A DNA stretch of 64,000 nucleotides from Bugula neritina. Taxonomy: Eukaryota; Animalia; Bryozoa. Of the stretch, positions 1-64,000 are shown one piece after another. Under the pieces are notes generated by a model that was not told where the DNA came from, ran no database searches, and saw only the letters and a program-made list of their open reading frames with translations. The stretch is taken from NCBI GenBank assembly GCA_964035545.1, contig OZ037770.1, positions 12,390,642 to 12,454,641 on the forward strand, read 5' to 3'. The number at the start of each line of letters is the position of its first letter. Positions within the stretch are counted from its first letter, which is position 1. A program made the translations under genes and the position numbers.

Positions 1-109
1 TTGTATTACATGTTTCAATTGCCTGCAACAACTAATTCAAATATCACAGCTAGTAAAAAGTAAATATCACCAGGTGAATCTCTGCCACTTGATTATTTCT
101 CATTAAATT

Positions 110-310
110 AACTGTTGACACTTTTTTAAACTGGTAATTGACACCTTCTAACCTAGTAGTTGACACTTAGTCATCTGGTAGTTAACACTTTGTCACATGG
201 TAGTTGACACCTTGTCACAGGGGGGTCTGATAGTTGACACCTTGTCACCTGGTAGCTGACACTTTGTCACCTAGTTGTTGACACCTTGTCACCTAGTAGT
301 TAACACTTGA
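110..310. repeat. Degenerate ~21-22 bp minisatellite (TAGTTGACACCTTGTCACCTGG-like), intronic
   Basis: About 8 recurrences of (g/t)agttgacac(c/t)ttgtcac between 110 and 310. Confidence 0.75.
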
Positions 311-441
311 AACACTGAACGAAATCTTTCCATCTGTACAGCAGTGTAAGTTATATTCCAATCTGATTGCAAGTCACACTGCAATCTTCTTTGTTCATTT
401 ACACCATGACTTAGCTTTATGTGTTTGTTTTGCTGTTGTAG

Positions 442-600
442 TTTCTGGAACGTAGCAAGACCACCCACGCTCTTGGCAGAGTTGGAGAGGCGGAAGAAGT
501 TGCTAAGGCTATAGCCTTTCTTGCAAGCAGCGATTCAAGTTTTACTACTGGAATGCAGCTGCCAATTGATGGCGGGCGGGGTGTCATGTGCCCGAGATAG
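442..600 (+). CDS. Last coding exon of a classical short-chain dehydrogenase/reductase (FabG-like / adh_short_C2); the rest of the gene lies upstream of the window
   Basis: Acceptor tgttgtag|442 gives FLERSKTTHALGRVGEAEEVAKAIAFLASSDSSFTTGMQLPIDGGRGVMCPR*, matching the SDR C-terminal pattern (P/A)LGRxGxxEEVAxxxxFLASxxSSFxTGxxxxIDGG. Too short to appear in the ORF track. Confidence 0.9.
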   Translation, partial: FLERSKTTHALGRVGEAEEVAKAIAFLASSDSSFTTGMQLPIDGGRGVMCPR

Positions 601-2206
601 CCGTTTCTATAGGAACTCAGGTTATTTGGTTGAAAGTAAGCAATGTAGTTTTTCTTCTTACTATCGAATTATTGTTCATCTTAGCTAAAGTTATTCTGAG
701 TGAGAGGATTGTTAGTGTTACTGTTTATACCTACATGATGCATTTAACTGTAATATATGTTTATATTACTGTAATATATGCATGTCTCACTGTAATATAT
801 GTTATATTATTGTATTATAATTATATGCATATCTTACTTTAATATATGTTATATTATGGCAATATATGTTTCAATATATGTTATAATCATTGAAATGAAA
901 CTATATATAATGTGTATAGGGGTTATAGTTCAATGGTTATAACTTATAATACTACAAAACATGGTTATATTGCAACAGTATATGTTTAATTGTCTATTAT
1001 ATTATATGTTCTGCATCTTTAATCCCAATTTTGTTAAATAAATATTTGAATAATTGTAAAAAACTATGTTCTTGCATTCTCAATGTAAAATTTATCTCTG
1101 AAATCCATACTTTAAAATTTAAATATCAATTGCATGATGATAAAATTATTATAGATAATATTATAAACATTCATCTATGACTCAGACTCTTAGGACTTGC
1201 AAAAAATGCTTGATTTGATTATCCTTTGTAGTATATTTAACATGTATCATTTCCCTTTCTGAATTTATGTAAAATATATTTTGTAATGGAATATATACAA
1301 TAATATATACAATATCGCTACATACAACCAATAATTAATAGGAGTTTGTTTACTATATTCATTGCTCTGGCGGTTATTTTTTTAATTCTGGCACCAACAA
1401 GCAATTCTTAGATGAATGTGTAATATGGCTAACACCCAGTGTAATATTCTACTTAGAATTTACAAGTCTTGTAAAGATTAGCAAACAACTCTACTTTTAA
1501 ACAATATAATTACTAGATTTTCTCTAAATTGAGCTGTTGTGACTTTATAGTTTATTGTTATCGAAAAGACAGTGTAGAATATACTGCATTATTTCATACC
1601 TGCACTAGCAGGTAAATGTCGTAATTGATCACAAACTTACAAAGGCGACATCATGCAATACCATAAACAATTAGCACTCTAAAGCTGTGTATTCACTAAA
1701 GTCTAGTCAGTTCAAAGGTTCCCAGCTTTCAATAGAGACAGCTTCACCCTTTCACTATTAGCTCAAAGCTAATTCTTGTGGTTTATACACTTTTGCTATG
1801 CCACATTCTTCATAGGATGAAGCCCTTTATCTAACATAAAATGAATGAATATTATATAACAAAGAGATTTGTGAACTAAGTAAAGGAATTAGGCTCTAAG
1901 TTCTTTTCAAAACAGCAGCAGTTCTGGTTCAATCAGCATAGGCACTAACACGCAGGACTGTAGTAACAAATATAGCAAGTCTTTACCCTAAACTGGCTTA
2001 AAATAAGGTAAAGTAGTTATGTAAATATAATTTGGCTTTTTTGAGTTGCTTTGAGTTTGTGTTCATAATGCTATGAGTATGAGATTTCATGCTAAGAAAC
2101 AAAGTTTGTTGCTCCAATCACCATTAAAGTTAAGCTAGATTTATATATGCTTATACTTCATAATTGTTCAATTACATTTTTAGACAGGAGCGAAGGGTGA
2201 TTAGAA

Positions 2207-5200
2207 ATGTTGGCAAGAGTATTGATATTGCTGGTTATACTTGCTGTTGCTGAGTCGTGTATACAGCACACTGACTGCGAGAGCTGTACCAGAGGCAGCA
2301 GACGTGTCAGATTCAAGATGATTTCCTGCAGGTGGTGTCCATTCAAGAGCACGTGTCATACAGAGGGAAGCAGTATGTTGGCTGCTCTTGTATTTTATTC
2401 AAATATCTTATGTTTTTCTTAGGTATTATAGTCAAAATCATTGAGGTAAGTGCAGTAATAGAGAACTTGAGAAAAAGCCCGTGTTCTAGATTAGAAATGT
2501 AGCAAAAGAGGTTGTTTTCTTGCAAAAGTTCCATCTGTGTCCCAAATCAAAGTCTATAAAGAAATTTAAAGAACTTAGATTTTCTCAATTTCTTCACCAC
2601 TGCATCTAAATGAAATCGTTATGAAATGATTATAGCCATTTTTTAGTTCCAAACTATGGCAAGCAATTGCTTAAATTTAGTTGCTGTAGTGTTGAGATTA
2701 CCCAAAAGCCTGCAATTAGAATCTCAGCACATAGTGGCAAATAATCACAAGCTTGTTTCAGCCTTTAGTGTGGTCTAGTAGTACCACTCCGAAGGAGTTG
2801 AGAGGTCAGGAGAGCTGAGAACTGTAGGAATAGCATAAAGGTCAGAGGAGTTCTAGAGAACTGAGTATAGGATATGTTATAGTAGGTGCCAACAACTCCA
2901 GATACCCAAGTGTATAGTGTTAAGATATCACCCAGTATAGTCCCTGTGGTGTAAGGATTTATTCGCCTGTGGTCTGCGGCTCAAATACCAGTCCCAGGGA
3001 ACATCTATGTGGTATTATATATACTATTTTAGCGGATCATGGTTGTGATGACTATGAGGTGGCCTTGACATCACAGTGTGTCAATGCCACTCAGCTGGTG
3101 ATAAGATACGACAGCAAGCTTGCTGAACAATTAGCAAAATGGTCATCTTTAGCTTACTTAAATCCTATATATTATGACCTCAACTCTATTCAATCAGCTG
3201 TTATGACCCAATTCAATGGCCGTTATGAGGTGAGCAAAAATACAATCTACTGATTGACTATATATTTCTCTGACATTGACTGCCAGTGCTCTCTAAATAT
3301 ATTCGGTGGTGCAGATACAATAACAATTCTCTTGGTGCTTTGGTGGCATAGCATTTGATAGCACTTAGGGAGGGACCTTCATTACTCAGTTAGTGAAATT
3401 ATTGACTGAAAATTTGATCTGCACATTCTGGAATAGCATAGCCAGAAGACCCTACCACCTGGCTATTAAACTGCCCAGATGGGCTGCACACCCATCATGC
3501 ATGTCAAATGCAAACTAACAGAACTTAGTATAGCTACCTATGTATGATTTGTTATTATTTTTCTCTTTCATGACCCACACTGCTTTACTAGAAGTGCTTG
3601 GTGAACTTTATTGATATGCTTTTTTTACAATGGTCTTAAAATGTTCTTCTATTATTTTCTATTGCATGCTTTATGGCACTGTTTATAGTTTGATTGTTCG
3701 TTTTCAACTATTAGCCAGTGGCAGAAGCAAAAGTTTTTAAAAATATTTTTGCTTGATTTGACAGCACTGATATTTATTATTGTATATACAAGCTTTTTAT
3801 TAGGAAAAAAGAACTTAACAGACAAACTTTGAAGGCCTATTGTTCAAGTTTTGCGTAATTTTTTTTCAAAATAATGTTAGAGCTCTAATTTTAGGTAGTT
3901 GAGTTTCTATTGGTGGACTGTGAATGGCATATTTTCAAGACTGAGAGGACTTGTGCAGCAGTTATAGCCAAGTCTCTGACTGAAAATATTATTGTCATAG
4001 CTTTTAAGGGGTCTTTTCTACCAACTGAAATAAAAGGACCCCACGAGATATCTTACAGAGATCTAAAAACCTTTGAGCCAACTGGTGGAAAAGTTAGTAC
4101 TAATATTGTGATACATGCGGCTATATACAAGTAAACATAAATAGTTTTAGTTTTACTGTTGTTGGAAGAAAATACTGATTTTGTAATAGTGCTGCTTTCT
4201 TAGCAAAAATATGGTTTAAATTTAGCTAAAAAGACTTTAAATATATGTATTATTATATCACAGGAAGCAGCCATGGTGTAGTGGTTAGGGCCTAGTATAA
4301 AAACAAGGTCATTAGTTGATACTAAACCCTAGCAGTGATGCTGGCAGGAGTATCCAGTCATAATTGCTCCTGTGCCACATCTGAATAAGTCCTTAGCCCA
4401 ATTTACAAATACTTTTTCTATCATTAAGAAGCAGCAGTGAAGAAATTAAGATAGCCTAAGTTCTTTAACTTTGTTATTAAATTTTGGTTGAAATTTTCAC
4501 GAGAACCTAACTTCTTTTGTTAGGTACATTTCTAATCTAGATCACATGCAAGCTTTTCTCAATTTCTTATTTATAACTGCACCTATCTCTTTTCTATATC
4601 AGGGGTTTCTCACAGGGATAGTGATTATATTAACTTGAGTGATAATACCTATGTTTCATTTTCCTTTAACATTCTATTCAAGATAATGGAGTATAGTAAG
4701 AAAACTCATGACATTTTATTCCCGTGCATGAAAGCCACACTGCAAAGACTTCTAACTTCCCAACCAACTGCAGCTGTTCTTATTACAGGGCATTCCGATG
4801 GTAAGATATATGTCTTGTTCAAATGTGACACTAAATTCATTCAAAGGGGGAAAATTAGCCCATTTAGACTAACTACAAAACATCATCATGATTTTTTCTG
4901 AGTTGTAAAATGCTTATAAAGTACCTGTAATTTACAAAATAGTTTGCCATCTGTTTGACAGAACCTGCTAGGTATAAACTATTCATTGAAATTCTTTGAA
5001 TACATTTCTGTAGCTAAAATTAAATTGAAAAACAATTTGAGTTGTTGTAATATTTTTAGGAGGAGCACAGGCACAGCTAGCTGGGGCTCGTCTGCTTGCA
5101 GAGGAAATGGTTTCTAACGCTAAGCTCCATATTTACACATTTGGATCTCCCCGAGTTGGAGATGTTGATTTTGCATATTATTACGATAGAGTGAGTCCAC

Positions 5201-6586
5201 TTTACTGTATACACTATAATCTATATCATGTGATATCTATAGTTTAATTATATTGTCATCTAAATATACAAATGTCAAACTTGTAAACCAACTATTAGTG
5301 GTAACTATTTTTTCAACATTAATTTGTTCTGCAGTTTATGCCAATTATGATGAACAGAAAATTTGCTTGTATAATATGGTCAAGATGAAATATGCACAAT
5401 TTTAACAGATGATAAAAGCTATAAAAAATATTACCAGCATTTCAATTAAGTTTTCTGAGTCATAGAGATAATCTCTGTTAACTAACTAAAAATGTATGAA
5501 AAGTTTTTGAAACTTATGAAAATTGGTAGTTTTTGAAAATAGAAAAACTTTTGACTTTAGTTTTATCAAAGAGTTTTATGGCAAAGTTTAGTTAAAAATA
5601 ATTGCAAGATAACACATTAAGCCAGGTGAAGATTATATGATATTAAATCCGTGTTTAAACCACAGCTAGTGGGCAACAGTTGGAGAGTGACAAGAAGAGA
5701 AGATTTCACCCCACTGACAGTGTCAAAAAATAACTACCCTTTCTTCCATCACACCAGAAGAGAGATATACTACCATTACTCTGGTGTTATGAGACCGTCT
5801 TCGGACTATGAGATATGCAAGTCTAATAGGGTGAGTCATCTCTAACTAATTTGTTCATTTCTAAGTACGTTGTAGATGCACTTATCATGGTTAGGTATTT
5901 CTATTGTTTTGTAATACATGTAACAAGAAGGTTACTGATGTAAAGCACATGGTATTGGATTTATTAGTTATAACTACAACAAAGGATAGTAATACTGGTC
6001 ACCTTTGGTCACCTTTCACCACCGTGGTCTTGTGTTAGTAATACTTACACAGTAAAGTTTTATTTAGGAGCAGTAGCGGAAAAATTTAAACAGTCTATAA
6101 GCTCTTAAAAATTTTTTATAATTTTTGGTTTGGGGCAGGGGTTGAAATTTTTGAGACAACATAACTTCTTATGCTACATTTCTAACTTATAGAACACAGG
6201 CTTTTCTCAATTTCTCCATTACTATACACCTATCTCTACAATCTAGAGGATAGGTTTCAGAGCAAGAACTACACATATACTATTATATAGACGTTGATTG
6301 AAACAACAACAAGGAAACATGATTCAAATCTACTAATTATAGCTATTAGGTATAGTAAGATGTTATAGCACATTGCATAACTACCAACATTTTGCAGGAA
6401 GAAAGTGGATGCATAGAATGGCAAGGTAAACTATCGGTAAAGTCTTCTACAAGCAATAGCAATCAATATTTTGTGCAGGATCTCCAAGGCTATATGAAAG
6501 GAATGGTAGTTGAAGGATCGAATCATTTACATGGATATATGAACATGGATTGCAGAGTAATGCCGATTGGAAGATCTATAGACTGA
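2207..6586 (+). CDS. Secreted class-3 lipase-like protein with N-terminal Cys-rich (PSI-like) module, 7 coding exons
   Basis: Exons 2207-2372, 3033-3229, 3895-4092, 4683-4800, 5060-5190, 5666-5830, 6398-6586, all GT-AG and in frame. Signal peptide MLARVLILLVILAVAES; Lipase_3 motifs IVIAFKGS, VLITGHSDGGA, YTFGSPRVGD, WRVTRREDFTP, FFHHTRREIYY. Confidence 0.88.
2447..2535 (-). repeat. Copy of an unclassified ~110-bp dispersed repeat; other copies on + at ~4490-4590, ~6130-6240, ~10920-11030, ~15425-15535
   Basis: Shared core acataact..ttg(c/t)tacatttctaatctagaacac..gcttttctcaa recurs five times in the first 16 kb. Confidence 0.6.
4263..4640 (+). mobile_element. Decayed tRNA-derived SINE interrupted by the ~110-bp repeat
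   Basis: ggaagcagccatggtgtagtggttag...atccagtcataattgctcctgtgc (4263-4420); SINE 3' part tatcaggggtttctcacagggatagtga resumes at ~4597. Confidence 0.65.
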
Positions 6587-7577
6587 GTTTTAGACTCGTT
6601 GGCATCTTGTAGCAAAACTTGGTTGCTAACAGTTTAGCTAATTATAGAATTGCCTGTGCTAAAGCATGTGTCGAATAATTGCAGAATAATATATAAAAGA
6701 AAGTGATTTTTTAAACTATGCTCTTATAAAAACTAATTATTTGGAATGTAATTTATGAAATATAATATTATAGAAATGGCTATATATAGGCAAAATTTCA
6801 TGTACTCTGCAAAATTTTTTATGTTCTTGTTGTAGTTCGCAGGGTAGAAAATTTCTCTGTAATGCAAGATAAAATTATTTTAAGAACATAATCGTTTTTT
6901 GCTATTTTTGTTAATATTTTGTCTGGATAGTCCAAAATATTTATGTCTAATGAGCTTTGTTCATGACAGGTGTTATTGCTATGTTTCTATCACTATTTGA
7001 TTAATTAGTTCAAGTTTCCATTTGGGTAATAACCTACTCAATATATAGACACGAATGTGCAAACTGGCTTTTGAAACAGCTCAAGTACATATACACCTAC
7101 TAATAAGCAATATTTATTTTATCCGACTACGCTTATTGCAATGCTGATCCAGCAATATTTTACATGTGTTTACTTGCACACTATTCAGCTTCATACATTG
7201 ATCTTAGAACATAAAATGCTTATTTTTTGGGTTTCGGCCATGCGCTTTATTTATTTAAAAAACGTTGTGACTATAACTTGTAAAAATATGTTTGACTTCA
7301 TGATAAATGCAGCAAATAATTAGCTTAGGGTATTAAACTTATTTTAAAAAATATTATACTGATACTAAGTAAACGGAATGGCCTCTTGCGGTTACTAATA
7401 CTATAAAATAATTGAGGCATATGTCAGGATAAAATAAGATGTTTTTAAAACAATTCAAGCTTTAAAATTTGTTAATTAGATTTATCACTATCTAAAAAAT
7501 GCACTCCTAGAAAAGAAATTATTCTTTAGCTTCTTCAAAAAACTTCTTCTATCAGTCTGTCTCAGTGCACTAAGTCT

Positions 7578-9935
7578 TTAAAATGAATCTTCTTGTGCAA
7601 TACCACTAGCAGCTATGTCGTTAGCTCTGTGGGCCTCATCTTCTTGTGCAATACTACCAACAGCTAGGCCATTGTTTGCTCTTTGGGCCTCATCTTCTGG
7701 TGCAGTACTACCAACAGCTAGGTCATTGTTAGTTCTGTGGACTTCATCTTCTTGTGCAATACTACCAGGAGTCCTACGATCATTATAATTATCTTCCCCA
7801 GACCCTGCTTCAACAACATTCCTTCCCTCACCTTGTTGCTCCAAATGGCTACAAGCTGTAATAATTCGATGAACATCACTAAGAGCTCTTTGAAGAACTG
7901 CTCCTAATTCATTGTGTTGTTGTTGTAAATATCTGCAATCTCGACACCTTTGAGTGTTACCAGCTGTGTAGCCATTTTCAACTCTTTGAAGGACAACTCC
8001 ACTTACACCCTGGATTACTTGTCCATTACCATTAGCAGCTGTGTAGCCATTTTCAATTCTTTGAGGGACAACTCCACTTACACCCTGGATTACTTGTCTA
8101 TTACCATTATGGGCTGCGTAGCCATTTTCAACTCTTTGAGGAACAACTCCACTTACACCTAGGATTACTTGTCCATTACCATTAGGAGCTGTGTAGCCAT
8201 TTTCAACTCTTTGTTGAACAATTCCACTTACACCCTGAATTACTTGTTCATCACCATTATGAGCTGTGTAGCCATTTTCAACTCTTTGATGAAAAATTCT
8301 TTCAGACTGAATTACTTGTCCACCACCACTATGCGCTGTGTAGCTATTTTCAACTCTTTGAGGGACAACTCCACTTTCCCCCTGAATTACTTGTCCCCCA
8401 CCACTATGAGCTGTGTAGCCATTTTCAACTCTTTGAGGTACAACTCCACTTACACCCTGAATTACTTGTCTATCACCATTATGAGCTGTGTAACCATTTT
8501 CAACTCTTTGATGAACAATTCTTTCAGACTGAATTACTTGTCTATCACCACTATAATGCGCTGTGTAGCTATTTTCAACTCTTTGAGGGACAACTCCACT
8601 TTCCCCCTGAACTTGTTCATCACATCTGAAATATATTTGAGCAACACCAGCAACATTCCTAAAACTATTACTACTATAATGAGGTCCTTGGGAATCACCT
8701 ATTATGACAGCTCGCCTATCAATTTCATTACCTGTTTGAGCTAAATATCCTTGATCAATACCAACAGCAGCTCTCTCATTATCAAGTCTTTGAAGAACAG
8801 CTATTCTTTCATCGATTTGTTGCATCAGATATATATAAGCTGGAAATTCCTGACTATTACTACCAGAAACCCTCTCATTAGTAAATCTTTGAGAAACAGC
8901 TCTTCTTTCATCCTGATTTTCCTCTAGAATTTGGCGAACTAGATCTGGTTGAGCAACAATACCAGGGATCCTATAACAATTTTCAACTCTTTGAGGAATA
9001 ACTCCTACTTCACCATGTCTCTGTTCATTACTACTGTGAGCTAGCTCTCTAGAAGCAAAACTTCTATTTTCAACTCTTTGAGGAACAAATCTTCTTTCCA
9101 CCCGCTCTTGCCCCAGATCTCTGTGAGCTAGATGTACTTGAGCAATGCCATAGTGGTCTGTTCTTGCCAAATTTCTTTCTGCAATATGCCTCTCACCAGT
9201 AACTTGCTCAGCATGGGTTTCTTGAAAAAAGTCCCACTCAACAACATTATCATGCTCCTGAGCTCCATTTTCAACAACACGATTGGGTACTCTTCTTACT
9301 CGATGTCTTTCATCAAAATCTCTTTCTGCTGGGTGCTCTTCATTAGGGTTGTTTGGTTGGCTAAGTGAGGGTAAAGGTAAAGCTCTAAGATTGATTTGGT
9401 GAATTGAGATTTCTTGGGGAGGCCCATTACCAGTCTCCTGTGCACTGTTTATTCCAGCGCCCTCTCTTCCAGGTTGAGTAAGTCTTTCTCCGTCAAAGTC
9501 ACTGCTTACAGCTTCAATTGGTTCTAGGTCGAATAGATCTACGAACAAATCATCAGGTAGTTCTGCAAAGTCTGGTAACACATCACCAGCGAGAACTGGA
9601 TTCCCTGCAACAAGATATATAGGTCTCTCTCTCTGGTTTCTCAGACCTTCACCAGCTAATTCCGGAGTTTCTGTAGCAAAACTTCCAACTTCACTTCTCT
9701 CAGGCTCATATCTTAAAACTTCTCCAGCTATATCTAAAGCTTGTCTCTCCAGATTTATAGCTTGGCCTTGTTCAGCTCTAATTCTCAGACTTCCACCAGC
9801 TACTCCTGAAGCTCCGGCAATAAGGTTAACACTATTCACATTCTCTTGAGTGTCATTTCTTCCACCTTCCTCTCTGTTAGCAGGCCTCTGCCCAGCTTGG
9901 TTTCTCTCAGGGCTATTGGCTCCATTTGCTGACAT
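7578..9935 (-). CDS. 785-aa single-exon, low-complexity Q/E/R/G/N-rich repeat protein of unknown function
   Basis: 2.36-kb uninterrupted ORF in ~32% GC DNA; acceptor ggaacag| two nt before the ATG; upstream minus-strand donors near 10192 and 10380 suggest non-coding 5' exons; no signal peptide or TM segment visible. Confidence 0.8.
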   Translation of the reverse strand: MSANGANSPERNQAGQRPANREEGGRNDTQENVNSVNLIAGASGVAGGSLRIRAEQGQAINLERQALDIAGEVLRYEPERSEVGSFATETPELAGEGLRNQRERPIYLVAGNPVLAGDVLPDFAELPDDLFVDLFDLEPIEAVSSDFDGERLTQPGREGAGINSAQETGNGPPQEISIHQINLRALPLPSLSQPNNPNEEHPAERDFDERHRVRRVPNRVVENGAQEHDNVVEWDFFQETHAEQVTGERHIAERNLARTDHYGIAQVHLAHRDLGQERVERRFVPQRVENRSFASRELAHSSNEQRHGEVGVIPQRVENCYRIPGIVAQPDLVRQILEENQDERRAVSQRFTNERVSGSNSQEFPAYIYLMQQIDERIAVLQRLDNERAAVGIDQGYLAQTGNEIDRRAVIIGDSQGPHYSSNSFRNVAGVAQIYFRCDEQVQGESGVVPQRVENSYTAHYSGDRQVIQSERIVHQRVENGYTAHNGDRQVIQGVSGVVPQRVENGYTAHSGGGQVIQGESGVVPQRVENSYTAHSGGGQVIQSERIFHQRVENGYTAHNGDEQVIQGVSGIVQQRVENGYTAPNGNGQVILGVSGVVPQRVENGYAAHNGNRQVIQGVSGVVPQRIENGYTAANGNGQVIQGVSGVVLQRVENGYTAGNTQRCRDCRYLQQQHNELGAVLQRALSDVHRIITACSHLEQQGEGRNVVEAGSGEDNYNDRRTPGSIAQEDEVHRTNNDLAVGSTAPEDEAQRANNGLAVGSIAQEDEAHRANDIAASGIAQEDSF
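7963..8620 (-). repeat. Coding minisatellite: nine ~75-bp units (25 aa, VSGVVPQRVENGYTAHNGNGQVIQG)
   Basis: gctgtgtagccattttcaactcttt recurs at ~7963, 8038, 8113, 8188, 8263, 8336, 8410, 8485, 8560. A separate ~54-bp repeat (GSIAQEDEAHRANNDLAV) covers 7590-7770. Confidence 0.9.
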
Positions 9936-11898
9936 GACTGTTCCAAAGATATATGCATGTTTTAGATTCTTGAAATGATGAAAAATATTACTTAGTATTA
10001 TCCCTCATGATTAAAATATATTGTATGTACATTGAATTCATAACATAAAACAACAAATGCTGATTTTCTATAAATTCACAAGTGTAGGTAAGTGCTTGAG
10101 TGTGCGTTTGTATATTATGCACAAGTACAAAAATATTATAAAATAAACTTAAGCAAAATAAACAAAAAATACACAAGCATAGACTTTTTTACCTGTTGAG
10201 CTTTAGCTGGTATTTCACATGGAGTCAAAACTTTTATCTTCGAACTTGTAGAGCAATAGTTTGCCACTACCAGCCTTTGTATAAAGCTTTTTTTTAAAAT
10301 CCTAAATAAAAGCTGAACTTTAATTGAAAAATGTTAATATGGCTAAAATATTTAGCTTTTATTAATTATAATATACTTACCCTGTGTAGTGTTGTAATGC
10401 TTGCAAGCCTGAGGTATCGGCCTAACTCTCACTGAGGGCAGTTATTTTACAACCTGAAATTACTGTTTTGCTTTCTAAGTACACAAAGAAAAAGTAACTA
10501 CTATAAATAAAACTATAATTAAATTTAGTTAAATCAAACTTTAGTAGTTTTCTAATTTTTATAATAATGCTAAAGTTGCACATGTAAAGTTTGAAACAGT
10601 TTCCATTGAATGGTTACTAATAATAATATGTAAACTTGAAGAAATAAAATAAAAGTTTTTCTCTGATACAATCATATCAATATAATGAAAAGTGCACCAA
10701 TATATGTTGACCAATTTATACCTAACTTTTAACTCATTTTTATTTTAGCGGTTACTATCTGTGTACACAAATTCTACCCAGTCACCCCTTTTCAGTTGAT
10801 ATTTGAACACTTTTTACAACTTCAATCCACTTTGTTATGATATGATTCAGTGTAAAGTGAACAATGGAACAGTGATGGAATTACGCTATAGCCATTTAAA
10901 TTATTTAGTATTACTTGGTTTGGGGGCCAGTATAGAAAGTCTTGCAAAGACATAACTTTTTGTTACATTTCGAATCTAGAACACGAACTTTTCTCAAATT
11001 TTTTTCTACTACGTGTACCTCCAGCCGGCTTACAACAATCTAAAGAAGACCATTGATTTTTGTTTAATGCTAATGCATGGCTAATTATGGCTCATCAAAG
11101 TCATAGCTTGATATACGCTAAGCCATGGCAGTATAGCTTTTTAGAGCTGTTGCCTACAGCAGACCAGCCTATAAATTTAACTTAGAAAGTAAAAATAAAA
11201 TATAAAATATATCGACAGTATTTTGAGGATTTCTGGGCAATGCCACAAAAACTTTTTGGCTCTCAAAAGAATTTTCAAATAATTCATTCAGATTTTTATT
11301 TGTGCTAAAATATCAAAAACAAACAATTCAAAATGGCATATTGCTGCATGTTACAAAAGTGAACTTTGAACGCATGACTTAATGATCACAGACACCGTAA
11401 AAGATGAAATCTGCAGCTATAAACCAAAAGGTTATAGGATATTCTATATAGGAACTGTGTTGTTGTTATTATGTGTTTGAAGTCTAATAAACCTTCTCAG
11501 ATTAGACTGGCAAAACTGGCTTTAGTTTTAAAAACTAAAGTTTTGGTTAACATAATTGTCATCAATGCTTTCATTGATGATTTTATTTTAGAAGCACTAT
11601 AATAGCTTAACTGTGGCTTTTAATTGAAGCAAATGGAAATATGTGATTAAATCACATTTTATCTGTGTTTTACTGCAATAAATTTTGGTAATTAAAATTT
11701 ATTGCACTATAACGCAGGTAAAATTTGGTTTATTTATTTTGCAGTAACTATATACAGTGCTAATAATAACAGAATTTGCTTCTACTTAACAAGGTCACAG
11801 CACAACTTTGAGACGTAGCTTTTGAGCTATCTATTGGCATAATAAGAAATTACATGGAATCTCACAAAACTTTTGTATACATAGCTGTATAAAGCACA

Positions 11899-11906
11899 TA
11901 TAAAAG
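11899..11906 (+). promoter_or_regulatory. Putative TATA box of tail-anchored gene TA1, followed by a short non-coding exon ending 11963
   Basis: TATAAAAG, then tttgg|GTAAGT donor ~60 nt downstream. Same layout in paralog TA2 (TATAAA 16607, donor 16689) and TA3 (TATAAAAA 23930, donor 23966). Confidence 0.55.
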
Positions 11907-12442
11907 ATCTTTGTGCTTAGATGTCATATGCTTTAATTTTATTTGGCGGTCGTCAATCTTTGGGTAAGTCAGGTTTTAGGGTATGCTTTTTTAATACTCA
12001 TTAAAATAAAAATGAAGGAATTTATTTAGGAACATATTTTGTTTTGGTGCCAGTTTAAAATTTTTGATTTATCAAGTTTAACTATAAATTACATTATATA
12101 TTAAAGTATTGAGTAGGCTATACATAAAGCATTCTTATCGCTAAATACAACCACGGTACAATTTTTTAAGTAAACATAGGCAATATAGATTTAATTGTTG
12201 AAACTCTTCCAAGTCCAATTTATTAGAAATTTTAAATAAATTAAAACAGCTGTTTACTGCAGCATCTAAATTATGCTCCATAATAAAATCATTTAAAATC
12301 CACCAGAGTTTTTAGTGCCGAAATGTTACATTAATTATAAACAAATAAATGATACTAATTTTGACAAATCATCAGTTACTGTAAACAATTTTGATTAAGC
12401 TGCTATTATCTGTTAAAATTTCAAGATAAATCCTGTGCAACA

Positions 12443-13548
12443 ATGGACAGTCACTTTAGCTCAGATGTGGAATATTCTGGAGATGTCATTTATACAGAAG
12501 AAGATCTCCCCAGTGCAGAAGTCAATTTACCCAATGCAGAAGAAGATCCAAGAAATGCAGAAGAAGCAGAATTACAGCCAGCGCAAGATCTCCCAGCTCA
12601 CGCAGAAGATGCTGATGCAGACTTGAGGCAACATGTTCCTTTAGAACCAAACATATTGGTGGTAGATGGCCCATACTTCAGGAGAATATCACCTGAACCT
12701 AGAGATAGACAATCTGCTGTCTCCCCACTGTTAGATGCCCGTCAGCGGGCTGCACAGCATCCTCACGATGATATATGGACAGAACCATTACCGGTTGGTG
12801 AGCCCAGGGAACCTCAACCGGCAGAAGACAATTTTTCAATACCTGAGGAATTCCTTATGGCACCTGAAGAGATATTACCAGAGGTAAGTATTTCTTATGC
12901 AATTATAGCAGAAAGCAACTTTATATGCTATGCAATACTGTAGAATACCATTTACAATACATTGCTCTTTACAAATCTAAAGCCATTACAAAATTTGTAA
13001 AATGTCCTTTATGATAAGAGTACTTTAAGATAACTTCAGTGTTCTTTGTAGCTGTGCCTGTAGTTTTGTCAGAAATTGCCACATAGTATTACTTTAAATC
13101 ATGGTTTTTGTTTATGAATTTTGAAATAACTTTCTATTTTGGGTCTATAGTTTATAACTAAATAGAGCAATTTGTTCGTTTTACTTCAATGCTGCCTTTT
13201 ATTCAAATATTAATATATAAAACTTGACTTGCAGCAGCATTTGAATGACTGCAAACTTTAGAACAACAAAGTAATCTTGTTTTAAATGGGTTTTATTGCA
13301 ACTATATGAAAAGTCCTGTTATTAGTCAATTCTATGATGTCTATTAATTACATCAAACTATTGCTAACAGAATTGTTGTATTTTGAAAGGTGGAAATGGC
13401 AGAAAGGAATGGCTGTTACTGCTGTTGCAACAGAGCATTCTGCAGTGCAGGTAGAGCAAGGAAAAGTGCAGTTGTAGCTGCATTCCTAATCAGCGCTGTA
13501 GCAATTACTGCAATAATTGCGACAATGAAGTTTAACGGTAAACAGTAG
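12443..13548 (+). CDS. Orphan acidic tail-anchored membrane protein TA1 (199 aa)
   Basis: Exons 12443-12883 (acidic, Pro-rich) and 13390-13548 (VEMAERNGCYCCCNRAFCSAGRARKSAVVAAFLISAVAITAIIATMKFNGKQ*); phase-0 GT-AG intron; C-terminal hydrophobic helix. Confidence 0.78.
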
Positions 13549-14836
13549 CTTCAACATATGTGTATTGTTTTCACCTTGATTTTTATTTATTTTTTTTTCA
13601 AATAGAAATTTTCCAATTTATGAAAACCTTAAGCTGTTTTTCATCCTTATTTTTTCAATAGTTTTGCTTATGCTAATAAAATAACAGCTTTAAGTCTGCT
13701 GACTTTCAATAGAATAAAAAAATTGTTTTCTCCTAAAACAGCAGCTGGCTGTGTTATAATAAACATTGTTTGAACAAATTATTCTTATATTTTAATTTCT
13801 TCTACTACCTGAACAGGCACATTATTTAGTGATGATAAAAACTATACAGAAGTGAAAAAAAAGATAAACTGTCTATAATAGACTTTTGCTTCACTCTTTT
13901 GAAGTTATTCTCTTCAAAAACTTATATGCTAAATTATATAATGGGCTGAAAATTTTAGCATGTGAATAAACAGGCACAGAGAATTCTATTTTACTAAAAA
14001 TAAGTTCAGCTTTCTGCATGTAACAGGGTCATGTGTGATTGATATAAAAGAAATTGCAAAATTTCAACACGCAATAAAAATTAACTTAAATAGGATATCA
14101 ATAGCAACATTTATTTCTTTATTTGGCAAAAATTGCAATATCCTTTTAAATGCCAGCATCTAAAAAACATAACTGAAATTAAATATCTAAATTTACCAAC
14201 TATCAACCTAGCTATTGCCAGTTATAATGGGATGCATAATCAGTCTTTTCTAAATCTATTTGTTTCTGCATATATGCTGCAGCCATCTAATTACCTGTAA
14301 AGTTATTAATTCCTTATAAGATTAACCTTCAGGATTAATAATAATATTTGGCTATTAGTTTGGTAATCTATTTATCATTTTAGAATAAATATCTTAAGGT
14401 CATAGCTTTAAGTTTGTAGATGTTCTTGTTTTTAAAGAAGTATATATTGTCAAGAGTGCCTTGTATTCAGCAGTAGGCCTATCATATAATTCTTGAAGAA
14501 TAAATCAAAGACTTAGAGGGCCTTAAATTGTTACAGAACAACTCTGCAAAAACTGCAATAATCTGATAAAATTATCAACTATTAATTATTCATCAAGCCA
14601 GAATACATTTACTGAGCTCTATGTCTGCATAGCGCAATGCTGCCTTTTATTCAATAATTAACTCATAAACTCAACTTGCATTAGTATTTGAATGACTGCA
14701 AACTTTAGAACAACAAAAAAAACATATTATTTTAGACAGGTTTTATTACAAATATATGAAAAGTCTTATCTTTAGTCAATTTTATGTTATCTGGTAATGA
14801 TATCAAGCATATATAGCTATTTTTGTATTTTTAAAA

Positions 14837-15043
14837 GTGGAAATCACAAAAAGGGATAAATGTTATTGCAGACGAGGTACTGTCGAAAAAAGTGCAGTCA
14901 TAGCGGCATTCCTAATCAGCGCATTAGTGATTACCATGATAATTGTAACTGTGGAATTGAATATAGTAAACGCAGTAGACTTCACATGCATAATATGTAT
15001 ATATTCATTTCACTCTGATTCTCATTTATTTTTGTTCAAATAA
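14837..15043 (+). pseudogene. Orphan duplicate of the TA1/TA2 terminal membrane-anchor exon
   Basis: VEITKRDKCYCRRGTVEKSAVIAAFLISALVITMIIVTVELN. Upstream 14630-14830 matches TA1 intron 13185-13385. The homologous acceptor reads aa|gtg instead of ag|gtg, and the family stop codon is out of frame. Confidence 0.6.
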
Positions 15044-15059
15044 ATAATGACACACATAA

Positions 15060-18000
15060 ATAAAATGTATAATTAGCTTCGATTAAATCAAATTTTAGTA
15101 ATTTAATTTTTGATTTTTTAATATGTAAGTTTCTATTGAGTGGTTAATAATAATAATATTTAAAAAGAAACAAAAAGAAGGTCTTTCTCTGATATATATG
15201 CATATCAATATAATGAGAAGTGGTCATCAATTTATACTTAACTTTTGGCTCATTCTTATTTTAACAATCACTACGTGTACACAAATTTCAACCAGTAAGT
15301 CTTGATTATTTGAGACTTGAATACATTTTAACATACATGCAGCAGGATTCAGTGTGTAAAGTGAAAATTAAAACAGTGATAAACTTACTATAGCCATTTA
15401 TAAAAATCTCTAGTATTACTTGGTTTGAGGGACCAGCAGAAAGTCTTACAAAGACATAGCTTTGTTTTACATTTCTAACCTGGAACATAGGCTTTTCTCA
15501 AATTTTCTATTGCTGCATACGTACCTCTAACCAGCTTACAACCATTTAGAGAAACTAAATAGCTGAAGCTTGCCAGCAAAATACAATTGATTTTTGTTTA
15601 ATGCTTATAGTGGCTAAATGGATCAACCAATTGTCACAGCTTGACCTACTAAACCATGACAATATAGCTTAGGGCTGTTGACTATATGAGTTTCTATATA
15701 GAAACTCATTAATTTAACTTAGAATTATGTTATGAAACATAGACAGCATTGTAGAGATTTTTGAGCAACATGCTATAATAACTTTTTTGCTTTCAAAGGG
15801 GCTTTAAAATGACTAACAAAGAAGATTCAAAGTTGAACTAAATTGTCTAAAGGAAACAAGCCAAAATGCAAAGTTTTCTTGACTGCATAGAACCAAGGTG
15901 TATTTTTAAAAGCAAGGCAATATTCACATAGAGTAAAAAGTTCAGTTATAAGTCAAGGTTTTATACATAGTATCTAAAAGCTAGTTGCGATTTGTTTGAA
16001 GTCTAATAATTTTTCTGTGACAAGAACTGGCTGCAGTTTTAAGAAGCAAAAGTTTTGCCAACAAAGTTTAACTAATTCTATTTAATTTATATTTTTATTA
16101 GAGCTTAAATTTTTATTGATTATTCTATCTTTATTAGCCTGACTAGTTTAATTGAAACAAATTCAAATAAATAATTAAGTTTTAGTTTATTTGTGACATG
16201 CTGGAAGAACTCTTGATTGTACCACACACAGTAGACTTTCCAAGTTCTAATATTGGTTGTATGACTGTTTAAGGAAAGCAGCATTTTTACAAAGCTGATT
16301 CACCAAGTTGATCTATAATTTATCCAATTAATTAATTTAATAAAATTATAGTGATTTTATTTTACACATTTTAATATATGCAGAAGCACTTCTAAGTTCT
16401 GAAATAGAAGTTCTTAGCTATAAAAATAGTGTAACTGTGCAAAAAGAACAGAAACATAAGTATAAGCATGTAAATTTTCTTCAACCTAACAAAGCCACGG
16501 CACAACTCAAAGACTTACACACATACATGTAGCTTAAGGGCTATCTATTGACATAGCAGATTGCACCAAATCACATATAATTAGCTCACATATAGCTATA
16601 TATACATATAAAGCTAAGATTATAGCTCTTTCCTTGTTTAGATCTCATAAAATATTTTCTCCGTCATTTGGCAGGCACAAACATTTGGGTAAGTCAAGTT
16701 TTATATTACACAGTATTTTTGAAAATGAAATAAAATGTAAACAAAGAAAATTAATTAAAGGACGTATTTTGCTTTAATGAAAATATAAAATTTTGGTTTA
16801 TTTAAAATCATTTTCAAGTGTTTACGACACAAGCATTAAATGTGAAACACGCAATTGACATTAGACATTTAACTATAAGTATATGACAAATATAATAATT
16901 ATAGATACATAGAACAATGCTCATGAGCTGCATTAAAATTTTATATTATATAAGAAAATATGTTTTAAATAAATATAATTACGCAATAAATTTAATTAAT
17001 CTGTTTTATAAACAATTAAACAGAAGTTTTCAAACTGTGTATACTATTGCATAATCTAGGCAGTTTATTTTCATAATACAACATTGTCTTTAGTCAGCAA
17101 TTTTAACAATTATTTTAGTTTTTATACTCAGAGCAAAATAGTTTTCAAGTTTTTTAATTTCATTAAATAAATTGTATCAAACTATTTTCACCTTTCAAGA
17201 TTGCAAGATAAAGCTGCAATGGGAAGTCAATCTGACTCAGAAAAAAAGAGTTCTGGAGAAGAAGATGACAGCAATGCTGAAGAACAACATCTTCTCAGTG
17301 CAGACGAAGATTTTCTCAGTGCAGAAGAACAGATCTTCAGTGCAGAAGAAGGTTTCCTTAGTGCAGAGGAGCATCCTCTTAGTGCAGAAGAAAAAGATTC
17401 CTCCAATGCAGAGGAAGATCTCCCCAATGTAGAAGCAGAAATTCAGCCAGCGCAAGATCTTCCAGCTCATGCAGAAGATGCTGAAGTTGACGTGAGACGC
17501 CATATTCCTTTAGAACCAAACATATTGGTGGTAGAAGGTCCATGTATTAGAAGAATTTCTCCCCAGCCTGTAAATAGACAATCTTCAATTTTCTCGCTAT
17601 CAGACCTTTACCCAAGTGCAGATACACGGAACCTGGATGATGACATCTGGCCAGAACCATTACCTGTAAGTAATCCCTGGGAGTCTCAGTCTGAGGAAGA
17701 TATGTTTTCAATACCTGAAGATCTATTAGCAGAGGTATAAACGTTTCTTATGCAATTATAGCAGAAGACAACCTTGCATGCATACGAAATTCTGTGTGAC
17801 GTGTGTGTATACATATATCAATGCTTAACTAATGCAAACTATATTGTAAATTTTAAAGGAAGAAGTTACACGGAGGAACAACTTTTATTGCTGCTGTGAC
17901 AGACCACTCTGTACTGTAAGTGATGCAAAGAAAAGTGCAGTCATAGCTGCATTTCTAATCAGCGCTGTAGCAATTACCATGATAATTGTAACTGTGAAAT

Positions 18001-18200
18001 TGAATAGTCAACAATAGACTGCTCATATATGTCTATTTATTTTTCTCTGATTTCCACTTATTCTTTGTTCAAATAGATATTTTCAAACTTGTAGAACCAT
18101 GCTCCTATTGTCATCATTATTTTTTTCAAAAATACCCTTTTTAAATTTCAAAAATTGTTATAAAAATAATAAGTTTTAGCCTGCTGACTCTTGACCCTCG
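15060..18200 (+). repeat. Diverged tandem segmental duplicate of ~10500-13760 (TA1 unit)
   Basis: Collinear similarity of upstream region, TATA/non-coding exon, both coding exons and 3' flank. Confidence 0.75.
17219..18017 (+). CDS. Orphan acidic tail-anchored membrane protein TA2 (paralog of TA1, 224 aa)
   Basis: Exons 17219-17734 (7-aa xLSAEEx repeats; shared QPAQDLPAHAEDA and PLEPNILVVEGP blocks) and 17859-18017 (EEVTRRNNFYCCCDRPLCTVSDAKKSAVIAAFLISAVAITMIIVTVKLNSQQ*). Confidence 0.78.
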
Positions 18201-18653
18201 GCCTACTTTATTATAAAAACTGTGTTACAATAAATAATTTATAAATGAAAACTATTCTTATATATGCTTAGTTCATTTTTAACTGCACATGTACATGTAT
18301 AAAGCTATTTAATACATGTATATAATGTATAATAATAGTAAAAGTTAGAGAAGTAAAATGATGCAATATGGCTAGGTCCATAAAATGTTGTTTCACATTT
18401 TGAAATCTAATATTTTTAAACACTTGCATATAATAAGCTAGATTATATATAATGTGTACAATATGAATCAGAAATTTGCATGTATATATACAATTTAATT
18501 TAAGGATTTAATTTAAATGGATCTTAAATAATTAAATAATTATTTAAAGAAAGAAGAATCATTTCTCAACCTAAATTATTGATAAAAATTATTCAAAGCT
18601 ATAATTGATAAAAACACTTTTAAGTAGCAGCTATAATAGGGGTCATATCCCAG

Positions 18654-18866
18654 AGAGCAGCCGTGGTCTAGGGGTTAAAGTTCTTGCTTTGTGAACACGA
18701 AGTCATGAATTCGAGCCAGGACAAAGGCCATTGGTGTGCTAGGAAGAGCATCCAGTCATAATTGCTCCTGTGCCTCATTTGAACATGTCCTTAGCCCGTT
18801 CTAACAAAAACCCTTTCTATCAGGGGTTTCTCACAGGGATGGGGACTATAAACTTGCATGAGAGTT
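18654..18866 (+). mobile_element. tRNA-derived SINE, near full length
   Basis: Box A tggtctagggg, box B-like aattcgagcc, body identical in layout to copies at 23337 and 55370; approximate TSD ataggggt(c/t)atatc. Confidence 0.85.
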
Positions 18867-19588
18867 ATAGGGGTTATATCTCACAATGCTTTAGACTTAA
18901 CTACCTTATATAGCCACATTTACATCTGAAATCTAGTAAAATAATATAGTGTTACATAATATAAATTGTTTCATGTTGCTATGACAGTAATTAGTCTATG
19001 GAAAAAGCTTATGACATATATATACTCTAATCTGCCATTCATTTTTTTCAGTTTGAATATAAGACTGTAGATAAGATGTTTTACAAGAACTTCATTGATC
19101 AGTGCAAAGCATTGAATGTGGTGATACAAAAGAACAGAATTAATTTCCTTTTAAGCTATAATTGCAATCATTCTTTTTTGAAAAAATAGTTAGAACCTAT
19201 AACTATAAAGTAAATGTAAAAATTAATCACATTTTCTTAAAAGCAAGTAGTTTGTTTCATGCAGCTTTTTATTTGATACGTGGAGCCTTTGTTGTAGAGA
19301 TGAGTCTATTTATATCTATGCACTGAGGTGAATTACCTGCAGACGTATCGGAAAACTATAATATCTATATAGGAACAAAATATAACGTTCTTCAAATTTA
19401 GGTTGGAATAAAAAAACCAATCTTTCGGTTTGATTATTTCCGAGTGCACATAAATGTTTTTAAGTTTTGATCTGCATGAAAACGTTATTTTAAAGTACAT
19501 GTTAAAATTTTCAAATTCTCTTTTCTCTTGCATCATAGTTTTTTGTGCTTATAAAATTAGGGAGACTTCAAAATTAAACTAATAAATA

Positions 19589-19870
19589 GTGTGTGCACGT
19601 GTTATGTGTTATGTGTGTTGTGTGTGTTGTGTGTGTTGCATGTGTTATGTGTTCTATGTTGTGTGTTGCCTGTTGTGTGTTGCGTGTTGTGTGTGTTGTG
19701 TGTGTTGTGTGTGTTGTGTGTGTTGTGTGTTATGTGTGTCGTGTGCTGTGCCTTGTGTGTACTATGTTGTGTGTTGCCTGTTGTGTGTTGCGTGTTGTGT
19801 GTGCATGTGTTGTGTGGGTACGTGTTGTTTGTTGTGCATTGTGTGTTGTGTGCTGTGTTATGTCTGCATG
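19589..19870. repeat. GT-rich compound microsatellite, (GTGTGTT)n-like
   Basis: Directly visible; source of spurious Cys/Val and His/Thr ORFs. Confidence 0.95.
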
Positions 19871-20652
19871 AAAGTGGATATTGTTTTGTAGAATTCATGT
19901 TTACAGCATGTTGTAGAGTTATGAATTATATTTATTATGGTTTTCTGAAATAAATTTGAAAAAAATACCTTTATTGATTATAGGGGGAACTTTATGGTTT
20001 GCAACCTGATATATTTGACTTTTCCATATCATTTTATTTGCAGTATCTAAACCCAACTTATTATATTGGCAACAATCTACAAATTCACTATTTATGTACA
20101 AAATCTTATATGTGCATGATATATTTTGTATATTTTTCACATTTGAACATATTAATCACAATAATGTAACAGAAATATCATTTATGGTTTTTTGTAAGAT
20201 AAAATAACAAAACAAATGTCATGGGTAAGTTGACAATTACCAGTTAGATATGGATGTTATTTATAAAAAACCAATTCAAATTTTTCTAATCACAAACGTC
20301 TTTATCAACACAAACACTGATTTGCAATATAGATTATGTTATAAGCAGTACAATATATTATGTTATAGAGAAATAAAAGTTAAAAAGTCCAATACTCAAG
20401 ATGTTTCATATATATGTTAAAAATATTCGAACTGGTCTTCAATTGCCAGCATCTATAAACCTGAAAGCTTCAGACCAGATAAAAAACTGCCCACAGTTGT
20501 TTGCATGGATGAGTTAATATTTTTCACAACATATAACAAAAAGCCACTAGTATATATGCAGTAGCCCTTACACTACACTCACTATAGATAATATTACATG
20601 GGGAGGGGGTGGGGTATAGCTCTTTAGACAATCAATTCATAACCTCTCAAAC

Positions 20653-22940
20653 CTAATAACCATGAACTTCAACCTCATGAAGGTTTAAAGCTGTTGTAGC
20701 ATTGAATAGAATCTGAACAAACCGGCCACTGATTGGTTGATCACATGTAGCTAGAGTGTAGTATTGGTTGAGATAACTATCAACATATTTACACAGAACT
20801 TCTCTGTTAGATCCAGTAAACTCTATATCTTCCTCTGCCATAGCAACTGTTACTTCTGCGTTCATTGCTTTCTGACTGTATTCTATTTCTATAAAATTAT
20901 AATTCATCTATGAAACTTTCTTTTAAAAGTCTGAAAGTTTAATCTTTTGATTAACCTTGACTGCATGTGCATTATTTTCAAAAACTGCTCATTTTTAGCT
21001 TGTTTAGATTTTTTGATTATGGCTGGTGCAAAAAATTCTATGCTGATTTTTCACAATTGACTTTGATAAAAGAGTAGAAAAAAATTAGAGCACTTATTCA
21101 ATCCCAGGATCATTAATGAAGCTATATTACTGCTGTTTATATCCAAAGTTTGTGCATATGTGATACACAATATAGTGCAGATATGTTCTACCAATAAGGC
21201 AATCATACTCACCCTTAAATCTGTTGAGAATGTTAACAGCCCAGACACAGTGTACATCTCCCAGGTCTACTCTCCACCATGGTCTAGTCTCTCTTAAACT
21301 ATGTACCATTGATATTCGTTCATCTGCAGTTTCATATAGATACCGTCTACGGCTGCAGCCGCACCAAATGATAATTTCTTGACGGAATATTCCAGAACAG
21401 ATGATAGTTCTGCTAATTTATCTAGAAAGATAAAATTATGAGTTGTTGCTTCAGAACTTTTATTGATTTTATTACAAATTTTTTGATTTTATAAATTTTA
21501 TTACATTCAATTTTTTTATGTCTAAATTTTAAGGCCAGTATTTACATTAAAAACTTTGTAACATGTTTTAATGTCTGTGATATGTAATAAATCAAATAAT
21601 AGATCATTAATCACTTAATAAGGCATTTCCTATAAAACTTGCATTCAAAAACCAAAAGTTGAATCTGAGTTCTTTGCTATAATAAAAACTGAAAATATTA
21701 ATATAATTATTTCTCAACTTAAAATATGATATAAATCAGGGTTGGGATCAAATACATGTGAATGTAATTATTTACAATTACAGGAAAATTTGTCAATCAC
21801 AGTTACAATTATAATTACAGTTAAAAAGTAATGTAATTAATTACAAGTACAATTACATGGCAATGTAATTAATTACAATTGCTAATAATTTTGTTCTCGC
21901 AAGAGATAAATAGAAGTTATGCCATCTAACTTCTAGGGTCCAACTACTAGGGGCAATTTTGACAGTGGTGAACCTTCTTTGTTGTCAAAGGTGATACTGT
22001 ACTACATTGACTTAGTCTGAACTTCTTAGTTAACGCAGTAGGCATGGTAGGAAATATAGGGAATTTTTAAAATTTTAAAGTTTGAAGTAATTGACGTGTA
22101 ATTGTAAAGTAATTGTAAAAATCAATTAAATGCATTACATATGTAATTGATTACCATTACAATTGAAATTACATTTCTATGCATGCATCAATTACAAATT
22201 ACATTTAATTACTTGAAAAAATTAAATAATTACAACCAATTACAATTGCAAATTACAATTACCCCAAACCTGATATAAATATCAATAAAATTGCTCACTT
22301 CTAGCGAGTAATTTAGTGAATCTTTCTCTAACATCTGCTCTGATGTAGAAATCAGAATCATCTCCCTGTCCTTCAGGATACAGATTAGGGTTAACACATG
22401 TTTTAGCAGAGCATTTCTTGGTTAGCAAGTCATATGTGAATCCATTGCATTCTTTATTTTTCAAGCAATGAAAACCACAGTTATAGCTGGTAGAAATCGC
22501 CGTCCCAGAGTCATGTTGTGAAATGTTGGAGAGAGATTCTGGCATGACATAACTCTTGTAGAAGACAGCCTGGTTACCAGATACAGCCAGAGCTGTAAAC
22601 TTTACTAACAGCACTGCAAAAATATTATTTATAAAACAAATTCATTACCAGCTGTTTATTTTAGAAATGTTATATAATTTTTTACAACTATATAAACTGC
22701 CGTGCATATGTCTTGATCAGAATGATAAACTGAAAACTAAAAGCATGCAGGTGTATCAGTTTCTATTCAAACAATTACTTTGTATGCCAACATTTAAGTA
22801 TCCATACATTAATATGTGCATTTTGATTCTTTATTTGTCTAAAATTAAAACCACAAATGATATAAAATACTAGCAGAATGAAATTTGCTTTTAAAAAAGA
22901 TTTGCTTACCAAGTTTGCATGTCCTAAACCTGTCTTGCAT
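20653..22940 (-). pseudogene. PAN/apple + F-type lectin gene copy L1, with a +2 frameshift in exon 3
   Basis: Exons 22910-22940 (MQDRFRTCKL), 22299-22613 (signal peptide + PAN), 21213-21421 (FTLD N-half; 209 nt vs 207 in paralogs, extra AT at ~21334-21338 leads to a premature TAA), 20653-20888 (FTLD C-half). Confidence 0.8.
21737..22272. mobile_element. Non-autonomous hAT-type MITE in L1 intron 2
   Basis: TIRs CAGGGTTGGG / CCCAAACCTG, perfect 8-bp TSD ATATAAAT (21729-21736 and 22273-22280), many AATTAC/GTAATT subterminal repeats. Confidence 0.88.
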
Positions 22941-23336
22941 TTTTTCCAAACCCCTAGTAGCAACCTTAGCAAATATTAGTTTAGCTACACCAAATGTGGT
23001 GAACTTTCCTAACAAGTGACTTCATCTCTAATGTTTTTGATTATCTGTTAAATACCATATATTCCAGGAAAGATAATTAATTTGAAACATAAGTTTAGGT
23101 TAAAGTTCTTTAAAAATATAGAAAATCTTTATCTGTAAACATAATAAAGTTTGCTTGAAACTATTGATTGTCATTAGCGTTAAAGTTAGAGTTATAGAGC
23201 TGTATCAATAAAAGAAAAGAAATTTCTAATTACTTTTTTCTTGTACATGTATAATACACAGCACATTTGTTTGATGATGATCAAAGATCTTAAATATAGT
23301 GTAATGAATTAATAGCAGTCTTTATCTATATACAAT

Positions 23337-23554
23337 GGAGCAGCCGTGGTCTAGGGGTTAGAGCGTTTGCCTAGTAAACACGAAGGTCATGGGTTCGAGC
23401 CCTGACAAAGGCCATTGGTGATGTTAGGAAGAGCATCCAGTCATAATTGCTCCTGTGCCTCATTTAAACAAGTCCTTAGCCCGCTTTAACAAAAACCCTT
23501 TCTATCAGGGGTTTCTCACAGGGATAGTGACTATAAACTTGCGCGAGTTTTTTT
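23337..23554 (+). mobile_element. tRNA-derived SINE, young full-length copy
   Basis: Box A TGGTCTAGGGG, box B GGTTCGAGCCC, T-run tail, 16-bp TSD tttatc(t/a)atatacaat at 23321-23336 and 23555-23570. Confidence 0.92.
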
Positions 23555-24301
23555 TTTATCAATATACAATAAAAGCAAGTTATGTATATTCTGCAGTAGA
23601 TATATAAAACAAGTCTATTTGTTTTAGTAATTGCCTGTGCTTTGCTTTATATACCTACAATGTATCTGTTGATGCTATATATGCATTATATAAACGCATG
23701 TATAGTTGGAATTTTACTTTACTTAACTTATTAATGCTATTATAGTACCTACAGCATAAAATATATCATACAGCATAAGCTAGCTATCAAAATATAGCTG
23801 CATAAACGAAATACTTATACAGCTTTTTCATATTAATTTTAAAAAGCATTATTCTTTATAAAGAAAAACAAGCTGAGTTATACAAAAACCTACAGCGTCA
23901 ATTAGCCTTTATTATAATACATGTGCAACTATAAAAAGAAGCCCAAGTATTTATTCTTCGCGCAGGTATAGCCTAAGTTGTTTATATTTGCCCTTAGAAC
24001 ATCTCAAGCTAAATTAGTTTATATCGTTGAAAATTTTTACAAAGAAGAATGATTAGTTCAAGCTACTATGTTACTATAATTATTTTAATTTATGATTATA
24101 CTTTAACATAAAAATTTGAAACAATACATTACACAGGGTCATCACATAATGTTACATATTTAAACCGCTGGATATTCTTAAAATGGAGAAGTGCTTAATA
24201 ATTTTTGGTAAAAATTATATTCAAATGGGAGGATTTGTATTTCATAATTATTCAGTTTTGTCTTGATCTCTCTGCAGCCTGAGCTGACAGCAATTGAAGA
24301 G

Positions 24302-25081
24302 ATGACTCAGAGTGAACAAACCAATTTATTGGTAAACCCAGAGCTGTCCTCCAACAGATCCAGAAGGGAAGAAAGAAGACAATTCCAAGTAGCACTCAAC
24401 GCCTCCACTCCAGATCAGATAAAAGTTTCAAATGTTTTTGGATTTATCTGCAAGCAAATTTAGCTTTTTATAGTAAGTGACATACATGTGTATATAGTTT
24501 GTAACTGACTTTTGCAACTTTCGCTGTTTGAATTCTGCTGTTGAGTAAACCTATAACAAAGCAATTAAAATTTTTAAGCAACAATTAACTTAAGTTCATT
24601 GTATAAAGCAGCTTATAAGAGACTTAATATATCAGCTTTAGTCTCAAAACTTACATATGTATACTTTTGACCTGCATGGTTGACTAAGGTAACAGTATAG
24701 TTGTAAATCTCAAATTGAGAATATCAGAAGAACTTTCTTCTCTTTTCATACTAAACAGTAAAGTTGATTTAATGCTGCAAAAATTAAATTTTTATTAAAA
24801 AGTAACAATAACTTTTGTAAAAAAGCAGATTTTTGTAAATATTCAATTATTTGTTTGACTCTTTGAATCACATTTTAAGTCTTAAAACTTTTTCTGTCTA
24901 TGTTGAGCTAGAAGTGTCAGTTTGTTGACAGGTTGAAACAAGTGCTTGGAACAAGTTTGACCAGTTGCTTCAACCAGTTAAAGTGAGGCGTGGCTTCATT
25001 TGTGTAGGCATAGGCTTCATTCTACTTGGAGTTATTCTATTTATAGCAGCAGTAATTCTGCAACAGACTTTCTACTTGTAG
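24302..25081 (+). CDS. Small orphan tail-anchored protein TA3 (~90 aa)
   Basis: Exons 24302-24424 (MTQSEQTNLLVNPE...DQIK; donor gtttca is weak) and 24932-25081 (VETSAWNKFDQLLQPVKVRRGFICVGIGFILLGVILFIAAVILQQTFYL*); TATA and non-coding exon upstream. Confidence 0.6.
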
Positions 25082-25758
25082 CACCAAGTCAAGATTCATA
25101 AGGTCAAAAATATGGCTGTTTTATATTACTGTTTCAATTTATATATATATGTAAGATTTTTATTAACTGCAAAGCAATGCTCAGCATCTCATTGTGGGTG
25201 AAATTTACTTTTAAATAAAGATATCAAAATGACTTTAAATTAGCTTTTTCCTTAAGAATTCCAGCTTTTAAGGCTGTTACAACTATAAAACTCTTTCTAG
25301 CTCACATATATGCATAACAATATAACCATAAAGTTTTAAGTGAAAGTAGACAATCAGAGCAAAAAGCTAATAAAAGGACATAGAAGTTGCAGTTCTTTTA
25401 TATTCAGGTTTGCTATTTCATTTCTGGTATGCTATCTGAAACTAGTTCTAATTATTGAGGCATTTTAAGTAGCAATTAATTATGACTATTTCAACCAATT
25501 GATAGAACAACCTTAATTTTTCACAAAGGCTGCAGTAAAATATTAGCTAGAAAGTTCTTTACCATGTTTAGCAGTTTTAAAATTATATAAACACGTAGCT
25601 ATAATTTATAGACACTTAAAACTGACGGAAAACTTGCCGAAATATAAAATAATTTAGGCCTATGCCTTCATGTCTTTTTAAGAAGAACCTATATTCAATA
25701 ATATAAGTATAATCTTTAGAATAGGTGAACTAACTTTAGATTGAGTTCCATCTGCAGA

Positions 25759-26995
25759 ATGGATGTATCAAATGAGAGTAGAATGGTTAATGAAGAGCAA
25801 AATGACAGAGATCCTTTTCTACCTCTGGGAGAAAGTCTAATTGAAGAGCTGCCAAGTGGGGAAGATGGTCACAGCAGATGGCTAAGATGGGCCATGCAGT
25901 CTCCTTATGTAATCAATGTCTACGATAATGGAGAAACTGAGTGGATCTTTCCAGATAACGAAGAAAATACCAGAAATGCAGAAAATATAAAAAACACAGA
26001 TATTAGAGTTGGTGAAGAGAATAGAGAAAATCTTTCAACTGTTAACAGTTCAAGTCCACTTCTTGGAAGTGATCAGGAAAGTTTAGAGGTACATTATTTT
26101 GCAGTTGCTACAACAATAAAATAGGAATCTTCTATATGTTCATGTAGCTATAATAGAATCAAATATTTACTTCATATAATATACTCACACAAGTTTACAG
26201 TCACTATCCCTGTGTAGAACCCTTGATAAAAAAGGTTTTTTAAAGCGAGCTAAAGACTTATATGAGGCACATGCAGAGCAATTGTGACTGGATGTTTTGC
26301 CTATAAAATCACCAATTAATGACCTTTACTGAAATTTGAACTGTGATGTATGTATACCTTATGTAAACCAACCTTCCACACTATACATTATAATTGTCAT
26401 GGAAAAGATTCAATTTGTTTCAGTTTAATTGACTTCACTAAGACTTTAACTTTTTATCGCAGGTGTACTAAGCTATAGTTCATTATAGACAATGATTGCT
26501 CCCCAATTATTACTTTACAATTATTACTTTCATACATTTTCATCATTTTAATTAGTATTTCTGTCAGACAAATTGCTAGCTGCAAGAGAATATATACAAA
26601 ATGCTTGTATATATGTAAGTGTGTATAGTAAGTATGAAATGAAAATTAAAATTGTTGAAAAACTATAACAAATAAGTTATTTCTCATCTCTGGCAGTTTT
26701 AAGAGCTGATCTTGCAATTTGTATACTATTGCACAATTTCAGCATGTTTTGCTGCTTGTTTTTTAAATGAATTATTTTTACACAAAAAGATGGCTATATA
26801 TTATTGTAGCTAAAAATCTACTTCTCTTTTATAAAGGAGGTGGGGAGATACAGACCATGCCAATGTTCTTCTTCTAACAGACTTCAAGGATCAGCAGTGT
26901 GTGCCTTTGTGTGCTGCGTGTTACTTTTCACTATTGTCTGTGCTGCTGTTTTTGTTTTGAACTATGAACTCCACCTATTACCAAAGCTTGAATAA
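25759..26995 (+). CDS. Orphan acidic tail-anchored protein TA4 (162 aa)
   Basis: Exons 25759-26088 (acidic) and 26837-26995 (EVGRYRPCQCSSSNRLQGSAVCAFVCCVLLFTIVCAAVFVLNYELHLLPKLE*). Terminal coding exon is 159 nt, as in TA1 and TA2, with SAVxAF at the start of the TM segment. Confidence 0.7.
26183..26370 (-). mobile_element. Decayed SINE copy in TA4 intron
   Basis: Reverse complement of SINE body: aagtttacagtcactatccctgtg...gaggcac...gagcaattgtgactggatg. Confidence 0.7.
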
Positions 26996-27497
26996 TTAAT
27001 TTTGCTTTCAAGGCAAAAGTGTTGTTTGCAAAATAATACTGTTTGTTTACAGAAGCATTTATGCAGCGTTTTCAATTTTTCAAGAAATGTCAAATTTATC
27101 AAAAATTAATTAGCAATAAAATTTATTGGTCACAAAATGAGAACTTCCTGAAATATGTTATTAGTATCAATTGTTATAATTTTTTAATTCACCAAAAATA
27201 AAAGATTGATAACAAAATTGTGTCTCAAAACACCTGACCATGTATAAGCATGCACTTCTTTTAGCTAAAGCTTTTTCATTTGAACAAGATAGAACTCATA
27301 ATCTGAAGAGGTAGATAAAAAAAGCAATAATATAAATTAAATTGAAAGGGTATAACTGTTATACAAAGTACAAAAAACAAAGTGCCGTTTGCTTAATTTG
27401 TGATATCACTGAATATATATATGCATCTATAAAGACCATTGTAATTTATAATTGCACTTTATACTATTATATAATGCTTTTTGGTATAAGATTTCAT

Positions 27498-27719
<222 letters not shown>

Positions 27720-27780
27720 GTAATGCTTTAGTAAAACTATAAGTTTTACTATTGCGAAGGTGTGGGCCATGGTACTCTGT

Positions 27781-27827
27781 TCTGTGCTGATGAGGGGACA
27801 AATCCCGAAACAGCTGCTGTCCACAGA
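27781..27827 (+). ncRNA. Type I hammerhead ribozyme within a ~160-bp insertion (probable Penelope-like element / retrozyme relic)
   Basis: TCTGTG-CTGATGA-GGGG ACAAA TCCC-GAA-ACAG CTG CTGT-C-CACAGA. Complete core CUGAUGA/GAAA, stem I UCUGUG/CACAGA, stem II GGGG/UCCC, stem III ACAG/CUGU, GUC triplet with predicted cleavage after 27821. Confidence 0.88.
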
Positions 27828-29920
27828 TTGAGATATATATAATTATATATAGATTCATTCATTTTGATTAATTTGCTTTACTCAGATATTTAACCACTTC
27901 ATTTTAGGTTGATGTTGCTTGGTTAATTTCCTATCTCAAAATGAAGTGATTGCAATCAATACGGCTTCTTTCAAATTAAAAACACATTTTAAAAGAAATA
28001 AAATATACATCCTTTGTAATAGTTCATTTGGCGTTTCTAGGATAAGTATATTGCAATAAAACAGTCAATAAATTATAAACACATATAAAGGTGAGTTAAC
28101 TATATTTTGATTGTAAACTTCATCATTTGGCTGTTGGAGGTATTGAAATAATGTTCAGAAAATTCATGACATGCAAATTTAGTAAGTGATTTTTATTATT
28201 ATAACTATATATAAATCAGTAAAGAGCATAAAATAAAGTGAATATATTATAAAACCTAGCTATAATACCATGCGTTTTTGTCACTTAAGTATTTTATATG
28301 TATATATTTAATGTCCCTCGGTTACTGAGGTTGTTGTATATAATTATGTTATAGTAAGCTGTGTGCCTATAACACTAAACATGTTTAGAAAATACAAACA
28401 GTCAACAATAAAGACTAAACAGAAAATTAAAAAATTAAGTACTATAGTATAGTTATAGTATAGTGCATATATATTGTTCTACTACAGTTTGTGACATCTT
28501 ATTGATATTTGTGCCTGTGCAGCTGTGATACTATATAAAGCATCATAATATTCTTGTGTAAATAATTTTAGCTACATTAAAAAAGTTATAAATCAAAGAG
28601 AATATAGAGAGATTTTAGACTGTGTGCAAAGCTCCTGAACTTTTCTGTTTAATGCTGTTCCCTGTTCATCTTCTGCCAAATTATAACAATTCTGCATTGA
28701 TAACATTGATTGAATGTTTTCTTTCATATAATTTTAGTTCTGTTGGTACAGCTTGCAGCTCTGGCTGTGTTTGGTTACCAGACTGTCCTTTACAAGAGCT
28801 ATGCCATGCCAGAATCTCTATCCAACATTTCACAACATGACTCTCTGGGACAGCCATTTCTACTCTTTACTGTGGCTTTGATTGTATGAGAAGAGAAGAA
28901 TGCAATGGATTTACATATGATTGGCTAACCAAGAAGTGCTCTGTTAAAACATGTGTTAACCCTAATCTGTATCCTGAAGGAAGGGGAGATGATTCTGATT
29001 TCTACATCAGAGCAGATGTGGGCGAAAGTTTCAGTAAATTACTTGCTGGAAGTGAGCATAATTTACTTACAATAACTTTTTAAATTTATTTTGAAAAGAT
29101 TTTATTTACAAAAATCATTGGTATAAAAGTTTTCATTAATTGCCAAGTTCAGCAATAATCGAACAATTGCTTTTCAAAATTATAATTAAAATTGCTATAA
29201 ATTGCAGCAGAGACGCAACAACAACTATAGTTTTTTCTAATTTCTATCACAACCACAATTATTTATGCTGTAATTCAATGTCAGATTGCCTTAATGATTC
29301 CTTTTTTCAACTTTGCAGATAAGTCAGCAAAGCTTTCTTCTGTTCTTCTTGACCCTATAGAAGGTGCAATACTGTTTGAAGCGGAGAAGGCCGTTGATGG
29401 AATCTATGAACTACCAGAAGAGCGTTTGTCAATGGCGCACAGTGAGTTAGAGAATAGACCATGGTGGAGAGTAGACCTGGGAGGTGTACACTGTGTCTGG
29501 GCTGTTAATATTCTGAACAGATTTGGTAGTAAGTATAAACTTGTCTTGGAAACAAAAATTTTTTTTTTTAATTTTCATTTCTGACATCTGCTTTATATAA
29601 GTACATATAAATAGGTAATTCCCATTATACTCCGCGATAGTAACATAGCTCTCGTTTAGATATTACTCCATTAAGTTGATTTTGTCAAAGTTTTTAACAC
29701 AGTAAACAGTTATAATTCAGACAAACTTTTCAGTGTATAGCATTAGAGATTGTGATCAACTGAATCATATAATATACCACAATTAAGCATGAAGTACGCT
29801 ATTTTATTGATTTAAATTGTTTGAATTCTCTGGAAATTAAATGTTTAACCAAGTCAGTCTGCCTCAGTTGACGATTCTTCTTGCAATTGTAAATTTGCAC
29901 AGTTAGAGTTTTGTGTCAAC

Positions 29921-30122
29921 TGTGGTGTACATAATGGTTAGAGCACTGGTCTAGTAAAAAGCACAGGGTCACTGCAGTAAAATTCAAACACCAAAATGGT
30001 GATGTTAGAAAGAGCATCCAGTCAGAATTGTTCTTGTGCTACATTTAAATACAGCTCTTGAAATGTTTTTTTTTTCAGGGACTCTCACATGTGTATAGCT
30101 CCTGTAAACTTGCATGCGCGAG
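29921..30122 (+). mobile_element. Old SINE copy in L2 intron 3 (orthologous copy in L4 at ~42407-42602)
   Basis: gatgttagaaagagcatccagtca...aaacttgcatgcgcgag matches the SINE body. Confidence 0.65.
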
Positions 30123-30426
30123 TTCTTTTAAGTTCTGGTATATTGTTCCAATTCAGCTACTTTGAGCTGTCTATTGCTATACTGATGCTCCAACAACAGC
30201 TATAATATATTGAAATTGAGTAATAGTTAGTCAGTAAATGTAATGAAAAAGTGTTTTATATTTCATCTTCCTCACAATGCACCATCATTTGATGCAGCTT
30301 CCCATTCAACAATGCAGTCGTGCCTTGTTAGCGTGTAATTAGATCTTTATGAGGGCTAATGTTGAGTTAAATTTGGTTAAGTTTAAATTTGTTTATGCTT
30401 ATTTTCATTGCCCAAATAGAAAAAAA

Positions 30427-30619
30427 CTCACGCAAGTTTAGAGTCGCTATCCCTGTGAGAAACCCCTGACAAAAAGAATTTTTGTTAGAAAAACCTAAGG
30501 ACTTATTTGAATGAGGCACAGGAGCAATTATGAATGGTTGCTTTTCCTAACATCACCAATGGCCTTTGTCTGGACGTTTATTAGGCAAATGCTCTAACCC
30601 CTAGACCACAGCTGCTTCC
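30427..30619 (-). mobile_element. tRNA-derived SINE inserted in L2 intron 3 after the L2/L4 duplication
   Basis: Reverse complement of the SINE; TSD ttattttcattgc on both sides; empty site at ~42855-42880 in L4. Confidence 0.85.
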
Positions 30620-31133
30620 TTATTTTCATTGCAAAAATGTAGCTTACATAACCGGAATTTTGAGCACTTTATCTTGTTTATGTTAGTCATATAAATAAAA
30701 GTGCATGCCTATAGAAATTATAGGTCTTGCAGATTTTTTATGTGCAATAATTTGTAGTGGTTTCAAGTGTATTTATAAGACAATCTTTGCATTACAAATG
30801 TTTGTAGCAAATAAATGAAAAAATGTATTTCTATAAAAGAAAGCTTAGTATATGAAATTTTTCTTTTGCAAGGATTTAAACACAGTAAGAGATCAATCAA
30901 CACAGAAGTGACAGTTGCTATGGTAGAGGAAGATATAGAGTTTACTGGATCTAACAGAGAAGTTCTGTGTAAATATGTTGATGGTTATCTCAACAGATAC
31001 TACACTCTGATTACATGTGATCAACCAATCAGTGGCCGATTTGTCCAGATTCTGTTCAATGCTACAACTTGGTTAAATCTCTGCGAAATAGAGGTTCATG
31101 GATATTAGGAGCTTTTGGGGTGGTCACTGCATG

Positions 31134-31135
<2 letters not shown>

Positions 31136-31224
<89 letters not shown>
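31136..31224. repeat. (TA)n microsatellite in L2 3' UTR (only ~4 units at the paralogous L4 site, 43343)
   Basis: Directly visible. Confidence 0.95.
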
Positions 31225-31228
<4 letters not shown>

Positions 31229-32789
31229 AGAATTATTAGTCTACTGTGCTTGATTGTGTATATGTATGCAGCCCATTTATTAATTAAACAAACGCAAGTC
31301 TTTCTAACACCCATACTAAGGACTTTCAACGATTTTCTGGTTTCAGCTGCATGCTGAATAAAATAACTATAACTTATAAAGCTATTCATTGTACGTTATG
31401 AGTTGTGTGTAGTCAATATTATATGCTGGCTGTTGTTTAACAGGTATGTTTTTTGGTGCACAAATTTTTACCTGACTAAAGTTAGGTATAATACTATTAT
31501 ACATTATATATTAGATAATAAATGTTCTCTTTCACCTGCTGCAAGTGCTTTTTATTAGCATAATATGCATGTTTCATATGCATCAAACAGTTCAATTACC
31601 GTCATTATATTTCCTCGTAATTTTATTCAACTATTGAAACACCTTAATTATATGCTTCATAAAAGGGCTATACAATATTCAATCTCAGTATTATCTCAAT
31701 TCTTTATTGAGTAGTCAAGCAAAAATTTACAAATATGTTTGGTAAAATGCAAAAATTAGTTTATAAAGTATTGTACGTGTTAAACCTGATTGTTGAGCGC
31801 ATAAATTTTAACAAATTTTAAAACCAACCATAGTATACATTATAAATGTATTTTGCATTGTAAAACTGTGTTGTTTTACAAATCTTGAGCTTATACCAAC
31901 TATGATTATTGGATGATCCCAGGTTCAGTGAGCTTCGGTTGGGTTAAAAAATCATTCAATGAAGTAAGCTGCAAATAAGGATGCTTGCACTTATCATGAT
32001 AATTATTGTTGAAAACTAATATGTTCCTAGAATAGACGCTTTATACTCTGCTGACAACAGCTCTTATTATATTGTAGTTTAATAGAAATGCAAAACTGTA
32101 CATTATATGATGTACTAATCAGTGCATGCCATTATATTTGAAAAAATAAATGAAACATTTTTTGCCGCATAAGCTTTATTGCAATACTACAGATTTAAAA
32201 AGAAGGCAATATTTTCTATGAAAAGACAGGAGCAAACTGGATCAATGAAATCTTCCAAACAGATAAATCATCTTTTATCTATATTATACAATACTAGCTG
32301 TTTGGCATCCCGCCAAGTTATCAACAACTGATTATACTCCTCCAACTAAAATGACACTTATGACTTTTCACAAACTTGAATATTCACTTTGCTAGTTGAA
32401 AAGTAAAGGATTCAAGCTTTTACAACATAAAATACAATTATGAATTAAAAATCAATACATTTGAAAGTATCTTGTAATTGTGTAACAAAAAATCAGCAAA
32501 TACTTGCAGTTTAGAATCATAAGACCTTTGCTAAAGAATACATGTGGTTAATAAAATGTATTCAAGTCAATTTACTTTTTATGGTTTCAGTAATAAATAA
32601 CAAGTATATAGCTTCACTCTAACTGACTAAATTTATACCGATGGTTTTCGACATGAGGCCAACGATTACTTATTTTTCTGAATTTGAAAAAAACGCACTA
32701 ATACATGCAGTATAGCACTTGAAATTTTACAATAACATGCAAAGTAAATGAAACTGTTCAATTAGCAACAAAATTAGGTTTTGTTGCAG

Positions 32790-35760
32790 CTAATAACCAT
32801 GTACTTCAACCTCATAAAGATTTAATTCTGTCTCAGCATTAAACAGAATCTGGAAAAAGCGGCCACTGATTGGTTGATCACATGTAACCAGAGTGTAGTA
32901 TTGGTTGAGATAACCATCAACATATTTACACAGAACTTCTCTGTTAGATCCAGTAAACTCAATATCTTCCTCTACCATAGCAACTGTTACTTCGGTGTTG
33001 ATTGATCTCTGAACATATTCTACTCCTATAAGGAAACATATACATTAGCTTCTATTATTGATTTATAATTTAGCGCCGACCATGACAAAACAGGCATTAT
33101 TACCTGGAACACAAATATGTCACAATACTAGTGCTAGAATCACTATATAGTAAATTATTACAAAATAAATTATTTTTTACCAGTCGGACAGTGTGACTTA
33201 CTGGTATATCTATTCAGAATGTTGACAGCCCAGACACAGTGTACATCTCCCAGGTCTACTCTCCACCAAGGTCTAATCTCTCTTTGACTGTTTGCCATTG
33301 ATGCAAAGCCATCTGCTGATTGATAGATTCCATCAACAGCCATAGCTGCTTCATAGGAGTGAACTCCATGCCAATTATTATAAACAGAGGACATTTTTGC
33401 TGGTTTATCTAGAAAAATAAAGAAAAGCATAAACCAGTCAAAAGTACCTTTTCTGATTCTAGTTTTATATTATAGATATTATAGAATCAGGGAGCAGCCT
33501 CTGTTTATACTGGTTAGAGCTCGAACCTAGTAAACTCCAGGGTAAGGGGTTGGAGTTCAACCACAAGTCAGTGGCTCAGTCTAATGCCTGTGGCAACATT
33601 AGGAAGGTCATCTAGTCATAATTGCTCTAGTGCTGTTTTAGAACCATGCAAGTCCTTAGCCCAATTTAAAAGACCCTTACCATCATCCCATAGGAATGAT
33701 GACTATAAAAACTCAAAAGAGCAATAATAATAGGACTTAGTATTTTGTAAGTTCTTGTGATTGTTGATTTTGACAAACACTCATTTAAGTTTTTCTATAC
33801 TAGAGAATGCAATTATATAGACTTCACTGAAACCATACCTAAAAACTCAAGTTCAAGTAAAATATAGGTAAATAATACACTAACCTCTTGCCAGGAATTT
33901 ACTGAATCTTTCTCCAACATCTGCTCTGATGTAGAAATCAGAATCATCTCCCTGTCCTTCAGGATACAGATTAGGGTTAACACATGTATTAACAGAGCAC
34001 TTCTTGGTTAGCCAATCATATGTGAATCCATTGCATTCTTCTCTTTTCATACAATCAAAGCCACAGTAGCTGGTAGAGATGGCTGTCCCAGAGTCATGTT
34101 GTGAAATGTTGGAGAGAGATTCTGGCATGACATAACTCTTGTAGAGGACAGTCTGGTAACCAAATACAGCCAGAGCTGTAAGCTGTACCAACAGCACTGC
34201 AAAAAAAGTACACAAAGCATAAAACAATTGTTATTGTTATAATAACTATTTATAACACTTGTATTGTTGATATATACTATCCGTTGCAAGCATAGTTTAT
34301 AATGGTCTAGACAACAGAGCACAATAGAACGGGCTTTAATGTTATATTTGCATGAAAATATTTACTTTTAAACTAATTAATTGTTTATACCAACCTGGTC
34401 ACTAATACAGTGAATACATTGGTTTTTTTATTCTAAATTATAATTACTTATAAAGTTGCAAGGACCACATATATTGCTGAGCATTGATTGGTGGTCACAA
34501 ATTCTTTAATATGCCTGCTATTTCTCTGCTATGTTTAGTTTTGGTTTTTTAAGAGTTATACGAGTCTGATCTTTAACATTCAATATAATAATAAGGTTGT
34601 TTTGCTTCTTTCATATACACACATACGTTCATTACTTAACAAAGCAACTAATATTGAACAAAGATACCTTGTCTACTCACAACAAAGCTGCAGCAAAGTG
34701 CATTAAATATTCTTACCTGAAAAATATGCAAAATGCTGTGAAATTAAATTGTGAATTCATTAAAATAAATATACGCATTATGCAAAGTTTCTTGAAATAA
34801 ATTTGGGAGCTTATCTTCATTTAGATATTTTCTTACACATGTTGTTAAGTGAAACATAAGCGGAGTTACATATATATAATACAAGAATATTCCTGCAGAT
34901 AGAGATGGTAGCATATTGTAAAGGTTTTAGTCTGCAGTATGTAGATTTTTCACTTTTTTTGTTGTAAATAATTTTTTCAGGCATCATATATGTGTAAATT
35001 CAACTTAGCAAGTGTCATAAATTTGTTGATATTTTTGAAGCTGACTATATGGTACTTTCAACTTTTTAGCAATTTTATTTCTATGACATTTACATAATTC
35101 TTAGTTTTGTAATGTATTTCATTTAATGAGTGGAGTGTATATGTTAAACTGCAAAACAATTATTAATAAAATGTTTGATTTAATTCTTATGTCTTTGCTG
35201 AGAAGATAAGTATAATAACGTTCTATTTGAAGTTTTAAAAGAAGAATTAAGTACATCATCTGCCCATTTAAAAACTGTTACAACAAAAAGTGCAATTAAT
35301 TCGTTATTGTTTTAAACCTATTGCAATGACAACTATTACTTTTTTCAGCTGTAATTTGGTTTTAGAAACTGCAGGAAATATGTCATCAATATAAAATAAT
35401 TTACTTGTACAATATTCAGTTACAATTTTTTAAAACTATATAAAAACATTAGCTAATATATGACTATACAAAAAAAAGACAAATTCTGTTTAACTTAATA
35501 ATAGCTTAATTGATACTGAGATCATTTTTGATAATATGCTATTAATAATATATTAGAATATCAAAGTATAATGTATTAAAACAAGATATTATAATATATA
35601 GATATAATTTATAAATGGTCCGCTATCCGCACTGGACAGAGTGGAAATAGGTGAGGTGAGGATGTAGTATATATTGTAAAATAATTTTGTTTAGGTTACA
35701 TGAAAATGTTTATCAAAATCTTGACTTACGAAATCCGAATGTCAATGATTTGCCAGTCAT
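32790..35760 (-). CDS. PAN/apple + F-type lectin gene copy L3, apparently intact (~261 aa)
   Basis: Exons 35730-35760 (MTGKSLTFGF), 33885-34196, 33202-33408, 32790-33025; all phase-1 GT-AG. PAN pattern CxxxC...ECNGFTYD...C; FTLD motifs AVDG, PWWRVDLG, ILNR, GRF(V/F)QI, LxEVEV. Confidence 0.88.
33490..33715 (+). mobile_element. Old SINE copy in L3 intron 2 (orthologous copies in L5 ~45995 and L6 ~52100)
   Basis: gggagcagcc...ggttagagc...ttaggaaggtcatctagtcataattgct...gtccttagccc. Confidence 0.7.
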
Positions 35761-36651
35761 TTCTTCAGTTTTTCTATTACAAAGTAACTTTATAGCGGAG
35801 AGAATGTTGTTTATAGCTAAACCAGATGTTACATAGCTGACCAACACTCTATTTGCATCCTAATATCTAGAGTCTTTTATTGCAGGTATAATGAGTTTAG
35901 AAGTATTGAATAAAGTGGCACAATGTTACTTCATTTCTTTTGAAATATGTCAATAGTTTGAAACTATTCATAGTGATTGCAACCATCCAATTTCGAAATA
36001 TGAAATTAAGCAAGCAACATTAAAGAAAATAAAACTGTTATACATTTTAATAAATGCAAACCAATCAACACACCCGTTTGATAAACATCTTTGATCTAGT
36101 ATAATAAACTTTACAATTTAAAATGAGAAAAGAAACATATCTGCAACTAAGTTGTTGTATTGTTGCGATTACCCAGCGTCTCTATATGGTGTAATGGCTC
36201 GCTTGCCTGCTTGCAAGCCAAAAGTTTCAGGTGCAAATCCTGCAGTAGAAACAAAAGTTTTATAGTGGTGTTTGATCTCTGGTTTTAAGTTATTTATATA
36301 AATGCATTATAGTTGTATTTACACTGCATGCTACTTTACTTATTTAATCGCAATAGTGAATCCAACAAGTAATTAAAAGCATATTACCCGGAAAATCATT
36401 TTGACTGGGTTACATTAAAATTGGCAAAGAAGAAATAATAATAGTGTATATAGCTACAATACTAAAGAAGTACTAGTTATACTAATAATATTATATTTAT
36501 AGTTATAATATGCTGTTCCCTTAATTTGTGATAACACTGAATATAAGTATGTACGTATAAGGATCATTGTACATTATAATTGCACTTTATGCTACTACAT
36601 AATATTCTTTGGTATATTAAGATTTCATTTATATATACATACATACATACA

Positions 36652-36687
<36 letters not shown>

Positions 36688-36693
36688 TATACA

Positions 36694-39600
36694 TCTCTCT
36701 CTCTCTTGCAGTCAGTCGATACGACTATGACTGTTTTATGGATTAAACTTAGATTTGGTTGCAGCTCTCCACGCAGCTCTGTTGTCAGCTGTCTGCTGCC
36801 ATGAACTCAAGTTTATTGCTCTCCATTTCATATTCCTCTTAGCAACATCTTTAAGTCTGAGTCTAGGTTGCCCTGTATTTCTTTTACCCTCTTTCAGCTG
36901 AGAGTAGAGCAATTGTCTTGGTAGCCGGCTATGTTCCATCCTGTGCACATGGCCTAGCCATCTCAAGTTCTTTTCTATAAGGATGTCGGCCATGCTTGGC
37001 AAATTGGCACGTCTTAATATTTCTTCATTCGTAACTTTGTTATACCATTTTACAGCCATTATGTCTCTCAGTTGTCTCATCATGAAAGCGCTTAGCTTCT
37101 TCACCTGTGTCCTGTATATTGTCCATGTTTCTGCTCCATACAGCAGGCTTGAGAGCACCACCGCTCTGTAGACTTTACACTTTACCCTGATGGATACGTG
37201 TCTGTTGTTCCAGAGTCTCTGCTGCAGCTTACCGTAAGCCGCACTTGCTTTGCCTAATCTGTTCCGTAGCTCTTTATCTATTTTTGCCGTACAGGAAACA
37301 GTGCTTCCTAGATAAGTAAAGTCTGAGGCAAGTACAACTGGTTCTTGATCTATCATGACAACTTCAGGTTCAGGTGGAGGGTGGATGAGTTTGATTGGCT
37401 GGTACATGCATTCTGTCTTTTTTATGTTGATTTTTAAGCTAAACTGAGCCGCTGCTTTTGCAAAGTTGTTCACTAGCACCTGCATATCTGCAGCGCAATG
37501 TGTCACCAAAGCACTGTCATCAGCAAACAACATCTCTCTGACTAGGTGTTTGGTAGTACGGGTCTTAGACTTGAACTGAGCCACATCAAAGAGGTCGGCC
37601 CCATGTCGAGTTTGAATATAAATCCCTTCATTTACATTTTGAAATGCCACCTCAAGCATAGCGGTCAAGTATAATGAAAATAGTGTTGGCGCAAGAACAC
37701 ACCCCTGCTTGACACCATTGGTTACTGCAAACTCATTTGAAGCATCTCTACCTTGCACTACCTTGGCTTGCATGCCTGCATGAAGAGCTTTTATCAGGTT
37801 GGTGACCTTCTCAGTTAAGCCAAACTTCTTCAGTACCCTCCAGAGGCCATCTCTTGATACTGTATCAAAGGCTTTTGTAAAGTCTATAAATACAGCATAC
37901 AGCTCCATGTTTTGTTCAGCACATTTTTCTTGAATTTGGCGAAAGCTAAATATCATATCAATGGTGCTCTTGCTGTTTCGAAAGCCACACTGTGTTTCTG
38001 GAAGTATTCCTGGAGTTATATTTACATTGATTTTGTTGAGGATGATACGGGCCATAATCTTTCCAGCTATAGACAAAAGCAAGATTCCTCTATAATTACC
38101 ACGGTCCTTCCTACTACCCTTTTTAAAAATGGGCACAATGTTCGCATTTTTCCAGTTCTGTGGCATCTTCTCATTACTCCATATATAAGCAATCAGATCA
38201 TATAGTCTCTCTTTAAGCCTGATTCCACCGTACTTCCACACCTCAGCTGGAATGCCACATTCTCCAGGAGATTTATTCTCCTTGGTTGCATCTATAGCAT
38301 CCAGAAGCTCATCAAAACTTGGCATATCATCTAGGCTTAAATTGGGTGGCATATCTGTGAGACTATTGAGAGCTTCCTGATCCACTTCCCCTGGTACATT
38401 CAGCAACAGGTCAAAATGTTGGGCGAACCTTTTTAAGGTATCATTCTTTGCTGTAAGTACTGTTTTACCACTTTGGTCCAGCAATTGGGCGATTCCCCTG
38501 TTCTGTGGCCCATAGACTTCTCTAAGGCCATTGTAAAATGCCTTCATGTTGTTTTTATCAGCTGCCTGTTGGAGTGATTCTGCTTTTTCCTCCCACCATT
38601 GAGACTTTTTCTCTCGAGTGTATTTTTGCAGCTTGCTGCGTGCTTGCGCTAATCGGTCAGTGCTACTTCTTGTTCTTCTCTGTAGTGCTTTTGATTTAGC
38701 CTTATTTCGTTCATTAAGTAATGCATTCAGCTTTGCATCATTGTCATCAAACCAATCTTGATGCTTTCTTTCTGCTCTACCTAAGACTTTGGTAGCTGTG
38801 TTGAAGGCTGAGATCTTTAACCTTCCCCATCTCTCTTCTAAGGTTACACCATCATCATCTCTATAGTCCATTGCCTTATCCATCTGTTTCTGAAACTCCT
38901 GTAGCATATCCTGATTTTGTAGTTTCCCCACATTGAGTTTGCATGCGGAGTTCCCTCTTGTCTTGTTCTTTGCTTTCCTTAATGCAAATGCTAGCTTGGA
39001 CCTGATCATGGTATGGTCAGTTGAGCAATCAGCACCTCTCATTGCTCTAGTATCTAGCACATCATTCTGGTCTTTCCGTCTTGTAATCACATAATCGAGG
39101 AGGTGCCAATGCTGAGAACGTGGGTGCATCCAGGTGACTTTATGATGCTGCCTGTGCTTAAATACTGTGTTCGTGATAACAAGCTGGTATTCAGAACAGA
39201 ATGCCAGTAGCAGCTCTCCATTTGTGTTACATTTTCCAATTCCTTGATTACCAATAACGCCTGGCCAATTTTGAGCTTCACACCCTACTCTTGCATTAAA
39301 GTCACCGGCTATAATCAGTTTGTCTGTGATAGATATATTCTTTACTGTTTCTCTCAATTTATTGTAAAACTCCTCTTTCTTTTCTTCCGTATTTGTCATT
39401 GTTGGAGCGTAAGCACTCACTATTGTCACATAATGATTCTTTTTCAGTGGAAGTCTCATGCTTATAATTCTATCACTTATTGCTGTTGGTTCTTGCTCTA
39501 GATAAGGCATAATTGTATTCCTGATAGCAAACCACACCCCTGATTCTCTTCTTTCTTCCTCGCCTTTTCCACTCCAAAAGAATGTGTACCCATTATCAAC

Positions 39601-40260
39601 AAGGCTATCATTCAGGGCAAGCCGAGTTTCACACAAAGCTGCAATGTCGAAATCATATCGGCCCAGCTCTTTTGCAACAAGTGCTGTCTGCCTCTCTGGT
39701 CTTTTTGAATTATTCCGGTCTAGTAATGTTCTAACATTCCATTCTGCTAGTCTCAGAACTTTTCTGAACTTTCCATTGCGTCCTAGCTGACTTTTCACTG
39801 GCTGCCGGAGCGGGAGCAGACCAGCGCGAACCTTGTTAACCCGGGCGACGTTCGTGCCGGTATCAAATACTGTTTCCATTGTCATAGTCCATAAAACTGC
39901 ATGCGAAGTGGTTAAGTGAACTTGGCTTTCGCGTTACCATGTTCTCTCTCTCGGCAGGGTGTAAATGGGATCTAGCGGCAAGAACAGGTCAAGACATGCT
40001 AGCATTTACAACCTGCTGCAGTGGCTGGCCGTTATACACGTTTGTCTGTACACGCCCTTGAGGGCTGCCACAGATACCCACTGGAATGGTCTTTCAGATT
40101 TTTAGTAGATGTTATTTTTAGTTCTACATGGATGTCCAGTACACCCTCCCTAATGTCAAGACATTAGGGGGTATCGGTTTAGTCGCCGACAGTCCGACCC
40201 ATGGAACAGGTAGTACCGGTTACATGGTTACCGGTAGCAGATTAAACACCTGACCTGACC
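36694..40260 (-). mobile_element. Full-length RTE-clade non-LTR retrotransposon inserted in a TA/TACA microsatellite
   Basis: Single ORF with APE endonuclease + RT, ~375-nt 5' UTR, ~30-nt 3' UTR hairpin, (GA)n tail; flanks rejoin to match the paralogous site at ~27390-27900. Confidence 0.93.
36736..39885 (-). CDS. RTE LINE ORF: apurinic-like endonuclease + reverse transcriptase (1049 aa, open)
   Basis: EN motifs WNVRTL, ALCETRL, SAYAPT, GDFNARVG, LLDYVI, STDH; RT motifs QCGFR, FIDFTKAFDTV, GVKQGCVLAPTLF, LFADD, FTYLGS; RTE-type tail LRWLGHVHRM. Confidence 0.96.
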   Translation of the reverse strand: MTMETVFDTGTNVARVNKVRAGLLPLRQPVKSQLGRNGKFRKVLRLAEWNVRTLLDRNNSKRPERQTALVAKELGRYDFDIAALCETRLALNDSLVDNGYTFFWSGKGEEERRESGVWFAIRNTIMPYLEQEPTAISDRIISMRLPLKKNHYVTIVSAYAPTMTNTEEKKEEFYNKLRETVKNISITDKLIIAGDFNARVGCEAQNWPGVIGNQGIGKCNTNGELLLAFCSEYQLVITNTVFKHRQHHKVTWMHPRSQHWHLLDYVITRRKDQNDVLDTRAMRGADCSTDHTMIRSKLAFALRKAKNKTRGNSACKLNVGKLQNQDMLQEFQKQMDKAMDYRDDDGVTLEERWGRLKISAFNTATKVLGRAERKHQDWFDDNDAKLNALLNERNKAKSKALQRRTRSSTDRLAQARSKLQKYTREKKSQWWEEKAESLQQAADKNNMKAFYNGLREVYGPQNRGIAQLLDQSGKTVLTAKNDTLKRFAQHFDLLLNVPGEVDQEALNSLTDMPPNLSLDDMPSFDELLDAIDATKENKSPGECGIPAEVWKYGGIRLKERLYDLIAYIWSNEKMPQNWKNANIVPIFKKGSRKDRGNYRGILLLSIAGKIMARIILNKINVNITPGILPETQCGFRNSKSTIDMIFSFRQIQEKCAEQNMELYAVFIDFTKAFDTVSRDGLWRVLKKFGLTEKVTNLIKALHAGMQAKVVQGRDASNEFAVTNGVKQGCVLAPTLFSLYLTAMLEVAFQNVNEGIYIQTRHGADLFDVAQFKSKTRTTKHLVREMLFADDSALVTHCAADMQVLVNNFAKAAAQFSLKINIKKTECMYQPIKLIHPPPEPEVVMIDQEPVVLASDFTYLGSTVSCTAKIDKELRNRLGKASAAYGKLQQRLWNNRHVSIRVKCKVYRAVVLSSLLYGAETWTIYRTQVKKLSAFMMRQLRDIMAVKWYNKVTNEEILRRANLPSMADILIEKNLRWLGHVHRMEHSRLPRQLLYSQLKEGKRNTGQPRLRLKDVAKRNMKWRAINLSSWQQTADNRAAWRAATKSKFNP

Positions 40261-40266
40261 ATACAC

Positions 40267-40346
<80 letters not shown>
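40261..40346. repeat. (TA)n microsatellite, right half of the LINE insertion site; left half is (TACA)n/(TA)n at 36630-36693
   Basis: Directly visible. Confidence 0.95.
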
Positions 40347-40349
<3 letters not shown>

Positions 40350-40622
40350 CTCGGATATTTAACCACTTCACTTTAGGTTGATGTTGCTTTATTAATTTCC
40401 TATCTCAAAATGAAGTAATTTTAATCAATACGGCTTCTTTCAAATTAAAAACACATTTTAAAAGAAATAAAATATACATCCTTTGTAATAGTTCATTTGG
40501 CGTTTCTAGGATAAGTATATTGCAATGAAACAGTCAATAAATTATAAACACATATAAAGGTGAGTTAACTATATTATTTTGATTATAAACATCATCATTT
40601 GGCTGTTGGAGGTATTGAAATA

Positions 40623-43315
40623 ATGTTCAGAAAATTCATGACATGCAAATTTAGTAAGTTATTTTTAATATTATTTAATAGTTTTGCACGATATACGGTA
40701 TAAATCAGTATATGAGAGTTTCGAAGAGTATACAATAAAGTGAATATATTATAAAACCTACCATGTGTTTTTGTCGTTTAGGTATTTTATGTGTATATAT
40801 TCAATGTCCCTTAATTACTGAGGTTGTTGTATATATATATAGTATAATATATATAATATGCTGTGGGCAATAAACACCATGCAAGCATGTTTAAAAAATA
40901 AAAACAGTCAGCAATTGCGAGTAAATAGAAAATCCAAAATTAAAGTCCTATAGTATAATTATAGTATATAGCACATGTTGTTTTATACTGCAGTTGGTGA
41001 CATCGTATTGATATTTGTGCCTACAGCTGTAATATTATATAAAGCATCATTTTCTTGTGTAAATAATTTTAGTTACATTAAAAGAGTTATAAGTCAAAGA
41101 GAGAGTTCATAGATAGTTTTTTGGACTGTGTGCAAAGCTTCTGCACATTTCTGTTCAATAATGTTCCCTGTTTTCTGTTCTCTGCTTATCTTCTGCAAAA
41201 TTATAACAACTCTGTGATAATAAAATTGATTGAATGCTTTTTTATATACTTTCAGTGGTGTTGGTACAGCTTACAGCTCTGGCTGCATTTGGTTACCAGA
41301 CTGTCCTCTACAAGAGTTATGTCATGCCAGAATTTTTATCCAACATTCCCCAGCATGACTCTGGGACAGCCATCTCTACCAGCTACTGTGGCTTTGATTG
41401 TATGAGAAGAAAAGAATGCAATGGATTCACATATGATTGGCTAACCAAGAAGTGCTCTGTTAAAACATGTGTTAACCCGAATCAGTATTCTGAAGGACAG
41501 GGAGACGATTCTGATTTCTACATCAGAGTAAATGTGGGAGAAAGATTCAGTAAATTACTGGCTAGGCGTAAGCATATTTACTTACAATAACTTTTTTAGT
41601 TTATTTTAAAAAGATTTTATTTATAAAAATCATTGGTATAAAAGTTTCCATTAACTGCCAAATTCAGCAATAATCTAAACAAATGCTTTTCAAAATTGTA
41701 ATTAAAATTGCTATAAAGCAGCAGAGACCTAACAACAACTATAGTTTTTTCTAATTTCTATCACAAGCACAATTATTTATGCTGTAACTCACTGTCAGAT
41801 TGCCTTAATGATTCCGTTTTTCAACTTTACAGATAAGTCAGCAAAGCTGTCTTCTGTTCTTCTTGATGCTATAGAAGGTGCATCTGTGTTTGAAGCGGAG
41901 AAGGCCGTTGATGGAATCTATGAACTACCAGAAGATGTTTTGTCGATGGTGCACAGCAAATCAGAGACCAGACCATGGTGGAGAGTAGACCTGGGAGATG
42001 TACACTGTGTCTGGGCTGTCAACATTTTGAACAGATATGGTAATAAGTAAACTTGTCTTGGAAACAAAAATATGTTTTATAATTTTATAGTTGTTGACAT
42101 CTGCTTGCGGCTTTATAAGTACATATTGTAATAGTACGGTAACCCATACTCTGCGATAGTAACATAGCCCCAGTTTAAATATTACTTCAAGTTGATTTTA
42201 ACACAATAAACAATAATCAGTCAAACAAACTTCTTTAAAGATTGGGATCAACTAAAGAATATATACCACAAAGCATGAAGTAAGCGATTTTACTAATTTA
42301 AATGGCTTAAAATCTTTGGAAATATGTTCAATCAAGTTAGTCTGCCTAAGCTATAAACTATTCGTCTTGCACTTGCAAATCCACACCGTTTGGATTTTGT
42401 CCCATCTGTGGTGTATATAAGGGTTAGAGGGCTGGTCTAGTGAAACACAGGGTCACTGCAGTAGTAGGGTTCAAACACCGAGTGTGATGTTAGGAAGAGC
42501 ATCCAGTCATAATAGTTCTTGTGCTACATTTAAACACGACACTTAAAATACTATTTTTTCAGGGCTTCTCATGCACACGTGTAGCGACTGTAAACTTGCA
42601 CGTGTTTTCCAAGTTCTGGTATATGTTGTTCCAAAAGCTAGATCTACGAATACTCCAACAATTACAGTTATAATTCATTAAAACTATGTAATAGTTAGTC
42701 AGTAAACTTAATGAAAAAGTGTTTTAATTTTCATCTTCCGCACAATGCGCCACTATACGATGCAGTTTTCCATGTATTCAACCACGCAGTCAGGCTTTGT
42801 TAGACTTTAATGAGGGCTAATGTTATAATTGCTATAAGTTTAAATTTGTTCATGTTTATTTTCAATGCTCAAATGTAGCTTATATGAACGCAATTGTAAG
42901 CGCTTTATCATGTTTCTACTAATCATACAAATAAAATACGTCTATAAAAATCAGATCTTGCGAAGTTCTTGCGTGAGATATTTTGTTGTGGTTTTAGGTG
43001 TATTTAGACAAACTTTGCATTGCAAATCTTTTTAGCAAATGAATGAAGAAAGCTTAGTATAAAAATTATCTTTTTTTAGAATCTGGATACGGTCAGAAAT
43101 CAATCAACACAGAAGTAACAGTGGCTATGGTAGAGGAAGATATAGAGTTTACTGGATCTAACAGAGAAGTTCTGTGTAAATATGTTGATGGTTATCTCAA
43201 CAGATACTACACTCTGATTACATGTGATCAACCAATCAGTGGCCGCTTTGTTCAGATTCTGTTTAATGCTACAACTTGGTTAAATCTTTGCGAAATAGAG
43301 GTTCATGGTTATTAG
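40623..43315 (+). CDS. PAN/apple + F-type lectin gene copy L4 (segmental duplicate of L2), probably intact
   Basis: Exons 40623-40653, 41256-41567, 41833-42039, 43080-43315. The donor homologous to L2 a|gtaagt reads a|ataagt, but an in-phase g|gtaata lies 3 nt upstream. Confidence 0.8.
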
Positions 43316-44281
43316 GAGCTTTTGAGGTCGTCACTGCACGCTATATATATGTTAGAATTATTAGTCTACTGTGCTTGGTTGTGTATATGTATGCAGCCCA
43401 ATTATTAATTAAACAAACGCAAGTCTTTCTAACACCCATACTAAGGACTTTCAACGATTTTCTGGTTTCAGCTGCATGCTGAATAAAATAATTATAACTT
43501 ATAAAGCTATTCATTGTACGTTATGAGTTGTGTGTAGTCAACATTATATGTTAGTTGTTGTTTAACAGGTATGTATTTTGGTGCACAAATGCTAACCTGA
43601 AGTAAAGTTAACTATAATAATGTATTATAAATTTTATATTAAATAATAAATGTTCTCTTTCACCTGCTGCAAGTGGTTCTTATTAGCATAACCATGTTTT
43701 ATATGCATCAAACAGTTCAATTAATGTCATTATATTTCCTAATAATTTTAATCAGCTATTGAAACACCTTAATTATATGCTTCATAAAAAGGCTATACAA
43801 TATTCAATCTGCTAAAAAAACGTCTTGCTTGATGCAAACAAAAAGTAATTTTACTTATTTGGTTAAAGAGCATATTATATGACACAAAATGTTTTTGCTA
43901 TTTAAATATAGCCATTTATATATTATATTATACAACAATATTTATATTATATTACATAATCTAGTAGATACTTTCAATTTATTTTAATTGTTGTTTACAA
44001 AAACTAAACACTGAGCTATTAAGGCTGACTAAAACTTGCACCATTTATCCAACAGAAATATGACATGAACATAGTCTAATTGGTGTATGCAGCACTACGT
44101 TTCTACTGCCTTGTGAATGAATGCTCTGCGGATGAACTAATGATTGTGCCTTCAAACATTAAATAAAAACCTATTGCATAATAATCAATAAATAATTAGC
44201 CTTTCTATGATTATATCGCCACTGCTTTCACAAGAAGGTCAATAACGCACTATGTGCTATATATATATATACTCTTTCTCT

Positions 44282-44544
44282 ATTCACACTTAGCCGCATG
44301 CACCGTAGGCGGTAACGAAAATTGTCAGCCAATTTTACAAATGTCAGAGCTTCCTGTACGGCACTTCCGTATTTTGGGACCAAGCACTAACAAACAGGAA
44401 GACTTCGCATCAATTTATTGAATATAAATGTCTAATGAAGTGTCATAGATCGTACCCAATAGCGCACTTGAAGAACTGCAGCCCGGACACATCAAAATTG
44501 GCTGATATTTTACGTTATGGCCTACAGTGGGGCAAAGTGTAAAT
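44282..44544. mobile_element. MITE-like element with ~50-bp imperfect terminal inverted repeats
   Basis: Left acacttagccgca..caccgtaggcggtaacgaaaattgtcagccaatttt vs reverse complement of right acactttgccccactgtaggccataacgtaaaatatcagccaatttt. Confidence 0.75.
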
Positions 44545-45271
44545 GATGGGTATAAGAGTTTGCATTCTCTAATTGCCAATAGCTAGCTCAAGCATATACA
44601 TGCTAGCAGATAATCCAAATGGTTGCAGAGTGTAGTGTTTTTCTACAACCAATCACATTGATCCAATTGGCTAATAGATAAATAAACCTTACTATAATCC
44701 ATTTATTACATGTGATTATTTTATGACTCCAGGTTCAGTAAAGTTCCATGTTTATATTTATCATTAAATCAATTAAACTGCACTTAGAAAGTTTCTACAA
44801 AATACTTCTATGTATATGCTTTGTTTTTTTTAGAATGTTATTTTCATCTATACTTGATAATCCACAACGTCTATTTATGGCACAGTTTATTGAAAATACA
44901 AATTAATACTACATTTTATGGTGTATTGTTCAGTCACATAACAATAATAAACACAACAATATATGTATACAAAGAAATAGGAATACATTAAAATTGTCAA
45001 AATAACTACTAAATTTCTTTTTCAAACTGCATTTCAATATTACAGATAATATTTGACTGAGGAACATGAGTTGCAAAAAGTACATGTGACGACGTATGTT
45101 TATTTGAGAGGGTTTCTTTTTTAGAATATCAGTGTACATAATACGACTGAATAAAAAATTATACCTACAAATTAAGGAATGAATACGATGACCATTCTTT
45201 TTGCGAACTTTAAAAGTGCACAAATACAATTGCCTTTTAAATATATTGGCGGAGTAAACAGGAACGGTTTT

Positions 45272-48200
45272 TTATTTCCATAGCAACAGAGCCAAAGTTT
45301 GTTGTCTAATAACCTTGAACTTAATTTCATAAAGGTTTATAGTTGTTTCAGCATTAAACAGAATCTGAACAAAGCGGCCACTGATTGGTTGATCACATGT
45401 AATCAGAGTGTAGTATCTGTTGAGATAACCATCAACATATTTACACAGAACTTCTCTGTTAGATCCAGTAAACTCTATATCTTCCTCTACCATAGCAACT
45501 GTTACTTCTGCGTTGACGGATCTTTTAGCATATATTACTCCTAAAGCATAATTTATGCAAGTTAATTTTTTTTCATATGCAAATAATATTTTGGCATTAC
45601 ATGAAACACAAATATGATTATAGTATAAATCTAGTGTAAGAATCATTATTAAGTAATTATAAATTAAGCAATTTTATACCAGTCAGACGGTTTGGCTTAC
45701 TCGTAAATCTGTTGAGAATGTTGACAGCCCAGACACAGTGTACATCTCCCAGGTTTACTCTCCACCATGGTCTACTTTCTCTTCTACTGCTTGCTAGTGA
45801 CGCAAAGGGATCTGATGGCTCATAGATGCCATCAACAGCCATGGATGCTTGGAACGAGAGAGTTTCTTTTGAATTCTTATATTCAGAGGACAGTTGCGCT
45901 GGTTTATCTGTAGATTAATAACCAACAACATGAGCTACATGTAGCTAAAAGTATCTTTGTTGATTTAGTATTATATAGGTGTTATAGAGCTATAGGGAGC
46001 AGACTCTGTTTATACTGGTTAAAGCTTGAAACTAGTGAACTACAAGGTAAGGGGTTAGAGTTCAACCACAAGTCAATGGCTCAGTCCAATGCCTGTGGCG
46101 ATATATGAAGAGGGTCACCTATAGTGGTAATTGTAAGTACCTTTGCTGATTTTAGTGTTATAGATATTATCATAAAACCTTGGAGCACAGCTTTGGGCAG
46201 CTGATGAGGGTACAGGCCTACTGAAATAAGTACGGTGGTTTGAAAGACGTGAGTGATGTTAGGAACGGCATAAACTCATATTTGTTCCTGTCTCACGTTA
46301 CAGACATGTTAGTAACCTAATTTCAAAAAGTTCTTAGCATCAGGGCCTCTTACAGTGATGGTGATATATAAAAACACACACATCATAGATTGTATGAGAA
46401 CCGATAGTTTTTTGAAGATCAAATCTATATTCTTAGTTTTACATGTTGACAAGGATTCTTCTAAGTATTACAGCAACTGTAGAGTTTACTGCGGAAATAT
46501 ACAGCTTTTAAATCAGGTTCAAATAAATAAGTATGCTCACTTCTAGCCAGTAAGTTGCTGAATCTTTCTCCAACATCTGCTCTGATGTAGAAATCAGAAT
46601 CATCTCCCCTTCCTTCAGAATACAGATTAGGGTTAACACATGTTTTAACAGAGCACTTCTTGGTTAGCCTATCATATGTGAATCCATTGCATTCTTCTCT
46701 TCTCATACAATCAAAGCCACAGTAGCTGGTAGAGATGGCTGTCCCAGAGTCATGCTGGGGAATGTTGGATAGAAATTCTGGCATGACATAACTCTTGTAG
46801 AGGACAGTCTGGTAACCAAATACTGCCAGAGCTGTGAGCTCTACCAACACCACTGCAAAAAATAACATGGAACATAAAAGCAATTCTCAAATTGTTAGAG
46901 GTTTATAGTTACATGCAATTATTTTATAGATGATATAAATTAATTATATATATACTTTAATATAAGCTCAGCGTCTAAAATTGAGAGTGTACAGATCACA
47001 TCAATAAAACTGTGGCTTAATTGTATATTGTGTCCATACTAGAATATTGTTATTGAACAAACTGCTATAAATTGTTTACATCCACAACACAGCAAATTGA
47101 TTTGTTTAATTATTTATTCTAAATTAATTTATTTTAGTGACACATGCCACGTTGTGCTACAAAGTGATTGCATGAGGTTGTTACACATTGTGAAGCGTGA
47201 TAAATATATTTCTTCTATTTTCTGTATTTTGTGTTTTGATTTATAAAGAACTTGGTCATACCAATTTTTAATAAATATACACTCATTAGGGGTAACGGGG
47301 GGGGGGGGGGGGGGCACAACGGTCATAGGGGTACAAAAAGCCAGGCAAATTGTGAGAGAACTTATTGACTTAAAGTTGTGATTTTTTTTTCATGAAAAAG
47401 TATTGACATAAACATTCAGCCATTGTAGTTTCAACACTTGCAGAACATACGCATTGAAAAGGCGAGTAAAAAACTGTTTTTACCTACTTTTTGTAAAATT
47501 TTTAAGATGTCGTTAAAGCTTTATAACTTTTTACACTCAAAGGCAACAAGCCTACATTTTACTAATATTGTTGCCATTGCTTGTCTCTACATTGCTTAAT
47601 TATTATAACAGCAAACTCTAAAATAAATTTTCCTTGAGGCACATTTATGTTCAATTTGGCCATCCGGGGCACAATGGGCCACGCTGACCGGGGCACAATG
47701 GACCACCTGATTATTGTACCCTGGTCACTGTTATTAGTCTGTTTGCCTAAAAAGTTGGTTGAAATGTTACTAAAATCTATAGATATAGCCATTTCTGACC
47801 TTTTTGTAAAATGTCAAAGACATCATGGTGAGAAATTGTTTAAACTAATGTCGGAGTCTGATATTGGACGCTATACGAGTTCCAATATTCGGGCCTCGAC
47901 TTTCGGACAGGATCAGTGTTTGAACTTTTCCCTGTGTATAAGGAGATGAGCTCACAGGGTAGAGTCAGTCTATATTACTGGAGCTCGCCAGATAAAGACC
48001 ACTTTTACTCGCTACTTATAGAGCAATAAAGGTTTCTACACTCAAGTTCACTACCACATCTTGTTTCTTCTATACTGGAGTTATGCTCCCTACTTAAATT
48101 GCATTCTACCCACAACACCACTACAATATTTTATTGCTTGATAGTAATGCCATCTTATTTGATATAATGACAAATTATAAACCTTTAAAACAGGATATTA

Positions 48201-48310
48201 TAGCAAAATCAGTCATAGACTATTGTAAAATACAATATTTTTAAAACACTTGAAAATATTTATAGAAACTTTAACTTACGAAATCCGAATATCAGATATT
48301 TGCCAGTCAT
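45272..48310 (-). CDS. PAN/apple + F-type lectin gene copy L5; a 1-nt deletion alters the extreme C-terminus
   Basis: Exons 48280-48310 (MTGKYLIFGF), 46541-46852, 45701-45907, 45272-45540. gaaatt-aagttc vs consensus gaaattGaagttc turns EIEVQGY* into EIKFKVIRQQTLALLLWK*. Confidence 0.78.
47287..47830. mobile_element. DNA-transposon-like relic present in L5 intron 1 but not in L6
   Basis: Alignment with L6 breaks at ~47287; starts TAGGGGTAACGGGG; repeated ggggcacaa(c/t)gg motifs at ~47310, 47666, 47690; no right TIR found. Confidence 0.45.
47833..48125 (+). mobile_element. Possible solo-LTR remnant (second copy ~53525-53811)
   Basis: GC/CpG-richer block with TATA-like tataagg, AATAAA ~90 nt downstream, and ...ctaca end; 5' boundary and TSD not resolved. 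Confidence 0.3.
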
Positions 48311-51300
48311 TTCTTTAGCTGTTCTATCAGCCAAGTGACTTTATAGCAGAGGGAAAGCTGTTTATAGCTAAACCAAATATTACATAACTAATCAAGCAAT
48401 ACTCTATTTTTATTCTACATTGCAAATATAATGATTCTAGACTTTAGATGTATTGAACGAAGTACTGGCACAATTACCAGGATTTTAATTAATTTCTTTT
48501 TAATATAATATTTATATTTAAATACTTTATATTGATTGCAAGAATCCAATTTTCAAATCTGAAATTAAGTAAGCAACATGAAAGAAATATTAAACTATTT
48601 AACATTTCAATAACAGTGAACCAATCGACACAATAGTGTGATATGAGCATCTTTTATCTAGTATAATGAACTTTACAACTTAAAAAGACAAAGAAACATC
48701 TACGACTGTATGATGTAATACGCTAAGCGTTACTAAAATTGTTCAGCCAACACAAGACTGCACAAGTAAATGTTTAATGCATTCAAAAATCAGAATTTCG
48801 AAAGTGTGGGCTTTAAAATAAAATTTTTAAATTTTGGAAAAACACTTCGTATACGTGACAAAACAGACTTATGAATTCCAGATTATGTGCACTTGAGGCA
48901 TCTAAGCACTACAGATCATTGCAGTGTTTCTTGATCAATAATGATCAGTTAGCAAGCTTTTTGAATGATAAATTTGGAATCTAAAAAACTTAAAGTAAAA
49001 TATATTTATATTTTAGTCCAATGTAGTTCATAACTATATATAAGAACATTCAATAATACAGTGCATAGCAACAATACTTATATGGAAGTATTATATAATA
49101 CTTATACTAAATTTACTGTAATTATAATTTTTCCCCGCTTAGCTTTTGATGTAATGTATGTTTTATTATGAGCTATCATAGCTCATCAACTATTGTATAA
49201 ATCAATGTTTTGTTTTTGCTCAATTTTGACTAGTTATATTACACGAAGCAGTCAATATGCTGAAAGAAAAGTTTATTCCACGCATGACACCAGCGCACTC
49301 CAAGTTAATTTTGATGGTGAAGCTGCAGTAACAACTCTACTTAGATAATAATTGAAGGGACAGTGCTAGTAATGATGCAAAAGGTAAGAGGAGAAAAATC
49401 TTAAAAAGGAAACATCACAAATCGAGGAGACAAATCTAAATAGAGGACAACAGGGTGTGGAAAGCATGTAAAGCATGTTCCATCTCACTCAAAAGTCAAA
49501 TGATTGTTTTATGCAACATTGTAATTTACACAGATATTGATATTCCATACATGTATATTTTCAACACCCTTATGAATTACCAAATATGGGAGTGGCTAGT
49601 TCTATAACTAATTTGAAACTCAATTAATTTCCTTCTGTTGTATTGGAGTTGTGAATTTTATGTTATGTCACATTGCAGTTATTTTATTTATGCTGTAGAG
49701 ACTACACTTGGTTGAGGGCTAAAAACTAACTTATATTTGTAAATCTTCATCTTATATATACACAGAATATGACATCATATACAGTTGCCAATCATCATCT
49801 GATTCATGCAGTAATAACAAACAACTCTATTGTATACAGTAAACATTCAAAACATTATTATAGTGTACTCATGCAATAGTTGCATTTAGCTGTTCTTTTT
49901 GCATTATAAGTATATATAAAGGAGCCACTATATAGTGACATGCTGACTATAGTTAACAATTTACAGTCATAGCCTAAGAATCTAACTCTTTATAGGTTTG
50001 CAACACTTGCTCAATTGTGAGTTAGTTCTTCAGGCTAGGGTTGTTTTAAACTTTAGTGTTTAGCATTTTTGTGTGGGTAATAGTAATTTTCAATAAGAAT
50101 AACGTGCAAGCTGTAGGTTGCACTTTAATCCAATTTCTATAGTTTTGTTACGTATATTTAGGTATCATTTTCAAACGGAATGCTAATTAAGATGGTAAGC
50201 TCTATGGCTAATTAAAACCTCTTATGAAAATAACGAGCAATGAAGAAAAAGGACATTGAGGAGAAATAAGCAATTATTTTCTAGGAATATGAAGTAGACC
50301 GACTATATGAAATATAGCGAACTAGCAGCCAGTATTAGTTATGCGCATAGGTTTAAGCCTGGTTCGCAATGCATTTGTTTATTGTACTTTATTTTACAAG
50401 CTATATTGTAGTATTATTCATAGGACTTGCAATTATATAAAAAGAAAATTTAATACTTTTGTATGTCAAAAGTATAACAAATATTGTTGAAATACTAAAG
50501 CATGATTTACAAAGATGTTATGTCCAAGTTATAGTCATTGGCCAGCCAGGGTGGAAGAGTGAAGATACTAAAAAGCATTTTACTCAGAGTATACTTATAT
50601 ACATAGCAAAGGACAAACAATATTTTATAAATTTTCAAATGTACCAAATAATTTTGTGAAACAAAAGGAAACAAACAGATTTAGAAGAGAAACTCTTTTT
50701 TTAACTTACGAAAGTTTTATGGAACGATATATTATATGTGTGCATGTGTGTGCGTGTGTGCGTGTGTGCGTGTGTGCGTGTGCGCGTGTGCGCGTGTGCG
50801 CGTGTATGTAGTATATTGTGCATGCCTTGGTCACTCCCATGCTTATATTTTTTATTAAATCAGTTAAACTGCATTTAGGGAGTTTCTATAACAAAATACT
50901 TTTATCTACTTTTTGCAGAATGCTATTTTCATACAAATTTAATATGCCACAGCCCCTATTCATAGCACAGTTTAATAGAAATACAAGTAAACACTACATT
51001 TTATGGTGTATTGTTCAATCACATAACAATAGTATACACAACAATATATGTGTACAAACAAATAGGAATCCATTAAAATTGTCAAAATAAGTACTGAATT
51101 TCTTTTTCAAACTGCATTTCAATATTACAGATAATATTTGACTGAAGAAAACGAGTTGCAAAAAGTACATGTGATGACTAATGTTTATTCAAGACAATTT
51201 CTTCTTTACAATATCAGTACATAATATGGCTAAATAAAAAATTATACCTACAAATTAAGGCATGAATACGATAACCATTTTTTTTACGAGCTTGAAAAAT

Positions 51301-51401
51301 GCACAAATACAATATTGCCATTGAAGTATTATATTCGCAGAGTAAACAGGGCGGGGGGGGGGTTATTGTATTTTCATAGCAACAGAGCCAAAGATTATTG
51401 T

Positions 51402-53961
51402 CTAATAACCCTGAACTTCAATTTCATAAAGGTTTATAGTTGTTACAGCATTAAACAGAATCTGGACAAAGCGGCCACTGATTGGTTGATCACATGTAAT
51501 CAGAGTGTAGTATCTGTTAAGATAACCATTAACATATTTACACAGAACTTCTCTGTTAGATCCAGTAAACTCTATATCTTCCTCTACCATTGCCACTGTT
51601 ACTTCTGCGTTGATGGATCTTTGAACATATTCTACTCCTAAAAACATAATTTATACATATGTTACTTCTTTCAAATAGGGTAATGCAAATAATATTTTGG
51701 CATTACATAGAACACAAATATGATTATATAGTATGGATCTAGTGTTAGAATCATTATTAAGTAATTATAAATTAAGCAATTTTATACCAGTCAGACGGTT
51801 TGGCTTACTCGTAAATCTGTTGAGAATGTTGACAGCCCAGACACAGTGTACATCTCCCAGGTTTACTCTCCACCATGGTCTACTTTCTCTTCTACTGTGT
51901 GTTAGTGACGCAAAGGGATCTGATGGCTCATAGATGCCATCAACAGCCATGGATGCTTGGAACGAGAGAGTTTCTTTTGAATTCTTATATTCAGAGGACA
52001 GTTGCGCTGGTTTATCTAGAAAAATATAAATAACAACATGAGTTAGTTAAAAACAGCTTTGTTGATTTAGTATTATATAATTGTTATAGAACTATATAGG
52101 AAGCAGCCTCTATTTATACTGGTTAAAGCTCGAACCTAGTGAACTATACATGCAGGGTAAGGGATTGGAGTTCAACCACAAGTCAGTGGCTCAGTCCAAT
52201 ATGAAGATGGTCATCTGGTCATAATTTTAAGTACTTTTGCTGACTTTAGTTTTATAGATATTGTTATAGAATTTTGGAGCACAGCTTTGGGCAGCTGATG
52301 AGGGTGCAGACCTACTGAAATAGGTTTGGTGGTTTGAAAGACGTGAGTGATGTTAGGAACGGCATAAACTCATATTTGCTCCTGTCTCACGTAACAGACA
52401 TGTCAATAGCTTAATTTCGAAAAGTCTTTAGCATCAGGGTCTCTTACAGTGATAGTGATATATAAAAACACACACATCATAGATTGTATGAAAACCGATA
52501 GTTTTTTGAAGATCAAATCTATATTCTTAGTTTTACATGTTGACAAGGATTCTTCTAAGTATAACAGAAACTGTAGAGTTTGCTGCAGAAATACACAGTT
52601 TATAAATTAGGTTCAAATAAATAAGTATGCTCACTTCTAGCCAGTAAGTTGCTGAATCTTTCTGCAATTCATCTGCCCTGATGTAAAAATCAGAATCATC
52701 TCCCTGTCCTTCGAGATACAGATTAGGGTAAACACATGTTTTAACAGAGCACTTCTTGGTTAGCCAATCATATGTGAATCCATTGCATTCTTCTCTTCTC
52801 ATACAATCAAAGCTACAGTAGCTGGTAGAGGTGGCTGTCCCAGAGTCATGCTGTGAAATGTTGGATAGAGATTCTGGCATGACATAACTCTTGTAGAGGA
52901 CAGTCTGGTAACCAAATACAACCAGAGCTGTGAGCTCTACCAACACCACTGCAAAAAATAACATGGAAAATAAAAGCAATTCTCAAATTGTTAGAGGTTT
53001 AAAGTTACATGCAAATATTTTATAGATGATATAAATTAATTATATATATATACTTTAATATAAGTTCAGTGTCTAAAATTGAGAGTGTACAGATCACACC
53101 AAACTGTGACTTAATTGTATTGTGTCCATACTAGAATATTGTGATTGAACTAACTACTATAAATTGTTTACATCAACCACACAGCAAATTAATCTGTTTA
53201 ATTATTTATTCTAAATTAATTTGTTTTGGTGACACATATGCCACATTGTGCTACAGAGTGATTGCATGAGGTTGTTATACACATTGTGAAGTGTTATGAA
53301 TATATTTCTGCTATTTTCTGCATTTTGTGTTTTGATTTATAAAGAACCTGGTCATACCAATTTTTGATAAATATACACTCATTACTTAATGCAGAATATC
53401 TACATAATATTAGGGGAGTGCATATTTTAGGTGGTTTACATATATAGTCTACTCATAATGCAGCAGGACAGAACAAAATATTATGCTAGCGGGAGTGGGG
53501 AACAAAAGAAATTTTACGATGATAAATTGTTTAAACTAATTTCGCAGTCCGACATTGGATGCTACGAGTTTCGATATTCGGGCCCCGACTTTCGGACAGG
53601 ATCAGGACCAAGAATTTTCTCTATATATAAGGAGGCGAGGTCACAGAGTAGAGTCAGTCTACTACTGGAGCTCGCCAGATAAAAACCAATTTTACTCGCT
53701 ACCTATACAGCAATAAAGATTTCTACACTCAAGTTCACTACCACATCTTGTTTTTTCTATACTGGAGTTATGCTCCCACTTAAATTGCATTCTACCCACA
53801 CAACTACTACAATATATAATTATTGCTTAATAGTAAACTTTTAAAGCAGGATTATAGCAAAATTAGTCATAGACTATTGTAAAATAAAATATTTTTACAT
53901 TTGAAAATATTTATAGAAACTTTAACTTACTAAATCCGAATGTCAGATATTTGCCAGTCAT
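51402..53961 (-). pseudogene. PAN/apple + F-type lectin gene copy L6, with a +2 frameshift at the end of the PAN exon
   Basis: Exons 53931-53961, 52635-52948 (314 nt; gatgAAttgcagaa vs consensus gatgttggagaa at ~52667), 51809-52015, 51402-51637. Confidence 0.8.
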
Positions 53962-55369
53962 TTCCTTAGCTGTTCTATCAACCAAGTAACTTTATAGCAG
54001 AGGGAAGGCTGTTTATAGCTAAACCAGATATTACATAACTAATCAAGCAACACTCTATTTTCATTCTTATACATTGCAAATATAATGATTCTAGACTTTA
54101 GATGTATTGAACGAAGTACTGGCACAATTATTATATACCAGGAGTTTAATTGATTTTTTTTAAATATATTATTTATATTTAAATACTTTATATTGATTGC
54201 AAGAATCCAATTTTCAAATCTGAAATTAAGCAAACAACATTAAAGAGAAAATAAACTATTGAAAATTTTAATAAAAGCAAATCAATCAACGAAATAGCTT
54301 GATGAGCATCTTTTATCTAGTATAATGAACTTTACAATTTAAAAAGACAAAGAAACATCTAAGACTGTATGATGTAACAGGCTGCTAAAATTGTTCAGCC
54401 AACACAAGACTGCACAATTAAATGTTTAATGCATTTAAAAATTAGAATTCCGAAAGTGTGGGCTTTGAGTAAAATTTTTAAATTTTGGAAAATACTTCGT
54501 ATATGTATAACAAAACAGGCTTATGAATTCCAGACTATATGTGCACTTGAGGCATCTGTCCATTACAGATCATTGCAGTGTTTCTTGATCAATTATTATC
54601 AATTATAGCTTAAGCTTTTTGAATAATAAATTTAGAATCTAAAAAACTTAAGAAAGTAAAATATATTTATATTTTAGTCCAATGTAGTTCATATAACTAA
54701 GAACATTCAATAATATAGTGCATAGCAACAATACTTATATTGAAATACTATATAATACTTATACTAGTATTATAGGTTTGACTCTTACTTTTTGATGTAA
54801 TGTATGTCTTATTATGGGCTATCATAGCTCATCAACTATTGTATAAATCAATGTTTTGGTTTTGTTCAATTTTGACTAGTTATATTACACGCAGCAGTCA
54901 TGATATGCTGAAAGAAAAGTTTATCCCATGCAGGACACCAGTGCACTCTAAATTAGTTTTGGTGGTGAAGCTGCAGTAACAACTCTACTTAAATATTAAA
55001 AAGGGACAGTGCTAGTAATGATGCAAAAGGAAAGAAGAGACAAATCTTGATAAGGAAACATCTTAATTGAGGAGACAAATCTAAAGAGAAGACAACAGGA
55101 TGTGGAAGCATATAAAGCATGTTCCGTCTCACTCAAGAATTGTTTTATCCAACATTGTATTTACACAGGTATTGATATTCTATGCATGAATATTTTCAAC
55201 ACCCTTATGAATTACCAAATATAGCAAATTTAGGGAGTAGCTAATGCTATAATCCATTTGAAACTCACCTAATTTCTTTGTGTTGTATTGGAGTTGTGTA
55301 CTCAATAGTTCCATTTAGCTGTTCTTCTTGCATTATAATGTAAGTATAATGGAGTCACCATAGTATAAT

Positions 55370-55580
55370 GGAGCAGCCGTGGTCTAGGGGTTAGAGCGTT
55401 CGCTTTGTGAACCTGAAGTTGTGGGTTCAAACCCCGACAAAGGCCATTGGTGATGTTAGGAAGAGCATCCAGTCATAATTGCTCCTGTGCCTCATTTGAA
55501 CAAGTCCTTAGCCCGTTCTAACAAAAACCCTTTCTATCAGGGGTTTCTCACAGGGATAGCGACTATAAACTTGCGTGAGA
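55370..55580 (+). mobile_element. tRNA-derived SINE, young full-length copy
   Basis: Box A TGGTCTAGGGG, box B GGTTCAAACCC; absent from paralogous sites at ~49930 and ~62425. Confidence 0.92.
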
Positions 55581-56429
55581 ATAGTGACATAATGGATGTA
55601 GTTAACATTACATAGTCATAGCCTGGCAACCAAACTCTTTAAGTTTGCAGCACTTGTGATTGTGAGTTAGTTCTTTAGGCTAGGGTTGTTTCGAACTTTG
55701 GTATTTAGCATTTTTGTATGAATAAGAATAATTCAATAAAAACATTGCGTGCAAACTGTATGCTGCAATTTACTACAATCTCCTAGTTTTGTTATGTTTA
55801 ATTACGAATTAATTACGCATCATTTTCAAATTTAATGCTAAGATGATAAGCTCTATGGCTAATCAAAACCTGCTAAACAAATGAGCATCAAAGAAAAAAG
55901 ACCTATAATAAAGCAAAAATATTAAATTATTTTCTAAGAAGAAGCAAACCGACTATGAAATGTAGTAAACCAGCAGCCAGTATTAGATATGTGCATGGGT
56001 TTATCCGATTGGTGCGTGTTGCATTTGCTCATTGTACCTTATTTTACACGCTATGTATAGTAGCATTATCCATAGTGCTTGTAATATAAAAAGAAATGTA
56101 AATACTTATGGATGACAAAAGTATAAAAAATATTATTGAAATATTGAAACATGATTTACTAGGATGTTATGTCCAAGTTAAATAGTCATTGGCCAGCCAG
56201 GGTGGAAGAGAGAAAATACTAAAAGGCATTTTCTCTCAAAGCTTATTTATACAACAAAAGACAAACTATATTTTAGAAAATTTCAAATTTACTAAATCAT
56301 TTTGTGAAATAAAAGAAAACAAACGGATTTAAAAAGGAAACTATGCTTCAATTAACAAGGTTTTTAGTGAAAGATTTGTCGAAAAAAGAATTGACTAGAT
56401 ACAACCTTATTAAATACTATTTTTTACTA

Positions 56430-56485
<56 letters not shown>

Positions 56486-56949
56486 ATATAATGTATGTAT
56501 ATATATATATATATATATATATGGGATTTTCTATTTAAACTCTAAAAATAGTTTTACAAATAAAAAGAAACAAATTATCGGTATTACTAATAAAATTGAA
56601 TCATAAATTAATTCATAAATTTGTATTTTTGCATAAAATTTGCATTATAATTAATTTTTGTTCAGTTTATTGCATTATGCTAATTGATCTATTTCCTACA
56701 TTTAACAAAAGTTTGTGAAGGAACAATAAGAAAAATTAACTGCATGGGTGTTTGAACCTAATCTGGAATTTTTCCCAATGATAATTTAAAAGCTACTACC
56801 ACTCTAAACCTGTCACACAAATTTTATTATTGTGGTCATTTGACATTTTTTCTCTTTAAGGTTCAGAAAATAAAAATGTGAACAGCAAAATAGAAGTAAT
56901 TACAGCAACTATGTAAAATTTACTGCTTGTAAGTTATACCTGCTATTGC

Positions 56950-58779
<1,830 letters not shown>

Positions 58780-60263
58780 TTTCTTGCAGCTCCTTGAAGC
58801 TAAATAATAATAAACTAATAAGTCTTTATGAGGAGAAAATGTTTAATTAAACGAAAGGTGTGGCAGCTAAGCAACCACTCATTTGATCGATTCTTTCTCA
58901 GGTTGTAGTTTACAAAAAAATTGATTATTGTAAAAGTTTTCATTAAGCAAACATATTTATACTAATTAAAGCAATATATTTGTTCTTGAATAAAAAACAA
59001 ATATTTAAATATATGTATATTTGAATCAAGCATGTTTTGAACACATAAATAAATTTCTTTGATCTGCATTAAGATATTAATTTTACATACTTTTTGCGTC
59101 TTGTTTGAACAAATATTTTGTTAATGATTATTCGTTGATTAAAGAAAATGCTTATAAATAATATATTAGTGTTTTTTTTTGTCCCACATAAATCTATGAA
59201 AATTGGAATATTGTTCCAGATAATTCATGTTAGCTATTATAGCTATTAGCATTATAGCTATTTAGCAATCATTGGGTCAGTTATATAAGTATATTACTAT
59301 AAAATTATATTGAACCAAAATAAAAATAGCCTCTATAAATGAGAAGCGTCAAAGTGGGAAGCGTCCAAATAGGAAATTTAGCATAGCGTCTATAGCTGGG
59401 GAGCGTCTATAGCTGGGGAGCGTCTATCTAAAATGAAACCCCAGCCTTAAAGCTACTGGAGAAAATATGCATACTGCCTGCTTAATCAAACTAACTTAAC
59501 TACGTTCATAAGCCTCTATAAAGTGCGTAGACACTGGCGCTTGTATTTTCTATTTGCGGTTATGGGTGAGAACATAACAGCAGTAATTTAGTATAGTTTA
59601 TATAGTTATAACCATTACAGCTGCGTATTGAGTTACTAAATTAAATAGTTTGTTTTATTAATGCAGACTATTCATAATACTATAAAACTTAGGGTGCTTT
59701 CGGATTAGACATTATTCGTTCAGCACTCTACCACATATAATCAAACCTAAACTGAAATTTATATGATCAGAAAAAATTGATGAACTATTAATCCTAGATG
59801 AATTAACTTAGAACGCCAATAAAACTGCATAAAAGCTTAAAGAACCCTTTACACACTTCACTTGTGCAGTATTAAAATACTTTTATATATTAGTGTTCAT
59901 ATACATAGACTGCTCTAAGATCGTATAGGCCTAAACGAATATTTCTTTAGGATTTCCAATGTCGAAAACCTATGGAAATCCCAAATCATTTTAGCACATA
60001 GCCTACTCCTGCAAAATTATAAACCAAAATTGTTTAGGCATACAACCTTATTAAAGCAGTCTGTAAATGAAAACTAATAAGTATATAAGAATATTTTAAC
60101 GCTCCACAAGTGAAGTGTTTCAGGGATTCTTTAAACTTTGCAATAAAAAAAAAACAAAATAAAATTTATGGCAAATTTGCTACAACTATACTATTATAAT
60201 TCTAAAATTCTAGCAAACGTCGCAAAGTATGTAATTATATACCATTCCGACAGCCTAACTTAC

Positions 60264-60490
60264 TCTCAAATTCGTTGAGAATGTTAACAGCCCAGACACA
60301 GTGTACATCTCCCAGGTCTACTCTCCACCATGGTCTATTATAGTCCCGATTTTACTGTGTGCCATTGATGACTGCGTGTCTGATAGTTCATATAACCCAT
60401 TTAATACGAGCTGGCTATCTACTAGCTTCTCTGCCCCCTTAACAGTAATCAGCATCAGCATGCACAGATATGACATCTTTGCTGGTTTAT
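60264..60490 (-). pseudogene. L8: isolated, degenerate F-type lectin exon 3 (L7-like)
   Basis: Splice sites retained and RPWWRVDLGDVHCVWAVNILN intact, but several indels and stops in the 5' two-thirds; no PAN exon, exon 1 or exon 4 nearby. Confidence 0.85.
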
Positions 60491-61174
60491 CTAAAAAATT
60501 TTTTTAGTTGTGAGAATGTACTCAAAAAAATTGGCTTCAGAAAAACTGATAGATTTATTTTATGTCTTTAATGGATAAATTATCTGTAATTAATCAAGCT
60601 TTGTTAGAAAACATGCATGCAGTTCGTGCAACTGTTGCTATATTTAAGTTGTCTGTGACTCTATATATAGGGAAAAATAAAATATTTCTTGTTACTCACA
60701 AGTGAGCTTAAAGGAAAGCATATTCCATCATATTTTACATATGATAGATTGTATAAGAACCTGCAGTTTTTTAAAGATCAAGCCTACATTCTTAGTTAAA
60801 CATGTTGACAAGGATTTTTCTAAGTATTACAGCAACTGTAGAGTTTACTGCAATAGTACTGTGGCCTAATTGTAATGTGTTCATACTAGAATATTATTGT
60901 GATTGAACTAACTGCTAATTGTTTACATCAACAACACAGCAAATTAATTTATTGTATTTATTCTAAATAAATTTCCTTTAATAAAACATGCCATATTGTG
61001 CTACAGAGTGATTGCATGAGGTTGTTATACACATTGTGAAGTGTTATGAATATATTTCTGCTATTTTCTGCATTTTGTGTTTTGATTTATCAAGAACCTG
61101 GTCATACTAAGTTTTGATAAATATATACTCATTGCCTAATGCAGAATATCTACATAATATTATAAGAAAGTGCA

Positions 61175-63249
61175 TAAGCAACATGAAAGAAATATCTAAC
61201 TATTGAGCATTTTAATAACAGTGAATCAATCAACGAAATATAGCTTGATGAGCATCTTTTATCTAGTATATAATGAACTTTACAACTTAAAAAGACAAAG
61301 AAACATTTACGACTGTATAATGTAACAGGCTGCTAAAATTTTTTGGTCATCAACAGAAGATATTACTGCACAAGTAAATGTTTAATGCATTCGAAAATTA
61401 GAATTTCAAAAGTGCAGGTTTTGAAGAAAATTTTTAAATTTTGGAAAAACACTTCGTACATGTAACAAAACAGGCCTATGAATTCCAGACATGTGCACTT
61501 GGGGCATTTAACCTCTATAGCTCATTGCAGTGTTTCTTGATCAATTATTATCAATTAGCAAGCTTTTTGGATGATAAATTTGGAATTTAAAAAACTTAGC
61601 AAAGTAAAATTTATTTATATTCTAGTCCAATGTAATTCAAAACTAAGAACATGTATCCAATAATTAATATAGTGCACAGCAACAATACTTATATGGAAGT
61701 ACTACATTATATAATACTTATACTAAAAGTACCGTAATGTTATAGGTTTGACTCTTACTTTTTGATGTAATGTATGTCTTATTATGGGCTATCATAGCTC
61801 ATCAACTATTGTATAAATCAATGTTTTGGTTTTGCTCAATTTTGACTAGTTATATTACACACAGCAGTCAATAGGCTGAAAGAAAAGTTTATCCCACGCA
61901 TGACACCAGTGCACTCTAAGTTAATTTTGGTGGTCAAGCTGCAGTAACAACTCTATTTAAATAATAAGGAGAGACCGTGCTAGTAATGATGCAAAAGGTA
62001 AGAGGAGACAAATCTTAAAAAGAAAACATTACTAATTGAGGAGACAAATCTAAAGAGAGGACAACAGGATATGGAAGCATATAAAGCATATTCGATCTCA
62101 CTCAAGAGTTGTCTCATCCAACATTGTGTTTACAAAAGACAAATCTTTAAAAAAAGCATCACTTATTGAGGAAAAAAATCTAAATCATGTGGAAGCATAC
62201 CAGAGTCATAATTGTTTTATCCAACATTGTATTTACACAGGTATTGATTTTCTATGCATGAATATTTTCAACAACCTTATGAATTACCAAATGTAGCAAA
62301 TTTAGGGAGTGGCTAATTCTATAATCTATTTGAAACTCACCTAATTTCCTTGCATTGTATTGGAGTTGTGTACTCAATAGTTGCATTTAGCCGTTCTTGC
62401 ATTATGAGTATAATGAAGTCACTATATATAGTGACATAGTGACTATAGTTAACATAACAGTCATAACCTAAGAACCTAACTCTTTAAGTTTGCAACATTT
62501 GTGATTGTGAATTAGTTTTTTAGGCTAGGGTTGTTTCGAACTTTTGTATGAGTAAGAGTAATTCAATAAAAACATTGCGTTCAACCTGTATGCTGCAATT
62601 TACTACAATTTTCTAGTTTTATTATGTATAATTAGGCATCATTTTCACATTGAATGCTAAGATGGTACGCTCCATGGCTAATCAAAACCTGTTATTAAGG
62701 AAACAACGAGCATCGAAGAAAAAGAATTTATAAAAGAGGAGAATTACTAAATTACTTTCTAGGAAGAAGTAAACCAACCATATAAAATGTGGTAAGCCAG
62801 CGGCCAGTATTAGATACGTGCATGAATTTATGCTTGGTGCTTGTTGCCTTTGTTTATTGTACCTTATTTTACACGCTATGTTAGAGTAGCATTATCCATA
62901 GGGCTTGTAATATAAACAGAAAATTAAATACATGTGTTTGACAAAAGTATAAAGAATGTTATTGAAATATTGAAACATGATTTACTGGGATGTTATGTTC
63001 ACGTTATAGTCATTGGCCAGCCAGGGTGGAAGAGAGAAAATACTAAAAGGCATTTTCTTTCAGAGTTTATTTATACAACAAAAGACAAACTATATTTTAG
63101 AAATTTTCAAATGTACTGAATAATTTTGTGAAATAAAAGGAAACAAACAGATTTAAAACAGGTACTAATTTTTAGTTTACAAAGTTTTTAGTGAAAGATT
63201 TGTCGAAAAAAGAATTGACTAGATACAACCATATTAAATACTATTTTCT

Positions 63250-63300
<51 letters not shown>

Positions 63301-64000
63301 GATTTGCTATCTAAACTCTATAAATAGTTTTACAAATAAAAAGAAACAAATTATTGGTATTACCTATAAAATTGAATCATAAATTAATTCATTTGTATTT
63401 TTGCATAAAATTTGCATTATAATTAATTTTTGTTCAGTTTATTGCATTATGCTAATTTATCTAATTCCTACATTAAACAAAAGTTTGTGAAGGAAGAATA
63501 AGAAAAAAATAACTGCATGAGTGTTCAAACCTAATCTGGCATTTTTCCCAATAATTTAAAAACTACTACCACTCTAAAACCGTCACACAAATTTTATTAT
63601 TGTGGTCATTTGACATTTTTCTTAAAGGTTTGGAGAATAAAAATGTGAACAGCAAAATAAAAGTAATTGCAGCAAATATGTAAAATTTACTGCTTGTAAC
63701 TTATACCTGCTATTGCCTAATAACCTTGAACTTCAATCTCATGAAGGCCTAAGCCTGTTACAGCATTAAACAGAACCTGGACAAAGCGGCCACTGATTGG
63801 TTGATCACATGTAATCAGAGTGTAGTATTGGTTGAGATAACCATCAACATATTTGCACAGAACTTCTCTGTTAGATCCAGTAAACTCTATATCTTCCTCT
63901 ACCATAGCCACTGTTACTTCTGTGTTCTTCGATCTCTGGCTATAGTCCAAAGCTGAAAAACACATTTTAAATTCTACGCTGCTATATGTCCAGTTCATAA
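61175..64000 (+). repeat. Segmental duplicate of ~54230-57240
   Basis: Collinear through intergenic DNA, TA tract and lectin last exon; lacks the 55370 SINE. Confidence 0.88.
63717..63952 (-). CDS. L9: last exon of a further PAN + F-type lectin copy that continues beyond the window
   Basis: 236-nt exon like all paralogs: LDYSQRSKNTEVTVAMVEEDIEFTGSNREVLC...NAVTGLGLHEIEVQGY*. Confidence 0.88.

What the first reader, a model, noticed from the sequence alone, without database searches (positions are those of the whole stretch)
41325..46785. Direct footprints of inter-paralog gene conversion across subfamilies
By introns and flanks, L4 pairs with L2 and L5 pairs with L6. Yet L4 (41331-41350) and L5 (46755-46776) share three derived nucleotides giving PEFLSNIPQ (ttt, ccc), where L2, L6 and the others have PESLS/FNISQ (tct, tca). 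Conversely, L2 (~28981) and L5 (~46608) share gga-agg-gga (EGRG), while L4, L6 and the rest have gga-cag-gga (EGQG). L2 and L7 share tctactctt (STL). Short incongruent tracts confined to exons imply conversion, including between oppositely oriented neighbours.
Basis: partly seen in the sequence, partly recalled or inferred. Interest (0 to 1): 0.8.

Follow-up and report, generated by a model that had tools for sequence, protein, structure and literature searches.

The report
Exon patches swapped between lectin paralogs
Neighbouring copies of a secreted lectin gene in the bryozoan Bugula neritina share small exon patches that contradict their intron-based family tree; ordinary gene conversion between paralogs explains this best, and it is a textbook process, not a new one.

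Summary
The intron and flank pairings (L2 with L4, L5 with L6) hold genome-wide. The window's seven genes belong to a family with at least 39 copies of the PAN exon, encoding secreted PAN/apple plus F5/8-C-like lectins. The genome matches Bugula neritina tzBugNeri2.1.

The three footprints differ in strength:
- **L4/L5 patch:** three rare shared bases in 17 bp. It beats a no-conversion simulation at p≈0.004-0.02, but the window size was chosen after seeing the data.
- **L2/L5 AGG pair:** within chance when taken alone (p≈0.24).
- **L2/L7 "STL" patch:** not specific to that pair, because 8 of 30 copies carry it. It does show that the sisters L2 and L4 carry two different family-wide haplotypes (p≈0.009).

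Broader evidence is stronger. In the conserved exon blocks L4-L5 is the most similar of 346 non-sister pairs, yet it is an ordinary unrelated pair in the variable blocks. Sister pairs also lose their extra similarity in the conserved blocks. The AU test and most PHI tests are not significant.

Verdict: interlocus gene conversion, a known process. The scan reported the same process in other PAN-lectin arrays of this genome.

The parts
40623..40653 (+). L4 (my W4) exon 1: start codon plus 10 codons, donor GTAAGT
   Evidence: The same 31-nt exon (MFRKFMTCKF) lies upstream of L2 at 28151-28181.
41256..41567 (+). L4 exon 2 (exon A): end of the signal peptide plus the PAN/apple domain, 312 nt. It holds the three disputed sites.
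   Evidence: AG/GT boundaries. Pfam PAN_1 23.8 bits against a cut-off of 21.4. 93.9% identical to L5 and 89.1% to its intron sister L2.
41334..41350 (+). L4 copy of the patch shared with L5 (T41334, C41348, C41350). It changes S to F and S to P and removes the N-I-S sequon.
   Evidence: Simulation p=0.004-0.02.
46758..46774 (-). L5 copy of the same patch
41273..41535 (+). Largest possible L4/L5 exchanged segment in exon A. It is bounded by sites that follow the intron tree (41272, 41536). Inside it, all 6 quartet-informative sites contradict the intron tree.
   Evidence: Middle against ends gives Fisher p=0.002.
41373..41389 (+). Dimorphic cassette (ACC AGC T in L4, ACT CTT T in L2 at 28857-28873 and in L7 at 58387-58403)
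   Evidence: The sisters L2 and L4 differ at 4-5 of 10 bases, and each 10-mer recurs in other paralogs. p=0.009. 8 of 30 copies carry the L2 type.
41498..41499 (+). CA in L4 and most copies; AG in L5 (46609-46610) and L2 (28982-28983)
   Evidence: Exclusive to L2 and L5 among 30 copies. Not significant alone.
41833..42039 (+). L4 exon 3 (exon B): first part of the lectin domain, with a hypervariable 5' 125 nt and a conserved 3' part (RPWWRVDL)
   Evidence: Pfam F5_F8_type_C_2 28.5 bits against 27.8. All 45 quartet sites follow the intron tree.
43080..43315 (+). L4 exon 4 (exon C) with stop codon: a core of about 150 nt that is nearly invariant in 27 copies, between two variable patches
   Evidence: L4 and L5 are identical over 43124-43270.
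46541..46852 (-). L5 (W5) exon 2 (PAN)
   Evidence: Inverted-repeat arm against 41250-41584, 93%.
45701..45907 (-). L5 exon 3. It differs from L6 exon 3 (51809-52015) at 3 sites, all nonsynonymous, with 0 synonymous differences in 44 synonymous sites.
   Evidence: P(0)=0.003-0.007 given the noncoding divergence.
45306..45540 (-). L5 exon 4, 235 nt: one base short near 45322, which changes the last residues
   Evidence: Contigs of run X1 carry an extra base there.
28738..29051 (+). L2 (W2) exon 2, 314 nt: a 2-nt CT insertion at about 28841-28846 shifts the frame to an early stop
52635..52948 (-). L6 (W6) exon 2, 314 nt: a 2-nt insertion near its 3' end shifts the frame
58209..58520 (-). L7 (W7) exon 2. 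Its intron sister is a copy just beyond the window end.

Best explanation
The window holds part of a large family (at least 39 copies of the PAN exon) of four-exon genes for secreted PAN/apple plus F5/8-C-like (atypical F-type) lectins. The genome matches Bugula neritina.

The genes arose by whole-gene duplication, and the introns and hypervariable exon patches still record that history. Afterwards the conserved exon blocks were repeatedly overwritten in short stretches by non-allelic (interlocus) gene conversion. These blocks are most of exon 2, the 3' part of exon 3 and the core of exon 4. They are the only stretches long and similar enough (87-97% over 150-310 bp) to pair.

The L4/L5 patch is one such exchange between convergent, inverted neighbours whose PAN exons lie 5 kb apart. 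The L2-versus-L4 cassette is another, with a donor of the 'CTCTT' type. L5-L6 exon 3 is probably a third.

Shown here: the sequences, the intron pairings, the incongruent sites and their clustering, and the block-wise contrast in divergence. Inferred: the mechanism, the direction of transfer, the tract limits and the timing.
For: 1. Intron and flank sisters are L2-L4, L5-L6 and L7-W8, while L4-L5 introns do not align.
2. Quartet-informative sites: exon A has 5 for the intron tree against 6 against it. All 6 lie in 41334-41499, flanked by the 5 congruent sites (Fisher 0.002). Exon B has 45 against 0 (Fisher 1.4e-5).
3. A simulation on the intron-sister tree with fitted site rates gives, for three rare shared bases within 20 bp in any of 40 cross pairs, p=0.004-0.005. 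The L2/L4 two-haplotype cassette gives p=0.009.
4. The exon A maximum-likelihood tree joins L4 and L5 (75%).
5. Third-position divergence between L4 and L5 is 6/155 in conserved blocks against 38/96 in variable blocks (Fisher 6e-13). It is the lowest of 346 non-sister pairs (Bonferroni 0.02).
6. In conserved blocks the sisters L2-L4 and L7-W8 are no closer than random pairs (17th and 34th percentile). They have more third-position differences than scaled-down neutral divergence predicts (P=0.004 and 2e-5). This fits import from other copies and does not fit constraint alone.
7. The assembly is HiFi at 132x, built with hifiasm, QV 53.7, and the methods passages retrieved mention no polishing step. 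Contigs of run X1 cover the whole stretch and report no other letter at the motif sites.
Against: - The AU test does not reject the intron topology for exon A (delta lnL 15, p=0.18).
- PHI is only borderline.
- The total number of rare homoplasies in exon A is as the no-conversion model expects (13 against 10.0±3.5, p=0.23).
- The cluster p-value depends on a window chosen after seeing the data, and it weakens to 0.02-0.07 if rates are scaled by 1.5.
- 71 single rare states are shared by non-sister pairs across the family, so recurrent mutation is common here.
- Conserved-block similarity depends only weakly on physical distance (Mantel r=0.31, p=0.03; partial p=0.06). Copies on other chromosomes are nearly as similar as neighbours, which is unexpected if conversion alone keeps the blocks alike.
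- L4 carries about 8 private changes inside the candidate tract.
Confidence: 0.7

Rival explanations
1. There was no exchange. The conserved blocks are held by selection at the nucleotide level (for example splicing or mRNA signals). The few sites free to vary mutate recurrently, so rare states coincide in unrelated copies by chance. Loss of the N-I-S sequon could have been selected twice.
For: There are 71 non-sister doubleton sites against 13 sister ones. The total homoplasy fits the null. Two of the three L4/L5 states recur singly elsewhere. The AU test is not significant. Distance dependence is weak, and copies on other chromosomes are just as conserved. The L2/L5 change is two adjacent bases, which one tandem mutation can produce.
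Against: The three L4/L5 bases cluster in 17 bp, and one of them is a synonymous third-position change. Sister pairs are not closer than random pairs in the conserved blocks and show an excess of third-position differences there. The L2 and L4 10-mers each recur intact in other copies.
Confidence: 0.2
2. The mosaic dates from the duplications themselves. Unequal crossing-over between already different copies produced chimeric genes, so the patches are old junctions and not later conversions.
For: The array mixes orientations and has orphan exon fragments, such as an exon-3 piece at 60274-60336. The cassette states are old and widespread.
Against: L2 and L4 are collinear over about 3.5 kb spanning exon A, with no junction. 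The incongruent sites sit in the middle of exon A with congruent sites on both sides. That needs a double exchange, which is in effect a conversion tract.
Confidence: 0.06
3. Assembly artefact: reads of similar paralogs were mixed, so the shared bases are consensus errors.
For: L5 exon 4 lacks one base that contigs of run X1 have, so small differences from the assembly do exist. I could not lay raw long reads.
Against: HiFi reads average about 9.7 kb at 132x, assembled with hifiasm, QV 53.7, and the methods passages retrieved mention no polishing step. Each exon lies between unique introns. X1 covers all 30 bins and reports no alternative letter at 41334, 41348, 41350, 46758-46774 or 46609-46610.
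Confidence: 0.03

Closest known systems
Interlocus (non-allelic, ectopic) gene conversion and concerted evolution of tandem gene families
   Same: Short non-reciprocal copying between paralogs that needs stretches of high identity. Reported tracts are typically a few hundred bp (mean 250 bp in humans, bioRxiv 10.1101/135152) and occur mostly above 80% identity (PMC3924818). It yields exon trees that contradict flank trees and islands of divergence where exchange stops (PMC3728101). All of this matches the pattern here.
   Different: Here the homology is limited to exon blocks of 150-310 bp between unalignable introns. The candidate tracts are short (17 to at most about 260 bp). Similarity falls only weakly with distance.
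PAN-C-type lectin and pentraxin-PAN arrays of the same genome
   Same: Follow-up agents reported constant scaffold exons kept alike by conversion, with a variable binding exon. The contrast between conserved and variable blocks is the same here.
   Different: This is a different lectin domain (F5/8-C-like). Those notes are unchecked AI notes and I tested only this family.
Templated diversification of immune receptor genes by gene conversion from pseudogene donors (chicken immunoglobulin V genes; from my own knowledge)
   Same: Frameshifted copies (L2, L6, L1) sit beside intact ones and share patches with them.
   Different: Every copy has its own exon 1 and full gene structure. There is no single acceptor gene. 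Nothing here shows somatic change.

Membership tests
Interlocus gene conversion | Donor and acceptor share a stretch of high identity long enough to pair | tested here: met
   Exon A is 312 nt and 87-95% identical among the window copies. The exon C core is identical over 147 nt between L4 and L5.
Interlocus gene conversion | The tract has a different genealogy from its flanks | tested here: inconclusive
   Quartet sites (6 of 11 against 0 of 45) and the maximum-likelihood tree (L4+L5, 75%) say yes. The AU test does not reject the flank topology (p=0.18).
Interlocus gene conversion | Shared variants are contiguous beyond what mutation alone gives | tested here: met
   Simulation p=0.004-0.02 for L4/L5 and 0.009 for the L2/L4 cassette. 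A GENECONV-like run gives p=0.003, Bonferroni 0.06. The window size was chosen after seeing the data.
Interlocus gene conversion | Non-reciprocal transfer seen directly (donor unchanged, acceptor changed) or as a polymorphism | not testable with these tools
   Only short contigs of public runs could be laid. No second individual could be resolved at these sites.
PAN/apple domain (Pfam PF00024) | Score above Pfam's gathering cut-off | tested here: met
   23.8 bits against 21.4 on exon 2 alone. The nearest Atlas clusters are PAN_1.
F5/8 type C / F-type lectin fold | Score above the cut-off, and the His plus two Arg sugar-binding motif of F-type lectins | tested here: inconclusive
   PF22633 scores 28.5 bits against 27.8 on exon 3 alone. 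PF00754 is below its cut-off. HS..RPWWRVDL is present in L4, but I found no second-Arg region. The joined protein was not searched or folded.
Programmed somatic gene conversion | Sequence differs between germ line and soma, with one acceptor and many donors | not testable with these tools
   No tissue-resolved reads. The gene layout (each copy complete) does not suggest it.

The most novel reading that the evidence does not exclude
The frameshifted copies (L2, L6, L1) are kept as a donor library, and patches are copied from them into the intact neighbours. This would happen often in the germ line, or even somatically, to diversify a recognition repertoire in a colonial animal that has no known adaptive immunity.
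Probability: 0.03. Interest if true: 0.85.

Novelty: new member of a known kind. Interest (0 to 1): 0.3.

Why it matters
The finding gives a documented case of exon-limited concerted evolution in an undescribed, large bryozoan lectin family. It also warns that exon trees of such families do not record duplication history. It does not open a new question, because conversion between tandem and inverted paralogs is well known. The more interesting point is the family-wide pattern. Nearly invariant nucleotide blocks, third codon positions included, alternate with patches that diverge at roughly the neutral rate, and this holds in copies on three chromosomes. Conversion alone does not fully explain that pattern, given the weak dependence on distance.

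Tried and rejected
- **PHI within single exons:** mostly not significant.
- **AU test on exon A:** not significant.
- **First GENECONV-like runs:** partly an artefact, because clusters of private changes in L7 and L1 lengthen runs for every other pair.
- **First simulation statistic:** dominated by true sisters that I had not flagged, so I discarded it.
- **Site-wise cassette statistic:** not discriminating. I replaced it with a haplotype version.
- **Physical distance as a predictor of conserved-block similarity:** weak.
- **Reads:** only short Logan contigs were available. X2, X3 and X5 hold only the conserved exon parts. No RNA run was listed, so neither expression nor long-read support could be checked.
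- **Rfam over 27000-48500:** nothing at gathering scores.
- **Protein Atlas on exon 2:** only generic PAN clusters.
- **Large protein searches:** not used, because they were not needed for this claim.
- **Joined protein:** exons were searched one by one by reference. The joined spliced protein was never built for a search or a fold.
Full report
**What is there.** The window is G000:C6:12390642-12454641. G000 has 216,009,554 bases in 321 sequences. This matches the published Bugula neritina assembly tzBugNeri2.1: 216.00 Mb, 320 scaffolds plus the mitochondrion, PacBio HiFi at 132x, hifiasm, QV 53.7 (PMC11480708).

The region holds tandem genes with four coding exons:
- a 31-nt first exon with the start codon;
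- a 312-nt exon 2, my 'A', encoding the end of the signal peptide and a PAN/apple domain (Pfam 23.8 bits against 21.4);
- an exon 3, 'B', of about 207 nt (F5_F8_type_C_2, 28.5 against 27.8);
- a 236-nt exon 4, 'C'.

I searched the exons one by one by reference. I did not build the joined protein for any search or fold.

Genome-wide there are at least 39 exon-A matches on three chromosomes. I aligned 30 of these for exon A and fetched whole-gene DNA for 27.

**The observation.** All three nucleotide patterns are present where stated. L2-L4 share 2.6 kb at 80%, L5-L6 share 2.6 kb at 87%, and L7 pairs with the copy just past the window end. L4 and L5 align only in exons.

Three corrections are needed:
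1. Of the three L4/L5 bases only C41348 is exclusive to the pair. T41334 recurs in one other copy and C41350 in two.
2. The TCTACTCTT state is carried by 8 of 30 copies. The best match to L2 is a copy 390 kb away, not L7.
3. L2 carries a 2-nt CT insertion (about 28841-28846) that shifts the frame to an early stop. L6 has a 2-nt insertion near the end of the same exon. L1 has a broken exon 3. L5 lacks one base near 45322 in exon 4.

**Is it more than chance?** Among the quartet L2, L4, L5, L6:
- Exon A has 5 sites for the intron tree, 4 for L4+L5 and 2 for L2+L5. All six incongruent sites lie in 41334-41499, between congruent sites at both exon ends (Fisher 0.002).
- Exon B has 45:0:0 and exon C 17:1:3.
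- Exon A differs from exon B at p=1.4e-5.

I fitted GTR+G with per-site rates to exon A on a tree constrained to the five intron-defined sister pairs, then simulated from it. Three rare shared states within 20 bp, in any of 40 cross pairs, occurred in 0.4-0.5% of runs. With a 40-bp window this was 1.9%, and with no window 24%. With rates scaled by 1.5 the values were 2.3%, 6.6% and 58%. The window was chosen after seeing the data, so a fair value is about 0.01-0.05.

The L2/L5 AGG pair alone is unremarkable: a cluster of two appears in about 24% of runs. Two such clusters together give p=0.03.

Recast as a sister conflict, the STL patch is informative. L2 and L4 differ at 4-5 of 10 bases, and each exact 10-mer recurs in other paralogs (p=0.009).

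The standard tests are mixed:
- PHI for exon A is 0.010 or 0.083 with seven copies, not significant with 27, and 0.0007 for exon C at one window size.
- A GENECONV-like run for L4-L5 gives p=0.003 (Bonferroni 0.06) in exon A and 0.0005 (Bonferroni 0.01) in exon C. Clusters of private changes in L7 and L1 inflate these runs.
- The exon A maximum-likelihood tree joins L4 and L5 (75%), yet the AU test does not reject the intron sisters (delta lnL 15, p=0.18).
- Single rare states shared by non-sisters are common (71 sites against 13 in sisters). Their total in exon A is what the null predicts.

**The wider pattern.** Each exon is a mosaic. In the conserved blocks (exon A nt 39-272, exon B nt 126-206, exon C nt 33-182), diversity at third codon positions is only 0.03-0.27 per 30-nt bin. 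In the variable patches all three codon positions reach 0.4-0.5.
- Median synonymous difference between non-sisters is 0.50-0.53 in the variable blocks. It is 0.23, 0.31 and 0.14 in the three conserved blocks.
- For L4-L5 it is 0.074 in exon A and 0.030 in the exon C core, against 0.63 in variable exon B.
- At third positions L4-L5 differ at 6/155 against 38/96 (Fisher 6e-13).
- In the conserved blocks L4-L5 (19/465) is the closest of 346 non-sister pairs. It is as close as the sisters L5-L6 and closer than L4's own sister L2 (35/465). In the variable blocks it sits at the 66th percentile.

Constraint alone would keep sisters closer than non-sisters everywhere. Instead L2-L4 and L7-W8 fall at the 17th and 34th percentile in conserved blocks, against the 0th in variable blocks. 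Three sister pairs also have more third-position differences in conserved blocks than a scaled-down neutral rate predicts (P=0.004, 2e-5, 3.5e-5). That is the expected result if copies keep importing conserved-block sequence from the family pool.

L5 and L6 also show an identity island. Exon 3 has three differences, all nonsynonymous, and none at 44 synonymous sites, beside introns that are 74-84% identical (P(0)=0.003-0.007).

One result argues against conversion as the only force. Conserved-block similarity falls only weakly with physical distance (Mantel r=0.31, p=0.03; partial p=0.06). Copies on other chromosomes average 11% divergence against 9% for neighbours. Some nucleotide-level constraint may therefore act as well.

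**Artefact check.** HiFi reads average about 9.7 kb, longer than a gene and longer than the 5.4 kb between the two patches. The methods passages I retrieved mention no polishing step. Only short contigs of public runs could be laid. Run X1 covers all 30 bins of 41100-47000, differs from the assembly at scattered noncoding sites, and reports no other letter at the motif sites. X2, X3 and X5 hold only the conserved exon parts and repeats. No RNA run was listed.

**Mechanism.** Whole-gene duplicates diverged until only the exon blocks could still pair. Double-strand-break repair then used a paralogous exon as template and copied short stretches. For L4/L5 the stretch is at least 17 bp (41334-41350) and at most about 260 bp (41273-41535). 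These lengths fall within reported values: a mean of a few hundred bp, mostly above 80% identity (PMC3924818; bioRxiv 10.1101/135152). L4 and L5 are convergent, and their exons form inverted repeats of 335, 210 and 105 nt. The direction of transfer cannot be told. L4 has about eight private changes in the candidate tract, so the event is not very recent or the tract is short.

**Comparison and verdict.** This is interlocus gene conversion in a tandem lectin family, a known process in a family that has not been described. Follow-up notes of this scan reached the same reading for PAN-C-type lectin and pentraxin-PAN arrays elsewhere in this genome. I did not rely on them as evidence. Interest is low to moderate.

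Noticed in passing
window 28841-28846 (L2), 52640-52675 (L6), L1 exon 3 at about 21219-21420: Three of the seven window copies look like pseudogenes: two have 2-nt insertions in the PAN exon and one has a broken exon 3. Yet they carry very few private substitutions (4-6 in 755 nt for L2 and L6). They are therefore either recently disabled or still being overwritten by intact copies.
   Followed up: partly
window 45322: L5 exon 4 lacks one base compared with every other copy, which changes the conserved C-terminal EIEVxGY. Contigs of run X1, and of X2 and X3, show an extra base there. The cause may be an allele, an assembly slip or cross-laid paralog contigs.
   Followed up: partly
window 41343-41351 and 46757-46765: The S-to-P change shared by L4 and L5 removes the N-I-S glycosylation sequon, which almost all other copies keep just after the signal peptide.
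   Followed up: no
window 43201-43203: One codon in the invariant exon 4 core is dimorphic across the family. AGA is found in 11 copies and CAA in 16, differing at all three bases. The dimorphism splits the intron sisters at C6:12045302 and C6:12052777.
   Followed up: partly
window 43262-43300; L048 (copy at C6:12476392): The variable 3' patch of exon 4 (TWLNLCE type) is nearly identical in L2, L4 and a copy whose introns pair with L7. Another patch type (SLGLHE) is shared by L7, W8 and two copies on chromosome C7.
   Followed up: partly
window 42479-42675 and 46237-46291; also 44252-44448: A very high-copy repeat (summed contig depth 60,000-260,000 in all four runs) sits in L4 intron 3. A 73% related piece sits in L5 intron 2. 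This is probably a SINE-like element. A second repeat lies between the genes.
   Followed up: no
window 27000-48500: No Rfam family reaches its gathering score here. This includes 27720-27880, where another first-reader note reports a type I hammerhead ribozyme.
   Followed up: partly
window 60274-60336 (-): An orphan fragment of the conserved part of exon 3 (95% to L4) lies between L7 and the next gene, with no exon 2 or exon 4 beside it.
   Followed up: no
window 41100-47000, runs X2, X3, X5: Three runs labelled as the same organism hold only the conserved exon blocks at 95% or more and none of the introns. They may come from diverged lineages of the B. neritina species complex, which would mean the blocks are conserved between lineages too.
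   Followed up: no
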